Source: Dehalococcoidia bacterium (GTDB lineage Bacteria > Chloroflexota > Dehalococcoidia > Bin125). From it: a DNA stretch of 64,000 nucleotides. Below the pieces are notes generated by a model, which worked only from the letters and a program-made list of their open reading frames with translations, was not told where the DNA came from and did not search any database. Shown one piece after another: positions 1 to 64,000 of this stretch. The position numbers and the translations under genes are program-made. Numbering within the stretch: position 1 is the stretch's first letter; each line of letters starts with the position of its first letter. The stretch spans positions 73,202-137,201 of the forward strand of contig CAXXNO010000011.1 of the NCBI GenBank assembly GCA_963663235.2. The letters run 5' to 3'.

Positions 1-378
1 CACCCGCTGTTCCAGCGGGCCGCCTTCGGTCACGGCGGCGCGATGGTCCGCCGCGACGCGCCGCGCCACGCCGGCGGCGATCGCCTGGAGGTCGGCGCTT
101 CCGTGCTGGATTTCGCCCAGCAGGCGCGCTACGAGTCCCGACGAGTGATCCCGCTGACGCCGGACGCCGGCGGGCGTGGCCTGGTAGACCTGGTAGGGTC
201 GGCCGGTCGCCTGGCGGACCGGCTCACGGGTCTCCGCCAGCCCTTCCGCGGCCAGGCGGTCCAGGTGGCGCCGCACCGTCGCGTCGGCCAAGCCGACCGC
301 GGCGGAGAGTTCGCTGACGGAGGCGCCCCCCTTCTCGACAATGTGAGCCAGGATGGCGGTACGGGTGTTGGCGGTCAT
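1..378 (-). CDS. SufR/ArsR-like HTH transcriptional regulator (runs off the window edge)
   Basis: Manual translation from ATG at 378: MTANTRTAILAHIVEKGGASVSELSAAVGLADATVRRHLDRLAAEGLAETREPVRQATGRPYQVYQAT; winged HTH with the GRP..Y motif of SufR-type regulators. Absent from the ORF track because it has no stop in the window. Confidence 0.8.
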   Translation of the reverse strand, partial: MTANTRTAILAHIVEKGGASVSELSAAVGLADATVRRHLDRLAAEGLAETREPVRQATGRPYQVYQATPAGVRRQRDHSSGLVARLLGEIQHGSADLQAIAAGVARRVAADHRAAVTEGGPLEQRV

Positions 379-438
379 CGTCTGTCTCCACGCCCTTTCG
401 CCCGGACGGCGCTTCACCGCCAGTATGCCGCCAACCCG

Positions 439-474
439 TGCTTTTCGTCAAATATTGCGGAAAAGCATAGTATG
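439..474 (-). promoter_or_regulatory. Imperfect palindrome (candidate autoregulatory operator) plus -10-like CATACT
   Basis: TGCTTTTCGTCA-AATAT-TGCGGAAAAGCA at 439-467, AT-rich, upstream of the regulator; CATACT on the minus strand at 469-474. Confidence 0.55.
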
Positions 475-529
475 CCCGGACGCAACGACGGACGAGCAGC
501 GGAGAGCGAGGCCGTTCCGGAGGAGGCGG

Positions 530-1330
530 CTAGGCCCCGCGATCGAGGCTGATGGTCAGCCCGTCACGGGCGATGTCCAGCGGCCCCTTGAAGAGGGCGT
601 TTGCCTCCTCCTCGACGGCCTGGAGGTCGCTGTCGTACCAGAAATGCGTCAGGAGGAGCCGTTTGGCATGCGCGTTGCGCGCCATCGTCGCCGCCTCAGA
701 GGGCGTGCAGTGGCCGGGCCGTGGGCCACCCTCCGGCTCCCGGAGGGTGGCCTCGCAGATGAAGAGGTCCGCTTCGTTCGCCAGCCTCGTCACCGCCGCC
801 GACGGCCCGGTGTCGCCGGAATACACGACGCTCGCGCTGCCATCGATGCGCACGGCGTAGGCGAGGATGTAGTGGCGGGCCGCCGCGAAACGGACCGTCA
901 GCGGGCCGAGAGTCAGGCTACGGTCCGGGTCGTATTCCCGGAGGCGGAAGGTATTGCTGAGGAAGTCGGACGGAAACGACACGGCGTCCAGGATGTCGGC
1001 GAGTCGCTCGACGCCGCCGGGCGGGAGATGGAGCGTGACCCGACGCTCACGCGGGCCAGCAAGCCGGCGGCTCACGCGGAAGCGCAGCGGCAAGACATCG
1101 ACGAAGTGGTCGGGATGCATGTGGCTGATGAAGACATGATCAAGGTGAAACGCGGGTTGCGCTTCCTGCAGGGTGGGCACGACGCCGGGGCCGCAATCCA
1201 GGAGGATCGCTTGGCCTTGGTCCTCGACGAGAAACCCGGAACTGTTCTGTCCGGCCGGGGGACAGGCGGCCCCGCTGCCGAGGACGGTGACGCGCATGGG
1301 ACTGGACTGCGTTGGGGACGGGTCGGTCAT
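530..1330 (-). CDS. MBL-fold metallo-hydrolase (RNase Z/BN-like)
   Basis: VTVLGSG N-terminus, LLDCG, SHMHPDH (HxHxDH), YSGDT, CEAT, LTHF motifs. Confidence 0.9.
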   Translation of the reverse strand: MTDPSPTQSSPMRVTVLGSGAACPPAGQNSSGFLVEDQGQAILLDCGPGVVPTLQEAQPAFHLDHVFISHMHPDHFVDVLPLRFRVSRRLAGPRERRVTLHLPPGGVERLADILDAVSFPSDFLSNTFRLREYDPDRSLTLGPLTVRFAAARHYILAYAVRIDGSASVVYSGDTGPSAAVTRLANEADLFICEATLREPEGGPRPGHCTPSEAATMARNAHAKRLLLTHFWYDSDLQAVEEEANALFKGPLDIARDGLTISLDRGA

Positions 1331-1455
1331 GTGATATCGAGCGTCCAGGGGCGGAGTGTAGGCAGCGCTCGATCGGGGCGTCTATCAAACTCGGCACATC
1401 GAGCGGGTCCGGCGGTGCGGCCGGCCGGGGCCAAACCGTGGCACAATCAGCGCCG

Positions 1456-1890
1456 ATGAGCGTGACCTTCCACGATCTCCGCGCGGCACGAGCGGCCAGC
1501 GGTGGGCGGGCGCTGAAGAGCGCGCGACCGACGATCCGCATCGTTGAGGTGCAGGCGGCGGCGGGATCCGTCGCTGGCGAGATCTTGATGAGCGGTCCGC
1601 CCCGGGCGCGCACGGAGATCGGCACAGAGGAGGCCACGGAGGTCCGGCCCGTCACTCTGCCGCCGTACCGCCTCGTCCTCCACAACGACGAGGTCAACAC
1701 GATGGACTACGTGGTGCATTCGTTGCTGGTCTGCGTGCCCGAGCTCGACACGGAGGGGGCTACGGCCGTCATGCTGGAGGCGCATCACGCTGGCAAGGCG
1801 CTGGTAATCGTCTGTCCGCTGGAGCGCTGCGAGCTGTACCGCGACCGGCTCAAGCGTCGCGGCCTGACGGCGACTGTGGAGCGCGCCTGA
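1456..1890 (+). CDS. clpS: ATP-dependent Clp protease adaptor ClpS
   Basis: YRLVLHNDEVNTMDYVV...AVMLEAHHAGKALV motif; start uncertain (1456 follows a TGgCACAAT -10; 1588 is an alternative). Confidence 0.88.
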   Translation: MSVTFHDLRAARAASGGRALKSARPTIRIVEVQAAAGSVAGEILMSGPPRARTEIGTEEATEVRPVTLPPYRLVLHNDEVNTMDYVVHSLLVCVPELDTEGATAVMLEAHHAGKALVIVCPLERCELYRDRLKRRGLTATVERA

Positions 1891-1926
1891 ACCGAACGAC
1901 AACGGGCTGCGTGGTAGAATGACCCG

Positions 1927-2622
1927 GTGATGGTAGCGATCACGCCGACGACAGAGGACTACCTGCAAGCGATCGAGGCGCTGATCTCCGAGGGGCAGCC
2001 GGTGATCGGCGCCCGTCTGGCGGAACGACTGAAGGTCACGCCGGCATCCGTGTCGCAGACGATCGACCGGATGGCGCGCCTCAACCTGGTCGAGTTCGGG
2101 CCGGGACATCGCATCAACCTCACGGAGAGCGGGCGCAAGGCCGCGGATTCCATCGTGCGCCGCCACCGTCTCACCGAGCGCTTCCTGACCGACGTGCTCA
2201 AGCTGGGGTGGGTGGAGGCCCACGAGGAGGCGCACCGCTTGGAGCACGGCATCAGCGATCTCGTGGAAGGCCGGATCTCCGAACTGCTGGGGCATCCCCA
2301 GACCTGCCCCCACGGCGGTCCCATCCCGGGGAACTTCCCTGAGGGGGGCGACAGTGATTGGGCTCCCATCGGTTCACTGAAGGTCGGCGCCACGGCCAGG
2401 ATCACGCGCATCGCCGACGTGATCGAAGACGACACGGACCTCCTGCGCTACTGCGACGAGAAGGACCTGCGTCCCGGCATGGCCGTGCGTGTGGCGGAGC
2501 AGGGGCCGGAGGGTGTCTTGTTAGTCGACGTGGAGGGGCAGACCGTCGCCTTGAGTGGGCAGTTGACTCGACACATCCTCTGCCGACCGGATGGTGCGCT
2601 CTCCGCCGCGTCCCACGCGTGA
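1927..2622 (+). CDS. DtxR/MntR family metal-dependent repressor with C-terminal FeoA-like domain
   Basis: TEDYLQAI, RRHRLTERFL, HEEAHRLEH, CPHGGPIP motifs. Confidence 0.92.
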   Translation: MMVAITPTTEDYLQAIEALISEGQPVIGARLAERLKVTPASVSQTIDRMARLNLVEFGPGHRINLTESGRKAADSIVRRHRLTERFLTDVLKLGWVEAHEEAHRLEHGISDLVEGRISELLGHPQTCPHGGPIPGNFPEGGDSDWAPIGSLKVGATARITRIADVIEDDTDLLRYCDEKDLRPGMAVRVAEQGPEGVLLVDVEGQTVALSGQLTRHILCRPDGALSAASHA

Positions 2623-2674
2623 GATGACCTGTCCCAACGACCAGCCGAAACGGCCCCCCCGATGGTCACGCGCC

Positions 2675-3436
2675 GTGCCTGATCGGGAACGCGAGCTCCA
2701 TGGGCGGGTTGCGCTGGTGACCGGCGGCTCGCGCGGGATCGGCCGGGCGATCGCCCTGGAGCTGGCGGCGCTGGGTGCGGACGTCGCGATCAGTTACGTG
2801 TCCCAGCCGGAAGGCGCGGAAGAGACCGCCCGTCTGGTGCGCGAGACGGGACGGCGGTGCCACGTGGTCGCCTGCAACGTGGACGACGCCGACGCCGTCA
2901 CCGCGATGGTGAAGAGCGCCGGCGACGAACTGGGGGCGCCCGACATCCTGGTGAACAACGCGGGGATCACGCGTGACACGCTGGTGATGCGCATGAGCGA
3001 GGCGGACTGGGACGCCGTGATAACCACCGATCTGCGCGGCGCATTCCTCTGCACGCGGGCCTGCCTGCGCGGCATGATGCGGAATCGTTGGGGGCGGATC
3101 GTCAATATCGGGTCGGTGATTGGGAGCATGGGCGGTCCCGGCCAGGCCAACTACGCCGCCGCCAAGGCCGGGCTGGCGGGGTTCACCAAGGCGGTGGCGC
3201 GGGAAGTGGGGAGTCGGAACATCACGGCCAATCTCGTGGCGCCGGGGTTCATCCGCACCGATATCACGGCCGATCTGCCGCCGGAGTTGGCGGAGCGGGT
3301 GCAGGCCCAAATCGCGCTCCAGCGGCTGGGCGATCCCGAGGACGTGGCCCCCCTTGTGGCCTTTCTCACAACCGAGCGGGCCCGCTACGTGACAGGGCAA
3401 GTGATCCACGTCGATGGCGGCCTCGTGATGAATTGA
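2675..3436 (+). CDS. fabG: 3-oxoacyl-ACP reductase
   Basis: TGGSRGIG, NNAGITRD, YAAAKAG; in fab cluster; start uncertain (2624 or 2675). Confidence 0.93.
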   Translation: MPDRERELHGRVALVTGGSRGIGRAIALELAALGADVAISYVSQPEGAEETARLVRETGRRCHVVACNVDDADAVTAMVKSAGDELGAPDILVNNAGITRDTLVMRMSEADWDAVITTDLRGAFLCTRACLRGMMRNRWGRIVNIGSVIGSMGGPGQANYAAAKAGLAGFTKAVAREVGSRNITANLVAPGFIRTDITADLPPELAERVQAQIALQRLGDPEDVAPLVAFLTTERARYVTGQVIHVDGGLVMN

Positions 3437-3541
3437 ACGCATGACCTAGGGGTTGCCCTTGATTGCTGGGGCGATCGCCGCCGTGATATCGTGCGCCCAA
3501 GCATCATGGCGGGGGCCGCCTCGCTTCCGGCTCGAACGGAC

Positions 3542-4540
3542 ATGGTGACTATTTCAACGCGTGAACGGCGAGAGCCCGGCTTCGCGGTCGTCTTTCCCGG
3601 CCAGGGGTCCCAGTCGCGGGGAATGGCCGGGAAGGTGCTGCGCGTCTACCCCGAGGCGCGGGAGCGCTTTGAGCGCGCCTCCCAGATGCTCGATTACGAC
3701 CTGCTGCACCTGATTGAGCAAGGACCGGAAAAGGTCCTGGGCGACACCCTCCACTCGCAGCCGGCGATCTATACCGCCAGCATCGCCTGGTTCGACGCCT
3801 GGCGCGCCAAATGGGCGAGTGCGGGCCGCGATCTGCGGCCCGTGGCGATGGCCGGGCACAGCATGGGTCAGATCACCGCGATGGTGGCGGCGGGGGCGCT
3901 GGACTTCGAGCGTGGGCTGACCCTCGTGAGCGAGCGGGGCCGGATCATGCAGGAGGCCGGACTCGCCCGGCCGGGCGGCATGGCGTCCATCATCGGGCTG
4001 CGCGACCGCCTGGTGCGGGCGATCGTCGGCGAGGCCTGTACCGAGGGCACCTTGGTGGTGGCCAACGACAACGGCCCCGGCCACACGGTGGTATCCGGCG
4101 ACGAGAGCGCGGTGCGGAAGGTGCTGCGCATCGCGGAAGACATGGGAGCGAAGCGCGCCGTGCGCTTGCCGATCTCGATCGCGTCGCATTCGCCGCTGAT
4201 GCAGAACGCCCAGCGCGAGTTCGGCGCCGTGGTGGATCGCATGCCCTGGCGTGACCCCGAAGTGAGCATCACCAGCAATATCGATGCCGCTCTGCTGCAA
4301 ACACGCGAGGCGATGGTTAAGGAGTTGCACGAATCCCTCTTGGCGCCGGTGCGTTGGGACGCTGCCGTGAAGGCGATGGCCGGCCAGGGCGCGGAGCTCT
4401 TCGTCGAGGCCGGACCCGGGGACGTCCTCTCCAAGCTGGTGCGGCGGATCTCGCGCAAGGCGTGGACCTTCCCCGTCTCCGACGACGAGGACGGCTTGGC
4501 GCGGCGCGACTACCCGGCAATGACCGGCATTCCTAAGTGA
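3542..4540 (+). CDS. fabD: Malonyl-CoA:ACP transacylase
   Basis: FPGQGSQ, GHSMG nucleophile, ASHSPLM, FVEAGPG. Confidence 0.93.
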   Translation: MVTISTRERREPGFAVVFPGQGSQSRGMAGKVLRVYPEARERFERASQMLDYDLLHLIEQGPEKVLGDTLHSQPAIYTASIAWFDAWRAKWASAGRDLRPVAMAGHSMGQITAMVAAGALDFERGLTLVSERGRIMQEAGLARPGGMASIIGLRDRLVRAIVGEACTEGTLVVANDNGPGHTVVSGDESAVRKVLRIAEDMGAKRAVRLPISIASHSPLMQNAQREFGAVVDRMPWRDPEVSITSNIDAALLQTREAMVKELHESLLAPVRWDAAVKAMAGQGAELFVEAGPGDVLSKLVRRISRKAWTFPVSDDEDGLARRDYPAMTGIPK

Positions 4541-5796
4541 CGAAAGGGCCCACCGTGACCCGGCGCGTCGTCGTCACGGGCCTTGGCGCCGTTTGCGCCG
4601 TGGGGAACGACCTGCCCACGACATGGGACAACCTGGTGGCCGGCGTATCGGGTGTCGCGCCGATCACCCGCTACGACGCGAGCCCCTTCAAGGTTGGCGT
4701 AGCGGCCGAGGTCAAGGAGTTCGATGCCAGCAAGCACATCGACGCCAAGACGCTCAAGCACATGGATCGCAACGTTGAGTACGGCGTCGTCTCGTCGCTC
4801 GAAGCGGTGTCGGACGCCGGTCTGGAGATCACAGAGGACAACCGAGACCGCGTGGGCGTGATCTTTGGATCCGGAGGTGGCGGCCTGGAAACAGCGTTCC
4901 GCTGGTACGATGTCGTCAAAGAGCGGGGCGTGCGCCGCGTATCTCCCTTCGCCATGCCCAACTTCATCGTCGATGCGGCCAGCGCGCACGTCGCCATCCA
5001 GACCGGCGCGGCTGGCCCCAACTACTCGCCGACCAGCGCCTGCGCCACCGGCACCAATGCCGTGGGCGAAGGCTTCGCGACGATCAAGCTGGGCCGGGCG
5101 GAGGCGATGATCGTCGGAGGTTCAGAGGCGGTGCTGTTGCCTTTCCTCCATGCCTGCTTCGAGATGATGGGCGTGGTGGCGCCGGAGACGGAGCCGCGCA
5201 ACGCGGGCTGCCGCCCCTTCGATCTGCATCGCAACGGCTTCGTCCCTGGGGAAGGCGCCTGCTCGCTCATCTTGGAAGAGTTGGAGCACGCCCAGGCGCG
5301 GGGCGCGGAGATCTACGCCGAGGTCATCGGCTTCGGCAGCAGCAATGATGCCTACGACATGGTGGCGTCCGACGCCACCGGCCGTGGCTTGGTCAACGCG
5401 CTGCGCCAGGCGATGGATGAGGCCTGCCTGCCCGTGGGCGACGTGGGCTACGTCAACACGCACGGGACCGCGACACAGCTCAACGACCGCGTGGAGACGC
5501 TGGCGATCAAGCAGGTGTTCGGAGACCACGCGCGCAACATCCTGGTCTCGTCGATCAAGCCGGCCACCGGGCACATGATGAGCGCCAGCGGCGCGCTGGA
5601 GTGCGCGGTCACCGTCCTGGCGCTGCATCATGGGGTGATTCCGCCCACCTTGAACTACGAAACGCCCGACCCCGACTGCGACCTGGATTGCGTCCCCAAC
5701 ACCGCGCGCGAGGTCAACCTGACCGCCGCGCTCTCCACTTCCGTGGGGCTGGGGGGGCACAACGCCGCGGTTCTTTTCCACCGCTGGGTAGGGTGA
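4537..5796 (+). CDS. fabF: Beta-ketoacyl-ACP synthase II (copy 1)
   Basis: VVVTGLG, SACAT (Cys), NTHGT and TGHMM (His-His). Confidence 0.92.
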   Translation: MTKGPTVTRRVVVTGLGAVCAVGNDLPTTWDNLVAGVSGVAPITRYDASPFKVGVAAEVKEFDASKHIDAKTLKHMDRNVEYGVVSSLEAVSDAGLEITEDNRDRVGVIFGSGGGGLETAFRWYDVVKERGVRRVSPFAMPNFIVDAASAHVAIQTGAAGPNYSPTSACATGTNAVGEGFATIKLGRAEAMIVGGSEAVLLPFLHACFEMMGVVAPETEPRNAGCRPFDLHRNGFVPGEGACSLILEELEHAQARGAEIYAEVIGFGSSNDAYDMVASDATGRGLVNALRQAMDEACLPVGDVGYVNTHGTATQLNDRVETLAIKQVFGDHARNILVSSIKPATGHMMSASGALECAVTVLALHHGVIPPTLNYETPDPDCDLDCVPNTAREVNLTAALSTSVGLGGHNAAVLFHRWVG

Positions 5797-7052
5797 GCGA
5801 TCTGGACCGGACAGCGCCGCGCGTCGTAATCACGGGCATCGGGCCGGTGACCCCGATCGGAACCGGCGTCGACGAGTTCAGCGACAGCCTGTGCCGCGGC
5901 CGGTCCGGTGTGCGGCCGATCACCAGCTTCGATACCCAGGCGTTGAAGGTGCGCATCTCGGCCGACGTGCCGGACTTTGCCCCCGAGCGGTACATGACCG
6001 CCAAGGCCGCCAAGCGGATGGCCCGTTTCGCGCAGATGGGGGTGGGGGCGGCGCGGCTGGCGGTGGAGGATTCCGGGCTGGACTTGTCGGCCGTGGACCG
6101 CAATCGTGTTGGGGCGATCATCAACACCGGCGGAGGCGGAGTCACGACGATTAGCGACGAGACGCTGGTGCTGGCCAACCGCGGCCCGGGGCGGGTCAGC
6201 GCCTTGTTCGTCTCGGCGATGGCGCCGAACATGGCCGCCTGCCAAGTCTCGATGGAACTGGAGATCACCGGCCCGGTGATCTCGTCGGTGGCCGCCTGCG
6301 CCAGCTCGATCTACGCTTTCATGGATGCCGTTCACCTCATCCAGCGGGGCGAGGCGGACATCGTGTTGGCCGGCGGGGCCGAGGCCAGTATTTCGGCGTT
6401 AGCGATCAGCGCGCTAGCGAACATGCACGCGCTCTCGCGTCGCAACGAGGATCCGGAACGGGCGTCGCGCCCCTTCGACAAAGATCGTGACGGCTTCGTC
6501 ATTGCGGAGGGCGCGGCCGTGTGCGTGCTGGAGCCGCTGGAGGCCGCGCGCGCCCGCGGCGCGCGCATCTACGCCGAGGTGCTCGGCGGGGGGCGGACCG
6601 CCGACGCCTATCACGTCAGCGCCCCCGAGCCGACGGGCAGCGGCGCCGCTCGCGCCATGCAGCGCGCCCTGGAGGCCTGTGCGCTGGAGCCCGCCGACGT
6701 CGATTACATCTGCGCACATGGGACCGGCACGCCGCTCAACGACGCCGCCGAAACGCGCGCCATCAAGCAGGTCTTCGGCGCGCATGCCTACGGATTGGCC
6801 GTGAGCTCGCCCAAAAGCCTCACCGGCCACCTCATGGGGGCGGCCGGCGCGCTGTCCGTGGCCGCCACCGCGCTGGCGATCCGGCGCCAGGAACTGCCGC
6901 CGACGATCAATCTTGACACCCCTGATCCCGAATGCGATCTTGACTACGTTCCGCACCGGAGCCGCAAGGCGCGCATTCAGGTGGCGATTGCGAACGGGTT
7001 CGGCTTTGGCGGACAGAACGCCGTCGTAGCGCTGGCGAAGGTCGATGAGTGA
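5793..7052 (+). CDS. fabF: Beta-ketoacyl-ACP synthase II (copy 2)
   Basis: GTG start overlaps the previous stop; VVITGIG, AACAS, CAHGTGT, TGHLMG, NGFGFGGQN. Confidence 0.92.
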   Translation: MSDLDRTAPRVVITGIGPVTPIGTGVDEFSDSLCRGRSGVRPITSFDTQALKVRISADVPDFAPERYMTAKAAKRMARFAQMGVGAARLAVEDSGLDLSAVDRNRVGAIINTGGGGVTTISDETLVLANRGPGRVSALFVSAMAPNMAACQVSMELEITGPVISSVAACASSIYAFMDAVHLIQRGEADIVLAGGAEASISALAISALANMHALSRRNEDPERASRPFDKDRDGFVIAEGAAVCVLEPLEAARARGARIYAEVLGGGRTADAYHVSAPEPTGSGAARAMQRALEACALEPADVDYICAHGTGTPLNDAAETRAIKQVFGAHAYGLAVSSPKSLTGHLMGAAGALSVAATALAIRRQELPPTINLDTPDPECDLDYVPHRSRKARIQVAIANGFGFGGQNAVVALAKVDE

Positions 7053-7121
7053 GCAGAGCGGGCACGGCGCGGTCCTGCAGGACGCCGCGGGGCAACCGCC
7101 GGGCGTGCGGGAGCGCAACCG

Positions 7122-7376
7122 GTGAGCACCATCCTGGAGCGGTTGTCCGAGATCATCGCCGAGCAGTTGCGCGTCGACGTGAGCAAGGTCCGGCAGGACG
7201 CCCACCTCGTCGATGACCTGGGGGCGGACTCGCTGGACGTGGTGGATCTCTCCATTGCCTTGGAAGAGGAATTCGGCGGCGGCGAGCACCCGTTCGAGAT
7301 CACGGAGGAGGTCGCCGCCGCGATGCGAACGGTCCAGGACATCTTGGACTTCCTGGCGCGCCACGACATCTCCTAG
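7122..7376 (+). CDS. acpP: Acyl carrier protein
   Basis: DDLGADSLDVV phosphopantetheine site. Confidence 0.93.
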   Translation: MSTILERLSEIIAEQLRVDVSKVRQDAHLVDDLGADSLDVVDLSIALEEEFGGGEHPFEITEEVAAAMRTVQDILDFLARHDIS

Positions 7377-7390
7377 ATCGCCTGCGTCTT

Positions 7391-7708
7391 ATGCCCTTGC
7401 AGCGAATCCGTGCAACGCCGGCCGGCCAGCCGACGGGCCTGCCCAGCGCGCTCCGCGCGCAGGGGCTGCGGCTGGCGCCGGGGCGAACCCTCTTGAACCG
7501 GCGCGCGGACGGCACGGCGGCGTTGATTGTGGTGAGCGGGCGGCTGCTGGTCGGCGTCCCCGACGACGACGCCTGCCTCCAGCCGGGCGAAGGCGTTCTG
7601 TTGCCGGACGGTACGGGCTACTCCCTGCGGACGGAGGAGGACGTGGTGGCGGTGCTGTTCAAGCTGTCGGCAGAGGGCGGGCGGACGGAGAACGGCGAGT
7701 CCGCGTAG
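7391..7708 (+). CDS. Small cupin-like protein
   Basis: LIVVSGRLLV...LQPGEGVLLPDG beta-barrel pattern; metal His residues not evident. Confidence 0.55.
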   Translation: MPLQRIRATPAGQPTGLPSALRAQGLRLAPGRTLLNRRADGTAALIVVSGRLLVGVPDDDACLQPGEGVLLPDGTGYSLRTEEDVVAVLFKLSAEGGRTENGESA

Positions 7709-7721
7709 GAAGAGCGGGCGC

Positions 7722-8645
7722 TCAGTCCATTGAGACGAGCACCTTGTCCGGCCGCCAGAGATCGCTTGGCGGTTCGGCGGCGGCCAGCACGGCTACCAAG
7801 CGACCGCGGGTATCGGTGGCGAGAAGGTGCGGGCGGTCGCTGCGACCCGGCTGCAGGCGCAGCGACCGCCCGTGCAGCACCCGGATTAACTGATCATCGG
7901 GGAGCGTCACGCGGTCCCAGTCGCCAAAGAAGCGCTCAAGCGGGGCGGCAAGATCCCAGCCGCGGCCGTCCGCGAAGGCTTCCGCGAGCGCGTCTGGCGA
8001 TTGCGCTTCCTCGGCGCGCACGCTGCCGATGGCCGTCCGACGCATCTCGATCAAGTGCGCGCCGCAGCCTAAGGCCTCCCCCAGATCGCGGGCGATGGCG
8101 CGCACGTAGGTGCCGGTGCTGCAGCGGACCGAGAGCCGGAGCAGGGGACTGCTCCAGTCTTCGAGGTCGAGCGCATGGATCGTGGTCATCCGGGGCTTCA
8201 GGGAGAGCGGCTCGCCCCGTCGCGCGGCGCGATGCGCGGTGACCCCGCCGACCTTCACGGCGCTGTAGGTGGGGGGAACCTGCGAGATGGCGCCCCGAAA
8301 GCGATCGGCGAGCGCATCGATCTCCTCGATACGCAGCGCCGGGACGGTCCGCTCCGCGATCACCGCGCCCATGGCGTCATCCGTGTCCGTCCGGATGCCC
8401 AGACGCAGAGTCGCGCGGTAGCACTTGTCATAACCAGAGAGGTATTCGATGAGGCGGGTCGCTGGGCCCACGAAGACGGGGAGCAAGCCGGTGGCTAATG
8501 GGTCCAGCGTGCCGGCATGGCCGGTCCGGCGGACGCCCGTCCAGTGCCGAACTTGTAGGACGATGTCGTGCGAGGTGGGACCGCTCGGCTTGTCGATAAG
8601 GAACAGCGCCGTTCGGCGGCCTGCGGCCGTTGTGGCTCCCATCAC
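7722..8645 (-). CDS. truB: tRNA pseudouridine(55) synthase
   Basis: DKPSGPTSHD, GHAGTLDPLATG, CSTGTYVR. Confidence 0.96.
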   Translation of the reverse strand: MMGATTAAGRRTALFLIDKPSGPTSHDIVLQVRHWTGVRRTGHAGTLDPLATGLLPVFVGPATRLIEYLSGYDKCYRATLRLGIRTDTDDAMGAVIAERTVPALRIEEIDALADRFRGAISQVPPTYSAVKVGGVTAHRAARRGEPLSLKPRMTTIHALDLEDWSSPLLRLSVRCSTGTYVRAIARDLGEALGCGAHLIEMRRTAIGSVRAEEAQSPDALAEAFADGRGWDLAAPLERFFGDWDRVTLPDDQLIRVLHGRSLRLQPGRSDRPHLLATDTRGRLVAVLAAAEPPSDLWRPDKVLVSMD

Positions 8646-9037
8646 TCGGTCGCGGGAGCGGTCGGGGCGCCCGGGGCGCCGGCCGTCCCGTCTTCCACGG
8701 CGACGCGGTCCATGAAGCTGAGCATCGCCTGGTCCCGCTCCAGGCGGTCATCGAGCTCGAAGCGGAGTTCCGGGATGCTTTTCATCGCGAGACGCGGTTT
8801 CAGCAGCCGCCGGATGAAGGGCTGGCCGTGATTCAGTGCGGCGATCGCCCCCGACCGCTCCTCCGCTGACCCCAGGACGGAGACCTGCACGCGCGCATGG
8901 CGGAGGTCCGGAGAGACGCGCACTTCGGTGATGGAGAGCATCTCCAGGTCCAGCCGGGGATCCTTCAGCTCCCGCGTGACGATCTCCGCCACGACCTCGC
9001 GCAGGAGCTCGTTGACGCGTTCGCGTCGACGAGCCAT
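8642..9037 (-). CDS. rbfA: Ribosome-binding factor A
   Basis: RRERVNELLR, KDPRL, ITEVRVSPDL, IPELRF; follows infB. Confidence 0.95.
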   Translation of the reverse strand: MARRRERVNELLREVVAEIVTRELKDPRLDLEMLSITEVRVSPDLRHARVQVSVLGSAEERSGAIAALNHGQPFIRRLLKPRLAMKSIPELRFELDDRLERDQAMLSFMDRVAVEDGTAGAPGAPTAPATE

Positions 9038-9040
9038 GGC

Positions 9041-10873
9041 TCACGTCCGATTCGCGGTCGCCGGCGGCGTCCGCCCGCGGGTGATGGCGCGGCTTTGCTG
9101 CTCTTGGTGGAAGAACTCCAGCCGGTCGCCCGGCTCGAAGTCCTGGAAGCCCTCCACCGCGACGCCGAACTCCTGTCCGGCCTGCACTTCGCGCGCGTCG
9201 TTTTGAAAGCGGCGCAGGCTAGCAATCTTGCCCTCGGCCAGCCGTTGGTCTCCCCGCAACACGCGCACCAGCGCGTCGCGGCGGACGGTCCCTTCTATCG
9301 CGCGGGAGCCGGCCACATTGCCGAGGCGGCGGATGGCGAAGATCTGCAGCACCTCGGCCTGCGCGTCCACCACGTCCACCACGATCGGTTCGAGCAGGCC
9401 GCTGAGCGCCGCGTCGACCTCCTCCACCACCTTGTAGATCACGTCATAGCGGCGGATCTCGATGCCTTCCGCGGCGGCGAGCTTGGCCGCCCCGGGCGCG
9501 GCCTCCGTGTTGAAGGTGAGCACGATCCCTTTGGCCGCCAGGGCCAAGTTCACGTCGCTCTCGGTGACCGCGCCAACTGCGCCGTGGATCACCTTCACGC
9601 GGACCTCGTCGCCGGATAGCTGTTCCAGCGCGGTGCGGATCGGATCGACGCTGCCCTGGACATCGGTCTTCAGAATCAGGTTGAGCTCGCGGGTTGTGCC
9701 ACGGCTGATCTCGCCAAAGAGCGCGTCCAGGCTGGCGGCATGGCCGACTTTCGCCGCGGCGGTCTCGCGGACGCGTTTGGCGCTCTCGTAGATGGCCTTG
9801 GCCTCTCGCTCGTTCTTCATGACGCGGAAGCGGTCACCAGCCTCGGCGATATCTTGGATACCAAGGATGGACACCGGGGTCGAGGGTCCGGCCGCGGTGA
9901 TGCGCCGGCCGCGAAAATCCAGCAGGGCCTTGACTTTGCCCCACGTTTCGCCGACCAAGAGCGTCGCGCCCGGCCGCAGGGTTCCCCGCTGCACGAGCAC
10001 GGTTGTCCGCGACCCCTGGCGGCGGTCGAGTTCCGCCTCCAAGACCACGCCGTCCGCGATGCGGTCTGGGTTACCTTTGAGATCTTGCAGCTCGGCGACC
10101 AGCAGGATCGTCTCGAGGAGGTTGTCCAGCCCTTCGCGCGTCACGGCGGACACGGGAACCAGCGGAACATCGCCGCCGTACTCCTCAATCACGACCTCTC
10201 GTTCGGTGAGTTGGGACTTGACGCGATCCGGGTTGGCGTTGGGGAGATCGATCTTGTTGAGGGCGACGATCATCGGCACACCGGCGGCGCGAATGTGATC
10301 GATCGCCTCGATCGTCTGCGGCATCACGCCATCATCCGCTGCGACGACGAGGACGGCGATATCCGTGGCTCCGACACCGCGGGCCCGCATCTGCGTAAAC
10401 GCCTCGTGGCCGGGCGTGTCCAGGAAGGTGATCAACTGGTCGTTACACATCGCCTGATAGGCGCCGATGTGCTGCGTGATGCCGCCCGCCTCGCCGGCGG
10501 TCACGCGTGTATCGCGGACCAAGTCGAGCAGGCTGGTCTTGCCATGGTCGACGTGACCGAGCAGCGCCACGACCGGATGGCGCGGCCGCAGGGAAGCGGC
10601 CGCGTCCGGCGTTTCGTCGGCGAAGAGGTCAATGGTTGCGGATGCGGCCGGGTCTTCCAGGACTTCGCCGCCTTGCGTTGGCTGGAAGCCGAACTGCGTG
10701 GCGATCATCGCCGCGGTGTCGTAGTCGATCGTTTTCGTGACGTCCGCCATGACGCTGCTTGCGATCAAGGTCTTGACGATCTGCACGCCCGTGACGCCGA
10801 GGAGGTCGGCGAGCTCGCGCACCGTCAGCGTGCGGGGGATCTGAACGGGCTTCTCGCCAGCTTCAGTCGTCAT
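9041..10873 (-). CDS. infB: Translation initiation factor IF-2
   Basis: [20 protein letters not shown] GTPase motifs; short N-terminal domain. Confidence 0.97.
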
Positions 10874-11177
10874 CGGCGGCTCCGTTCCCGTCGGCGGCCA
10901 GACGCAGGGCGTAGTCGCGCAAGCGCCGGCGGTCGGTCTCGTTCAGGGCCGTGCGCAAGGCTACGCCCAAGCGGTCGCCCTGGAGCGCCGCCGTCCAGCA
11001 TGGCGGCCGGGGGCAGAGGTAGCCGCCGCGGCCGGGGGCCCGGCCGCGGGAGTCGACGACGACCGCACCCTCGCGCGTGCGCACCACGCGCAGCAAGGCG
11101 CTCTTGTCGGTCGTGCTGCGACAACCGACGCACGTCCGTTGCGGGAGGCGCGGGGCTGGAGTCTTGGTCTCGACCAT
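10863..11177 (-). CDS. ylxR: YlxR/RnpM family RNA-binding protein
   Basis: PQRTCVGCR, LLRVV, GRGGYLC; lies between nusA and infB. Confidence 0.9.
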   Translation of the reverse strand: MVETKTPAPRLPQRTCVGCRSTTDKSALLRVVRTREGAVVVDSRGRAPGRGGYLCPRPPCWTAALQGDRLGVALRTALNETDRRRLRDYALRLAADGNGAADDD

Positions 11178-11206
11178 CGGCCTTCTTGCACGCTGTGGGA
11201 TCCGGG

Positions 11207-12667
11207 TTACTCGTCGTCCTTGTTGTACTCGGCGTACGGATCTTCATCCAGCCCTTCGTCGCTCTCGACGTACTGCTTGACTCGCTTTTTCTTGCGCGGC
11301 CGCTGCGGTTCCTCCGTTGGGCGTGCCAAGACGTCTTCCGCGAAGCGGATCCGGCCGGGCTCAGAGGCAACGGTCGCCACCTCGACCGCGGCCAGGGCCG
11401 GCTCGAACTGCTCCTCGGGCTCTTGAGCGGCCTCTTCTTCCCCGCCTGCTGCCTCGCGCCGGTCCGGTTGTGCGGCAGACTCGACGGCGGCGGCCACGAG
11501 TTCCGGCTCCTCGGCGGCGGCCGGCGTTGGCGCGGCCTGAGGGGCCTCGGCCTCCGGCGGGGCGGCCTCGGCGACCGGCAGCTCCGGCTGCGGGGCCAGC
11601 GGTCCGACTCCGTCCTCCGCCAGCTTCTCCGCCAGGGAGAGCGGCTTGATGTCGATGCGCATCCCCGTCAGACGGGCCGCCAGGCGGGCGTTCTGCCCCT
11701 CCTTGCCGATGGCCAGGGACAGCTGCGTATCCGGCACGGCGATCTCGGCCGTGTTCGTCTCTGGATCCACGCGGACGGCCACCACCTGGGCGGGCCCCAG
11801 CGCGTGGGCGACGTAGCGGCGCGGATCACGGTCCCACTGGATCACGTCCACGCGCTCCCCCTGGAGCTCGTTGACGATGTTCTGGATGCGGACGCCGCGC
11901 ATGCCGACGCAGGCGCCCACTGGATCCAGCCCTTCCTGGTGACTGTGGACGGCGATCTTGGTGCGATGCCCAGGCTCGCGGGCCACGCCCATGATCTCGA
12001 CCAGGCCGCGCAGAATCTCCGGCACTTCCAGCTCAAAGAGCCGACGAATCAGATTCTTGTGGGTGCGCGAGACCACGACTTGCGGCCCCTTGTTGGTCTT
12101 GAGGACCTCCAGCAGATACACGCGGATGCGCTGGCCCGGCCGGGGGTGCTCCATGCGGACCTGCTCCGTGGGCGGCAGGACGGCTTCCGTGCGGCCGAGG
12201 TCAATGATCACCTGGCGCGCCTCTATGCGCTGCACCACGCCGGACAGGATGTCCCCCTCTTGGCCTGAGTACTCGTCGTAGACGACCTCGCGCTCGGCCT
12301 CGCGGAGTCGCTGGAGCACGACCTGTTTGGCGGTCTGGGCCGCGATGCGGCCAGCGTCGCCCACGGTTTCTTCGCGCGTGAGCGTGTCGCCTATCTGGAT
12401 GTCTGCCTGGATGCCGCGGGCGCGGTCAAGGTCGATCTGGAGGTCTTTGTCGGCGATATCCTCTTCCACCTCGACCACTTCGCGCTCAGACCAGACCCTG
12501 AGAGCGCCCGAGATGCGATCGATACGAACGTGCGTTTCGCCTTGGATCTCGTAGTCGCGTTTGTAGGCCGCGGCCAGCCCGGACTCCACCGCTTCGAAGA
12601 CCACGTCTTCCGGCAGATTCTTTTCCGATGTGAGCTGGGTAATGGCTGTCAGGAAGTCAGGAGTCAT
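11207..12667 (-). CDS. nusA: Transcription termination/antitermination factor NusA
   Basis: [44 protein letters not shown]; acidic C-terminal extension. Confidence 0.97.
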
Positions 12668-12704
12668 ATCACCACCGGCTGGGCATCCCGGTCTCCAAAC
12701 GAGA

Positions 12705-12727
12705 GAAGGTGGGCAGAGCCCACCTTC
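12705..12727 (-). promoter_or_regulatory. rimP-leader-like hairpin in the nusA 5' leader
   Basis: Perfect 10-bp stem GAAGGTGGGC-AGA-GCCCACCTTC; extended -10 TGCTATACT on the minus strand at 12755-12763. Confidence 0.65.
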
Positions 12728-12794
12728 AGCGAAGAACGCTTAGGATTCTTATCAAGTATAGCAAACGCCGCAGAGGCCCGCCATGCAGGAAGGG

Positions 12795-14510
12795 TCACGG
12801 CGACTCTGGGTCGTCGAGTGCATGCTCGATCGCTTCGAGGAGTTGGGACTGCGGCGCCTTGAGGGCGTCCGGCTGGTCGCGGCGCTTGAATTCCACGACG
12901 CTTTCTTTCAGGTTGCGCGGGCTGACCGTGAGGCGGAGCGGCATTCCCAGAAGGTCGGCGTCGTTGAATTTGACCCCGGGGCGCTCGTCCCGGTCGTCCG
13001 TCAGGACGGCGAGACCGGCCGCCTCCAATGCGCGCTCGACGGATTCCGTGGCGGCGCGGACGTCCGCGTCCGCGAAGCCAATGGCGACGATGTGGACATC
13101 GTAGGGAGCGACGGAGCGGGGCCAGCGGATGCCTTGCTCATCGTGGTTGGCCTCGATCACGGCGGCCAGCAGCCGCTCCACGCCGATGCCGTAGCAGCCC
13201 ATGATCGGCAGCTGCTGCTGGCCGCCAGCGTCCAGGAAGGTGGCGCGCATCGCTTCGCTGTAGACCGTGCCGAGCTTGAAGACGTGGCCCAGCTCGATGG
13301 CCCGACGCAGCTCCAGCGGATCGCCGCAGCGCGGACAGGGGTCCCCGGCGCGGGCCAGCCCGATGTCGCCCACGACGGCAGCGGACCAGTCGCGCTCGTA
13401 GTTGACGTTGCGCAAGTGCGTGTCCGGCTTGTTCGCTCCGGCGACGAGGTTGGACGCCTCCGTGATGGACACGTCGGCGACCACGCGAACGCCTTGGAGG
13501 CCCACGGGCGAGGCATAGCCGGCCACCCAGCCGGCGGCCTCGACTTCGGCCTCGTCCATCGGGCGCAGGTCATGGGCCTTGAGCAGGTTTCGGAGCTTGA
13601 CCTCATTGACCTCCAGGTCGCCGCGGATGACGGCGAAGACCGGCTCGCCGTCCGCCATGTAGAAGAGCGCCTTGGCGGTCTGGCGAGGCGGGATGCTCAG
13701 GGAGGCGGAGAGGTCGGCGATGGTGGTGATCCCGGGGGTGGCGACCTCTTCCATGGGGAGGGGGTCGGCGGTGTCGGGGCCACCGCGGTTGAACTCGGCG
13801 CGCTCGGTGTTGGCCCCGTAGTGGCAGCGGGGACAGGTGACGATGGTGTCCTCACCGATGTCTGACAGAAAGACGAACTCCTGTGAGATCTTGCCGCCGA
13901 TAGCCCCGGAGTCCGCCTCCACGGCGAGGGAGGGGACGCCGCAGCGACGGAAGACGTTGGCATAGGCGGCGGTCATCGAGTCGTAGGAGGCGGTGAAGCC
14001 GGCTTCGTCCAGGTCGAACGAGTAGGCGTCTTTCATGATGAACTGGCGGACCCGGATGAGGCCGCCGCGCGGGCGCGGCTCGTCACGGAACTTGTGCTGG
14101 ATCTGATAGAGGTTGATCGGCAAGTCTCGGTACGACTGGACCGTGTTGCGCACGAGGTCGGTGACGGCCTCCTCGTGCGTGGGTGCGAGCACCAGCTCGC
14201 GGTCGCGCCGGTCGCGCAGGCGGAAGAGGACGTCGCCGTAGTCCTCGTAGCGGCCGGTCTCCTTCCAGAGCTCCGCCGGCTGGATGATTGGCATCAGGAG
14301 CTCTTGTGCGCCGGCGCTGTCCATCTCGTCGCGGATGATGGCCTCGATCCTGCGAAGGGCGCGCCAGCCCAGCGGCAGGTAGGAGTACACGCCGGCGGCG
14401 AGCTGGGCCACGAGGCCGGCGCGGAGGAGCAACTGGTGGTTGGCGGTCTCGGCCTCGGCCGGGGCCTGGCGCAGCGTGCGCCCGAACATCGCGCTCATGC
14501 GAGTGGCCAT
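12795..14510 (-). CDS. proS: Proline--tRNA ligase (bacterial type with editing insertion)
   Basis: LAPTHEE, KFRDEPRPRGGL, MKDAYSF, GCYGIG. Confidence 0.97.
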   Translation of the reverse strand: MATRMSAMFGRTLRQAPAEAETANHQLLLRAGLVAQLAAGVYSYLPLGWRALRRIEAIIRDEMDSAGAQELLMPIIQPAELWKETGRYEDYGDVLFRLRDRRDRELVLAPTHEEAVTDLVRNTVQSYRDLPINLYQIQHKFRDEPRPRGGLIRVRQFIMKDAYSFDLDEAGFTASYDSMTAAYANVFRRCGVPSLAVEADSGAIGGKISQEFVFLSDIGEDTIVTCPRCHYGANTERAEFNRGGPDTADPLPMEEVATPGITTIADLSASLSIPPRQTAKALFYMADGEPVFAVIRGDLEVNEVKLRNLLKAHDLRPMDEAEVEAAGWVAGYASPVGLQGVRVVADVSITEASNLVAGANKPDTHLRNVNYERDWSAAVVGDIGLARAGDPCPRCGDPLELRRAIELGHVFKLGTVYSEAMRATFLDAGGQQQLPIMGCYGIGVERLLAAVIEANHDEQGIRWPRSVAPYDVHIVAIGFADADVRAATESVERALEAAGLAVLTDDRDERPGVKFNDADLLGMPLRLTVSPRNLKESVVEFKRRDQPDALKAPQSQLLEAIEHALDDPESP

Positions 14511-14554
14511 GGTGCAGCGAGCCTAGCCAACGTTGCGGCGGCGGGCCAGCGGCA

Positions 14555-14944
14555 TCAGGGCGTCGGCGGGTCGTTTGACGTGGCGGGCGGCGGATCGGCC
14601 GGTAGGGCCGTCGCGATGCGCCTCTCCCTGACCTCGTCGTCGCGGACGGCCAAGGGCGCGAAGCGTCGGCCCAGGGCGTACTGGTCCCAGACCTGGTAGG
14701 CGAGCGCGCTGAGCAGCGCCCCACCCACGAAGGCCGTGGCCATGCTCACGCCGATGCCCGCGCCCGTGTCCACGCCCAGGACGGGCACCAGGACGCCGCC
14801 GCCGGCGCCGCCGAGGAGGGCGAACGGCAGGGCCCAGATCGCGCCGTACGCCCGGCGCCGGACCCCGAGCACGATCCAGGGGAGCGCGCCCAGCAGGCAC
14901 CAGGTGAGGAAAAAGAGGGTGAGGAAGATGGCGTCGAAGAGCAC
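14555..14944 (-). CDS. Hypothetical membrane protein (about 3 TM helices)
   Basis: Hydrophobic Gly-rich segments; TACGCT -10 7 nt before GTG. Confidence 0.7.
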
Positions 14945-15057
14945 GGGGGCCAGCGTACGCGGTTCGATCCGAGCATGCCGTTGCGAGCCATCACTTGCTA
15001 TCCTGCGTCCCGCGACCGTGCGAAGATTGCGACGCGCGGGCGATAGAGGTGACCCGG

Positions 15058-16206
15058 ATGAAGCGAAATCCGACGCGGCCGGTCCAGGTGGGCCCGATCA
15101 CGATCGGCGGCGGGGCGCCGATCGCCGTGCAGTCCATGGCGGCGACGCGGACCCAGGACGTCGAGGCCACGGTGCGCCAGGTGAACCTGATCCAGGAGGC
15201 GGGGGCAGACCTGGTCCGCATCGCCGTGGATTCCAAGAAGGACGTGGAGGCGCTGGCGGAGGTGCGGGCGCGGACCCGCGCGACCCTTTCAGTGGACCTG
15301 CAAGAGAACTACCGCCTGGCGCCGTTGGTGGCGCCCTACGTGGACAAGCTGCGCTACAACCCCGGCCACTTGCACCACCACGAGAAGCAGAAGCCGGTGC
15401 GGGACAAGGTGGCCTTCCTCGCCGAGACGGCCGCGAAGAACGACTGCGCGCTCCGCGTGGGCGTCAACTGCGGGTCGGTGGACCCGCGTTTGCAAGAGCG
15501 ATACGGGAGCGATCACGTCGGTGCGATGGTGGCCAGCGCGCTGGAGCACTGCGCCCTGCTGGACGATCTGGGCTTTCAGCGCTACGTGGTGTCGCTGAAG
15601 GACTCCGACTGGCGCAAGGTGGTGGAAGGGAACCGTCGCTTTGCGGCCGAGCGGCCGGACGTGCCCATCCACCTGGGCGTCACCGAGGCGGGCATGCCGC
15701 CGGAGGGCGAGATCAAGACACGGGTCGCCTTTGAGCAGGTGCTCACCGAGGGAATCGGCGACACCGTGCGCGTGTCGCTCACGGTGCCGTTCGAGGAGAA
15801 GGGCCGCGAGGTGACGGTGGCCCGCGAGATCCTGGCGGACATCGCCGCCGGACGCTTCCGTTCCGTCCCCGCGTCTCTGGACCAGGGGCTGAACATCATC
15901 TCCTGCCCCTCCTGCTCGCGCGTGGAGAACGAGGCCTTCATCGATCTGGCGCGCGACGTGAAGGAGCTGACCGCCTACGCCCAGGAGTACGACATCACGA
16001 TCGCCGTGATGGGCTGTCGGGTGAACGGGCCGGGTGAAACCGATGGCGCCGATCTGGGCCTCTGGTGCGGGCCGGCGGCCGTGAACCTTAAGCGCGGGTC
16101 GGAGACCATCGGCGCCTATCCGTATGACCGGGTGCTCGGTGAATTGCGGGTCGCGCTGGATGCCGTGATCGCGGAGCGGCGCGCCGGCAGCGGCGTACGC
16201 GCCTAG
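15058..16206 (+). CDS. ispG: (E)-4-hydroxy-3-methylbut-2-enyl-diphosphate synthase
   Basis: [47 protein letters not shown]. Confidence 0.95.
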
Positions 16207-16443
16207 CGCGGCGCGCTCTCCTAGCGCAGCGCGCTCTCCTAGCGCAGGGCGCTCTCCTAGCGCAGGGCGCTCTCCTAGCGCAGGGCGCTCTCCTAGCGCA
16301 GGGCGCTCTCCTAGCGCAGGGCGCTCTCCTAGCGCAGGGCGCTCTCCTAGGGCGCTCTCCTAGCGCAGGGCGCTCTCCGCGCTCTCCTAGCGCAGGGCGC
16401 TCTCCTAGCGCAGCAGGGCGCTCTCCTAGCGCAGGGCGCTCTC
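16203..16443. repeat. Tandem array of the 18-bp unit CTAGCGCAGGGCGCTCTC (about 13-14 units, some truncated or variant)
   Basis: Units start at 16203, 16221, 16239, 16257, 16275, 16293, 16311, 16329, 16347 (13 nt), 16360, 16378 (9 nt), 16387, 16405 (21 nt), 16426; no spacers. Confidence 0.97.
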
Positions 16444-18126
16444 CCCATCCACGACGCGCAGGATGTCGAAGTAGCTCACGATCACCACGAACATCAGGAT
16501 CAGGACGAACCCGGCGAGGTGGACCAGGCCCTCTTTCTCCGGAGAGATGCGTCGCCCTCCGCGCAGGATCTCGATCAGCACAAACATGATCCGGCCCCCG
16601 TCCAGCATGGGCAGCGGCAGGATGTTGATGATCGCCAGGTTGATGCTGAGCAGCGCCGCCAGTTCGATCAGCCGCAGCCAGCCCACTTCCCTCACCACTT
16701 CGCCCGTGGTCTGGGCGATGCCGATGGGCCCGGAGAGCTGCAACGGCTCGCCCCCCGCAATCCAGGAGCGGATGCGGTTGCGCATCAAGATCAGGGTGTC
16801 CATGGTCCGGTCCCAGCCGGAGCCGACGGCGCTGAAGAACCCCTCGCTCGCATTCACGGTGGTGCGGCGCAGGTTGGTGATGGTGATGCCGGTGGGCCCT
16901 TGCGGGATGGTGACGAGCGTGCCCGGTGCGAGGTGCAGCGGATCGATGCCGGCGGCGTCCAGCACGACCGTCGACCGGATCCCCAGATCGCGCGCGACGC
17001 TCTCCGCCGTGTCGTCCGGCTGGGTGAGGTAGCGTTGGCCGTCGGGTAGCAAGAGCTCAACGCCGGGCTCGAGCGGGATTCCGTTGGTGAAGCCGGCGCC
17101 GGCCAGGACCTGGCTGGCGCTGACGCCGAGGATCTCCGCCACGTCGTGAACCGTTTCGCCGGGCTGAACTACGTGCTCCAGCTGGTCGGGCGCTAGGCGG
17201 GCGCGGACGATGGTCTCGAAGCGCTCGCGCTCGGCGCTGGCGCGTTGCGTGGCGGTCTCCTGGACGACGTCCCGCTCGACGACGACGCTGATGTCCTCGC
17301 CGACGTTGAGCTGAATCGCCAGGCTGAGGTCGGAGGCGTTGCGGATTGGGTCGCCGTTGACGCTGATGACCTCATCACGAGGTTGCAGGCCGGCCTGGTC
17401 GGCCGGGCCGCCGCCCACGACCGAGGTGATGATGGCGGGGCCCTCGGCCACGGGCTGGGGGATCATCACGGCGATGGCGAAAAGGATGATCGGGAGCACG
17501 AAGTTCACGCCCGCGCCTGCCGCCATCACGGCGATGCGCACGGGGCGCGGCTTGGTGGCGAGCGAGCGGGGGTCCGGGCCGACCTGGATCCCGGCGATGT
17601 GGCTGATGGCGGCGGCGGCCTTGCGCGAGCTGATGGAGTCGATCTCGCTGCCGGGCGGTGGCTCCAAGGTGAGGGTCTGGCGCTCCAACGTGGGACCGCG
17701 ATCGCCGGCGATCTCGCGATCGACGAGCAGCTCGATCGGGCCCTCGCTCTCGTCGTCTAGCAGAGCGATGCCCAGGTTCTGGGCCAGCTGCTCCTGGCTG
17801 TGAACGGGGACGCCGTTGACCTCCAGGATTACATCGTTGGAGCGCAGGCCGGCGCGGTCCGCGGGACCGAAGCGGTTGATCTGCGTCACGAAGACGCGAG
17901 CGCTCTCCTCCCCGGTGAGGCGGACGAAGCCCCCGAGGGGGAGCCAGTTGATGGAGTAGAGCGTCTCGCCGAAGCGGATGCCCCCGATGCGCGGCGGCAT
18001 GCCTATGCCGAACTCCTCCACCCGCACGCCGGCCATCTTGGCGACCACGAAGTGGCCGAGCTCATGCAGGATGATCAAGCCGAGCAAGATGCCGACGAAG
18101 GGCAGGACGGATTCGATCACGGTCAT
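16426..18126 (-). CDS. rseP: RseP/M50 site-2 protease with two PDZ and two LysM-like domains
   Basis: LHELGHF, PLGGFVRL, NILPLPMLDGG; follows dxr; PDZ-like GPADRAGL and GPADQAGL; LysM-like HVVQPGETVHDVA and YLTQPDDTAESVA. Confidence 0.92.
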   Translation of the reverse strand: MTVIESVLPFVGILLGLIILHELGHFVVAKMAGVRVEEFGIGMPPRIGGIRFGETLYSINWLPLGGFVRLTGEESARVFVTQINRFGPADRAGLRSNDVILEVNGVPVHSQEQLAQNLGIALLDDESEGPIELLVDREIAGDRGPTLERQTLTLEPPPGSEIDSISSRKAAAAISHIAGIQVGPDPRSLATKPRPVRIAVMAAGAGVNFVLPIILFAIAVMIPQPVAEGPAIITSVVGGGPADQAGLQPRDEVISVNGDPIRNASDLSLAIQLNVGEDISVVVERDVVQETATQRASAERERFETIVRARLAPDQLEHVVQPGETVHDVAEILGVSASQVLAGAGFTNGIPLEPGVELLLPDGQRYLTQPDDTAESVARDLGIRSTVVLDAAGIDPLHLAPGTLVTIPQGPTGITITNLRRTTVNASEGFFSAVGSGWDRTMDTLILMRNRIRSWIAGGEPLQLSGPIGIAQTTGEVVREVGWLRLIELAALLSINLAIINILPLPMLDGGRIMFVLIEILRGGRRISPEKEGLVHLAGFVLILMFVVIVSYFDILRVVDGESALR

Positions 18127-19283
18127 GCGCGGACCGCCAGCCATTCGGTGGCGAAACGCCGGGCGCAGGCATCCGCCTCATCGATCGCGGCCAGATCGGG
18201 CTCGGGCTCGGACACGGGATCGTGGGCGGCGAGTGTCGCTTCGATCAGGGCCGGGATCTCCGTGAAGCGGAGGCGGCGCTCCAGGAACGCCTCCACGGCC
18301 ACCTCATCGGCGGCCGCGAGGACCGCGGGGTAGGTGGCGCCGCGGTGGCCGGCGTCCATGGCCAGGCGCAGGCAGGGGTAGCGCTCCAGGTCGGGCGTCT
18401 TGAACGTGAGGGTGCCCAGGGCGGCGAGGTCCAGCGGCGCCACGGTTGGCGCGAGCCGCTGGGGATAGCTGAGGGCGCACTGGATGGGCAGGCGCATGTC
18501 CGGGTTGCCCAGTTGGGCCTTGACGGAGCCGTCACACAACTCGACGAGCGAGTGCACGATGGACTCGCCGTGCTGGATGACCTCCACGCGCTCGTACGGC
18601 ACATCGAAGAGCCAGCGGGCCTCGATGGTCTCCATCCCCTTGTTCAGCAGCGTGGCGGAGTCGATGGTGATCTTCTTGCCCATTCGCCAGGTGGGGTGGC
18701 GCAAGGCCTGCTCTGGCGTGACGTCGGGAAGCGCGTCGAGGGGCAGATCGCGGAGCGCGCCCCCCGATGCGGTCAGGATGATCCGGCGGATGGCGTTGCC
18801 TTCTTCCCCCCAGAGGCACTGCCAGATGGCGCTGTGCTCGGAATCGATCGGCCGCAGATCGCCGCCCCCGCGGTCGGCGGCACGGCGCACCAGGTGCCCC
18901 GCCATCACAATCACCTCTTTATTCGCCAGGGCCACCGCCCGCCCGCGCTCAAGCGCGGTCAACGTGGGCTCCAGGCCGGCGCGCCCGGCGGTGCCGACCA
19001 CCAGCACTTCCAAGTCGGGGTGGGCCGCCATCTCTATCATCGACACGACGGTCGCGCCGATTTCGCCGGCGAGGCGGCGAAGCGCGTCGGGGTCGGCGCC
19101 ATCGCAGCAGAGCAGGGGGGGTCGGAATTCGCGCGCTTGCCGGGCGAGGAGGTCGAAATTCCGGCCTGCGGCGAGCCCGAGGAGCTCAAAGCGCCCGTTC
19201 AGCGATCGGATGACGTCCAGTGTCTGGGTCCCGATGCTGCCGGTGCTGCCCAGGACGGTGACACGGGTTAGAGAACAACCCAT
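18123..19283 (-). CDS. dxr: 1-deoxy-D-xylulose-5-phosphate reductoisomerase
   Basis: LGSTGSIG, LANKE, PIDSEHSA, LTASGG, HPTWRMG. Confidence 0.96.
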   Translation of the reverse strand: MGCSLTRVTVLGSTGSIGTQTLDVIRSLNGRFELLGLAAGRNFDLLARQAREFRPPLLCCDGADPDALRRLAGEIGATVVSMIEMAAHPDLEVLVVGTAGRAGLEPTLTALERGRAVALANKEVIVMAGHLVRRAADRGGGDLRPIDSEHSAIWQCLWGEEGNAIRRIILTASGGALRDLPLDALPDVTPEQALRHPTWRMGKKITIDSATLLNKGMETIEARWLFDVPYERVEVIQHGESIVHSLVELCDGSVKAQLGNPDMRLPIQCALSYPQRLAPTVAPLDLAALGTLTFKTPDLERYPCLRLAMDAGHRGATYPAVLAAADEVAVEAFLERRLRFTEIPALIEATLAAHDPVSEPEPDLAAIDEADACARRFATEWLAVRA

Positions 19284-20149
19284 TGCATGAATAAGTATAC
19301 CGTTGGGATCCCGAATAACAGACTATCCAGTCGATCGGGCACCCCGCCGTGGCCTGGGATCAGACGGCCGAGATCCTTGACCGAGAGCGAGCGCTTCAAG
19401 GTGGACTCCGCGAGGTCGCCGAGCACGGCCATGACGGGCAGGATCAGCGCCAGGATCACCATCTTCCAGATGGTGACGTCCAGATCGAGCAGGAGGTCGA
19501 TCAGCAGCACGGCCGCGAAGCCTGCCGCCAGCGCTCCGACCGTGCCCTCCACGGTCTTGTTGAGGCTGAGGCGCGGAGCCAGCGCGTGCCGGCCGACCGA
19601 GCGACCCACCACGTACGCGCCGGTGTCGGCGGCCATGATGGCGAAGACGGCGAGCAACACCCACTCCTCTCCCGACGGCGCCTGGCGGAGCAGTACGGCA
19701 AAGCTGCCCAACCAGCCGAAGTAGAGGACGCCGAGCGCGGCGAACGCGAGCCGCTTGGCCTGGGGCGCGAGGGCCGGGGCGGGCGGATCGCCAACGCGAC
19801 CGCCAAGGCCGGCGACTATGGGGGCCGCGAGCAGCGCCAGCGCCAGCGCCGTGAGCGGCCACGTTTGGGGGATGTCGTCGATCAGCGCGACGGCCGGCAG
19901 CGCGGCCGCGCCGGCCGCGGTGAGCCAGAGCAGGGGGTCGCGGCTTCGCAGGCCGACGGCGGCGCCATATTCGAACACCGCCACCACCAGCGTGAGGGCG
20001 ACGACCGCCGCCCACAGTTCGCCTCCCACGAGGATGAGGACAACCAAGACGGGCACGGCGACGGCGGCCGTGGCGCTGCGGAGCAGCAGGTTGGAGCCTG
20101 CCAGCCGTTGCAGGCCCCGTTGAGCCTGCGATTCCTCTGCTGCCGCCAC
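19268..20149 (-). CDS. cdsA: Phosphatidate cytidylyltransferase
   Basis: DTGAY, NKTVEG, GDLAESTLKR, KDLGRLIPGHGG..DRLDS. Confidence 0.94.
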   Translation of the reverse strand: MAAAEESQAQRGLQRLAGSNLLLRSATAAVAVPVLVVLILVGGELWAAVVALTLVVAVFEYGAAVGLRSRDPLLWLTAAGAAALPAVALIDDIPQTWPLTALALALLAAPIVAGLGGRVGDPPAPALAPQAKRLAFAALGVLYFGWLGSFAVLLRQAPSGEEWVLLAVFAIMAADTGAYVVGRSVGRHALAPRLSLNKTVEGTVGALAAGFAAVLLIDLLLDLDVTIWKMVILALILPVMAVLGDLAESTLKRSLSVKDLGRLIPGHGGVPDRLDSLLFGIPTVYLFMQWVVL

Positions 20150-20152
20150 GCG

Positions 20153-20944
20153 TCAGGCGCCGTTCCCGCTGGGCACTCCCGCCAGCGATGTGACGGAGGA
20201 CGGTGCGGCCGGCCGGGCGGCCGGGTGGGCCGGCGGCAGCGCGCCGAACTTCCGCAGCCGTTGTTGGTAGACGGCCAGCGCTTCATCCACGTCGCGCTCG
20301 CTGAAGTCCGGCCAGTACGTGGGGGTGGCGTGATATTCGGCGTAGGCGCATTGCCATAGCAGGAAATTGGACAGCCGCCATTCGCCGCCGGTGCGGATGA
20401 TCAGGTCAGGGTCGGGGATCCCGGCGGTGTAGAGGTAGCGGCTGATGGTCTCTTCATCGATCGCTTCGGCGGGGATGCCGTCCGCGATGATCCGCCGCAC
20501 GGCATCGACCAACTCGGCGCGGGCGCCGTAGTTGAAGGCCACGCAGAGCATCATGGCGGTGTTGTTGCGGGTGAGATCGACCGCTTCCGCAATCTGCCGT
20601 TGCAGTGGCTTAGGGAGGACCTCGATCCGGCCGATGTAATGAAGCCGCACGCCGGCCTCGTGCAGCGGCTTGACCTCGCGCCGGATCGTGCGAGCGAGGA
20701 TGCGCATGAGTCCCGAGACCTCGCCGCGCGGCCGGCTCCAGTTCTCCGTTGAGAAGGCGAAGAGCGTCAGGTAGCGGACGCCGCGGTCGCCGAAGGCGCG
20801 AATCACCGCGCGGATGTTCTCCGTGCCGGCGCGGTGTCCGGCCGTGCGCGGAAGACCGCGCGCCCCGGCCCAGCGTCCGTTGCCATCCATGATGACGGCG
20901 ACGTGCTGCGGCACGATGGTGGCGGCGGGGCGTGGTGCGGCCAT
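20153..20944 (-). CDS. uppS: Polyprenyl diphosphate synthase
   Basis: [37 protein letters not shown]. Confidence 0.96.
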
Positions 20945-20945
20945 C

Positions 20946-21521
20946 CTAGACTTCCATCATCTCCCGTTCCTTGTCACTGCCCACGCGGTCTACGTCTTCC
21001 ACGAGCCGATGGGTCAGCTTCTCCAAGTCATTGTGGGCGTTCCGCTCTGCGTCCTGGGAGATATCTTTGGCCTTGGCGAACTTGCGGAGCTCGTCTTGCA
21101 CATGGCGGCGGATGTTGCGCACGGCCACGCGCGCGGCTTCACTCTTCTGGGACACCAAGCGGGCCAGCTCCCGGCGTCGCTCTTCCGTGAGCTCGGGGAT
21201 GGCGAGGCGAATCACTACGCCGTCGCTCTGAGGATTGAGGCCCAGGTCTGAGAGCTGGATGGCCTTGGTGATGGGACCGGTCGCGTTCTTGTCCCACGGT
21301 TGGATGACAAGCAGCCGCGCCTCGGGCGCGCTGATGGTGGCGAGCTGGTTGAGCGGCATCTCCGTGCCGAAGTAGTCCACGCGCAAGTGCTCCACCAGCC
21401 CCGGATGGGCGCGCCCGGTGCGGATGGTCTGCAACTCTCGCCGCAGCGCCTCAACGGCCTTCCCCATTCGGGTCTGGGCATCGTCGAGGGCCAGCGCGGT
21501 GAGGTCATCGTCGTCGGGCAT
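20946..21521 (-). CDS. frr: Ribosome recycling factor
   Basis: [23 protein letters not shown]. Confidence 0.96.
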
Positions 21522-21560
21522 AACTCTCTTCGCGCCCGGTGGCGCCGGCCCCGCCTCCGC

Positions 21561-22313
21561 CTACTCCTCGGAGCCGGCCAGGCGCGTGGGCATGGCGCCG
21601 ACCAGCGTCCCGATGGAGCCATCGATCACCGCTCGCACGATAGCGTCCGGCGGGCCGATATCAAAGACCAGGATGGGGAGAGCGTTCTCTTCGCAGAGGG
21701 AGAGCGCGGCCGTATCCATCACCTGCACCCGGTCGGCGATGGCGTCGCGATAGTTGAGCGTTTCGTAGCGGCGCGCCTTTGGGTCGGTGGCGGGGTCGGT
21801 GGTGTAGGCCCCGTCCACTCCGCTCTTGGCCATCAAGAGCCGGGCCGCGCCGATCTCCACCCCGCGGAGCGCGGCGGCGGTGTCGGTGGTGACGTAGGGG
21901 TTGCCGGTGCCGCCGGCGAAGAGCGCCAGGCGGCCTTTTCCCAGGTGCCGGATGGCTCGGCGCCGGATGTAGGGCTCGGCGACCTGCGCCACCGTAATGG
22001 CGGACATGGTCCGCACCTCCAGACCGACCGCCTCCAAGGCGTCCTGGAGCGCTAGGGCGTTGATGATGGTGGCCAGCATGCCGGCGTAGTCGGCGGTGGC
22101 GCGGTCAATGCCGGCCTCGGCGGCCGTGCGGCCGCGGAAGAGGTTGCCGCCGCCCACCACCACGGCGATCTGCACCCCGTGTGCGTGGCAGCGCGCGAGT
22201 TGGTCGGCGATGCCACGCAGCGCGGATGGGTCGATGCCGAAGGGCTGGGAGCCCATCAGCGCTTCGCCGCTTAGCTTCAGGAGAACCCGTTCAGGCGGCG
22301 CCGTGTCGGCCAT
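21561..22313 (-). CDS. pyrH: UMP kinase
   Basis: LLKLSGEAL, VVGGGN, GTGNPYVTTD. Confidence 0.96.
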   Translation of the reverse strand: MADTAPPERVLLKLSGEALMGSQPFGIDPSALRGIADQLARCHAHGVQIAVVVGGGNLFRGRTAAEAGIDRATADYAGMLATIINALALQDALEAVGLEVRTMSAITVAQVAEPYIRRRAIRHLGKGRLALFAGGTGNPYVTTDTAAALRGVEIGAARLLMAKSGVDGAYTTDPATDPKARRYETLNYRDAIADRVQVMDTAALSLCEENALPILVFDIGPPDAIVRAVIDGSIGTLVGAMPTRLAGSEE

Positions 22314-22335
22314 GGGGGGCTCCCGGGCGCCGCCG

Positions 22336-22836
22336 TCAGTCCCCAAGGACGAAGCGCGCGAACCGCCGGACTTCGATCTTCTCGCCGGTGCTGGCGATGG
22401 CCTCGTTGATCAGATCATGGACGGTCTTGTCGGCGTCTTTGATGAACGGCTGGGTCAGCAGCGCGCGTTCCGCGGCCGGGCCCTCGGCGTCGCTGGGCAG
22501 GTCCGCCGGATCAACGGTCTGCGGGGCCATGGAGGCCACCTGCATGGCGATGTCATGCGCGAGCTGCTTGAAGAGGTCGGTGCGAGCCACGAAGTCCGTC
22601 TCGCAGTTCAGCTCGACCATGGCGCCGATGCGGCCGCCATGCACGTAGGCCTCCACCACGCCCTGGGTCGCTTCGCGGTCCACGCGCTTGGCCGCCTTGG
22701 CGAGGCCCTTTTCGCGGAGGAAAGCCACGGCCTTGTCCATGTCTCCGTCGGCCTCGGCCAGCGCCGCGCGGCAGTCCATGACCCCGGCCATGGTGCGCTC
22801 GCGCAGGGCCTTGATGTCGTCGATGCTGATGGCCAC
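22336..22836 (-). CDS. tsf: Elongation factor Ts (short form)
   Basis: LRERTMAGVMDC, ELNCETDFVA, LLTQPFIKD. Confidence 0.95.
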   Translation of the reverse strand: MAISIDDIKALRERTMAGVMDCRAALAEADGDMDKAVAFLREKGLAKAAKRVDREATQGVVEAYVHGGRIGAMVELNCETDFVARTDLFKQLAHDIAMQVASMAPQTVDPADLPSDAEGPAAERALLTQPFIKDADKTVHDLINEAIASTGEKIEVRRFARFVLGD

Positions 22837-22874
22837 CGCTGGGGTCCTCTCGTCAGCCGAGGGTGGGGCCGCTG

Positions 22875-23657
22875 CTAGCCCGGGGTGGCGGCGCCGGCCG
22901 TGACGTTGCCTTGGTCCCGGCTCGCCGCGGCCGCCTGCTCGGCAGCGGCCTCATCGGCGCGGGCGCTCTCCCGCACGGCGAAGCCTTCGAGCGCCGCGTC
23001 GGCGATGCGCGTGGTGATCAAGCCGAGGGCGCGGAAGGCGTCGTCGTTGGAGGGGATGGGGTAGGTGATGAGCGTGGGGTCCGCGTTGGTGTCGCAGACG
23101 GCGACGGTCGGGATGCCGAGCCGGTGCGCTTCCAGCACAGCGATGGTCTCTTTGGGCACGTCGATGATGAAGAGCGCGCCCGGCAAGCGGGACATGTCCC
23201 GCAGGCCGCCGAGATGGCGGCGGAGGCGGAGAAGCTCGACCCGCCGGTGGATCCCTTCGCGTTTCGACAGCAGCTCGAAATCACCGGCCTCCTCCAGGCG
23301 CTCCAAGCGCAGCAGATGCTTGATGCGCGGCTGGATCGTTTGCCAGTTGGTCAGCGTGCCGCCGAGCCAACGGTTGATCACGTAGGGCATCTGGCAGCGC
23401 TGAGCTTCTTTCTCCACGAGCTCTTGCGCCTGCTTCTTGGTGCCAACGAAGAGGACTTCGTCGCCGGCCGCGACGGTATCGCGGACGAAGTCGACGGCCG
23501 AGTCGAGGAGCTTGACCGTTTGCGCCAGATCCAGGATGTGGATGCCATTGCGGGCGCCGAAGATGAAGGGCCGCATCCGGGGATCCCAACGACGGGTTTG
23601 GTGGCCGAAGTGGACTCCGGCCTCCAGCAAGTCCTTCATGGACACCGGCTCAACCAT
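22875..23657 (-). CDS. rpsB: 30S ribosomal protein S2
   Basis: LLEAGVHFGHQT, FVGTKKQA, RWLGGTLTN, DTNADP. Confidence 0.97.
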   Translation of the reverse strand: MVEPVSMKDLLEAGVHFGHQTRRWDPRMRPFIFGARNGIHILDLAQTVKLLDSAVDFVRDTVAAGDEVLFVGTKKQAQELVEKEAQRCQMPYVINRWLGGTLTNWQTIQPRIKHLLRLERLEEAGDFELLSKREGIHRRVELLRLRRHLGGLRDMSRLPGALFIIDVPKETIAVLEAHRLGIPTVAVCDTNADPTLITYPIPSNDDAFRALGLITTRIADAALEGFAVRESARADEAAAEQAAAASRDQGNVTAGAATPG

Positions 23658-23765
23658 CGCACTCCCGTTGGCAAGCCTCAGTGGCGGTCCTGCGCACACA
23701 AAAACGCGGCCGGCGCCCGACCGCGAAGCTCACGGAGCAGGTCCTCAATCTCAGTGCGCAGTATA
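23658..23765 (-). promoter_or_regulatory. rpsB promoter and structured 5' leader (candidate S2 autoregulatory element)
   Basis: TATACT -10 at 23760-23765 (minus strand); leader contains a CGCGGTCGG..CCGGCCGCG stem followed by TTTTTGTGTG. Confidence 0.45.
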
Positions 23766-23898
23766 GGCCGCCCGCCCTGGGGCGAGCAACGCAGGCCGCG
23801 GCTGTCTGCCAGGATATTGCTGGCTCAGCGGTCCGCTGATACGCTGCCCAGCCGAGAGTGAGCCAGACCGCTCTGTGGGGCGGCATTGGAGATTCCGG

Positions 23899-24246
23899 GT
23901 GCCACGCTACACGTACGAATGCACGGAGGGGCACGCCTACGAGAAGACTGAAGGCTTCGACGCGCCGGTGCAGCAGCCCTGCCAAGAGTGCGAGGCAGGG
24001 GCGCGGCGGATTCCCACGGCGCCGGCCATCGTTTTCAAGGGCTCCGGCTTCTACAAAACGGATAGCCGCACATCCAGCCACGGTCGGTCCGGCGCTAGCG
24101 GCGATGGCAGCAAACCGAAGTCCGACGAGAGCGGTGAGGGCGCCAAGACGAGCGAGTCCCAGTCCGCAGCCAAGGCGGATGCCAAGCCCGGCGCCAAGTC
24201 CGCGAAGAAATCCGACGACAAATCCACATCCGTGACCAAGTCATAG
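23899..24246 (+). CDS. FmdB family zinc-ribbon protein
   Basis: MPRYTYECTEGH...CQEC...IVFKGSGFYKTD followed by a K/S-rich tail. Confidence 0.9.
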   Translation: MPRYTYECTEGHAYEKTEGFDAPVQQPCQECEAGARRIPTAPAIVFKGSGFYKTDSRTSSHGRSGASGDGSKPKSDESGEGAKTSESQSAAKADAKPGAKSAKKSDDKSTSVTKS

Positions 24247-24294
24247 CGTGAACGGCGGCCGCCGCGACGGCCGCCGGGCGCTTGTCTAGCCGCC

Positions 24295-24759
24295 ATGCGC
24301 GTCGTGCTGCAACGAGTGACCGCCGCCACCGTGACGGTCGATGGCGAGGTGGCCGGCGCGATCGGTGTGGGGTTCGTGTCGTTGGTGGGCGTGGCCCGCG
24401 ACGATGGCCCCGAGCAGGCCGAAGCGCTGGCGGCGAAGACGGCCGCGCTGCGCCTCTTCGCCGACGCGGCCGGCAAGTTCAATCGCAGTCTCAGCGAGGT
24501 CGGGGGTGCGGTGCTGGTGATCAGCCAGTTCACGCTGCTGGCCAACGTGCGTAAGGGCCGGCGGCCCTCGTTCACGGATGCCGCGCCGCCGGAGACGGCG
24601 GGGCCGCTGGTGGAGCGCTACGCCGAGGCGCTGGAGGCGGCCGGAGTGACGGTGGCGCGCGGCCAGTTCGGGGCGCACATGCTCGTGGAGCTGAGCAACG
24701 ACGGCCCGGTCACGATCGTGATGGACTCCGCCGACCTTGAGGGGCCGCGCAGGAGCTGA
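24295..24759 (+). CDS. dtd: D-aminoacyl-tRNA deacylase
   Basis: [26 protein letters not shown]. Confidence 0.96.
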
Positions 24760-24774
24760 GGCCGTCCGCCGCGT

Positions 24775-25665
24775 CTAGAGGTCCGAGCGCTCCGGCTCGA
24801 GATCGAGCGCGATGTCGAGGGCGGGGGCGGAGTGGGTCAGCGCGCCCAGCGAGATGAAGTCGACGCCGGACTCCGCGACCGCAGCGATGTTCTCCAGCGT
24901 GATCCCTCCGCTCGCCTCCGTGAGAGCGCCGCGGGCCTGGGCGCGATACACGCCCGTCGAGAGGTCGCGCTCGCTGAAGTTGTCTAGGAGGACGGCGCGA
25001 GCGCCGGCCTCCAGCGCCTCGTCGAGCTCGTCGAGCGTCCGGACCTCTACCTCGACGGCGGTCGCCGGCCCGGCCGCGGCCAGGGCGGTGCGGACGGCGT
25101 CGGCGAGCGTCTCCCCACGCGCCCGCGCGGCGGCGATGTGGTTGTCTTTGATCAGCATGCCGGCGCTGAGATTGAAGCGGTGGTTGAGGCCGCCGCCGGC
25201 GCGCACGGCGTAGCGCTCCGCGATCCGCAGGCCCGGGCTGGTCTTGCGGGTATCCAAGATCCGGCTTTGCGTGCGGGCGACGCCATGGACGGCCTCCCGT
25301 GTGAGCGTGGCGATGCCGGAGAGCCGCTGGAGGAAGTTCAGGGCCACGCGCTCGCCGCGGAGGATGGGGTGGAGCGGTCCCGCCACGTGGGCGATGGTGG
25401 CGCCCGCCGCGATATCCATCCCATCCATCACCGCCGCCATCCACTGCACCCGCGGCTCGACGACGTGGTACGTCTCCTGCGCGAAGGTGAGTCCGCAGAT
25501 CACCCCCGATTGCTTGGCGATCACCGCGCCGCGCCCCAACTGGTCCGTGGGCACGAGTGCGTTGGTGGTGAGGTCCTGATTCCAACCGTCCTCCTCCAGC
25601 GCGGCCTGGACCAGTGTGCGCAGGGTGATGCGGTCCAAGGGGACGGGATCGAGAGGAAGGGTCAT
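24775..25665 (-). CDS. nadC: Quinolinate phosphoribosyltransferase
   Basis: ERVALNFLQRLSGIAT, DTRKTSPG, LIKDNH, EVEV, LLDN, EASGG, GALTHSA. Confidence 0.95.
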   Translation of the reverse strand: MTLPLDPVPLDRITLRTLVQAALEEDGWNQDLTTNALVPTDQLGRGAVIAKQSGVICGLTFAQETYHVVEPRVQWMAAVMDGMDIAAGATIAHVAGPLHPILRGERVALNFLQRLSGIATLTREAVHGVARTQSRILDTRKTSPGLRIAERYAVRAGGGLNHRFNLSAGMLIKDNHIAAARARGETLADAVRTALAAAGPATAVEVEVRTLDELDEALEAGARAVLLDNFSERDLSTGVYRAQARGALTEASGGITLENIAAVAESGVDFISLGALTHSAPALDIALDLEPERSDL

Positions 25666-25838
25666 GCAGCCGCCTGCTGGTAGGTGAGACGCCGCCTCCA
25701 GGCGGCGGCCGGCGCCGGATAGTCGCTGCGGTAGTGTGCGCCCTGGCTCTCCTCCCGGTCCAGCGCGGCCGCCACAATGAGCCGAGCCACGAGCGCCTTG
25801 TTGGCGAGGGCGGGATCGCTCGCGGGCGGGGAGGGCAT
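25662..25838 (-). pseudogene. nadB: 58-aa C-terminal relic of L-aspartate oxidase
   Basis: Manual translation MPSPPASDPALANKALVARLIVAAALDREESQGAHYRSDYPAPAAAWRRRLTYQQAAA*; resembles the REESRGAHYRSDYP C-terminal motif of NadB/SdhA; its TGA overlaps the nadC ATG. Confidence 0.82.
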
Positions 25839-25871
25839 CGCTCACCTTCCCAGCGCTCGCTTGTGGGCGTC

Positions 25872-25898
25872 GACTTCGTGTCATCTCGACGCGAAGTC
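25872..25898. promoter_or_regulatory. Candidate NrtR operator
   Basis: GACTTCGTGTC-ATCTC-GACGCGAAGTC, 11-bp arms with one mismatch and a central GT-N7-AC core; upstream of nadB'-nadC with an nrtR-like gene 1.5 kb away. Confidence 0.72.
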
Positions 25899-26026
25899 CT
25901 CCGGGTATAGTTGTCGATGGCGCGAGGCGCTGTCAGTGTACATCGCTGCGCGCTCGGCGGAACCGTGGCGTGAGGCGCCGAGCGGAGCCGCTATGATGCG
26001 CTGAGCGAATGAAGGAGAGGCGGACC

Positions 26027-26800
26027 ATGGACTACGAGCACGTCCTGGTGGAGCGTGAGGGCGACTTCATCACCATCACCATGAACCGGCCGGAGCGTCG
26101 GAACGCGCTCTCGCTGGCGCACATGCGAGAGCTGACGCAGGCGTTCCAGGAAGCCGGCGCGGGCGACGCCCGGGGGATCATCCTGGCGGCGAACGGGCCG
26201 GTCTTCTCCTCCGGCCACGACCTCAACGAGTTCGCGGGTGAGAACCTGCCGCATATCCGAAACCTGCTCTGGAGCTCCACCGAACTGCAGACGACGTTGC
26301 AGCGGGTGCCCCAGCCGGTGGTGGCGCGTGTGCACGGCCTGGCGACGGCGGCCGGCTGTCAGCTAGTGGCGAGCGCCGATCTCGCCGTGGCATCGAGCAA
26401 CGCGCGGTTCCAGACGCCGGGCGGCGGCGGCGGCTGGTTTTGCTTCACGCCGATGGTGCCGCTGAGCCGCAACGTGGGGCGGAAGCGGTCGCTGGAGATG
26501 CTGATGACCGGCGATCCGATCGAGGCGCAGACGGCGTTGGAGTGGGGGCTGGTGAACTACGTCGTGCCGCTGGAAGAGCTGGAGAGCGCGACGCTGGAGC
26601 TGCTGACGCGGGCGACGCGGGGCAGCGCGCTGTCCAAGGCGCTGGGCAAGCACGCCTTTTACGCGCAGATCGATATGGACCAGTCGAAGGCCTACTCGCA
26701 CGCCGTGGAGGTGATGGCGGGGTCCAGCCAGACGCACGACGCGCAGGAGCGGATGCGGTCGTTCCTGGAGAAGCGCGAGGCGGTGTTCCTGAACCGCTAG
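26027..26800 (+). CDS. Enoyl-CoA hydratase/isomerase family protein
   Basis: MNRPERRNALS, FSSGHDL, ATAAGCQL; GGAG RBS. Confidence 0.92.
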   Translation: MDYEHVLVEREGDFITITMNRPERRNALSLAHMRELTQAFQEAGAGDARGIILAANGPVFSSGHDLNEFAGENLPHIRNLLWSSTELQTTLQRVPQPVVARVHGLATAAGCQLVASADLAVASSNARFQTPGGGGGWFCFTPMVPLSRNVGRKRSLEMLMTGDPIEAQTALEWGLVNYVVPLEELESATLELLTRATRGSALSKALGKHAFYAQIDMDQSKAYSHAVEVMAGSSQTHDAQERMRSFLEKREAVFLNR

Positions 26801-26812
26801 CCAGGGAACAGG

Positions 26813-26859
26813 CGGAAGCAAGAACGGCGCGGACAAAGTCCGCGCCGTTCTTGCTTCCG
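26813..26859. terminator. Perfect 22-bp hairpin between convergent genes
   Basis: CGGAAGCAAGAACGGCGCGGAC-AAA-GTCCGCGCCGTTCTTGCTTCCG. Confidence 0.75.
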
Positions 26860-26874
26860 ACCAAGGCGCGCGCG

Positions 26875-27315
26875 CTAGGCGCCGGACGCTTCCGCGCGCT
26901 GCTTCAACGCTTGGTTCATGGCCTCGAAGCCTCGCTTGGTCTGCGCGCCGACCAGGCGTAGCACGAGCCAGACCAGCACGCCGCTGAAGCGTTCAGACTG
27001 GGTGAAGCGGACACGGTCACCATTCAGCGGGTCGATGCGGAAGAGGTGGCGGCCGGAGAAGAGGAGCGGGAAGAGCAGGTGGCCGCGCCAGACCAACTGG
27101 CGGTTGGGATCAACGGAGAGGACGGTGGGGCGAAAGCGCATGGCGCGGCCGCCCTCCGGCTCAGCGCGGACGGTCAGCCGCCGCCCCGGCTCGGCCGTGC
27201 CGCCGATGGAGCGCATGTAGGGGTTCCAGTCGGCGTAGCGGTCGAAGTCCTGGAAGATCTGCCAGACGCGCTCGGCGGGTGCAGTGATCTCGATCTCGGT
27301 GTGAATTTCCGCCAC
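26875..27315 (-). CDS. SRPBCC/polyketide-cyclase-like protein
   Basis: IHTEIEITAPAERVW..YADWNPY...FTQSERFSG...GFEAMNQALK. Confidence 0.88.
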   Translation of the reverse strand: MAEIHTEIEITAPAERVWQIFQDFDRYADWNPYMRSIGGTAEPGRRLTVRAEPEGGRAMRFRPTVLSVDPNRQLVWRGHLLFPLLFSGRHLFRIDPLNGDRVRFTQSERFSGVLVWLVLRLVGAQTKRGFEAMNQALKQRAEASGA

Positions 27316-27386
27316 GACTGCCTCCGGTTCGATGAAGATTCCGAGTGGGAGGATAGCGCCTCCGAGGGAGGCGGTGGAGCGCCGCG

Positions 27387-28046
27387 CTACAACTCCACGG
27401 GCGCGCGGCTGGCGAAGCGGTAGAGACGGGCGGGCCGGTGCGCGCCGCTCTTGGCCGTGCGCTCTGTCTCCACGAGGAGGCGGGAGGCCAGCATGTGGCG
27501 ACGGAAGTTCCGCTTGTCCAGGCGACGGCCCAGGATGCTCTCGTACACCGCCTGGAGGTCGGTGAGCGTGAAGAGCTCCGGTAACAGGCTGTAGGCGGCG
27601 TTGGTGTAATCGAGCTTGTTCGTGAGACGCTCGCGAGCCGTCTGGAGGACGCGGTCGTTGTCGAAGGCGAGGACGGGCAGCGCGGACATGGAGAACCAGG
27701 CGGGGCGCCACGCGGGCCGATCGGCGAGGCGGACGCGGGCGTGGTCGACCAGGGCGAAGTAAGTGACCGCGACCGACCCGCCGGGCGTGAAGCGGTCCAG
27801 GTCGCCGAAGGTGTAGAGCTGTTCCAGGAAGACGTCGGTGACGCCGGTCTCTTGGGCGAGCTTGCGGGTGGCGGCGCCGTCGAGCGATTCATCGAGGGCA
27901 AGCGCGCCACCCGGAATGGCCCAGAGCCCGTCTTGCGGCGAAGCGGAGCGCTGGATCAGCAGCACCTGCAGGTTCCCCTGGACGACGGTGAAGATGACGA
28001 CGAGCACCGCCACGGTGCGGCCGGCGGGGTTCGGGCGAGCGGGCAT
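27387..28046 (-). CDS. nrtR: NrtR family Nudix-domain transcriptional regulator
   Basis: Nudix domain with degenerate box (WAIPGG..ESLDGAATRKLAQETG), LEQLYTFG, LAFDN, C-terminal wHTH FTLTDLQAVYE..LDKRNFRR..HRPARLY. Confidence 0.88.
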   Translation of the reverse strand: MPARPNPAGRTVAVLVVIFTVVQGNLQVLLIQRSASPQDGLWAIPGGALALDESLDGAATRKLAQETGVTDVFLEQLYTFGDLDRFTPGGSVAVTYFALVDHARVRLADRPAWRPAWFSMSALPVLAFDNDRVLQTARERLTNKLDYTNAAYSLLPELFTLTDLQAVYESILGRRLDKRNFRRHMLASRLLVETERTAKSGAHRPARLYRFASRAPVEL

Positions 28047-28054
28047 GGGGGTCG

Positions 28055-29401
28055 CTAGGGGCCGGATCGTGGCCCGGCCGGCTGGGCGACCGGCTCGCCC
28101 TGCAGGGACCAGGGGCCGGTGCGGGTGATGCGGATGTCGAGCAGGGCGCCGGGAGCGATCGCGCCGGCCGGCGCATCGAAATGGACGAGCTTGCCCGTGC
28201 GGGTGCGGCCGGTCAGGCGCTGGGTGTCCGGCCGATCGCTCGGCTTGCGCTCCGCGACCAGCACGGGCTGCGTGCGGCCGTAGAGCGCGTGGTTGATCTC
28301 CGAGGCGATTGCGGCCTGCAACTGCTCCACCGCCTGGAGACGCTCGGCCTTGACCTCGGGGGGGACGTCGTCGGGCTGCTCGCGGGCGGCGTAGGTTCCG
28401 GGGCGGGGGCTGTAGGCGGCGACGTGGACCTTATCGAAGCGGAGATCGGCCAAGAGGTCGCAGGTGTTGCGGAACTGGGCGTCGGTTTCGCCGGGGAAGC
28501 CGACGATCACGTCGGTGCTGATGCCCACGTCGGGCATCAGCGCGCGCACCCGCTGGATGCGTTCGCGGAACCCGGCGACGGTGTAGCCGCGGCGCATGGC
28601 GGCGAGGATGGCGTCGTCGCCGGACTGGACCGGCAGCGAGAACGCTTCGCAGACCTTGGGCAAGGCGGCCATGCCTTCCAGAATGCGGTCGGTCATATCG
28701 GGCGGGTAGGAAGTGAGGGCCCGGATCCGCCGCAGTCCATCGATCTCGTGCACGGCCGCCATGAGATCGTAGAGGTCAGCGTGGCTGGTGGCGGGGTCGA
28801 CTGGGGGCTGGTCCTTGCCGTAGGCCTCGACGGTTTGGCCCAACAGCGTGACCTCGCGGACGCCGCGGGCGACGTGCGCCTTGACCTCGCGGACCACCTC
28901 CATGATGGGGCGGCTGCGCTCGCGGCCGCGCCTGAGGGGCACGATGCAATAGGTGCAGAACTTGTCGCAGCCCTCGATGATGGGCACGAAGGCGGTGGGC
29001 GTGGGCGCGTCCGGGAAAACGGAGGGCCAAAACTCGCCACCGAGATCGTCGTCCGGGAGGTCCAGGACGGAGATCACGTCGTCGAAGCGCTGGGGCTGCG
29101 CGAAGACATCGACGTAGGGGAACCGCCGGCGCAGGTGGTCGCTCTTGGGTCCGACCATGCAGCCCATCACCGCGATCTTGAGGCGGGGGTTCTGTCGCTT
29201 GAGGTGGGCGATGGCGCCGAGCTTGGAAGCGGCGCGATCCTCCGCGTGCTCGCGCACGGCGCAGGTGTTGAGCACGATGAAGTCGGCGTCGTCGGGCCGT
29301 TCGGTAGGCTCCCAGCCGAGGCGGCGCAGACCGGCGGCGAGCTTGCCGCTATCGGCCTGATTGACCTGGCAGCCCACGGTCCAGATGTGATAGGTGCTCA
29401 T
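28055..29401 (-). CDS. miaB: tRNA methylthiotransferase MiaB
   Basis: TVGCQVN, NTCAVRE, GCDKFCTYCIVP radical-SAM motif, TRAM domain. Confidence 0.93.
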   Translation of the reverse strand: MSTYHIWTVGCQVNQADSGKLAAGLRRLGWEPTERPDDADFIVLNTCAVREHAEDRAASKLGAIAHLKRQNPRLKIAVMGCMVGPKSDHLRRRFPYVDVFAQPQRFDDVISVLDLPDDDLGGEFWPSVFPDAPTPTAFVPIIEGCDKFCTYCIVPLRRGRERSRPIMEVVREVKAHVARGVREVTLLGQTVEAYGKDQPPVDPATSHADLYDLMAAVHEIDGLRRIRALTSYPPDMTDRILEGMAALPKVCEAFSLPVQSGDDAILAAMRRGYTVAGFRERIQRVRALMPDVGISTDVIVGFPGETDAQFRNTCDLLADLRFDKVHVAAYSPRPGTYAAREQPDDVPPEVKAERLQAVEQLQAAIASEINHALYGRTQPVLVAERKPSDRPDTQRLTGRTRTGKLVHFDAPAGAIAPGALLDIRITRTGPWSLQGEPVAQPAGPRSGP

Positions 29402-29456
29402 TCACGGCCTCTCGCCGGCGATGCGCAACTCGGCGTTGCGGATCCATCTATGGTGA

Positions 29457-29547
29457 TGGCGGAGGGTGTGGGATTCGAACCCACGATCGAGTTTCCCCGA
29501 AACCCGCTTAGCAGGCGGGCGCACTAGGCCAACTATGCGAACCCTCC
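29457..29547 (-). tRNA. tRNA-Ser(GCT)
   Basis: GGAGGGT acceptor stem, anticodon arm CCCGC-CTGCTAA-GCGGG, long variable arm, GGTTCGAATCC, encoded CCA. Confidence 0.97.
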
Positions 29548-29639
29548 GGTCATGCCCGCTTGATCTTAGCAAGAGCACCGAGGACGGTGGCGACTTCGAG
29601 GCCACAGACCCGTTGGCGGGACCGCGTCGGAGGGGTGCG

Positions 29640-30545
29640 ATGCAGCGAGGGCGAATCAGGGTAAGGACGCCGCTGCGAGGGCGACGGCCGGGTCGGGCGG
29701 CGCTGCTGCTGGTCGCTATGGTCCTGCTCGGCGGGCCGGTGCTGGCCGCCTGCGGCGGAGACGGTGACGACGATGCACCGGCAGCGGCCGAGATCATCGA
29801 GCTGGAGACGAGCGACGGACTGCCGTTCGTCGCGGAGGTGCGAGACGGCGGCGGGATCTGGGTGCTGTTTGGCCATCAGTTCACGGGGAACCGTCGACTG
29901 TGGGCCCCGCTGGCCGAGGACTTTCACCAGCGGGGCTACTCGGTCCTGACCTGGGATTTCCGCGGGCACGGCGAAACGCCTGATTTCGAGGACGTGGAGA
30001 AGTTCTCCGCGGCGGAGATCTGGCGGGAGTGGCTGGCGGCGGTGAACTTCGCCGTGGCGGAGGGAGCCACGGCGGTGTACGCGATCGGCGCGAGCATGGG
30101 GGGCACGAGCGCGATGGTCGCGGCATCGATGGACTCGCGCATCGACGGCGTGGCGGCGATCTCCAGCCCCAATCGCTTCAGGGGGCTGGATGCGTTGGAG
30201 AACCTGGACCAGGTCACGGCGCCCAAGCTGTTCATCGCCGGCGAGGGCGACTTGGCGGCGCCCAAGTTCTCGCGCCGCTTCGACGAACAGTCCGTGGGGC
30301 CGCACGAGTTGGTGATCCTGGATACGGACCTGCATGGCAACACGCTGGCGGTGGACGAGGAGTTCGGGCCGATCGTGTTGGACCTGCTGCGGGCCTTCGT
30401 GCCCAGCGAGACGGAGGTGGAGAGGCCGGCGCCGGAGCCGGTCGCCGGCGGGGCGCGTGAGCGGCGGGCCGAGTCCCTAGACGACGCTACTTCATCGTTG
30501 AATGATGTGCCGGGAGCGACGAGCCAGCCTGCCCGGCTGATGTAG
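29640..30545 (+). CDS. Alpha/beta-hydrolase lipoprotein
   Basis: LAAC lipobox, WDFRGHG, GASMGG nucleophile elbow, LHG; the tail after about 30420 looks non-homologous. Confidence 0.85.
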   Translation: MQRGRIRVRTPLRGRRPGRAALLLVAMVLLGGPVLAACGGDGDDDAPAAAEIIELETSDGLPFVAEVRDGGGIWVLFGHQFTGNRRLWAPLAEDFHQRGYSVLTWDFRGHGETPDFEDVEKFSAAEIWREWLAAVNFAVAEGATAVYAIGASMGGTSAMVAASMDSRIDGVAAISSPNRFRGLDALENLDQVTAPKLFIAGEGDLAAPKFSRRFDEQSVGPHELVILDTDLHGNTLAVDEEFGPIVLDLLRAFVPSETEVERPAPEPVAGGARERRAESLDDATSSLNDVPGATSQPARLM

Positions 30546-30608
30546 ATCATCGCTGAATCATCATCCCCTTCGGCGGCCTTACTGTGCCGAGCGAGTGGTG
30601 ACCGCCAG

Positions 30609-31123
30609 GTGGCGGCCGCGGCTCGGGGGCGGGGGTTTTCTGTCGCCCTTGCGGGTGCGCGGTCCAGATGGGCGGGGCCGCCGGGGCGGGCCGGGGGTGG
30701 GGGCTGGGCGACAGAAAGGGACGGGAGGGGGCCAGCCCGGGGGCGCTCGGTGGACAGATGGCGGCGGGGGCCGGACGGGGAGGCGGACAGGGAGCCGCCC
30801 AGGTCGTCGAGGAGGCGGTCGAGCGCGGAGAGGGCCGGCTGCGCGGCGGTGATCCGGGCCAGGAGTTGTTCGGCGCCCTCCAGGATCTGCCAGGTGGCGA
30901 GGTTCGTTTGGAGGGCGGGGTCTGTCTCCAAGCGATCGAGGCGGCGCAGGTCGCGGGTGACGGTGCGCTCGGAAACGCCGAGCGCGTGGGCGATGCGGCG
31001 TCGGGTCCAGCCGCGGCGGCGGAGGCGGAGGACGCGATCGAGGCGGCGTCGGGTGGGGCGGTGCCGGTACCAGGGCGGCCGGCCGCAGGGCTGGTCGATG
31101 GTGCTTATAGCGTATGGTAGCAC
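30609..31123 (-). CDS. HTH-domain protein with low-complexity tail, 3' end unclear (possibly degenerate)
   Basis: LRRRGWTRRRIAHALGVSERTVTRDL HTH; the frame stays open to 29936, antisense over the hydrolase, so the end coordinate is approximate. Confidence 0.55.
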
Positions 31124-31165
31124 GCGGATGGGGGGCTTGTGCCTTTGGCATTCCAGCAGGTTTTT

Positions 31166-31179
31166 AGAACTCCCATTCG
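31166..31179. promoter_or_regulatory. Candidate Gram-positive-type LexA box
   Basis: AGAAC-TCCC-ATTCG, one mismatch to GAAC-N4-GTTC, upstream of the HTH gene. Confidence 0.35.
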
Positions 31180-31294
31180 AGCACTCTAGTGAGCGATATC
31201 CGGTACGCTAGCCGCAGACACGGAAAAGCCCCAGCGTTTGGGGGCTCGAATGCGTTCGTCACAAGCGTTAGTGGACAGGTCAGACTCCCGGTAT

Positions 31295-31326
31295 GACGCC
31301 CCTGGACGGTCGCGTCCAGGGGCGTC
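31295..31326. terminator. 14-bp hairpin
   Basis: GACGCCCCTGGACG-GTCG-CGTCCAGGGGCGTC. Confidence 0.55.
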
Positions 31327-31353
31327 GTTGTCCCTGGTGTAGAGGAAGCGACA

Positions 31354-31575
31354 ATGGCTATGAGTGAAGAGCTAAGAATTGCCTACGAAGATGCCGATAA
31401 GAAACACAGGGCTGAGCACGCTCGGCTTTTCCCCGTGCAAACGGTCACTGGCAAGTTGGAACTCAGCCGTCTCGAATCGCCGACGGCGGAAGACTTCGCG
31501 CGCCTTCATGCGCTCCACGAAGAAAGCGAACGTCTGCGTCGCGAATGGTTCAACGCGCCTAATCAGGCCCGCTGA
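31354..31575 (+). CDS. Hypothetical 73-aa protein in a lower-GC islet
   Basis: GAGGAAG RBS, ATG start, atypical codon usage. Confidence 0.6.
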   Translation: MAMSEELRIAYEDADKKHRAEHARLFPVQTVTGKLELSRLESPTAEDFARLHALHEESERLRREWFNAPNQAR

Positions 31576-31910
31576 TCTCAAACTGACCCACTACGTGACG
31601 GCGCGCTCGTTCGCGACCGGAGCCGGATGGGCACGCGCCGGGCGGCGCGTCCTAGGCTTATTTTGTGACTATCGCCGTACCGCACGTACCGTACAGGGCC
31701 GGCGCATCTGATAATCTGCGGAATTCGAACCTACACAGACGAGGACGAGATGGTCGCATCCGAAGTACGTCCGATGGACCGGGTGATCTGGGTCGGTAGC
31801 AGCAGATGCACTTGCGCCTCGTGATCAAAGAGGAGTCCGTTCGCGCCTTGGCACCGGCATACTTGAGACGTTTGCGCTAGGCTTTCTGCCGGGAAGGACA
31901 GGTTGCGCCC

Positions 31911-32525
31911 ATGACGAACGCGGAGAACGGCTACCCAGCCCGATTGGCGATTGACTACCCCGATCGGCCTCTGAACCGCTGGAGCACGCTCCTACGGATT
32001 GTCTACGCCATCCCGATCGTCATCGTGTTGGGGCTCGTGGGCGGGAACGGGGGTGGACGTGGCAGCGGCGGGGGCGCAGGCGGACAGCTGATTCTGGGTC
32101 CGCTGGTGATGATTCTCTTCCGTCGCAAGTACCCCCGCTGGTGGTTCGACTGGAACCTGCAGTTCGTGCGTTTCGTGACCCGTGTCTCCGCCTACCTCCT
32201 CCTCCTCGACGACCGCTATCCGGCTACGGACGCGGATCAGTCGGTGCAGCTGGAGCTGGACTACCCCGACGTGCCGCAGGAGCTCAATCGCTGGCTGCCG
32301 CTGGTGAAGTGGCTCCTGGCCCTCCCGCACTACGTGGTGCTGAGCGTGCTCTTGGTCGTCGTGGCGCTGAGCGTCGTGGCGGCCTGGTTCGCGATCCTGG
32401 CCACGGGGCGCTACCCGCGCGGGCTCTTCGATTTCGTGGTGGGGGGAATGCGCTGGGCGCTGCGCGTGAACGCGTACGCTTTCTTGCTCACGACCGATCG
32501 CTATCCGCCGTTTAGTATAAACTGA
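31911..32525 (+). CDS. DUF4389 membrane protein (two repeats)
   Basis: LNRWSTLLR...YPRWWFDW..RVSAY...DRYP repeated as LNRWLPLVK...YPRGLFDF..RVNAY..DRYPPF. Confidence 0.9.
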   Translation: MTNAENGYPARLAIDYPDRPLNRWSTLLRIVYAIPIVIVLGLVGGNGGGRGSGGGAGGQLILGPLVMILFRRKYPRWWFDWNLQFVRFVTRVSAYLLLLDDRYPATDADQSVQLELDYPDVPQELNRWLPLVKWLLALPHYVVLSVLLVVVALSVVAAWFAILATGRYPRGLFDFVVGGMRWALRVNAYAFLLTTDRYPPFSIN

Positions 32526-32616
32526 GCGCTGCAGCACGTGGCGTGCGCACCCCTGGACTATCGCCTACCTAGTACGTGCTGTGCGGGGATAGTCGCCGAC
32601 ACGCGGGAGAGGAATC

Positions 32617-33528
32617 ATGCCCGACTACACGTACGAAAAGTGTCTCGCGAACTCGTATCGGATCAACTGGCGCATTGAGGACGTCATCGGCGGTCAGCGG
32701 TTCGACCCCTCGCGGCGCTGGCTGCCCGCGCAATTGTCCGGCGCCGACGCGATCGGCTGCCTCAACGAGGCAGAGAAGACGAAGCTCACCCACGTGGAAA
32801 TGGGCGCGTACGCGCACCTGTTCGGATTCGTGGAGGAGTTCATCTCGCCGACGATTCTGCGCTTGGCGGGCGAATTTGAAGTCGACCAGCGGCCTGCCTT
32901 CGACGCGCTGACGAATTTCGCGTCCGAAGAGGTCAAGCACATGACCCTCTTCCGGGAGGTCCGGTCGCTGGTGAACGAAGCGATCGGGTTCCCGGCCACC
33001 CTGCTGGGCGACGAGAAGGCCGTCGCTCACTTGGTGATGAGCAAGCACATCGGCGCCGTGCTGTTGCTGATATCGGTGATCGAGTGGTTCACCCAGCTGC
33101 ATTATCTATCGGGCTTCAAGGACGACGAGAGCCTCGATCCCTTCACGAAGCGGATCTTCCGCGCGCACTGGCAAGAGGAGTCGCAGCACGCGCAGCTCGA
33201 CTACCTAGAAACGGTGCGCAAGTTCGCCGCGATGACGTCCGCAGAGAAGGACCAGGCGATTGACGATCTGATCGAACTGGTGGGGGCGGTCGATGGGCTC
33301 CTGCAGCAGCAGACCGCCCATGACGTCGACAACCTGGCGCGCTACCTGGACCGGAGCTTCACGGAGGCCGAGCGCGAGGAAGTGGCGACCAGCGTGCTCA
33401 AGGCCAAGCGCTACACTTTCATCGAGAGCGGCGTGACGCACCCGAACTTCCAGCTGGTCTTCACCGAGGTCACCAACGAGGCGCAGCGCGAGAAGGTGGG
33501 AGCCGCGCTGGGGGCGCTGCTGGGCTAG
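32617..33528 (+). CDS. Ferritin-like diiron protein (AurF-like)
   Basis: FVEE, EEVKH, IEW, EESQH diiron ligand pattern. Confidence 0.8.
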   Translation: MPDYTYEKCLANSYRINWRIEDVIGGQRFDPSRRWLPAQLSGADAIGCLNEAEKTKLTHVEMGAYAHLFGFVEEFISPTILRLAGEFEVDQRPAFDALTNFASEEVKHMTLFREVRSLVNEAIGFPATLLGDEKAVAHLVMSKHIGAVLLLISVIEWFTQLHYLSGFKDDESLDPFTKRIFRAHWQEESQHAQLDYLETVRKFAAMTSAEKDQAIDDLIELVGAVDGLLQQQTAHDVDNLARYLDRSFTEAEREEVATSVLKAKRYTFIESGVTHPNFQLVFTEVTNEAQREKVGAALGALLG

Positions 33529-33600
33529 GCGGCGCCAAGCCGCGAGGGAGCTGGCTCGCGATGGTCATGCTCCAGGGTGTGACTGCGCGTTCATTACCGC

Positions 33601-34610
33601 TTATTTGATCGCCACGACCATGGATTCGGGGCCGGCCAGCGGCTCGACGCGCGCCTCGCGGAAGCCGGCGGCGCGGAGCCAGCGGCAACAGTCGGCGCCC
33701 GTGTAGTCGAAGCCCCCGGGGGTCTCGATGAGCATGTTGAGGCTCATCAGCAGCCCGAAGGCGTTGTGGCGGCGGTCGTCGTCGATTATGGCGTCGTAGA
33801 CGATGAGCGCGCCGCCGTCGGGGAGTGCGCCGTAGGCCTTCTCGATCAGCAGGCGCTTCTCGTCCAGGTTCCAGCCGTGCAGGATGTGGCCCATCACCAA
33901 GACGTCCGCGTTGGGCAAGGGGTCTTGAAAGAAATCGCCCGGGTAGAAGCGCAGGCGCTGGGCGAGGCCGGCCGCCTGGACGTACTCCTGGAAGAGCGGT
34001 GCGACGACGGGGAGGTCTAAGCCGCCGCCGGTGAGGTGCGGATGCCGCTGCGCGATGTGGACGGGCAGGGCGCCTTGCGCGGCGCCGATATCGATGAAGG
34101 TCTTGTAGCGGTCCCACGGGAAGCGCTCGGCCATGGCGGCGGCCGCGCCCAGGGAGATCCCGGTCATGGCTTGCAGGAATTGTCGCAGGCGAGCGGGGTC
34201 GGCGTAGATGGCGGTGAAGGGGTCGTCGCCGTGTTTGCTTTCGTTCTGGGGCGTGCCCGATCGCAGCGCTTCCGTCAGGGCGCCCCAGAACGAGTACGTG
34301 CGGGCGTTCGCCATCTCCAGGAGGCCGCCGACGTAGGAGGGCTTGGCGGGGTCCAGGAAGAGGTCGGTCTCGGGGGTGTTGCGATAGCGGTCGCCGTCGC
34401 GGTCGAGCATGCCCAGGGCAACGAGGGCGTCGAGGAAGTCGGGTGCGCCGCGTTCGTGCAGGCCGAGCCGATCGCGGATCGCTTTTGGTCGAGGGGGCCC
34501 TGGGCGAGCGCGCTGAAGAGGCCGAGCTCGACGGCCGAGAGGAGCGTCTTGGAGCCCCAGAACGCCATGCCAATTTGCAGGATGTGGTCGGGAGCGAGTT
34601 GGGGCGTCAT
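33601..34610 (-). pseudogene. Class I O-methyltransferase with dimerisation domain, one frameshift
   Basis: [32 protein letters not shown]...GPLD in one frame continues as [20 protein letters not shown]...DIGAAQG...GDFF...GHILH in another; break at the A4 run 34483-34486. Could be an assembly error. Confidence 0.85.
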
Positions 34611-34783
34611 GAGCCGTTCCTCCTGTGCGGGATTCCGGGTTGCGGCAACTGGATGGCGCGATGAGGCTACGATCCATCGCACGGCTCGTCTAGGCTGGCG
34701 GCTGCGGGCGCGCCTTTGGGGCCCGGGTGACCCGATGTGACGCGGAGCCGGTCGGGGCGGCGGGACCGCGGAGTGGAGGCATC

Positions 34784-35254
34784 GTGCGAGTGACGGCCAG
34801 CAGGATGATCGAGGCGACGACGGCCGACGTGTTCGCGCTGGTGGCGGAGATAGAGGGGTACGCGGCGTGGCTGCCGGGGACGGTGGAGGCGGAGCGGGTG
34901 GCGGAGGAGAGCGGAGAGGTGGGCGCGGTCTACCGTGTGGTCGAGAAGCAGGGCTGGCGCCGGGTGACGCAGCGGCTGGAGGTGGTGGAGACAGAGGCGC
35001 CGCGACGGCTGGTGGTGGAGTCGAGGCCCTTCGACTTCGCTCAGGACAGGCCGTGGCGGGGTGGAGAGTCGGCGCAGTGGATCTGGGACTTCTGGCCGGC
35101 GGGGGAGGGGTCGACGCGGGTGACGCTGGTGGGGGAGGCGCAGCTGCCGCGGGCGCTGCGGTTGGCGGGGCCGGTGGTGCGTCGACTGGCGGGGTGGATG
35201 CTGGGGAGGTACCTGCGGCGGTTGGAGAAGGCGGTGAAGGAGACGTCGCGATGA
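34784..35254 (+). CDS. SRPBCC family protein with an 8-aa REP-derived insert
   Basis: [31 protein letters not shown]; GGAGG RBS; insert PFDFAQDR. Confidence 0.8.
35027..35050 (+). repeat. In-frame 24-bp REP-like element CCCTTCGACTTCGCTCAGGACAGG
   Basis: AGGCC direct repeat at 35024-35028 and 35048-35052; related sequence at 43988-44010. Confidence 0.7.
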
Positions 35255-35330
35255 TCGGGAACGTCAAGACGGCCGCGCCGAGGCCGGCCGTTTGCGCTAT
35301 CCTGCCGCCGTCGTGAAACGGAGGTGGCGT

Positions 35331-35588
35331 GTGCGCCGCTTTGGCCTGATTGCGTTGGCGTTGGTGACCGTCGCGCTCGTCGCGGCCTGCTCGGATGGTG
35401 ACGACGGCGGGGACGGGGATCTCGACGCGCGGATCCAGGGTCTCGAAGAGCGACTCGGCGTCGTCGAGGGCCAGGGAGCCGAGATCGGCGCGCTGATCGT
35501 CTTGGGGTACGGCCTGGAGCCGATGGGCGTGGACGCGGGCGCGCCCATCGGCAGTGGTGCGTTCGCTACCGCGCGTTCGGTGGAGTAG
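35331..35588 (+). CDS. Short lipoprotein, possibly truncated
   Basis: GGAGG RBS, VAAC lipobox, short coiled segment. Confidence 0.55.
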
Positions 35589-35740
35589 AAGAGACTTGCT
35601 TTTTTGACGCCCCCGTCTGCGAGCGCGAGGTGCACATCGGCCGGGTGCTTCCCGACAACTGTCTCAACCCGAGCACGGCCGCGGGCGACGATTGAGGTTG
35701 ACGGGGGCGCTAACCTTTGCTGCGGAGGGGGAGGCAGGGC

Positions 35741-36178
35741 ATGCGCTGGGCGTGGGCGCTAGCGGTTTTCGCGACGGTGGTCATCGCCGCCTGCGGGTAT
35801 GGCGACGACGACGCCGACGAATCGCTCGACGCCGACGAGGCGGCGGTGGTTGTGCGTGTCAACGGGCGGCTGGTGACGGAGCCCGCGCTGAACCGCATCG
35901 TGGACCTGCGCGGCGGTCAATGCTTCAACGATCCGCGAGGCCTTGTGTTCGGGGAGTCTTCCACCCAGCGAATCGAAGTGGTGTCGTGCGACGGGCCCTG
36001 GCAGTACCAGGTGCGGCACTCGTTCACGGTCCCGGCGAGCGGGGGCTATCCGCCGGGCGCGTTCTTCGATGGGGAGCCCCTGCGTTGCGATCGGCGGGTC
36101 ACGTTCTTCGTCTTCCCGGTCCCGACACGGTGGGACTTTGGGCACCGGACGGTCGCTTGCCTCCTGGAGCGCCAGTGA
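35741..36178 (+). CDS. Lipoprotein with septum-formation-like Cys domain
   Basis: IAAC lipobox; DLRGGQCFND...VVSCDGPW.YQV...PTRWDFGHRTVAC. Confidence 0.7.
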   Translation: MRWAWALAVFATVVIAACGYGDDDADESLDADEAAVVVRVNGRLVTEPALNRIVDLRGGQCFNDPRGLVFGESSTQRIEVVSCDGPWQYQVRHSFTVPASGGYPPGAFFDGEPLRCDRRVTFFVFPVPTRWDFGHRTVACLLERQ

Positions 36179-36307
36179 CGCAGGCCTAGCGGTGGGGGTG
36201 TCGCGCGGCGGCGGTGCCCGACTCTTCGTTCGGGATCGCCGTAGGCCGGCGTCGCTGTCCGCGCGTGATCGCCGCCGCCCGTCGTGGGATCTGAGGTCTC
36301 GGCACTG

Positions 36308-36721
36308 ATGACGTCGTTGCTCTGGCTGCTGGGCAAGCTGGTCTTTTTGGCCATCCTGCCATTGCACGCTGTCTGGCTGCTGGCGACGGCGATCCAGGCC
36401 CGCGTTCGCTCCATGGAGAGCCTGGAGCGGAAGCACGCGGCGCTGGAGCAGCGGCTGGCCGCGGCCGTCGAGCAGCTGGGGGAGCTGGGGCTCGCGCAGG
36501 ACCTGCCGCTGGAGTCGTCGGACCGGCGCGGGCGCCGCTTGAAAGGGTTGCTCGAGGAGGCCGGGCGGTTCAGCGATGAGGCGAGGGAGCATCGGGCGTA
36601 CGGGCGGAAGTGGCGCGCGCAGCGGGCGCTGGGGTCGATGAACGTGCGGCTGCTGTGGTTTCAGCAGTTTTCGGCGAAGTACGTGGAGCAGAGGCGGGCG
36701 GGGATCGGGGGTCGGGGGTAG
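36308..36721 (+). CDS. Hypothetical membrane-anchored coiled-coil protein
   Basis: N-terminal hydrophobic stretch then helical region; host-like codon usage. Confidence 0.6.
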   Translation: MTSLLWLLGKLVFLAILPLHAVWLLATAIQARVRSMESLERKHAALEQRLAAAVEQLGELGLAQDLPLESSDRRGRRLKGLLEEAGRFSDEAREHRAYGRKWRAQRALGSMNVRLLWFQQFSAKYVEQRRAGIGGRG

Positions 36722-36795
36722 GGGGCGGCGTGCGGCTCGGCCAGAATGTACGGTGGCACTATTGACACTGCATCGGTGGTGGTGGTATTGGTGTC

Positions 36796-37035
36796 ATGGC
36801 TGAGATTGATTTTGGACTGCTGCGCCGACGGGTCAGCGGCCTGACGCAGCGGGAGTTGGTCGGCCTGGCCGTTCGGCTGGGCTGGGAGCATGAGTCGAGG
36901 CGGGGGAAGGGGAGCCACGAGGTGGTGCGCAAGGGCGGCCGGACGCTCACGATCCCGCAGCACCGGAGCAAGGGCACGTAGCTGGCGATCCTGCGCGACC
37001 TGGAACGGGGAGCGGCGAATGAAGGCGCGGACTAA
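36796..37035 (+). pseudogene. hicA: HicA family toxin with internal amber stop
   Basis: GKGSHE..TLTIPQH motif; TAG at 36979-36981 is followed in frame by LAILRDLERGAANEGAD*; TTGACA at 36762-36767. Confidence 0.8.
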
Positions 37036-37462
37036 GCAGCGGGTGGCGGAGGTGTTGGCGGCGCCGTATGCGCGGGTGCTGCGTCGGGATGCGGACGGGG
37101 GCTTCGGCGCGGAGGCGCTGGAGTTTCCCGGTTGCTACTCGGCGGGGGCGGACGGGCCGGAGGCGCTGGCGAACCTGGACGAGGCGATGGCGCTGTGGGT
37201 GGCGTCGCAGCTGGAGCAGGGGCAGGAGATCCCGCCGCCGCTGGCCGTGGCGGAGTATTCGGGTCGCGTGACGCTGCGGCTGCCGCCGTCGCTGCACGAG
37301 CGGGCGGCGCTGCTGGCGGCGGCGGAGGGGGTGAGTTTGAACCGCTGGCTGTCGGCGGCGGTGGCGGTGTACGCGGGGGAGCGGGTGGACGTGGGGAGGG
37401 CGCGGGAGGTTGCGCGGGTGGCGGAGGGGGAGGCGGGGTATGGGTCGGGGCGGGGGGAGTGA
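37019..37462 (+). CDS. hicB: HicB family antitoxin with RHH domain
   Basis: EFPGCYSAG..EALANLDEAM...IPPP..YSGRVTLRLPPSLH...EGVSLN. Confidence 0.92.
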   Translation: MKARTKQRVAEVLAAPYARVLRRDADGGFGAEALEFPGCYSAGADGPEALANLDEAMALWVASQLEQGQEIPPPLAVAEYSGRVTLRLPPSLHERAALLAAAEGVSLNRWLSAAVAVYAGERVDVGRAREVARVAEGEAGYGSGRGE

Positions 37463-37568
37463 GGGGGCGGAGAACGTGTGGCTGATGTGGTTTGAGCATG
37501 TGGTGAGGGGGCGGGAGTGAGGGGTCTGGGGTGAGTTTGCGGACACGGACGGCCCGTATCATTGAATC

Positions 37569-39611
37569 ATGAGCGGGTGGGCATATTTCTCCGACGAACA
37601 CGGAATCGGGCGGCCCGAGACTGGGCTAGTGCGTGAAGAAGTCCCGGAGCGAGTGAGACATGCGCTTGTCCACTACCTGGGGGACCGAGATGGATTCCGT
37701 CTTTCTGAAATGTGGACATGGATCGTGTATCAGTTGGATTGGAATCCTAACCTGGTGCGCGTGACCTGCCCCCCCAGAACCGGTCCAGATCCTGTGCGAG
37801 GATTCGGGCCGGTGCGAAGGGAGTCGGCATGGCACGCAAGCGGTACGCGGCCGAGGAGATCATCGGCAAACTGCGGGAGGCGGAGGTGGTGCTCGCGCAG
37901 GGGGAATCGGTCGCGCCGGTCGCGCGCCGCCTCGGCGTGGCCGAGCCAACGTATTACCGCTGGCGGCGGGAGGACGGGGGGCTGCGGGTCGACCAGGGGC
38001 CAAGCGGCTGAAAGAACGGGAGCGCGAGAACAGTCGGCTGAAGCGGGTGGTGGCCGATCAGGCGCGGGCCAACGCGATGGTGGGGGACGTCGCAGCGGGA
38101 AACTTCTGCGCCCGGCCCAGCGGCGCCGGGCGACATCCTACCGCACGGACCCGTACGCGGTGTCGGAGCGGCGGGCCTGCCCGGTCACCGGCCAGGCGCG
38201 GGCGACACAGCGCTCCGTGCCCCGGCCGTCCCCGGATGAGCCGGCGCTGATCGCGCGCAGCGTCGCGCTGGCCCCCCGCTGCGGCCGCTACGGCTCCCGT
38301 CGCATCCCGGCCCGGCTGCGCCAGGCGGGCTGGCGGGTGAACCCCAAGCGGGTCGAGCGGCTCTGGCGTCAGGAAGGCTGGCGGGTCCCCGGGAAGCACC
38401 CCCAACGGGGCCGCCTCTGGCTCGCGGCCGGCGCGCTGGTGCGGCGGCGGGCCGAGCGGCCGTCCCACGGCTGGTCCGACGCCTTCGGCTTCGACCGCAC
38501 CGCCGATGGGCGCCCGGTGCGGATCCTCGCCATCGTGGATGAGGACCACCCGCGAGGGCCTGCGTCTCGACGTCGCCCGCCGACGGCGCCGCGACGACGG
38601 CCTGGCGCGGTTGGCCCAGCTGTTCGTCGAGCGCGGGCCGCCGCCGTTTCTGCGGTCCGCCAACGGCCCGGCGTTCACCGCCACCGCGGTGCGGGACTGG
38701 CTGCACCGGGTCGGGGGCACGACCCGCTTCATCGAACCGGGCAGGCCTTGGGCGAACGGCTCTGGGGAATCGTTCAACGGCAAGCTGCGCGACGCGTGCC
38801 TCAATCGCGAGCGCTTCGACACCCTGCTGGAAGCCCAGATCCTCATCGCGGGCTGGCGGCGGGAGGACAACCCGATCCGCCCCCACCGTGCCCTCGGCTA
38901 CCGCCCCCCCGCCCCGGAAACGCAGCAACCCCGGGAACGTCCCATGACGCTCGTCCCGGCGATCGGACTCACTTAACGACTGGTACAACGATCGGGGGCA
39001 GGTCAGACCTATGGAGCGCCATTTTCTATTACGTGCGTGATAAGAGCAGCTACGGGTTATTTGGCGCGAATGAGTTCCTGAACTTTCTCAACTCGCGACT
39101 GATTCGACACTACTCTGCGTACCAGATGGACGAGACGGGCCGGATGATTGAGCCAGGTGCTGCGCCTGCGAATGAAGCGATTGCCGAGGCGCGGGCGCTC
39201 CTGGCGGAGGATCGTTTCCGAGGTCCGGATAGGCAATATCAAGAGGCGTTGGAGGCGTTTTACCGACGCCCCGATCCGAACTGTGAAGCGGCTGTTTCGA
39301 ATGCAATCAACGCGACCGAGGGCGTTGCGCGCGTCGTCCTTGATAACAGCAACATCAATCTTTCGGATGCGCTGAAGCGAATCCAAGACGAGCGAGACTT
39401 ACACCCAGCGCTCTCCGAGAGCATGGTCAGGCTATACGGGTATGCTTCGGACGAGGGCGGCCGACACGGACTGGTCGGAGATCCGAGAGTGGATCGCCCG
39501 ATCGCCGAGTTCTGTTTGCACCAGTGCGCAGCGGCAATTGTGTTCTTAGCGCGGCTCTATAGTGCAGAAGTGGTGGAGGGGCCACGGGCATCTGCAAACG
39601 CTGAGTCATAG
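37569..39611 (+). pseudogene. AbiJ-N-terminal-domain-like protein interrupted by an IS3-family element (host parts 37569-37761 and 39006-39611)
   Basis: N part YFSDEHG...EEVPERVRHAL; C part RRPDPNCEAAVSNAINATEGVAR...LHPAL...LYGYASDEGGRHG; lower GC than host. Family call from motif recall. Confidence 0.65.
37762..39005 (+). mobile_element. Degenerate IS3-family element (IS407-group-like), copy 1, 1244 bp
   Basis: TG...CA ends TGACCTGCCCCC / GGGGGCAGGTCA; orfA MARKRYAAEEIIGKLREAEV; GGGAAAC slippery site; orfB ESFNGKLRD..RPHRALGYRPP; frameshifts; no target duplication seen. Confidence 0.95.
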
Positions 39612-39688
39612 ACTTCCAGGCTCGCGTGTCGCGGCTTTTGATTCCCAGCTGGCTTAGGTGAGTGGGCATTCACGCGTTATGAAGGTCG

Positions 39689-40374
39689 TCATGTAACGGG
39701 CTTGCGGCCAGCATCCGCAATCTTCTTGCCGAACTCTGCGCGGCGCGCGGCGTCTTTGGCAGGCGCAACGAAATAGAAGTCAAAATGCCGTCCAGCACCT
39801 CGAGCGCCCACTCCGCTTCGCCTGACTCGACTGGAATCACAGCGCCTGAATTGGTCGACTTTTGCGCGTGCGTGGCGAAGTTGCCGATCTCGCGGAGGTG
39901 ATGCAGGTTGTCTTTCAGCTGTGAGGGGTTCTTGAGATCGGCGCAGAAGTCATCGATCTGGTCACTTAGATTCTGCTTGTTGTAGCCACCCTTGTCTCGA
40001 AGGACGGTCTGAAGAATGCGGCGAGTGATTGCGGCGCTGCCCATCGCGCTCAGGTCGCGGATGAGTGCCGCTTCTTTGTATTCGGAGTTGTGCGGATCGG
40101 GAACCGCTGGATCGGCGGCGCGCAGCGCTGAGATGCGTGGAATCGCGAAATATTGCCCCGGCACATCAGCGCCTGGCAGAGTGAATTCCGCGCGGACGAT
40201 CAACTGCTCACAATCGTCGCTCGGGCAGAGCATCCAACGGAGGCGTGCGACGACTCGCACGTCTTGCTCGTCGGAGAAAGCCATCTGGATGAGTGGATCT
40301 TGATTCCCGTCCTGCGCGAACAGCAATGGCTTCCACGACTCGTGGATTTCGACGGAGCAGTGCGGACACTTCAC
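39689..40374 (-). pseudogene. DUF4145-domain protein with a late frameshift
   Basis: MKCPHC zinc ribbon, EYKEA...RRILQTVL...LREIGNFATH; adding one T at 39782-39785 restores GIFDFYFVAPAKDAARRAEF...*; TATAAT 6 nt before GTG. Confidence 0.78.
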
Positions 40375-40429
40375 GCCGTCATTATAGCGGCCGTGGTAAG
40401 CGGGCTAGCCGCGCCAGCGAAGCGCTTAT

Positions 40430-41320
40430 CTACCCGAGGAGGCCGTTCTCCTCGAGGACGGCGAGCATGGTGGCGCCGATCTCGGCGGGGGAGCGGGAGA
40501 TGGTTGCGCCTGCGCGCTTGAGGGTGGCGATCTTGGCGGCGGCGGTGCCGGACTTGCCCTCGATGATGGCGCCGGCGTGGCCCATGCGACGGCCGGGTGG
40601 GGCGGTGGCGCCGGCGATGAAGGCGACCACGGGCTTCTGCATGTGGCGGCGGATGTAGGCGGCGGAGGCCTGCTCGGCGGTGCCGCCGATCTCGCCGATG
40701 AGGACCACGGCGTCGGTGTCTTTGTCGTTGTTGAAGAGCTCCAGCAGCTCCACCTGCGTGCTGCCGACGATGGGGTCGCCGCCGACGCCGACGCAGGTCG
40801 ACTGGCCGATGCCGAGTCGCGTGAGCTGGTCGACCGACTCGTAGACCAGCGTGCCGGAGCGGGAGATCACGCCCACGCGGCCAGGGGCGAAGACGTTGGC
40901 GGGCATGATGCCCACGCGGCAGTTGGCGCCGGGGGTGATGAGGCCGGGGCAGTTGGGGCCGATGAGGCGGCTCTCGCTTCGATCCAGGGCGGCCTTGACG
41001 CGGATCATGTCGTGGACGGGGACGCCCTCGGTGATGGAGACGATCAGCCGGACGCGGGCGGCGATGTTCTCCAAGAGGGCGTCGGCCGTGCCGAGGGCGG
41101 GCACGAAGATGATGGAGCAGGTTGGCTTGGCGCGGGCCATCGCCTCCCCCACGGTGTCGAAGACGGGGACGCCCTCGAAGGCATCGCCGTGGCGGAAGGA
41201 GGGATGCACCGCGGCGACCACGTTGGTTCCGTAGTCCAGCGAGCGGCGGGTGTGGTTCTGGCCCTCGGCGCCGAGGCCCTGCACGAGCAGGCGGGTGCGT
41301 TTGTCGATGAGGATGCTCAT
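40430..41320 (-). CDS. sucD: Succinyl-CoA ligase alpha subunit
   Basis: [26 protein letters not shown]. Confidence 0.96.
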
Positions 41321-41357
41321 GGCGTCGTTCGTTTCGTGTCGGTGAGAGTGCGAGCGG

Positions 41358-42617
<1,260 letters not shown>

Positions 42618-42788
42618 CGTTGAAGTGCTCCAGGGGCTTGGGGGATCATCGGGCCCGCTGGACGATACCGGCAAGGGAGAGCAGCGGCAAGTCTGGCCCG
42701 GCGACCGGCTCCGCAGCGGCCGGGACGGGCGGACAGTCGCTAAGATCGCGGTAGTGCCAAGCGAGCGGAGGGCGCAAGGGGCGTGGGG

Positions 42789-43496
42789 ATGCGGAGCGCG
42801 CTGCGATCCATCGTCGGGGGCGTGATCGTAGGGGGCGCGGCGCTGCTGGTGGCGTCGCCGGAGGTCGCGGCGCAGGACACTGGCTGTCCTGCCGCCGACC
42901 GATTCCCGGCCGGCTTCGACTTTTCTTTAATCGGCAATAGCCACGCGCCGGTGGGCGTGGAGTGGGCGGCGTGGCTGCAGGGGCTCGTGCAGGAAGGGTG
43001 CGTCTTGCCGCCCGCGCCGGGGCAGATCCACGTGATCAAGGCGACGGACACGCTGGAATCGATCGGAGAGCAGTATGGGCTGAGCGGCGAAGAGTTGGTG
43101 GAGCTGAACCCGCGGCTGAATAATCTGATGCTGGGGCAGCAAGGCGCGCCGCTGTTTCTCACGGAGGACTACCTGGTGGTGGGCAACGTTCTCTATCTCG
43201 CCAAGGCCCCGCCGGTGGCCGTCGAGCCTTCGGCGACCTCGACGGCATTGGGCATCGAGGAAGAGGAGAGCGCGCCCGACCAGCAGCAGGAGAGCCCGCC
43301 GGACGAGGAGGCCGCGGAACCCGCGCCGCCCGTGCCCGCCGACGACGAGGCCAACGATACGAACGCGGTAATCGCGGTCGGGGTGGCCTTGGGGTTGCTG
43401 GGGTTGGTGATCTGGTTGGGGCGACGGATCGCGATCCGGGCGCCGAGACCGCCGCCGGGCGGGGGGCCGCCGCCCACGGATCGCTGGCGGCGGTAG
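42789..43496 (+). CDS. Secreted LysM-domain protein with C-terminal membrane anchor
   Basis: Signal peptide, HVIKATDTLESIGEQYGLSGEELVELNP, acidic linker, TM helix. Confidence 0.8.
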   Translation: MRSALRSIVGGVIVGGAALLVASPEVAAQDTGCPAADRFPAGFDFSLIGNSHAPVGVEWAAWLQGLVQEGCVLPPAPGQIHVIKATDTLESIGEQYGLSGEELVELNPRLNNLMLGQQGAPLFLTEDYLVVGNVLYLAKAPPVAVEPSATSTALGIEEEESAPDQQQESPPDEEAAEPAPPVPADDEANDTNAVIAVGVALGLLGLVIWLGRRIAIRAPRPPPGGGPPPTDRWRR

Positions 43497-43516
43497 CCCT
43501 GGGGTATCATTCCGGC

Positions 43517-44920
43517 ATGCGGTACTCATCCGTCTTGTTCCCGGTTGCGCTGATCATCGGGGCGATGGCGCTGGCGGCGTGCGGAGGCGGCGGCTCGGAG
43601 GACGAGTCGTCGCAAGCCGACTTTGGCGTCGAGCCGGAGGAGCGGATCGAGGAGCCGCAGGTCGCGGGGGTGGCGGAAGAGCCGGGGGCGGCGGACGTCC
43701 AGGCGGAGGCCGCGCGTGAGGAAGCGGAGGCCCGAGCGGAAGCCCAAGCAGAGGCCCAAGCGGTAGCCCAAGCGGAAGCCGAGCCGCCGCCGGTGGAGGA
43801 TCTGCGCGCGGCCGTCCTGGCGGGGCTGCGCGTGTTCGAAGAGGTCACGATCTTGGAGATCGATCCGCTGGGGCTGCCCGACGCGGGAACGTTGCGGGCG
43901 GTACACGCGACGGGGATGGGGTTTTCGCTGGGGCCCGACGGAGGGGCGCCGGAGGCGCACTTCCTGGCGATCTACCGGGCGGAGGCCGCTTCGACGAGCT
44001 CAGGACGAGCGGCGTGGCAGCAGGTGGCGCGGCTGGAGCTGGAGTCGCTGCCGGACTTCCTGGTGGAGGACGCCGTACGGCAAGTGGAGATCGCGCCGGG
44101 CGAGGTCTGGTTCGAGGTCCAGGGGTTCACGGGGGCGCACTCCGGGGTCTACGAGCTGATCAGCTACGACGGGACCGCGCTGGAGACGCGGCTCACCTGG
44201 TTCAGTCCGAGTCCGGGAGCAGGCGAGCTCTCCGACCTGGACGAGGACGGCAGGCCGGAGGTGCTGCTGAACGCCACGGATCCGTTCGTGTTCTGCTACG
44301 CCTGCGGCGTGTGGATCCCGTTCGTGGTGGTGTATCGCTGGGACGGCGCGGATCTGATGCGGGTGGAGATCGAAGCGCTGCCGGCGTCGGCGCCGGCGGA
44401 GGCGCGGGCGGCGGTGGATCGGGCGCTGGCGTCCGTCCGGGCCGACCTGTGGCGCGACGCGCTGGCGGCGATCGAGGTGGCGGAGCAGACGGGCTACGCG
44501 GACGAGACGCTGAAGTGGAATGCGATCCTCGTCCGCACGATCACCGAGTCGCGGCTGGAAAGCATCGAGCAGGGCGCGTACCCGCTGCTGGGCTACGTGT
44601 TCGCGGGGGAGTACGCGGAGGCGGTGGACTTTCTGGGCCAGTACGCGCCGGAGGAGATCTTCAACTTTGAGGGGCCGCTAATCGTGGGGACGGCGGCGCA
44701 GAGCTGGGTGAACGTTCTGGGTGGCTGGCTGGTGAACTTCGCCAGCCGGGCGGTCACGGCGCAACCGGATCTGGCGTCGGCGCACTTCCTGCTGGGGCTG
44801 GGCTAGTACTTCCTGGACCCGGGCAACGGCGCGGTGATCCGCGCATCGGTGGAGCAGGCGCACCTGCTGGAGCTCGCGGACGTGCTGTACGCGCTGTCGG
44901 TGGTGTACCTGCTGGAGTAG
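43517..44920 (+). CDS. Large lipoprotein (FG-GAP-like motif, helical C-terminus) with amber codon at 44804-44806
   Basis: LAAC lipobox, DLDEDGRPEV, FCYACG; frame continues 37 codons past the TAG to a second TAG at 44918-44920. Confidence 0.75.
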
Positions 44921-44977
44921 GCGGCCGGGCGCGCCATGTGGCTTCCAGGCCGTGCGCGCGGTTTATCGCTCTCGTTT

Positions 44978-45412
44978 TTAGCGTACGCGCCGAATCTCTA
45001 CCGCCCTCACCTCAACATCCCAGCGACCGGCCTGCTCGCTCAGCCTGGCCTGTACTTGCGCCTGGAGATCGTTTGGACGGATGTCATCTCGATCCAGGTC
45101 CCCAATCAGCTGGCGCATCGTGTCCACCGCGACAGCGCGACAGCCCCCCTGGTAATTCTCCACTTCCGTCGCGGCCTTCTCCGCATCGACGACGCGGGCG
45201 TAACCTTGGAAGTCGATGGCTACGTCGCGCAGATCTTTGGTCACATACGTCTCTGACGTGCTCTCGAACTCGAACTCACGCAGATCGATTCGTAGCGATT
45301 GCTGGAGTATTGGCCACACCCACACTGTTCCCGGCCCCTTCATACCGACGTAGCGGCCTAACTTGAACAGCGCGAGCCGTTCGTATTCACGCAAATTATT
45401 GATTAGGGCCAT
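44978..45412 (-). CDS. Stand-alone SPFH/band-7 domain protein
   Basis: REYERLALFKLGRYVGMKGPG..P...IDLR...TKD...WDVEVRAVEI; GAAGGAAG RBS. Confidence 0.8.
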   Translation of the reverse strand: MALINNLREYERLALFKLGRYVGMKGPGTVWVWPILQQSLRIDLREFEFESTSETYVTKDLRDVAIDFQGYARVVDAEKAATEVENYQGGCRAVAVDTMRQLIGDLDRDDIRPNDLQAQVQARLSEQAGRWDVEVRAVEIRRVR

Positions 45413-45479
45413 CGAGCAATCTTCCTTCGGTCGGCCGACGAGATTCTTCCGCCGGCGGCTGACGCGGCCGCGCGCCGGT

Positions 45480-46013
45480 TCAGCGACTGGGAGGGACGAC
45501 GCCGAACTTGCCGCCTTTGACGCGGTCGAAGAGGCGACGGGTTTCCTCGTCGAGGAAGAGGGCCTCCATGACGGCGCCGATGGCCGTTTCGGTGTCGAAG
45601 TAGACGAAGCGCATGCCGGGGTTGGTACCGAGGCGGCCGCTCTGAATGACGCCGAAGCCGTTGGCGGCGAAGTCGGCGGTGACCTTGGCTTCGTCTTCGA
45701 CGATGAAGCCGAGGTGGTGGAGCCCCTCGCCCTTGGTGTTTAGGAAATCCGTGTAGATGCTGCTGCCGGAGAGGGGCTGGACCAGCTCGAACTGGGTGTC
45801 GCCGGCGTAGCCGAGGGAGAGGCTGATGTGGCAGTCGCCGGGCCGGCCGCGGTAGAGGCTCTCGTAGATGGGGATGTCCTCGATGCGGAAGAAGCCGGGC
45901 AGGCCCATCTTGTCGATGAAGAAGCGCTCGGCGGCGACGATGTCGCGGACGACGAAGGCGACCTGGTGGTGGCCGGCGGCGAGGTAGGCGTAGGGAGCGG
46001 GAGCGTCGGGCAT
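45480..46013 (-). CDS. VOC/glyoxalase family protein (methylmalonyl-CoA-epimerase-like)
   Basis: HQVAFVVRDI, FELVQP, GEGLHHLGF, FVYFDT. Confidence 0.88.
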   Translation of the reverse strand: MPDAPAPYAYLAAGHHQVAFVVRDIVAAERFFIDKMGLPGFFRIEDIPIYESLYRGRPGDCHISLSLGYAGDTQFELVQPLSGSSIYTDFLNTKGEGLHHLGFIVEDEAKVTADFAANGFGVIQSGRLGTNPGMRFVYFDTETAIGAVMEALFLDEETRRLFDRVKGGKFGVVPPSR

Positions 46014-46021
46014 GGCGGCTC

Positions 46022-47818
46022 CTAGCCGGACGGGGCGGCGGCGCGCCGTTGGGCGCGGAGTTTTTCGGTGGCGGGGCGGTCGATCTTATAGTCGAGGGTG
46101 CGGGGGTCGATCTCCTTGACGATGACGGCGTACTGGGAGCGGGCGGCGGGGATGGTGACGTAGCCGTCGATCACGTCTTCGAGGACGGCGTCGGGCGGGC
46201 GGGCGAGGGGGTCGCCGTAGCCGCCGCCCCCGCCGGACCAGAGGGAGAGCGTCTCGCCGGGGGCGACGGGCGCGTTGGAGCAGAAGACGCCGAGGGTGCG
46301 CTCCGACTCGGCGCCGGGGTTGGCGACGACGCCGCTGTGACCGCCGGGACCGCCGCCGAAGATGCCGGGCGGGCCGGCGATCTCGCGGTTCCCGACGGCG
46401 GAGATGGTGCCGGGGCCGTAGGGGAAGTCCAGGAGCTGCTCCAGGGCGAGGCCGCCGCGGGTGCGGCCGGGGCCGCCGGAGTCGGGGCGGCACTGGAGCT
46501 TGCGCCAGATCACGGGGTAGCGGCGCTCCTGGAGCTCCACGGGGATGTTGGTGCAAGAAGCGCCGTAGGAGGGGGCGCAGTCGTTGGCGCCGTCCTTATA
46601 TTTCGTTGCGCCGAGGCCGCCGAAGGACCAGACGTAGTCGATGAACTCGGTCTTGAAGCCGGGGCGGGCGTCGGAGCCGGCGAAGACGGTGTTGAGGGTG
46701 CTGAAGGGAGCGCCGGCGCCGCGCTCGGGGAGGGCCTGGCTGAGGGCCCGCATCACGGAGCTGATGACGCACTCCATGGTGGTGGCGGCGAGGCCGGAGA
46801 TGGCGGAGGGGGGCTCGGCCCAGACGATGGAGCCGCGCTTGGCCTTGACCTCGACGGCGCGGGCGATGCCGGAGTTCATGGGTACGGGCGGGAGGATGGA
46901 GGCCATGGCGATGTAGACGGCGGAGACGGTGGCGGCGATGGTGCCGTTGATGCCGGACTCGGCGGGGCCGTCGCTGGCGGTGAGGTCGAAGGTGGCGTGG
47001 TCGCCTTGGACGGTGAGGGTGAGGCGGATGGTCTTGGGCTCGCCGGTGTACACGTCGGGGTCGACGGAGTCTTCGGCTTCGTAGCGGCCGTCGGGCAGGG
47101 CGGCGATGGCGGCGCGGACGAGTCGTTCGGAGTGGTCTTGCACGCCGTCCATGGAGGCGAGCACGGTCTCCAGCCCCTGTTTGGCGATCAGCGCGAGGAG
47201 GCGGGACTCGCCGGCGTTGATGGCGGCGGTCTGGGCGTTGAGGTCGCCGAGGCGCTCCCAGGACTGGCGCATGTTGGCGAGGAGGATGGTGACGACGTCG
47301 CGGTTGAGAACGCCGGCGTTGTAGAGGCGGATGGCGGGGATGCGGACGCCCTCCTCGAAGTGGGTGCGGGCGCGGGCGTTGAGGGAGCCGGGGGCGACGC
47401 CGCCGACGTCGGACCAGTGGGCGGTGGAGGTGACGAAGCCGATGAGATCGCCCTGGTGGAAGATGGGCTTGACCTGGTGGATGTCGTTGCAGTGGGTGGA
47501 GGCGACGTAGGGGTCGTTGATGATGTAGATGTCGCCGGGGCGCATGTTGTCGACGCCGATGGCGCGCATGACCTCCGGGACGGTGAGCATGGTGAGGCCG
47601 ACGAAGCAGGGGGCGTCGTATTCGCCCTGGGAGATGAGCTTGCCGTGGCGGTCGTAGAGGGCGCCGGCGAAGTCGCGGCCCTCGTTGACGGGGGTGGAGT
47701 AGGCGCTCTTGGCGACGACGAGGGCCATCTCGTTGCAGACGGCGATGAAGGCGTTGCGCAGGACCTCGAAGGTGATGGGGTCGAGGAGGGTGGGGTTGGG
47801 CACGGTGGGGTTGGGCAC
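46022..47818 (-). CDS. Hydantoinase B/oxoprolinase family protein
   Basis: LDPITFEV, NDPY..THCND, AHWSDVGG..GS, DSGGPGRTRGG, GGGGYGDP. Confidence 0.93.
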   Translation of the reverse strand: MPNPTVPNPTLLDPITFEVLRNAFIAVCNEMALVVAKSAYSTPVNEGRDFAGALYDRHGKLISQGEYDAPCFVGLTMLTVPEVMRAIGVDNMRPGDIYIINDPYVASTHCNDIHQVKPIFHQGDLIGFVTSTAHWSDVGGVAPGSLNARARTHFEEGVRIPAIRLYNAGVLNRDVVTILLANMRQSWERLGDLNAQTAAINAGESRLLALIAKQGLETVLASMDGVQDHSERLVRAAIAALPDGRYEAEDSVDPDVYTGEPKTIRLTLTVQGDHATFDLTASDGPAESGINGTIAATVSAVYIAMASILPPVPMNSGIARAVEVKAKRGSIVWAEPPSAISGLAATTMECVISSVMRALSQALPERGAGAPFSTLNTVFAGSDARPGFKTEFIDYVWSFGGLGATKYKDGANDCAPSYGASCTNIPVELQERRYPVIWRKLQCRPDSGGPGRTRGGLALEQLLDFPYGPGTISAVGNREIAGPPGIFGGGPGGHSGVVANPGAESERTLGVFCSNAPVAPGETLSLWSGGGGGYGDPLARPPDAVLEDVIDGYVTIPAARSQYAVIVKEIDPRTLDYKIDRPATEKLRAQRRAAAPSG

Positions 47819-47891
47819 GGTGGAGTCTCCTGTCGGGGGGATGGTAGCGCGGCGGGAGGGTGGGGGCCGCGGGCGTTGCCGGCCCGGCGCG

Positions 47892-50240
47892 CTAGGGGGC
47901 GGTCCCGCCCTCCACGAGGAAGACGGTGGCTCGGCCGCCGGGGAGGCCGCCGTCCGCGCCGATGGTGTAGGTCCCCGAAACGCCGGTGGGGGTAAGGGTC
48001 CCCTCGAAGGTCACGAGGATGTTGGCGAAGCCGGCGGCGAAGCCACGGCCCTCCGCGCTGAAGGCGCCGTCCGCCTGGAGCGGCCCGCTCACGGTGACCC
48101 AGGGGTTGGCCCCGGTGAAGGTGACGACGAGGCCGCCGTCCTGAGCCACGGCGACCTCCGCGGCGGCCGCGGCGGGACCGCCGGTCACGTCCACGTCGAT
48201 CGTAGCGGGGTGGTTGGAAGCATCGATGCAGCAACCGTGCGGGTTGCTCTCCTCTTGGTAGACGACAAACATCTCCGCCGTGAAGCCGGGCCCGATGAGG
48301 CTCACCTCCTCGACGCGGCCCATGCGGGTGACGATCAGGATGGTGGCCGTGCCTTCATCGGTCTCGACCGAGACGACATGCTCGCCGTCCGGGATCCCCT
48401 CCGCGATCTGGACGCCGATCCCGGTGTCGCTCAGGAAGACGACGGGCGCCGGTTCCCCGTTGATGAACACCATGGCGCCGGCCATCGCCTCGCCGGTGAG
48501 GACCAGGACGTTGTCGTCGGTGAAGTCGGTCGAGCCGACGCGGGGTGGGAGCGGTGAGGTGTCGGGGTAGGGAATCGGGTTGAAGTTGCCGGCCTCGTTC
48601 TCGAACAGGAGGCTGAACGAGCGCACGGGCATGGTGTCCCCAGAGAGGAAGGCGGCGTCAAGGAGCAGGGCGTTCTCGTAGGCGAAGTAGTAGAGGATCA
48701 CGGCGAAGGGGAGGTCGAACTCCTCCGCCCAGGCGCGCATGGCGGCGCGGGCGCGGGCGCTGCCCATCAAGTCGTCCAAGCCGCTCAGGAAGCCGCTGGT
48801 GAACTCGCCCCCCGCGTCGGAGGGGTTGGGGTCAACGGCCGGGTCGATGTCGAAATAGGACTCGCGGGTGTTCGAACTCGTGATCACGATCTGCACGTTG
48901 GAGACGGCGTTGAGCGCGCCAAGGAAGTTGCCGCTGAAGCAGGCATCGATGATGACCTTGAAGGTCTTGGTGGGCAGCCGGCGGATCTCGGCCGCGAGCC
49001 TGTCGGCCGTGAGCACGGTGCCGCCCAGGGTCACGTACACGGCGGCGGAGCCGTCGGCCCACTCGTCGCCGCCGTGCGTGGTGATATAGATGGTGATGTC
49101 GCGGCAGTTGGGGTCGTCGGCCAGGAGGCGGAGCCGCTGGATGAGCGCGCCAACGCCGTTGACGTCCGGGTTGACGCCCTCGCCCATCGTCTCGATGCGC
49201 TCGTAGCCCTGCCGCAGCCCGAACACGCGCCAGTCGAAGGCGTCGCGGACGAAGTCGTTGCGTCCGATTTCGCCGTCCAGCCAACCATTGATGATCAGCA
49301 GGCACTCGCCGTCCCCCACGGCGGGGGGGATGGTGGGGCCGGAGGCTTGGCTCGCGTGGAGCCCGGCCGCCGCCGTGTCGACGGCTTCGACCGGCGGGAG
49401 CTCCGCCGCCAGCGTCTCAACGTCGGGCAGGGCGTGGACCCAGTTGGCGGGGTCGCGGTACTCGTCCTCGTCGGTGAAGAGGTCGACGCCGTTCAGCTCG
49501 GGCCACCACTGCTCGTCCGCGGTCGTGACGTCGCCGGACACCGCATCGACCAGGACGAAGCGGGTGTCGTGCGCGAAGCGCGCGCCGGGTGCGTCGTCGA
49601 TCCAGTAGAAGTAGCTGATCGCGGCGGCGGTGAGGCCGCCGAGATCGGCGACCGAGCCGTCGGGCAGGAAGCGGATCCCCGGGAGCACGCGGTCGCCCTC
49701 CCGCAGCAGATCGGGATGCCGGAAGAGGAGAAGGCGCTGGTCCTCGGTGGCCGGCTGCACCACTTCGTCGATCACGATCTGGTCGGCTTCGGCGGGGGTT
49801 AGCCCACCGGCGGGAAGCTCGGGAGGTTCCGGGAGATCCGGGAGCGCGGGCCCGCCGATGGGGATCTCCTGGGCCTCCTCGGAAACGACCCAGAGGACCG
49901 CGCCTTCCGCGATCGAGAAGTTGGTTACGCCCAGAAGGGGAACGAACGATATCCAGGCGATCGCGGTGGGGTCGAAGAGCCAGGCGATCTTGACGGAGGC
50001 GAAGACGTCGGCGGCGTTGGCCGGGGCGAAGGTCCAGAAGACGAACTGGCCGCCGGCGTCCAGCGAGAGGGTGCCGTCGCTCGAAGCCTGAGCGACATCG
50101 ATGGCCGTGCCGTCGTTCTGGCCGCCGGGGGGCTGGTGCGGGGGGGCTTGGGCGGCGCCGGGGGTCGTGGCGGCGAAGATCGCAACGGCCAGCGCCGCGA
50201 CGAGAGCCACCATCCTGAATCGCCTGATGCGTTGCTTCAT
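47892..50240 (-). CDS. Large secreted protein with clan-CD (caspase/legumain-like) peptidase domain
   Basis: Signal peptide; YITTHGG and VIIDACFSG His/Cys dyad motifs; N-terminal module shared with the neighbouring gene; Ig-like C-terminal region. Confidence 0.78.
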   Translation of the reverse strand: MKQRIRRFRMVALVAALAVAIFAATTPGAAQAPPHQPPGGQNDGTAIDVAQASSDGTLSLDAGGQFVFWTFAPANAADVFASVKIAWLFDPTAIAWISFVPLLGVTNFSIAEGAVLWVVSEEAQEIPIGGPALPDLPEPPELPAGGLTPAEADQIVIDEVVQPATEDQRLLLFRHPDLLREGDRVLPGIRFLPDGSVADLGGLTAAAISYFYWIDDAPGARFAHDTRFVLVDAVSGDVTTADEQWWPELNGVDLFTDEDEYRDPANWVHALPDVETLAAELPPVEAVDTAAAGLHASQASGPTIPPAVGDGECLLIINGWLDGEIGRNDFVRDAFDWRVFGLRQGYERIETMGEGVNPDVNGVGALIQRLRLLADDPNCRDITIYITTHGGDEWADGSAAVYVTLGGTVLTADRLAAEIRRLPTKTFKVIIDACFSGNFLGALNAVSNVQIVITSSNTRESYFDIDPAVDPNPSDAGGEFTSGFLSGLDDLMGSARARAAMRAWAEEFDLPFAVILYYFAYENALLLDAAFLSGDTMPVRSFSLLFENEAGNFNPIPYPDTSPLPPRVGSTDFTDDNVLVLTGEAMAGAMVFINGEPAPVVFLSDTGIGVQIAEGIPDGEHVVSVETDEGTATILIVTRMGRVEEVSLIGPGFTAEMFVVYQEESNPHGCCIDASNHPATIDVDVTGGPAAAAAEVAVAQDGGLVVTFTGANPWVTVSGPLQADGAFSAEGRGFAAGFANILVTFEGTLTPTGVSGTYTIGADGGLPGGRATVFLVEGGTAP

Positions 50241-50341
50241 TACAAGCGCTCCCCACCCTGTTTCGCCCAATCGCGGTAGGTGGGAGGAAGGCTAGCAACG
50301 CTTCGCAAGCGGATCAATCGCGCATGGTACCCGCGAGGGCT

Positions 50342-51043
50342 CTAGGCGATGCTGAGGAAGTAGTCCTCTACCTCGCCAAGGCGGGCGGGGCCGGTGGGGT
50401 CGAGGGCGCTGTAGTTGAGCTCTGGGGCGGCGCCGCCGCCGATGCGGATGTCCTGCGCCGTGTTGGAGACGATCCAGAGCACCGCGCCGTCGATGAGGGT
50501 GAAGTTGACCGTGCCCAGGAGGGGGATGAAGGAGGTCCAGGCGAATGCATCGGGGTCGAAGAGCCAAGCGATCTTGACGGTGGCGAAGACGTCGGCGGCG
50601 ATGTAAGGCCCGAAGTTCCAGAAGACGAACTGGCCGCCGGGGAGCAGCGAGAGGACCGCGCCGCCGGCGCCGACAGAGAGCGAGACTTCGGTCAGATCGC
50701 CGCCGGAGACCGGCCAGGCTGTGGGGGTGGAGACGCCTTCGACAAAGAAGGTCACCTGCGTGGCCTGGCTCATGTCGATCTGGATGCCCCGATCTCCGCC
50801 AGTGATGACGTCGCTCCCGACCAGGACCCCATTCGCGTTGCGCGCCTCGATCAGCGTGCCGTCCGGCGCCGGCTGGCCGTCGATGAGGACGCCGGAGCCG
50901 TTGCTCTCGCTGCCGAAGAACTGGTGCGGGGGGGCTTGGGAGGCGGCGGGCGTCGCGGCGGCGAAGATGGAGACGGCCAGCGCCGCGACGACGGCGGCCG
51001 AGCGCAGACTGGGCCTGAGAATGCACATGGAATGGGTGCTCAT
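50342..51043 (-). CDS. Secreted protein with shared 73-aa module and C-terminal GEVED motif
   Basis: Signal peptide ending QAPPHQ; GGQFVFW..VKIAWLFDP module; ends GPARLGEVEDYFLSIA. Confidence 0.75.
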   Translation of the reverse strand: MSTHSMCILRPSLRSAAVVAALAVSIFAAATPAASQAPPHQFFGSESNGSGVLIDGQPAPDGTLIEARNANGVLVGSDVITGGDRGIQIDMSQATQVTFFVEGVSTPTAWPVSGGDLTEVSLSVGAGGAVLSLLPGGQFVFWNFGPYIAADVFATVKIAWLFDPDAFAWTSFIPLLGTVNFTLIDGAVLWIVSNTAQDIRIGGGAAPELNYSALDPTGPARLGEVEDYFLSIA

Positions 51044-51315
51044 GGGGCGTGCTCCAAGGGGCTCTCGCCGTGCGTCAGAGCGGGCGCGCCCCAGATATGA
51101 ATCGCGGCCGCGACACCAGAGTAGGCCAGTGGCCGCGCGGGAGCATCAGGGAGACGAGCCCCCGCTTGAGGTGGCCGCGCTGATGGCGGAGATCTCGGCG
51201 GGGGGATGCGTCACAGGCCATGTGCGTGGGAGACTATTAACTAAGTGGAAGCGATCTCTGGGCCTGCGGTCCCGGGTCGCGCGCCATACGGGGTGTAGGA
51301 ACGGGCGGCGCCACG

Positions 51316-51594
51316 ATGACTGTCCGCGCACAGGAGCCGGTTTCCATTCGAACGCGCGCGGCGGCGCGGGACGAAGAGGCGGCAGCCGCCCGGGAGCGAA
51401 CGCGAGACAGCGGTCTCGTTGAGGCGGCGCAACGGGCCGTGATGGCGGGGCACCAGGGCGACCAACTCGGCCTCGCTAGGGCGCTGCATGACCTGGAACA
51501 GTCGCTGCGGGCCGGCGTAGATGCGGCGGCTCCGGCCCACGCTTCGCGGGGTTCGGCGGTTGCGATGGTATCGGCGAAGCGACGCTCGATCTGA
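51316..51594 (+). CDS. Hypothetical protein
   Basis: ATG ORF of 92 aa filling the intergenic space; no motif recognised. Confidence 0.45.
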   Translation: MTVRAQEPVSIRTRAAARDEEAAAARERTRDSGLVEAAQRAVMAGHQGDQLGLARALHDLEQSLRAGVDAAAPAHASRGSAVAMVSAKRRSI

Positions 51595-51627
51595 CGTCTC
51601 GTGCCTGCAGCCGCTTACCGCACCCGA

Positions 51628-51936
51628 CTAGGGACGAGCGCTGCCGCCGCCACGTACCCAGCCACCAATCGCGCCTCCCACCACCGCGCCAGCGAGTGCG
51701 GCCACGACGCCGAAGAGGGCGAGGTCGGGCGAGGGTGGCGGCGGCTCGTCGGGCTTGGCGGCGATGAGCCGCAGGACCTCGTCGATTGACTCGATCACGG
51801 CGACGAAGCGCTCGCTCTCATCGACCATCTTGATGCGGGTTCCGCCGCCGGGAACGTCCCGGAATGACGTGATGTGCGAGACGTTGAGGTAGTCCACGGT
51901 GCTGTCGCTGGCGCGGGTGAGGGGAATGAAATCCAT
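51628..51936 (-). CDS. FlbD/SwrD-like small domain with C-terminal TM helix
   Basis: FIPLTR....YLNVSHI......TRIKM.....VIESIDEVLRLI pattern; GGAGG RBS. Confidence 0.5.
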   Translation of the reverse strand: MDFIPLTRASDSTVDYLNVSHITSFRDVPGGGTRIKMVDESERFVAVIESIDEVLRLIAAKPDEPPPPSPDLALFGVVAALAGAVVGGAIGGWVRGGGSARP

Positions 51937-52077
51937 GACGTCCTGCCTCCCAAGAGTGAGGGTATCCCAGTGGGAGTCGCTCCACCGGCGGGAGAGGTCG
52001 TCGGGGGCTTGCGGCGGCTTTTGGGGTTTCCGGCAGGCCAGGCTCGGCATGAGGCGGGGGGTCTCGCGCGACGGGCG

Positions 52078-53991
52078 CTAGTGGCAGTGGTCGGGCGGGG
52101 CGACATCGAGGGCGGGGTTGCGGTCGAAGAAGCCCCAGGGGCGGAGGGCGAAGCCGGCGCGATGCACGGGCATGATCGGCCAGTCCTCCGGCCGCACGAT
52201 GTGGGTGAGGCCGAGGGTGTACCAGAGGACGACGTCCGTGTCGTCCAGGGGGCGGTCGGCCTGGGTCCAGCGGGGGAGGCCGTCGCCGCCGGGATGCTGG
52301 TTGGGGTAGTCGCCGGCGGGGTAGCGCTCGTCCGGGTCGTACGGCGTGACCCAGAGGGAGTGGCGGCCGAAGGCGGCGCGCTTGCCGGCGCTGGAGTCTT
52401 CGCTCGCCATCATGGGCGTGGTCTCACCGGGGATGAGCGTGTAGCCCACGGCGTGGCCCGAACCGTTGCGGCGTGAAGCGTTGACCACCTTCCAGTAGCG
52501 GGCGGAGTACGGGTCGATGTCGCGCTGGGCGGCGCGCTCCGAGGTGAGCTGGACGGCTCGGGAGCGGAAGGCGTTGCCGTAGGGGTTGCGGGCGCGGTCC
52601 GCGACGGGCTCGGAGGACATCTCGTAGACGGAGTTGTCGGGGCCGTCGACGTCCATGTCCAGGCGGAAGCAGAAGAGGTGCTGGTGGTTGGGCGCGGCGA
52701 GGTTGCGGCTGATGACGGTCGCGGTCTCGGGCGCGGCGCCGGTGGCGATGGCCTGGGTGAGGACGACGCCGGTGGTGCGGACTTCCATTTCGATCGAGCC
52801 GTCCTGGTAGAAGAACCAATAGAAGGCGTAGTCGTAGTTGCCGACGGTGGCGATGAAGGAGACGACGAGGCGGCGGCTGCGTCGCACCTCGGAGGTGTTC
52901 TCGAAGATGTCGGCGTGCTTCCAGAGGAGGCCGAAGTCTTCCTCGTGGATGCAGACGGCGTTGGGGTAGGCCTTGGGCTCGCCCTGCTCGTCGCTGAGGA
53001 CGGCGTCCAGGTAGACGATCTCGCCCAGGCAGTCGCAGCCGTGATCCAGGGCGTTGGTGAAGCGGCCGATGGCGGCCTCGCCGCTGTCGAAGAAGGCGCG
53101 CCAGTATTGCCCGGCGCTCGTGCCGGCGTAGGGGACGACCAGCTCGGCCAGGGAAGCGCGGTAGCAGACGGGGCGCAGGCGACCGTTTTCCTGGTAGGCG
53201 ATCTGGTGGAGCACCAGACCCTCGCGGGGGGTCATGCCGATGTGCATGCGCCAGTTCTGCCATCTCAGCTCGTGGCCCACGATCTCGAAGCTCACACCGT
53301 CGGGCTGGGTGATCTCCAGCGGCTTGAGGCCGGTGCGGATGGGGCCGACGGAGTCGACGTCGAAGCGGCAGGTCTCCTCGGGGATGGGGGCGCCGTCGGC
53401 TTCGTCGACGATGTGCAGGATCTCGCCGGACTGCACGTCGAGGAGAGCGACGAGGCCCTCAAGGGGCTGCGCCCAGGGGTAGTCCGCCTTGTGCGGCTTG
53501 CGGTAGGCGAGGACGCGCATGAGGCGCCGGCCGTCGTGCTCGGGCAGGCCGAGGGCGCCGGCGGGCTGGGGCTCGACGTAGACGGTGTCGAGGTCGTCGA
53601 TGCCGCGGCGGCGGACGGCGGCCTGCCACTCCTTGTTCGAGCGGACGGCGTTGATGGCGTCGGCGAACTCCTCGAAGAGGAAGTAGGGCTGGACGTCCGG
53701 CTTGTGCGTCCAGGAGCGGAGGGCGCCGGCGGTGAGGTCGACGACGGCCTCGTGGGTGCGGCCGGAGTCGCGGTCGAGGACGATGGCGAAGGCCTCGCGG
53801 GGGATGGCCGCGTTCGATTTGCCGTCCAGCACCGCAGCCTTGGGCGGCTCGCGCAGCTCAATGGTGACGAAGCGGGCGCGGGGCCCGAGCGGTTGGGCGT
53901 CGCGGACGATGCGGGCGGCGTGGGTGATCTCGTCGGCGGTGAGGGGGTCGAGGGGGTGGGTGATTGTGGTGCGTGCTGCGGTGGTAGTCAT
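52078..53991 (-). CDS. Copper/TPQ primary-amine oxidase
   Basis: HPLDPLT, CDCLG, TVGNYDY (TPQ site), HQH and THIVRPEDWP copper ligands. Confidence 0.96.
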   Translation of the reverse strand: MTTTAARTTITHPLDPLTADEITHAARIVRDAQPLGPRARFVTIELREPPKAAVLDGKSNAAIPREAFAIVLDRDSGRTHEAVVDLTAGALRSWTHKPDVQPYFLFEEFADAINAVRSNKEWQAAVRRRGIDDLDTVYVEPQPAGALGLPEHDGRRLMRVLAYRKPHKADYPWAQPLEGLVALLDVQSGEILHIVDEADGAPIPEETCRFDVDSVGPIRTGLKPLEITQPDGVSFEIVGHELRWQNWRMHIGMTPREGLVLHQIAYQENGRLRPVCYRASLAELVVPYAGTSAGQYWRAFFDSGEAAIGRFTNALDHGCDCLGEIVYLDAVLSDEQGEPKAYPNAVCIHEEDFGLLWKHADIFENTSEVRRSRRLVVSFIATVGNYDYAFYWFFYQDGSIEMEVRTTGVVLTQAIATGAAPETATVISRNLAAPNHQHLFCFRLDMDVDGPDNSVYEMSSEPVADRARNPYGNAFRSRAVQLTSERAAQRDIDPYSARYWKVVNASRRNGSGHAVGYTLIPGETTPMMASEDSSAGKRAAFGRHSLWVTPYDPDERYPAGDYPNQHPGGDGLPRWTQADRPLDDTDVVLWYTLGLTHIVRPEDWPIMPVHRAGFALRPWGFFDRNPALDVAPPDHCH

Positions 53992-54190
53992 GGGGGGGTC
54001 TCCCGTCGGGGGGATAGTAGCGGTTGGGGAGGGACTTGTTCCGTCGCTGGTTGGTTGGCCGGTTACTGGGTAGCGGCGCCACGCTCGACATGACGATGGG
54101 CGTTTATGCGCACCGGGTCTCGGCTGGACTCGGACGTTAGGATGTGACCGGATAGGCAGGCTCTCGTGGCTTTCCGACCGGTTCGCATCC

Positions 54191-55442
54191 TGACCTGCCC
54201 CCGATCGTTGTACCAGTCGTTAAGTCGTTAAGTGAGTCCGATCGCCGGGACGAGCGTCATGGGACGTTCCCGGGGTTGCTGCGTTTCCGGGGCGGGGGGG
54301 CGGTAGCCGAGGGCACGGTGGGGGCGGATCGGGTTGTCCTCCCGCCGCCAGCCCTCGATGAGGATCTGGGCTTCCAGCAGGGTGTCGAAGCGCTCGCGAT
54401 TGAGGCACGCGTCGCGCAGCTTGCCGTTGAACGATTCCCCAGAGCCGTTCGCCCAAGGCCTGCCCGGTTCGATGAAGCGGGTCGTGCCCCCGACCCGGTG
54501 CAGCCAGTCCCGCACCGCGGTGGCGGTGCACGCCGGGCCGTTGGCGGACCGCAGAAACGGCGGCGGCCCGCGCTCGACGAACAGCTGGGCCAACCGCGCC
54601 AGGCCGACGTCGCGGCGCCGTCGGCGGGCGACGTCGAGACGCAGGCCCTCGCGGGTGGTCCTCATCCACGATGGCGAGGATCCGCACCGGGCGCCCCTCG
54701 GCGGTGCGGTCGAAGACGAAGGCGTCGGACCAGACGTGGGACGGCCGCTCGGCCCGCCGCCGCACCAGCGAGCCGGCCGCGAGCCAGCGGCGGCCCCGTT
54801 GGGGGTGCTTCCCGGGGACCCGCCAGCCTTCCTGACGCCAGCGCCGCTCGACCCGCTTGGGGTTCACCCGCCAGCCCGCCTGGCGCAGCCGGGCCGGGAT
54901 GCGACGGGAGCCGTAGCGGCCGCAGCGGGTGGCCAGCGCGACGCTGCGCGCGATCAGCGCCGGCGCATCCGGGGACGGCCGGGGCACGTCGCGCTGGGTC
55001 GCCCGCGCCTGGCCGGTGACCGGGCAGGCCCGCCGCTCCGCCACCGCGTACGGGTCCGTGCGGTAGGATGTCGCCCGGCGCCGCTTGGCCGGGCTCAGAA
55101 GTTTCCCGCTGCGACGTCCCGCACCATCGCGTTGGCCGTAGCGCCTGATCGGCCACCACCCGCTTCAGCCGACTGTTCTCGCGCTCCCGTTCTTTCAGCC
55201 GCTTGGCCTGGTCGACCCGCAGCCCCCCGTCCTCCCGCCGCCCGCGGTAATACGTTGGCTCGGCCACGCCGAGGCGGCGCGCGACCGGCGCGACCGATTC
55301 CCCCTGCGCGAGCACCACCTCCGCCTCCCGCAGTTTGCCGATGATCTCCTCGGCCGCGTACCGCTTGCGTGCCATGCCGACTCCCTTCGCACCGGCCCGA
55401 ATCCTCGCACAGGATCTGGACCGGTTCTGGGGGGGCAGGTCA
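54191..55442 (-). mobile_element. Degenerate IS3-family element, copy 2, 1252 bp, inverted relative to copy 1
   Basis: Same termini and near-identical sequence to 37762-39005; extra 8-bp tandem duplication TCGTTAAG near the right end; no target duplication seen. Confidence 0.95.
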
Positions 55443-55444
55443 TC

Positions 55445-56425
55445 TTCTCGGACGACAACGTCCTGGACAAGAACAAAGCCGCGGAGAACGGCACGGATGG
55501 CTTCGTTCTCCGCCGCGCCGACCGGAACACCTTGGAGCGGAACACGGCGCGCGGCAACACAGGGCGGGGCTTCGCTCTTGACCTGAACTCGGACGCCAAC
55601 GTCCTGGTCAAGAACAAAGCCAAGGAGAACGGCTCGGACGGCTTCCTGCTTGAGGGATCGGATGACAACACTCTGGAACGGAACGAGGCGCGGGGCAACG
55701 ACGGGCTCGGCTTCTTTCTTGACGTCTCCAACGACAACGTCCTGGTCAAAAACACGGCGAGGGAGAACGGCCGGCTCGGCTTCTTCCTCTTGGATGCCGA
55801 TCGGAACACCCTGGAGAAGAACAAGGCGCGTGACAACGGCCGCGACGGCTTCGTCCTCGACAAGTCCGACATGAACACCTTGGAGCGGAACGAGGCGCGG
55901 GGTAACGGCGGTGACGGGTTTGAGATCTTCGACAGAGCCAACTTCAACATGCTGGTGCGGAACGAGGCACGAGGCAACGCCGGGCGTGGCTTCGCTCTTG
56001 GCCTCAACTCGGACGACAACGTCCTGGTCAAGAACAAGGCGAGGGAGAACGGCTTGGGTGGCTTCCGTCTGAACCGCTCCGACCGGAACACCCTAGAGAA
56101 GAACGAGGCCACGGAGAACGGCTTGGCGGGCTTCAGGCTTGACGACTCCGGAGACAACACGCTGGAACGGAACACGGCCGAGGAGAACGGTGGAGACGGG
56201 TTCAAGACCGGGGGGGCCTCAAGCCTCAACACCTTCACCGGGAACGCGTCCGAGGAGAACGATGGCTTCGGCTACGCGGACAGCACCACGGATAGCGGAA
56301 CGGCCGGGACGGCCAACACGTACATCGCCAACACCTGCGAGGATAATCGCGCCGGGCCGTCGGACCCGCTCGGCCTGTGCGATGACGATGACGACGATGA
56401 CGATGACGGCGATGATGACGACTAG
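55445..56425 (+). pseudogene. 5'-truncated right-handed parallel beta-helix (NosD-like) repeat protein with poly-Asp tail
   Basis: 22-23-aa repeats SDxNxLxxNxAxxNGxxGFxL begin immediately at the IS end with no start or signal peptide; ends CDDDDDDDDGDDDD. Confidence 0.85.
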
Positions 56426-56567
56426 GGCGTGAACGGCCCGACGGATGGCGCCAGGCGCCGGCGCAATCGCCTGGTCCTCTCGTGCAGCGGCTGCGGATTC
56501 CGGATAGGCGCCTGCGAACACGTACCGCTACGACCGGCACGAAGAAACTGGCGGCTTTGCCTGCGCC

Positions 56568-57535
56568 TCAACCGGGGAACTGGCCGCTCTCTTGCGCTGT
56601 GCCGAGCGGGAAGGGCGACGGTGGGCCGTCGTGGCGTTGATGCGCTCGACGGCTCTCCGAAAAGGAAGGGCGGGCGACGGCATCCCGCCGGAGCGGTCGC
56701 TGAGGCGGCGGCGAGCGGCGGTCGCCCGGCGCCAGGCTGGCCCCGCACTGCGAGCAGTACTTGGCATCCGTCTCGATCCGCGCGCCGCGGTCGATACCGG
56801 CGACCGCTCGTGCTTCTGGCTGGTCGGTTCGGCCCTCCCGCCGGCCACCCATGAGGAGCGTCGCGCCCAGGACGGGGTCGAGACGCTTCGTGTCGTCGTC
56901 CGGGAGCCGGGGCGTCGGGCCCCGGACTAGGCTCTCGCCCTCGGTTGGAACAGCGTCGCGTACATCGGCGACCCGCTGCCCGTAGAGGACGCCCTCAACG
57001 ACGCGCTCGCCTACACGGAATCCGGGTGGGATTGGCGAGCGCCCAGCGAGACGTGGCGGAGCTGGACCAAGCTCCGGTTTTCCCGCCGACCGCTCTTCCG
57101 AACTCGCGCTCTCGACCATCGAGACAGCCTCGACGCGGTCGCGCTCCGGGTCGACGCGGTCGCGCTCCGGGTCGAGACGCTTTGTGTCGTCGTCCGGGAG
57201 CCGGGGCGTCGGGCCCCGGACTAGGCTCTCGCCTTGGCGGGCGCCTAGTCCGGTTCTCCCGCCGACCGCTCCTCCGAACTCGCGCTCGCCGGAGCGGCTT
57301 GCCGAAGGCGCCGGCGGACCGAGGCCTCCAGCGCACGGGAACGCGTGGTGATGTCGCGCGCGTCTCGCGAAGACTCGTCCGAACTCGCGCTCGCGGGAGC
57401 GGCTCGCCGGAGTCGCCGCCACATGGTCTTGAGCGCCCCGCCATCGCGCGCCTCCCGCTCTCGCCGGCGGACCGAGGCCTCGAGGTCATCGAATCGTTGT
57501 CGATAAGCCCGCTCGACTTCTAGCGGTCTGTCCAT
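56568..57535 (-). pseudogene. Frameshifted internally repetitive protein with a zinc-ribbon motif
   Basis: MDRPLEVE...ASASSEERSAGEP joins LGARQGESLVRGPTPRLPDDDTKRLDP after a 1-nt deletion near 57249; DNA repeats at about 56875-56939 and 57168-57233; AKYCSQCGASL. Confidence 0.55.
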
Positions 57536-57720
57536 GGAGCGCTCCGACCAGCTCTGCCGAACGAGTGAGGACACGTCGCGCGCAGGCCGAGCGGTCGCGA
57601 CCCAGCTCGCTGAGGTCCGGGAGTTACCCTCACATACAAGGCGTCGGTGGACGTGGCTTGTGACGGCCGCTGGGACCGGCCGGTCGCGGAAGCGTTTGAT
57701 TGGCTAGTGGCTGGAATGGG

Positions 57721-57897
57721 CTAGGAGGGCGGACGCCAGGGCGCCCTCGGCCCGCAAAGGGGCTGGTCCAGCCACTCGCGGGTCTCCGGATCCCGCAAGC
57801 GGCGGTCATCGAGCGGGCGGAGGCACAGTTGGCACAGGCTGGTCGCGTCGCGTGAGCGCTTCTCCAGGTCGTGAACGGAGTCGTCTCTCACGCTCAC
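57721..57897 (-). CDS. 58-aa Cys-containing small protein
   Basis: GAGGAG RBS, GTG start; MSVRDDSVHDLEKRSRDATSLCQLCLRPLDDRRLRDPETREWLDQPLCGPRAPWRPPS*; shorter than any ORF in the track. Confidence 0.5.
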   Translation of the reverse strand: MSVRDDSVHDLEKRSRDATSLCQLCLRPLDDRRLRDPETREWLDQPLCGPRAPWRPPS

Positions 57898-57971
57898 CGT
57901 TGCGTCTCCTCGTCCCTCTCACTCAGTAGGCTGCGGACCCGGCGTGTCGTGACGCTGGGGGCAGCCCGGGA

Positions 57972-59774
57972 TCAGGATGTGGACGGTTTGCGGAGGGCGA
58001 CGGTCGCGCCTGCGTCCAGCACGAGAGTTTCGGGCTTGGCGGGGTCGCCGTCGATGGCGACGCGGTAGACGCCACGAGCGCGGCCGAGAGATATATAGCC
58101 TTCCACGACGTCTCGGAGCACGGCGTGGGGATCGCGCGTGTGGGGGTCGCCGTAGCCGCCGCCGCCGGAGGTGAGCGAGATCAAGCGCTCGCCGGCTTCG
58201 AGGGTTTGCTCGCCCACCAGGTTTGGCAGCACCCGGACCGCGCCGTCGCGTTCGATCAGCACGGCGGCGGGCCTGGCGGGCGGGCCGCCGCCGCGCACGC
58301 CCTGGGGCGGGTTGAACATGCCGTCCAGGGAGTAGTGGGAGAGCATGGGCTCGTGGAGGGAGCCGAAGGTGCAGACGTTGCCGGGCGCGCTGCGCCGGCG
58401 GCCGGCGCCTTCGGAGTCGACGCGGACGCGGCGGTCCCAGATGGCCATGGGGTATTTCTGCTCGATGACCTCGGCGGCGTCGACGTAGAGGTTGCCGCCG
58501 GCGCCGGCGCCGACGAGGGTGAGCCAGCCGTCGGACTCGGGCCCGGCGGGGCCGCCGGCGGTGCCGCTGAAGATTTGGAACATCCAGGGGCCGTCGCGCT
58601 TGTCCTCGCCGGAGACGACGCCCACGGAGGGGGCGAGGGCCCAGCAGGGCTCGCCGAAGCCGACGCCGTCGGCGAGCTTGGCGAAGGCGGCGAAGACCAT
58701 ACCCAAGCCGTGCTCGAAGACGGTGGTGGTGCCCATGGAGCACGAGTAGGGATGGACGGGGATGCCCAGCACGCAGTTCTCGCGCAAGAGCACATCAAAG
58801 CGGCGGAAGCTGCCGCCGTTGTTGGGCGCGATCTCGACCTTGGCCTCCGGACTGGCGTTGAGGATGTGGTGGATGCCGGCGACCGCGGCGGTGGTCGCGG
58901 TGGCACGGCTCTGGTTGAGGCCGGTGGGGGTGCAATCCGGGTTGTCGCGGAAGTCGACTGTGACGCGGGCAGCTTCGGGGTCGACCTTGAGGCGCGTCTT
59001 GAGCGGAATGCCATCGGGGAGGCCGGGGAAGGGGTCGACCATGCTGGTCGTTTCGACCTCACCGGCGGGCAGCTTCCGGATCGCTGCGATGGTCACGCGC
59101 TCGGAGTAGTCCAGCCACTCGCGGACGAAGGTCCTGACCGTATCCGGCCCGAATTTCCGGCAAAACTCGTGGATGCGCTCCTCGCCGACGCGGGCGGCGG
59201 CGATCATGGCGAGGTAGTCGCCGTACCAGATCTCGGGGATGCGGATGCGCTTTTGGCACATGTGGATGATGTCGCCGACGTCTTGGTAGTGCTCCTGGAT
59301 GCGGACGCAGGGAAAGATGAGGGCGCCTTCGGCGTAGACGTCGACGGAGATAGGGGCGTAGGTGGTGCGGAGGGCGTTGCCGGTGTCGGCCTGGTGGGCC
59401 TTCACGCAGGTGGTGAAGACGTGCGCGCCCTCGTAGAAGACGGGGACGAGGATGGTCCAGTCGGCGGGGTGGGTGTTGCCGAGGTAGGGGTCGTTGTGGA
59501 GGAAGGCGTCGCCCTCCTTGAAGTCGGGGTGGAGCTCGGCCATGGCCTGGCAGAGGAGGCCGGACCCGTAGACGTGGACGGGCATGCCCTCCGGGGCCGA
59601 GAAGAGCTGGTGATCGGCGGTGGAGATGGAGCAGGAGAGGTCGCGGGCGGCGAGGGTGGCGGAGCGGGCGGTGCGGACGAGGGTGTTGGTCATCTCGCGG
59701 GCGATGCCGTCCATGCGGTTGGCCATCAGGAGGAGGGTGACGGGGTCGAGGGTTGGGGAGTCGGTGGCGGACAT
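57972..59774 (-). CDS. Hydantoinase B/oxoprolinase family protein (tandem copy 3)
   Basis: NDPYLGNTHPAD, KAHQADTG, DSEGAGRRRS, GGGGYGDP. Confidence 0.93.
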   Translation of the reverse strand: MSATDSPTLDPVTLLLMANRMDGIAREMTNTLVRTARSATLAARDLSCSISTADHQLFSAPEGMPVHVYGSGLLCQAMAELHPDFKEGDAFLHNDPYLGNTHPADWTILVPVFYEGAHVFTTCVKAHQADTGNALRTTYAPISVDVYAEGALIFPCVRIQEHYQDVGDIIHMCQKRIRIPEIWYGDYLAMIAAARVGEERIHEFCRKFGPDTVRTFVREWLDYSERVTIAAIRKLPAGEVETTSMVDPFPGLPDGIPLKTRLKVDPEAARVTVDFRDNPDCTPTGLNQSRATATTAAVAGIHHILNASPEAKVEIAPNNGGSFRRFDVLLRENCVLGIPVHPYSCSMGTTTVFEHGLGMVFAAFAKLADGVGFGEPCWALAPSVGVVSGEDKRDGPWMFQIFSGTAGGPAGPESDGWLTLVGAGAGGNLYVDAAEVIEQKYPMAIWDRRVRVDSEGAGRRRSAPGNVCTFGSLHEPMLSHYSLDGMFNPPQGVRGGGPPARPAAVLIERDGAVRVLPNLVGEQTLEAGERLISLTSGGGGYGDPHTRDPHAVLRDVVEGYISLGRARGVYRVAIDGDPAKPETLVLDAGATVALRKPSTS

Positions 59775-59837
59775 GCGTGACATCCTAGTCGGAGGGGTTC
59801 AGGCGGGGAAGTTGTTGGCCGAGGCCGGGCGTGAGGC

Positions 59838-61634
59838 TCAGCCCGAGGCGGAGTTGCGGCGGGCGACGGTGGCGGCGGCGTCGATGGTGAGAGTTTCGGG
59901 CTTGGCGGGGTCGCCGCGGAGGACGACGGCGTAGGCCTCGCGGGCACGGCCGAGAGATATATAGCCTTCCACGACGTCATCGAGGACGGTCATCGGGTCG
60001 CGGGTGTGGGGGTCGCCGTAGCCGCCGCCGCCGGCGGAGAGCGAGACGATGCGCTCGCCCGCCGCGACGGTCTGCTCGCCGACCGGCTCGGGCAGGGTGC
60101 GGATCGATCCGTCGGGCTGGATCAGCAGGGCGGCGGGCCCCAGAGCCGGGCCGCCGCCGCGCACGCCGCGGGGCCGGTTGATCATCCCTTCAAGCGAGTA
60201 GTGCACGTCGAGCGGGTCGTCGAGCGAGCCGTAGACGGAGATGCTGCCGGGCGCGCCGCGCTGGCGGCCGGCGCCCTCGGAGTCCGTGCGGACGCGCACG
60301 TCCCAGATGACGAGGGGGTACTTCTGCTCGATGACCTCCGTCTCGTCGACGAAGTTGAGGCCGCCGCCGTTGGGGAGGAGGTAGGTCATCCAGCCGTCGG
60401 ATTCGGCGCTGGAGGGGCCGCCGGCGGTGCCGCTGAAGAGCTGGAGCACCCAGGGCTCGTCGCGACGGCGGTTGAAGCCGGAGGCGACGCCCTGGAAGGG
60501 CGGCGATCCCCAACACGGCTCCGAGAGGCCGATGCCGTCGGCGAGTTGCGAGAAGGCGGCGTAGACCATGGCAAGCGCGCGGTCGCAGACGGTGTTGGTG
60601 GCCATGGAGCAGGAGACGGGGTGGCGGGGGATGCCGACGACGCAGTTCTCCCGCAGGCGCACGGTGATGGGCCGGAAGGAGCCGGCGCACTGGGGCACGA
60701 GAGGCGCTTTGGCTGTGCGCTTGGAGTTGAGGACGGTGAGGACGCCGGTGATGCCGCAGTTCATCGCGGTGGCTTCGCTAAGGTTGAGGCCGGTGGGGGT
60801 GCAGTCCGGGTTGTCGCGCAGATCGACGATGACGCGGCCGGCCCGGGAGTCGATCTCGATGTCGGCTTGGAGGGGGAGGCCGTCGGGGAGGCCGGGGAAC
60901 GGATCGAGCGTGGTTTCGGCGTGGACTCGGCCGGAGGGGAGCTCCCGGATGGCCGACTCGGCCATGCGCTCGCAGTAGTCCAGCCATTCGCGGACGAACG
61001 TCCGGACGGTTTCGACGCCGAACTTCCGGCAGAACTCCTTGAGGCTACTCTCGCCGACGCGGGCGGCGGCGAGCATGCTGAGGTAGTCGCCGTACCAGAT
61101 CTCCGGGACGCGGATGCGCTTGCGGCACATGCGGACGATGTCGCCGACGTCCTCGTAGTCTCGCTGGATGCGGACGCAGGGAAAGATGAGCGCGCCCTCG
61201 CCGTAGACGTCGAGCGCTTTGGGCATGTAGGTGGTGGGGAGGGCGTTGCCGATATCGGCCTGATGGGCTTTGGCGCAGGCGGTGAAGACGTGCTCCCCCT
61301 CAAAGAAGACGGGGACCATGATCGTGTGGTCGGCGGGGTGGGTGTTGCCGAGGTAGGGGTCGTTGTGGAGGAAGGCGTCGCCCTCCTGGAAGTCGGGGTG
61401 CAGCTCGGCCATCGCTTCGCAGAGGAGGCCGGAGCCGTAGACGTGGACGGGGGAGCCCTCAGGGGCGGCGAGGAGCTGGTGGTCGGAGGTCGAGAGGGAG
61501 CAGGAGAAGTCGCGCGCGACGAGGGTGGCGGAGCGGGCGGTGCGGACCAGGGTGTTGGTCATCCCACGGCTAATGCCGTCGATGCGGTTGGCCATGACGA
61601 GGAGGGTGACGGGGTCGAGGGTGGGGGTCGCCAT
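59838..61634 (-). CDS. Hydantoinase B/oxoprolinase family protein (tandem copy 2)
   Basis: NDPYLGNTHPAD, KAHQADIG, GGGGYGDP; ATG overlaps the upstream stop. Confidence 0.93.
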   Translation of the reverse strand: MATPTLDPVTLLVMANRIDGISRGMTNTLVRTARSATLVARDFSCSLSTSDHQLLAAPEGSPVHVYGSGLLCEAMAELHPDFQEGDAFLHNDPYLGNTHPADHTIMVPVFFEGEHVFTACAKAHQADIGNALPTTYMPKALDVYGEGALIFPCVRIQRDYEDVGDIVRMCRKRIRVPEIWYGDYLSMLAAARVGESSLKEFCRKFGVETVRTFVREWLDYCERMAESAIRELPSGRVHAETTLDPFPGLPDGLPLQADIEIDSRAGRVIVDLRDNPDCTPTGLNLSEATAMNCGITGVLTVLNSKRTAKAPLVPQCAGSFRPITVRLRENCVVGIPRHPVSCSMATNTVCDRALAMVYAAFSQLADGIGLSEPCWGSPPFQGVASGFNRRRDEPWVLQLFSGTAGGPSSAESDGWMTYLLPNGGGLNFVDETEVIEQKYPLVIWDVRVRTDSEGAGRQRGAPGSISVYGSLDDPLDVHYSLEGMINRPRGVRGGGPALGPAALLIQPDGSIRTLPEPVGEQTVAAGERIVSLSAGGGGYGDPHTRDPMTVLDDVVEGYISLGRAREAYAVVLRGDPAKPETLTIDAAATVARRNSASG

Positions 61635-63442
61635 CAGGGGGCTCCGATCGCGCGGCGGGCGACGGTGGCGGGCTCGTCCAGCGCGAGGCTCTCCGGCATG
61701 GTGGGGTCGCCTGTGATGGCGACAGCGTAGACGGCGCGGGCGCGGCCGAGAGATATATAGCCTTCCACGACGTCATCGAGGACGGCACGGGGGTCGCGGG
61801 TGCGGGGGTCGCCGTAGCCGCCGCCGCCCGCGGAGAGGCCGACGATGCGCTCGCCTACGTCGACGGGCTGCTCGCCGACGGGGTCGGGGAGGATGCGGGC
61901 GGAGCCATCGCGGGCGATCAGTTCCACGGCGGGGCCCAGGGCGCGGCCGCCGCCCTGGACGCCCTTGGGCGGGTTGTGCATGCCGTCATTGGAGTAGTGG
62001 ACCACGATTGCTTCGTCGATCGGGCCGTAGGTGCAGACGTTACCGGGCGCGCCGCGGGTGCGCCCGGGCCCTTCCGAGTCCGGGCGGAGCTTGGACACGA
62101 AGATGACGAAGGGATACTTCTGCTCGATGACTTCGGCTTCGTCGATGTACATGAGGCCGGCGGCGCCCACTTCCAGCAGCGTGAGCCATCCGTCGGACTC
62201 GGGGGTGGCCGGCCCGCCGGCGGTGCCGCTGAAGAGCTGGAGCATGAAGGGCTCATTGCGGCGGCGGTTGAAACCGGAGACCACGCCTTGAAACGGCCCT
62301 TGTCCCAGGCAGGGCTCCGCCAGCCCGATGCCGTCGGCGAGCTCGCCGAAGGCGGCGAAGATCATGCCCGTGGCGCGATCAGCCACTGTGGTGGTGGCCA
62401 TCGAGCAAGAGGTGGGGTGGATGGGGATGCCCACGACGCTGTTCTCGCGCAACAGGACGTTGAAACGGCGGTAGGCGCCGGCATTGTTGGGCACGAGGGC
62501 GGTCTTGGCAGTGCGCTTGGAGTTGAGGACGGTGAGCACGGCCGTGATGCCGCTGTTGGTAGCGGTGGCGCGGCTGAGGTTGAGGCCGGTGGGGGTGCAG
62601 TCCGGATTGTCGCGGAGATCGATCGTGACGTAGCCGGCGCTGGAGTCGATGTCGATCTCCGCTTTGAGGGACAGCCCGTCGGGGATGCCGGGGAAGGGGT
62701 CCATCTGCGTCCGCGCTACCACGCGGTCCGCTGGCAGGCGGCGGATGGCCGCCTCCGCCATGCGCTCGCTGTAGTTGAGCCATTCGCGGACGAAGGTCCG
62801 GACCTTCTTCGCCCCGAACTTGCGACAGAACTCCTGCAGCCGCTGCTCCCCCACGCGCGCGGCGGCCAGCAAGGCGAGGTAATCGCCGTACCAGAACTCG
62901 GGCACGCGGATGCGCTTCTGGCACATGCGGACGATGTCGCCCACGTCCTGGTAGTGCTCTTGGATGCGGACGCAAGGGAAGATCAGGGCGCCCTCGGCGT
63001 AGACGTCGATGGCTTTGGGCGAGTAGGTGGTGGGGGCGGCGTTGCCGGTATCGGCGAGGTGGGCCTTTACGCAGGCGGTGAAGACATGCTCCCCGTCCAC
63101 GAAGACGGGGAGCAGGATGGTGTGATCGGCGGGGTGGGTGTTGCCGAGGTAGGGGTCGTTGTGGAGGAAGGCGTCGCCCTCCTTGAAGTCGGGGTGAAGG
63201 TCCGCCATCGACTCACACTGGAGGCCGGATCCGTAGACGTGGACGGGTGCGCCCTCGGGGGCGGTGAGGAGCTGATGGTCGTCGGTGCAGATGGAGCAGG
63301 AGAAGTCGCGCGCGACGAGGGTGGCGGAGAGGGCGGTGCGGACCAGGGTATTGGTCATCTCCTCGGTGATGCCGTCCATGCGGTTGGCCATGACGAGGAG
63401 CTGGACGGGGTCGAGGGTGGAGTCGGTGGTGGGGGCAGACAT
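61634..63442 (-). CDS. Hydantoinase B/oxoprolinase family protein (tandem copy 1)
   Basis: NDPYLGNTHPAD, KAHLADTG, GGGGYGDP; TAAGAT 7 nt before ATG 63442. Confidence 0.93.
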   Translation of the reverse strand: MSAPTTDSTLDPVQLLVMANRMDGITEEMTNTLVRTALSATLVARDFSCSICTDDHQLLTAPEGAPVHVYGSGLQCESMADLHPDFKEGDAFLHNDPYLGNTHPADHTILLPVFVDGEHVFTACVKAHLADTGNAAPTTYSPKAIDVYAEGALIFPCVRIQEHYQDVGDIVRMCQKRIRVPEFWYGDYLALLAAARVGEQRLQEFCRKFGAKKVRTFVREWLNYSERMAEAAIRRLPADRVVARTQMDPFPGIPDGLSLKAEIDIDSSAGYVTIDLRDNPDCTPTGLNLSRATATNSGITAVLTVLNSKRTAKTALVPNNAGAYRRFNVLLRENSVVGIPIHPTSCSMATTTVADRATGMIFAAFGELADGIGLAEPCLGQGPFQGVVSGFNRRRNEPFMLQLFSGTAGGPATPESDGWLTLLEVGAAGLMYIDEAEVIEQKYPFVIFVSKLRPDSEGPGRTRGAPGNVCTYGPIDEAIVVHYSNDGMHNPPKGVQGGGRALGPAVELIARDGSARILPDPVGEQPVDVGERIVGLSAGGGGYGDPRTRDPRAVLDDVVEGYISLGRARAVYAVAITGDPTMPESLALDEPATVARRAIGAP

Positions 63443-63488
63443 CGGCGCCATCTTAGCGGCGGGCCGCGCGTGAGGCGGAGAAGGCAAA

Positions 63489-63540
63489 CCTCACCCCTCG
63501 CTCCTCTCCATCCTTCCCTCCGGGGAAGGATGGAGAGGGG
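63489..63540. repeat. REP-like palindrome CCTCACCCC...CCTCTCC-stem-GGAGAGGGG
   Basis: 16-bp stem CCTCTCCATCCTTCCC-TCCG-GGGAAGGATGGAGAGG at 63503-63538 preceded by CCTCACCCC. Confidence 0.65.
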
Positions 63541-63616
63541 AAAAGGCCGTTCGCCCCGCGATGCGACAGGCTTTGATGGAGGCCTCGCCGTGGCTGGGAA
63601 CGGACGGCCGCCCCGG

Positions 63617-64000
63617 TCACAGCGCGGCGGTGACCTGGATCTCGACGATCATGTCCTCCAGCACGAGGCCGCTCACGAGGATGAGCGTGTTGGGCGGGTA
63701 GTCGCCGTTGGGGAAGTAGGTGCTGAAGAGATCGTTGCGGACCGCGAAGAAGTGCGCCATGTTCTCGCGGCTGACCATGAAGGTGGTGAAGTCCACGACG
63801 TTGCTGAAGGTGCCGCCGGCGTCCTTGAGCACCTTCTCGACGTTCGAGAAGGCGTGGCGGATCTGAGCGACGGGGTCGCCCTTGCCGACCAGGCCGCCGT
63901 TTTCGTCGAAGGCGACCTGGCCCGCGACGAAGACGTATTCGTCCGCTTTGACGCGGAGGGCCTGGTGGACGGGGGCGGGGAACTTGTGGATCCCGGGCGG
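63617..64000 (-). CDS. Rid/YjgF family protein (start beyond the window edge)
   Basis: YVFVAGQVAFDENG..VGKGD..AQ...NVEKVLKDAGG...PPNTLILVSGL...IVEIQVTA. Confidence 0.88.
   Translation of the reverse strand, partial: PPGIHKFPAPVHQALRVKADEYVFVAGQVAFDENGGLVGKGDPVAQIRHAFSNVEKVLKDAGGTFSNVVDFTTFMVSRENMAHFFAVRNDLFSTYFPNGDYPPNTLILVSGLVLEDMIVEIQVTAAL

Follow-up and report, generated by a model that had tools for sequence, protein, structure and literature searches.

The window, i.e. the whole stretch of 64,000 nt analysed here, contains two copies of an insertion sequence (IS) of the IS3 family whose differences fall mostly into a single class, A:T to C:G transversions. This raises the question whether such a bias belongs to the genome as a whole or whether it follows mobile DNA. 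We compared the genome to which the window belongs (G000; assembly completeness 92%) with the related genomes G003, G081 and G005, and searched for the element at the family level (65 genomes) and at the class level (401 genomes).

Anatomy and distribution of a dead IS3-family lineage

Copy 1 (positions 37762 to 39005, plus strand) is a dead IS3-family element of 1244 bp with the ends TGACCTGCC...GGCAGGTCA. Copy 2 (54191 to 55442, minus strand; 1252 bp) is the same element in inverted orientation relative to copy 1. Close to its right end (54218 to 54233, minus strand) it carries a tandem duplication of 8 bp, which reads ACTTAACG in the orientation of the element. Terminal inverted repeats of the TG...CA type, TGACCTGCCCCC... 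on the left and ...GGGGGCAGGTCA on the right, were present in all full copies. Pfam remnants in copy 1 comprise HTH_21 (40.1 bits), rve_3 (74.3 bits) and rve, the latter with 19.6 bits below its cut-off of 32.6. The translated orfA remnant of copy 1 (37829 to 38011, plus strand) keeps the homologous MARKRYAAEEII... frame but is cut short by a 2-base insertion, relative to most copies, in a run of four Gs (37996 to 37999, plus strand). Both length forms of this run appear in contigs of sequencing runs. Such contigs, not raw reads, were used for the independent sequence comparison, and the runs may include the window's own source sample. Small shares of the sequence words occur in sequencing runs labelled sponge metagenome, from which we make no claim on habitat.

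In orfB, alignment to intact relatives confirmed the frameshift claimed in the first-pass annotation. At the frame break GAGGACCACC (38542 to 38551, plus strand), GAG TAC ACG of the intact relatives has become GAGGACCACG/C by one T>G change and one inserted C, and the same break is present in both 85% copies of G000. The C-terminal orfB remnant (38341 to 38973, plus strand; translation and Pfam), which represents the integrase-core region, reads SANGPAF, GRPWANGSGES and REDNP where less mutated copies have SDNGPEF, GSPWENGYVES and REYNQ. These changes had been listed in the annotation (there with REYNT for REYNQ) together with YDF>DAF, YGYRRIT>YGSRRIP and NHKR>NPKR, and all of them were recovered in the comparison with less mutated copies, the second last group including WSYDF>WSDAF. 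Aligned to the intact copy, the element has replacements at the first two acidic positions, namely those in WSYDF and SDNGPEF, which we take to be members of the DDE triad. Copies 1 and 2 are members of a non-autonomous (dead) IS3-family lineage.

The dead element is present in at least 17 copies in G000, and relatives with 95-97% identity were found in G003 and G081, one of which belongs to another family; copies 97% identical occur in genomes of different families, which shows that the element passes between them. Besides G000, three related genomes contain the element with near-exclusive A:T-to-C:G change. A scan of the genome_contigs collection detected 4 stretches within 2 records, while a pattern scan of metagenome_contigs and a scan of viral_contigs gave 0 matches each; the plasmid collection held only relatives of 64-69% identity, annotated as IS3 family transposase. 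An intact orfA/orfB relative is located on contig C14. Its OrfA matches HTH_Tnp_1 with 66.4 bits (cut-off 24.1) and ends with ...ASGNF*, and its orfB, open in an overlapping frame, matches rve (80.0 bits), rve_3 (105.8 bits) and HTH_21 (54.8 bits). As the terminal 12-13 nt of this relative are identical to those of the dead copies, it may act as a helper. Inspection by eye revealed no direct target duplications of 3-5 bp, neither at the 12 full G000 copies examined nor at 3 copies in G003 and G081; the intact C14 copy and three members of the 76% family in G003 have none either. Since intact relatives lack them as well, their absence is uninformative with regard to recombination. Both 85% copies are flanked by GACTC on either side, but they sit in one duplicated locus.

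Transversion spectrum and ordinary mutation of the surrounding genome

Copies 1 and 2 differ by 20 substitutions (10 G/T, 7 A/C, 2 C/G, 1 A/T and no transitions) and 3 indels. The share of A/C and G/T exchanges is 17/20 (P = 3e-8 versus a background of 25%). The first-pass annotation had counted about 20 substitutions, which holds, and had placed all but about two of them in this class, which was slightly too many. Its even split between the copies is borne out, with copy 1 carrying the C or G allele at 8 sites and copy 2 at 9. Among the 17 G000 copies we found 69 variable columns; 67 changes could be polarised with outgroup copies, of which 46 were A>C (25) or T>G (21). Across 23 copies from three genomes, the two classes made up 80 of 117 polarised changes (P = 8e-23 versus 25%), with 43 A>C and 37 T>G, in agreement with the strand symmetry proposed earlier. 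Moreover, one 85% copy (C4) compared to the young consensus showed 63 changes from A/T to C/G and 5 in the reverse direction, while transitions were balanced (P = 8e-14). Along the dead lineage, A:T>C:G transversions by far outpaced all other changes combined.

A single codon illustrates the repeated occurrence of such changes. TAC, proposed before as the ancestral state, is kept in all five G003 copies, in the G081 copy and in three G000 copies; it became TCC in copy 1 and GAC in 11 G000 copies, and the annotation's claim (TCC in copy 1, GAC in copy 2) holds. In addition, the codon reads TCT in both 85% copies, GAC in G5a and TCC in G5b. With regard to sequence context, A>C changes were depleted after a 5' A (4/53) and before a 3' T (4/50) and enriched in TAN (13/30), and no defined motif emerged around A>C sites. 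Reuse of hotspots between the independent lineages of G5b and copy 1 did not exceed expectation significantly (8 shared sites versus 5.3 expected, P = 0.13).

An alternative source of this pattern would be errors in sequencing or assembling a repeat of high copy number. A/C and G/T confusion is a known class of base-calling error, and the mosaic structure of the copies could partly stem from consensus mixing. Furthermore, contigs of the sequencing runs end 26-29 letters inside the element, where bridging needs 31, and the junctions and copy-specific alleles are consequently without independent support. We nevertheless regard an artefact as extremely improbable, because the same derived alleles occur in the separate assemblies of G003 and G081 with consistent polarity and a consistent dose series, a copy in G005 was hit independently, unique single-copy relics of other IS families share the signature, flanks and intact repeats of the same assembly are clean, and the direction is one-way from A/T to C/G.

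To determine whether the bias is genome-wide, we examined other DNA of G000. In non-dead paralogue pairs with 95-100% identity, four-fold sites (8214 in all) contained 12 A/C and G/T differences, 34 transitions, 23 C/G and 1 A/T differences; pairs with 85-95% identity contained 104, 283, 404 and 9, respectively. Polymorphisms in the IS amounted to 49 A/C and G/T versus 14 transitions, which differs strongly from four-fold sites (Fisher P = 8e-8). Expressed as a ratio of A/C and G/T to transitions, the values are 0.35-0.64 at four-fold sites at all divergence levels and 3.5 in the IS. Five near-identical duplications of 3-10 kb showed 19 A/C and G/T differences versus 48 transitions. Of 309 variants, 40 were listed, and the 38 among these that lay in flanks comprised 8 of the transversion class and 22 transitions. 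Finally, a 2.5-kb segment common to G000 and G081 (98.1% identity) contained 7 A/C and G/T differences, 8 other transversions and 20 transitions, whereas the IS compared between the same two genomes contained 21, 3 and 4, respectively (P = 6e-4). The transversion process is hence distinct from the cell's general mutation regime. As the excess is limited to one element while the rest mutates normally, an unusual mutation process followed the element and not the whole cell.

Three boundary comparisons are given as side observations. Between contig C10 and the end of C12, the flank contained 11 differences in 3540 bp, none of the A/C and G/T class, and in the IS copies next to it 8 differences, 7 of this class, fell within the first 461 bp; this comparison was not counted, since the insertion points are 157 bp apart and orthology is uncertain. 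In a composite element of G003, all 3 differences were A/C or G/T and all lay within the 820 of 2061 bp that are of the young type, which at P ~0.06 is too few to weigh. A duplication at C8 was uninformative as a boundary test.

These data bear directly on the MutT-type bias that the annotation had offered as a possible cause of the high GC content, according to which the whole genome mutates in this way and the bias becomes visible in dead DNA as this is neutral. The equilibrium GC calculated from the counts in G000 copies by simple arithmetic is ~93%, and the four-fold GC is 87%. The best Nudix match in the 92% complete assembly reaches 34.6 bits versus a mutT cut-off of 97.9, a curated threshold that only 3 of 14 control genomes pass, and the encoded MutY-like HhH-GPD/Fe-S protein of 248 aa is truncated, lacking the C-terminal domain. 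Overall, the presence of mutT, mutY or fpg genes in G000 is uninformative on the cause of the signature. The four-fold sites, duplications, flank variants and co-shared segment all argue against such a bias, and of an 85% pair of dead copies in G000, the member tested was barely hit (2 of 40 private changes in the hit class). We therefore reject the genome-wide explanation, to which we assign only a very small probability.

Inherited, exchanged and private changes

The number of derived A>C and T>G changes per copy rises from 7-14 in G003 to 30-53 in G000, while other derived changes stay at 6-13. In line with this, the tree of copies is ladder-like, with the dose of these transversions increasing from genome to genome. 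Both major clades within G000 bear transversions of their own, 8 being unique to the copy on C9 and 7-21 unique to the others. A relative-rate test of this basal copy against the other full copies gave P < 0.05 in 2 of 11 comparisons, by which clock-likeness is neither shown nor excluded. In G005, 39 of 59 private changes of copy G5b belong to the transversion class, and its tandem neighbour 4 bp away is much less hit.

Changes private to one G000 copy are ordinary and comprise 10 transitions, 5 A>C or T>G and 2 C/G changes, whereas 43 of 50 polymorphic changes common to several G000 copies are A>C or T>G (P = 3e-5 versus private changes). Recombination between copies is evident from the four-gamete test, which 236 of 595 site pairs fail, with incompatibility growing with distance. 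The ends of the element are free of hits among all 23 copies from the three genomes. In the left 117 nt (37762 to 37878 in copy 1, plus strand), which include the inverted repeat, the leader and the first orfA codons, 0 of 39 A/T sites were hit (P = 5e-5, given an element-wide hit fraction of 80/356), and in the right 40 nt including the inverted repeat (38966 to 39005, plus strand) 0 of 18 (P = 0.01). The excess transversions are variants that were inherited or exchanged between copies and reshuffled by recombination, sparing the ends needed for mobilisation. The unhit ends and the intact C14 relative with the same termini fit the earlier suggestion of a dead element that went on mutating while being moved in trans.

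Other insertion sequences complete this picture. An intact IS3 relative in G003 has 4 copies with 0 substitutions, and six aligned copies of an intact IS6 in G000 differ at only 4 variable sites. A static dead IS6 relic gained 0 asymmetric hits during 2% ordinary divergence. Dead copies of two other IS families bear an older form of the same A:T>C:G signature, which is also seen in solitary, single-copy relics of other families. Two further candidates were discarded: an IS6 copy of 97% identity that had been classed as dead proved to have arisen by recombination and not by decay, and C12:314719-315394, which an asymmetry scan had flagged, is an intact luciferase-like paralogue.

The transversion process does not act on resting copies now. 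This speaks against a dedicated defence, RIP-like as the annotation had suggested or else guided, by which mobile DNA would be mutagenised in place once it proliferates or is repeated. Such a defence would agree with the restriction of the excess to IS DNA of three families, with the destruction of catalytic and conserved residues and with the heavy load of G5b beside its lightly hit neighbour. However, private changes are ordinary, intact multi-copy IS families are clean and the dead IS6 relic remained free of asymmetric hits; neither a strong motif nor significant hotspot reuse was detected, and the spared ends point to selection during spread and not to a blanket attack. An in-place, RIP-like reading is thus not supported, and we consider such a defence very unlikely. 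The broader proposal of the annotation, a mechanism aimed at repeated or mobile DNA, is supported in a weak sense by the confinement of the excess to this IS lineage and by the older trace in two families, whereas homology-triggered action in place is not supported.

The difference between common and private variants could also reflect MutY-type biased gene conversion, one of two live rivals to the copying model described below. Mutations in single copies would be ordinary, A.G mispairs in heteroduplexes would lose the A to a glycosylase, and C:G alleles would spread while others stay rare. The predominance of A>C and T>G among common variants only, the evident recombination, the unaffected single-copy four-fold sites and static relic, and the MutY-like protein encoded by G000 would all be in line with this. 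Conversion, however, shifts allele frequencies and not the number of events: the ratio of private changes (5:10) predicts ~7 A>C and T>G changes next to 14 transitions, and 46 were observed. In addition, 30 of the 36 A>C and T>G sites of copy 1 fall where all six baseline relatives carry A/T, so that a donor allele was lacking. The signature is likewise borne by G5b and further solitary relics, and A>G and T>C changes show no comparable spread. We hold this explanation to be unlikely.

Possible origins and relation to known mutagenic systems

The explanation that we tentatively prefer, at less than even confidence, is that a non-autonomous IS3 lineage acquires misincorporations opposite template A during error-prone resynthesis that is tied to copying or to recombination between copies. 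A low-fidelity polymerase would repeatedly resynthesise the element and pair G with template A, the classic route being that 8-oxo-dGTP is inserted opposite A, with a MutY-type glycosylase perhaps fixing the change. Resynthesis might take place when an intact relative mobilises the element in trans, or when copies repair each other by recombination. As the transposase is dead, hits would be purged by nothing except selection on the ends. In autonomous IS lineages, by contrast, a copy must be intact to propagate, so that these would look clean. The spectrum and its polarity, the ordinary genome controls, the ordinary private changes, the spared ends, the recombination and the C14 helper candidate support this copying model.

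Several points count against it. Intact IS copies are nearly unmutated, so copying alone is not strongly mutagenic; the yield per event must then lie well below one, which implies hundreds of serial copying events. Only 5 private A>C or T>G changes occur in 17 copies where fresh hits predict many, and later gene conversion must be invoked. The signature in single relics of other families requires that those relics were once proliferating. Moreover, IS3-family transposition uses ordinary host replication. Candidate polymerases in G000 are the product of one DinB-like gene and those of two copies of an ImuB-like/DnaE2-like cassette, one of which directly adjoins an IS copy. In Mycobacterium smegmatis, UV-induced A>C and T>G changes fell in a dnaE2 deletion (PMC9346131). 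The tentative link of such polymerases to the IS consists of gene presence and this one paper on a distant organism.

The second live rival is passage through MutT-type mutator strains or a mutator donor lineage, which we judge somewhat unlikely. In cells that do not clear 8-oxo-dGTP all DNA would be hit, but only selfish DNA, for which intact ends suffice, would get away into normal genomes, be it through recombination or through horizontal transfer. The spectrum matches MutT loss (PMC13212565), and both strands are hit equally. The transfer of the element between families, the ordinary in-place private changes, dose steps that differ from genome to genome, and a signature found in dead copies of three IS families and not in non-mobile DNA would be explained likewise. 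On the other hand, the clade-specific A>C and T>G changes within G000 would require many separate imports of dead elements, or else the process ran in the G000 lineage with its ordinary four-fold sites. The 2.5-kb segment also moved between G081 and G000 without such hits. Furthermore, no donor of the element was found in the 401 class genomes, in genome, metagenome and viral contigs (one scan each) or in the plasmid collection.

More broadly, it may be speculated that bacteria of this group direct near-pure A:T>C:G hypermutation onto proliferating mobile DNA, by which insertion sequences would be killed and then eroded; we regard this as doubtful. It could represent a dedicated defence, or be intrinsic to the copying of defective IS, perhaps via the mobile ImuB/DnaE2 cassette beside one copy. 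In either form, it would be the counterpart in prokaryotes of RIP or APOBEC editing, though with another chemistry.

One genome here yields both the signal and its controls, the spectrum being shifted roughly ten-fold in the IS lineage relative to flanks, four-fold sites, other repeats and the DNA that was co-transferred. If error-prone copying or recombination is the cause, such elements would provide a natural read-out of the in vivo signature of a polymerase in uncultured organisms, and error-prone copying would explain the decay of non-autonomous elements. If escape from mutator strains is the cause, mobile DNA that is hypermutated would preserve, like fossils, traces of mutator lineages that otherwise stay invisible. 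Under either cause, a pseudogene rich in A:T>C:G changes cannot be read as a record of genome mutation bias, which bears on the origin of high GC contents.

Point-mutation processes aimed at mobile DNA are known as RIP in fungi, APOBEC editing in vertebrates and the adenine mutagenesis of diversity-generating retroelements (DGRs). We found no report of IS-restricted A:T>C:G hypermutation in the literature, and to our knowledge no bacterial point-mutation process that erodes insertion sequences has been described. The element resembles the IS3 family in the layout of its intact relative, with orfA (HTH_Tnp_1) and orfB (HTH_21, rve, rve_3), and in its TG...CA ends, but differs from active members in that the copies are dead, with a broken frame and two replaced acidic residues, and in that target duplications were seen at 0 of 15 copies. 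MutT deficiency is alike in its near-pure A:T>C:G changes on both strands with transitions nearly absent; it acts on the whole genome, whereas here an ordinary spectrum was seen at four-fold sites, in flanks and duplications and in the co-shared segment. In fungal RIP, too, mobile or repeated DNA is riddled with one class of point mutations and loses its function. RIP, however, causes C:G>T:A transitions and hits all duplicates in place, while the dead IS3 copies show transversions, other multi-copy IS are clean and resting copies are not being hit. DGRs share template adenines as the mutated positions. They change A to any base on one strand, within a defined pair of template and variable repeats, and need a reverse transcriptase; in the dead IS3 element A changes only to C, on both strands and spread over the element, and no RVT_1 match was found in the 92% complete assembly of G000. 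GC-biased conversion and MutY action are comparable in that C:G alleles are favoured and common to recombining copies while other variants are private, but conversion cannot create alleles absent from every relative, and the expected favouring of A>G and T>C is absent here. Mutagenic break repair by DinB and gap filling by ImuB-DnaE2 resemble our findings in that local mutagenesis is tied to DNA resynthesis, and Y-family polymerases are reported to insert 8-oxo-dGTP opposite A. Known break-repair mutagenesis reaches into flanks and has a broader spectrum, whereas the flanks of the dead IS3 copies look clean and their spectrum consists of nearly one class.

Two inverted copies of a dead IS3-family element

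Pairwise comparison within the window identified a 1.24-kb element in two copies, copy 1 (37762-39005, plus strand) and, inverted relative to it, copy 2 (54191-55442, minus strand). Their alignment contains three indels and 20 substitutions (10 G/T, 7 A/C, 2 C/G and 1 A/T), among which there is no transition. Seventeen of the 20 differences belong to the A/C+G/T class (P = 3e-8 compared to a background of 25%), and the C/G allele at these sites is carried by copy 1 in eight cases and by copy 2 in nine. This agrees with the first-pass annotation, which had described about 20 mostly A/C or T/G substitutions split roughly evenly between the copies. Its examples of amino-acid changes were all recovered in the translated copies, as were the TAC codon struck twice and the orfB frame break common to both copies (38542-38551).

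An intact relative on contig C14 of the same genome encodes OrfA (HTH_Tnp_1) and OrfB (HTH_21, rve and rve_3) according to a domain search, and only remnants of these domains are present in copy 1. Relatives on plasmids (64-69% identity) carry the annotation IS3 family transposase. The intact copy and the dead family have identical termini of 13 and 12 nt, and the former is a possible helper of the latter. Target duplications of 3-5 bp were detected by eye in none of 15 dead copies (12 in the window's genome, G000, and three in the genomes G003/G081). The flanks inspected were 37752-37761 and 39006-39015 for copy 1, 54181-54190 and 55443-55452 for copy 2, those of 10 other G000 copies and those of the extracted loci L013, L014, L037, L020, L052, L053 and L042. 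Such duplications are also absent from three G003 copies of a 76% family and from the intact C14 copy, although the family is IS3.

Tandem repeats of 69 bp (138-bp register, 63-75% identity) at 55447-56214 start 5 bp past the left end of copy 2; insertion of this IS into a repeat-protein gene, or next to one, is possible. Elsewhere in the window, positions 16166-16421 hold ~14 tandem copies of the 18-bp unit CCTAGCGCAGGGCGCTCT, of which the central ones are nearly perfect, and 57969-63029 holds three tandem paralogues of ~1.8 kb each with 72-81% identity, whose family has ~20 matching stretches across the genome.

Direction and distribution of the substitutions

In the G000 assembly (2.75 Mb, 14 contigs, 68% GC), in which the window is C11:73202-137201, blastn retrieved 17 copies, full or partial, with 97-99% identity, two further copies at ~85%, both in one duplicated locus and with GACTC on each side, and the intact relative at 74%. 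The 17 copies contain 69 variable columns, three of which were not polarisable. Use of the 85% pair as outgroup allowed 67 changes to be polarised (25 A>C, 21 T>G, 6 T>C, 5 G>A, 3 C>T and 7 others), the references being related IS copies that themselves recombine. From an 85% copy to the young consensus, A/T gave way to C/G at 63 sites and the opposite occurred at 5, with transitions balanced. Relative to this outgroup, each of the 12 full-length copies shows 51-64 A>C/T>G and 119-123 other changes.

Within the family, a match at E <= 1e-50 was obtained in seven of 65 genomes (G000 among them), and among these 65 only G003 carries copies at 95% and G005 copies at 84% and 80%. At E <= 1e-100, three of 401 class genomes match, namely G000, G003 and G274; the last is the same record as G081, belongs to another family and carries a copy at 97%. 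Comparison of one G003 copy with copy 1 gave 54 differing sites (20 A>C, 22 T>G, 10 in reverse, 2 C/G and no transitions). Across 23 copies of three genomes, polarised with five outgroups (113 sites polarised, 4 ambiguous), A>C or T>G accounts for 80 of 117 changes. Derived A>C/T>G changes per copy number 7-14 in G003, 22 in G081 and 30-53 in G000, with other derived changes steady at 6-13, and the copy tree is a ladder that follows the same sequence of genomes, its branches within the G000 crown being weakly supported.

A tandem pair in G005 (C1:578532-581016, locus L019) consists of two related IS copies 4 bp apart. Private changes were counted at sites that do not vary among six baseline relatives. 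Of the 59 in the second tandem copy, 39 are A>C/T>G (copy 1: 30 of 36), compared to 1/20, 1/21, 1/35, 2/9 and 2/40 in control copies. The second tandem copy has been hit independently; its neighbour is much less affected (10 of 25). Several loci of G005, G009 and G015 hold only a left-end fragment (element positions 1 to 61-186, 89-91% identity), the rest of the element being absent. G003 also contains a chimeric element (L016:201-2261 and L017:201-2261), whose left 1160 nt derive from an intact IS3 relative and whose right 820 nt derive from the dead family; since its two loci have unrelated flanks, it moved as a unit.

When the G000 self-matches were all scanned for asymmetry, dead copies of two further families were flagged. 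These are IS6-type copies at C11:33200-33875 (9 of 16 private changes in class; Y>S/D, V>G, Q>P, L>R) and C12:39946-40612 (6 of 18; Y>S/D, V>G), and an rve-type element at C11:31296-31794 (35 vs 8 transversions and 22 vs 20 transitions compared to its intact neighbour). The signature is thus not confined to one sequence and marks dead mobile DNA of several kinds.

General mutation regime and resting repeats

All other G000 repeats show 7479 transitions, 3222 A/C+G/T, 6358 C/G and 706 A/T differences, and five near-identical duplications of 3-10 kb show 48, 19, 6 and 4, respectively. Contigs of four runs aligned to 20 kb around copy 1 gave, among the 40 rows listed of 309, 38 flank variants (22 transitions, 8 A/C+G/T, 5 C/G and 3 A/T). 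Copy-specific alleles rest on assemblies. An artefact of sequencing or assembly is highly unlikely.

Our cleanest control, four-fold sites of paralogue pairs with dead IS copies left out, yielded 12 A/C+G/T, 34 transitions, 23 C/G and 1 A/T over 8214 sites at 95-100% identity, 104, 283, 404 and 9 at 85-95%, and 1450, 2272, 7381 and 80 at 75-85%. The ratio of A/C+G/T to transitions is ~0.35 at four-fold sites and 3.5 in the IS (49 vs 14; Fisher tests against three controls, P = 8e-8, 1.4e-8 and 3e-6). As A>C and A>G both lead from AT to GC, their ratio should be undistorted by GC selection or conversion; in the IS, A>C/T>G to A>G/T>C is 7.7 (46 vs 6). By arithmetic, an episode of the required size would add at least 170 A/C+G/T to the 85-95% class, which totals 104. 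A 2.5-kb segment common to G081 and G000 (98.1%) shows 7 vs 8 transversions and 20 transitions, compared to 21 vs 3 and 4 for the IS between these genomes (P = 6e-4). The genome-wide MutT-type bias put forward in the first-pass annotation is contradicted by the four-fold sites, duplications, flanks and co-shared segment, which rule out a general mutation regime as the cause and leave such a bias highly improbable. The data require a process that follows the proliferating, non-autonomous lineage.

The other initial suggestion, RIP-like targeting, is borne out only weakly, in that the excess is limited to this IS lineage and, as an older trace, to dead copies of two other IS families; blanket action on resting repeats is not supported. 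Private derived changes of the 17 G000 copies are ordinary (10 transitions, 5 A>C/T>G and 2 C/G), whereas 43 of 50 shared polymorphic changes are A>C/T>G (P = 3e-5); any two of 12 full copies differ, on average, by 16.0 A/C+G/T and 1.85 transitions. Intact families are clean, with 4 variable sites among six aligned G000 copies of an intact IS6-type element and no substitutions among four G003 copies of an intact IS3 relative. A dead IS6 copy inside the 2.5-kb segment gained no asymmetric hits. On present evidence, the process does not seem to act on resting repeats, which argues against blanket targeting; a dedicated defence mutagenising mobile DNA is improbable.

Exchange between copies and possible mechanisms

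Among 595 informative site pairs, 236 failed the four-gamete test. Incompatibility was 0.26 for sites less than 50 bp apart and rose to 0.51 for those more than 600 bp apart (crown, 0.33 to 0.70), a pattern suggestive of exchange between copies; r2 showed a weak trend with distance (P = 0.06-0.09), and site reuse between independent lineages was not significant. Both ends of the element are free of A>C/T>G hits (left 117 nt with 39 A/T sites, P = 5e-5; right 40 nt with 18 A/T sites, P = 0.01), which fits selection for mobilisable ends while hits accumulated. In a 7.6-kb duplication (C8:208032-208129 vs C8:175120-175247), a poly-C/poly-A tract just inside the IS left end is longer by 25 nt in one copy.

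G000 contains an Fpg gene, one DinB-like gene and a sole MutY-like gene (C12:439679-440425, minus strand; L043:780-1526); no reverse transcriptase match was found in it. For MutT, the best Nudix hit reached 34.6 bits at a cut-off of 97.9, a threshold cleared by only 3 of 14 control genomes. The MutY-like protein (248 aa) comprises only HhH-GPD and the Fe-S loop, scores 205.7 bits at a cut-off of 286.5 and is missing the C-terminal domain, which recognises 8-oxoG in canonical MutY. A 9.3-kb island present in two copies at 99.6% outside the window (C12:54196-63477 and C9:139293-148579) encodes a tyrosine recombinase, an ImuB-like protein (IMS+IMS_C) and a DnaE2-like Pol III alpha (1085 aa), and looks like a mobile error-prone polymerase cassette. 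The C12 island copy begins exactly where a dead IS copy ends.

We tentatively favour error-prone resynthesis as the explanation. Copying of the element, or recombination between copies, would trigger resynthesis that misinserts G opposite template A, a signature of the 8-oxo-dGTP type, and gene conversion would later reshuffle the resulting variants among copies. Clean intact families and scarce private hits are the weak points of this reading. Escape of the element from mutator strains, which is unlikely, and biased conversion of a MutY type, which is somewhat less likely still, each fit some of the observations and not others. Defence, genome-wide bias and artefact are less likely than these three.

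Our literature search yielded no earlier description of A:T>C:G hypermutation restricted to IS elements. MutT background is provided in PMC13212565, and PMC3274465 describes dnaE2 and mutT loss as correlated with high GC. In M. smegmatis, A>C/T>G changes after UV are DnaE2-dependent according to PMC9346131.
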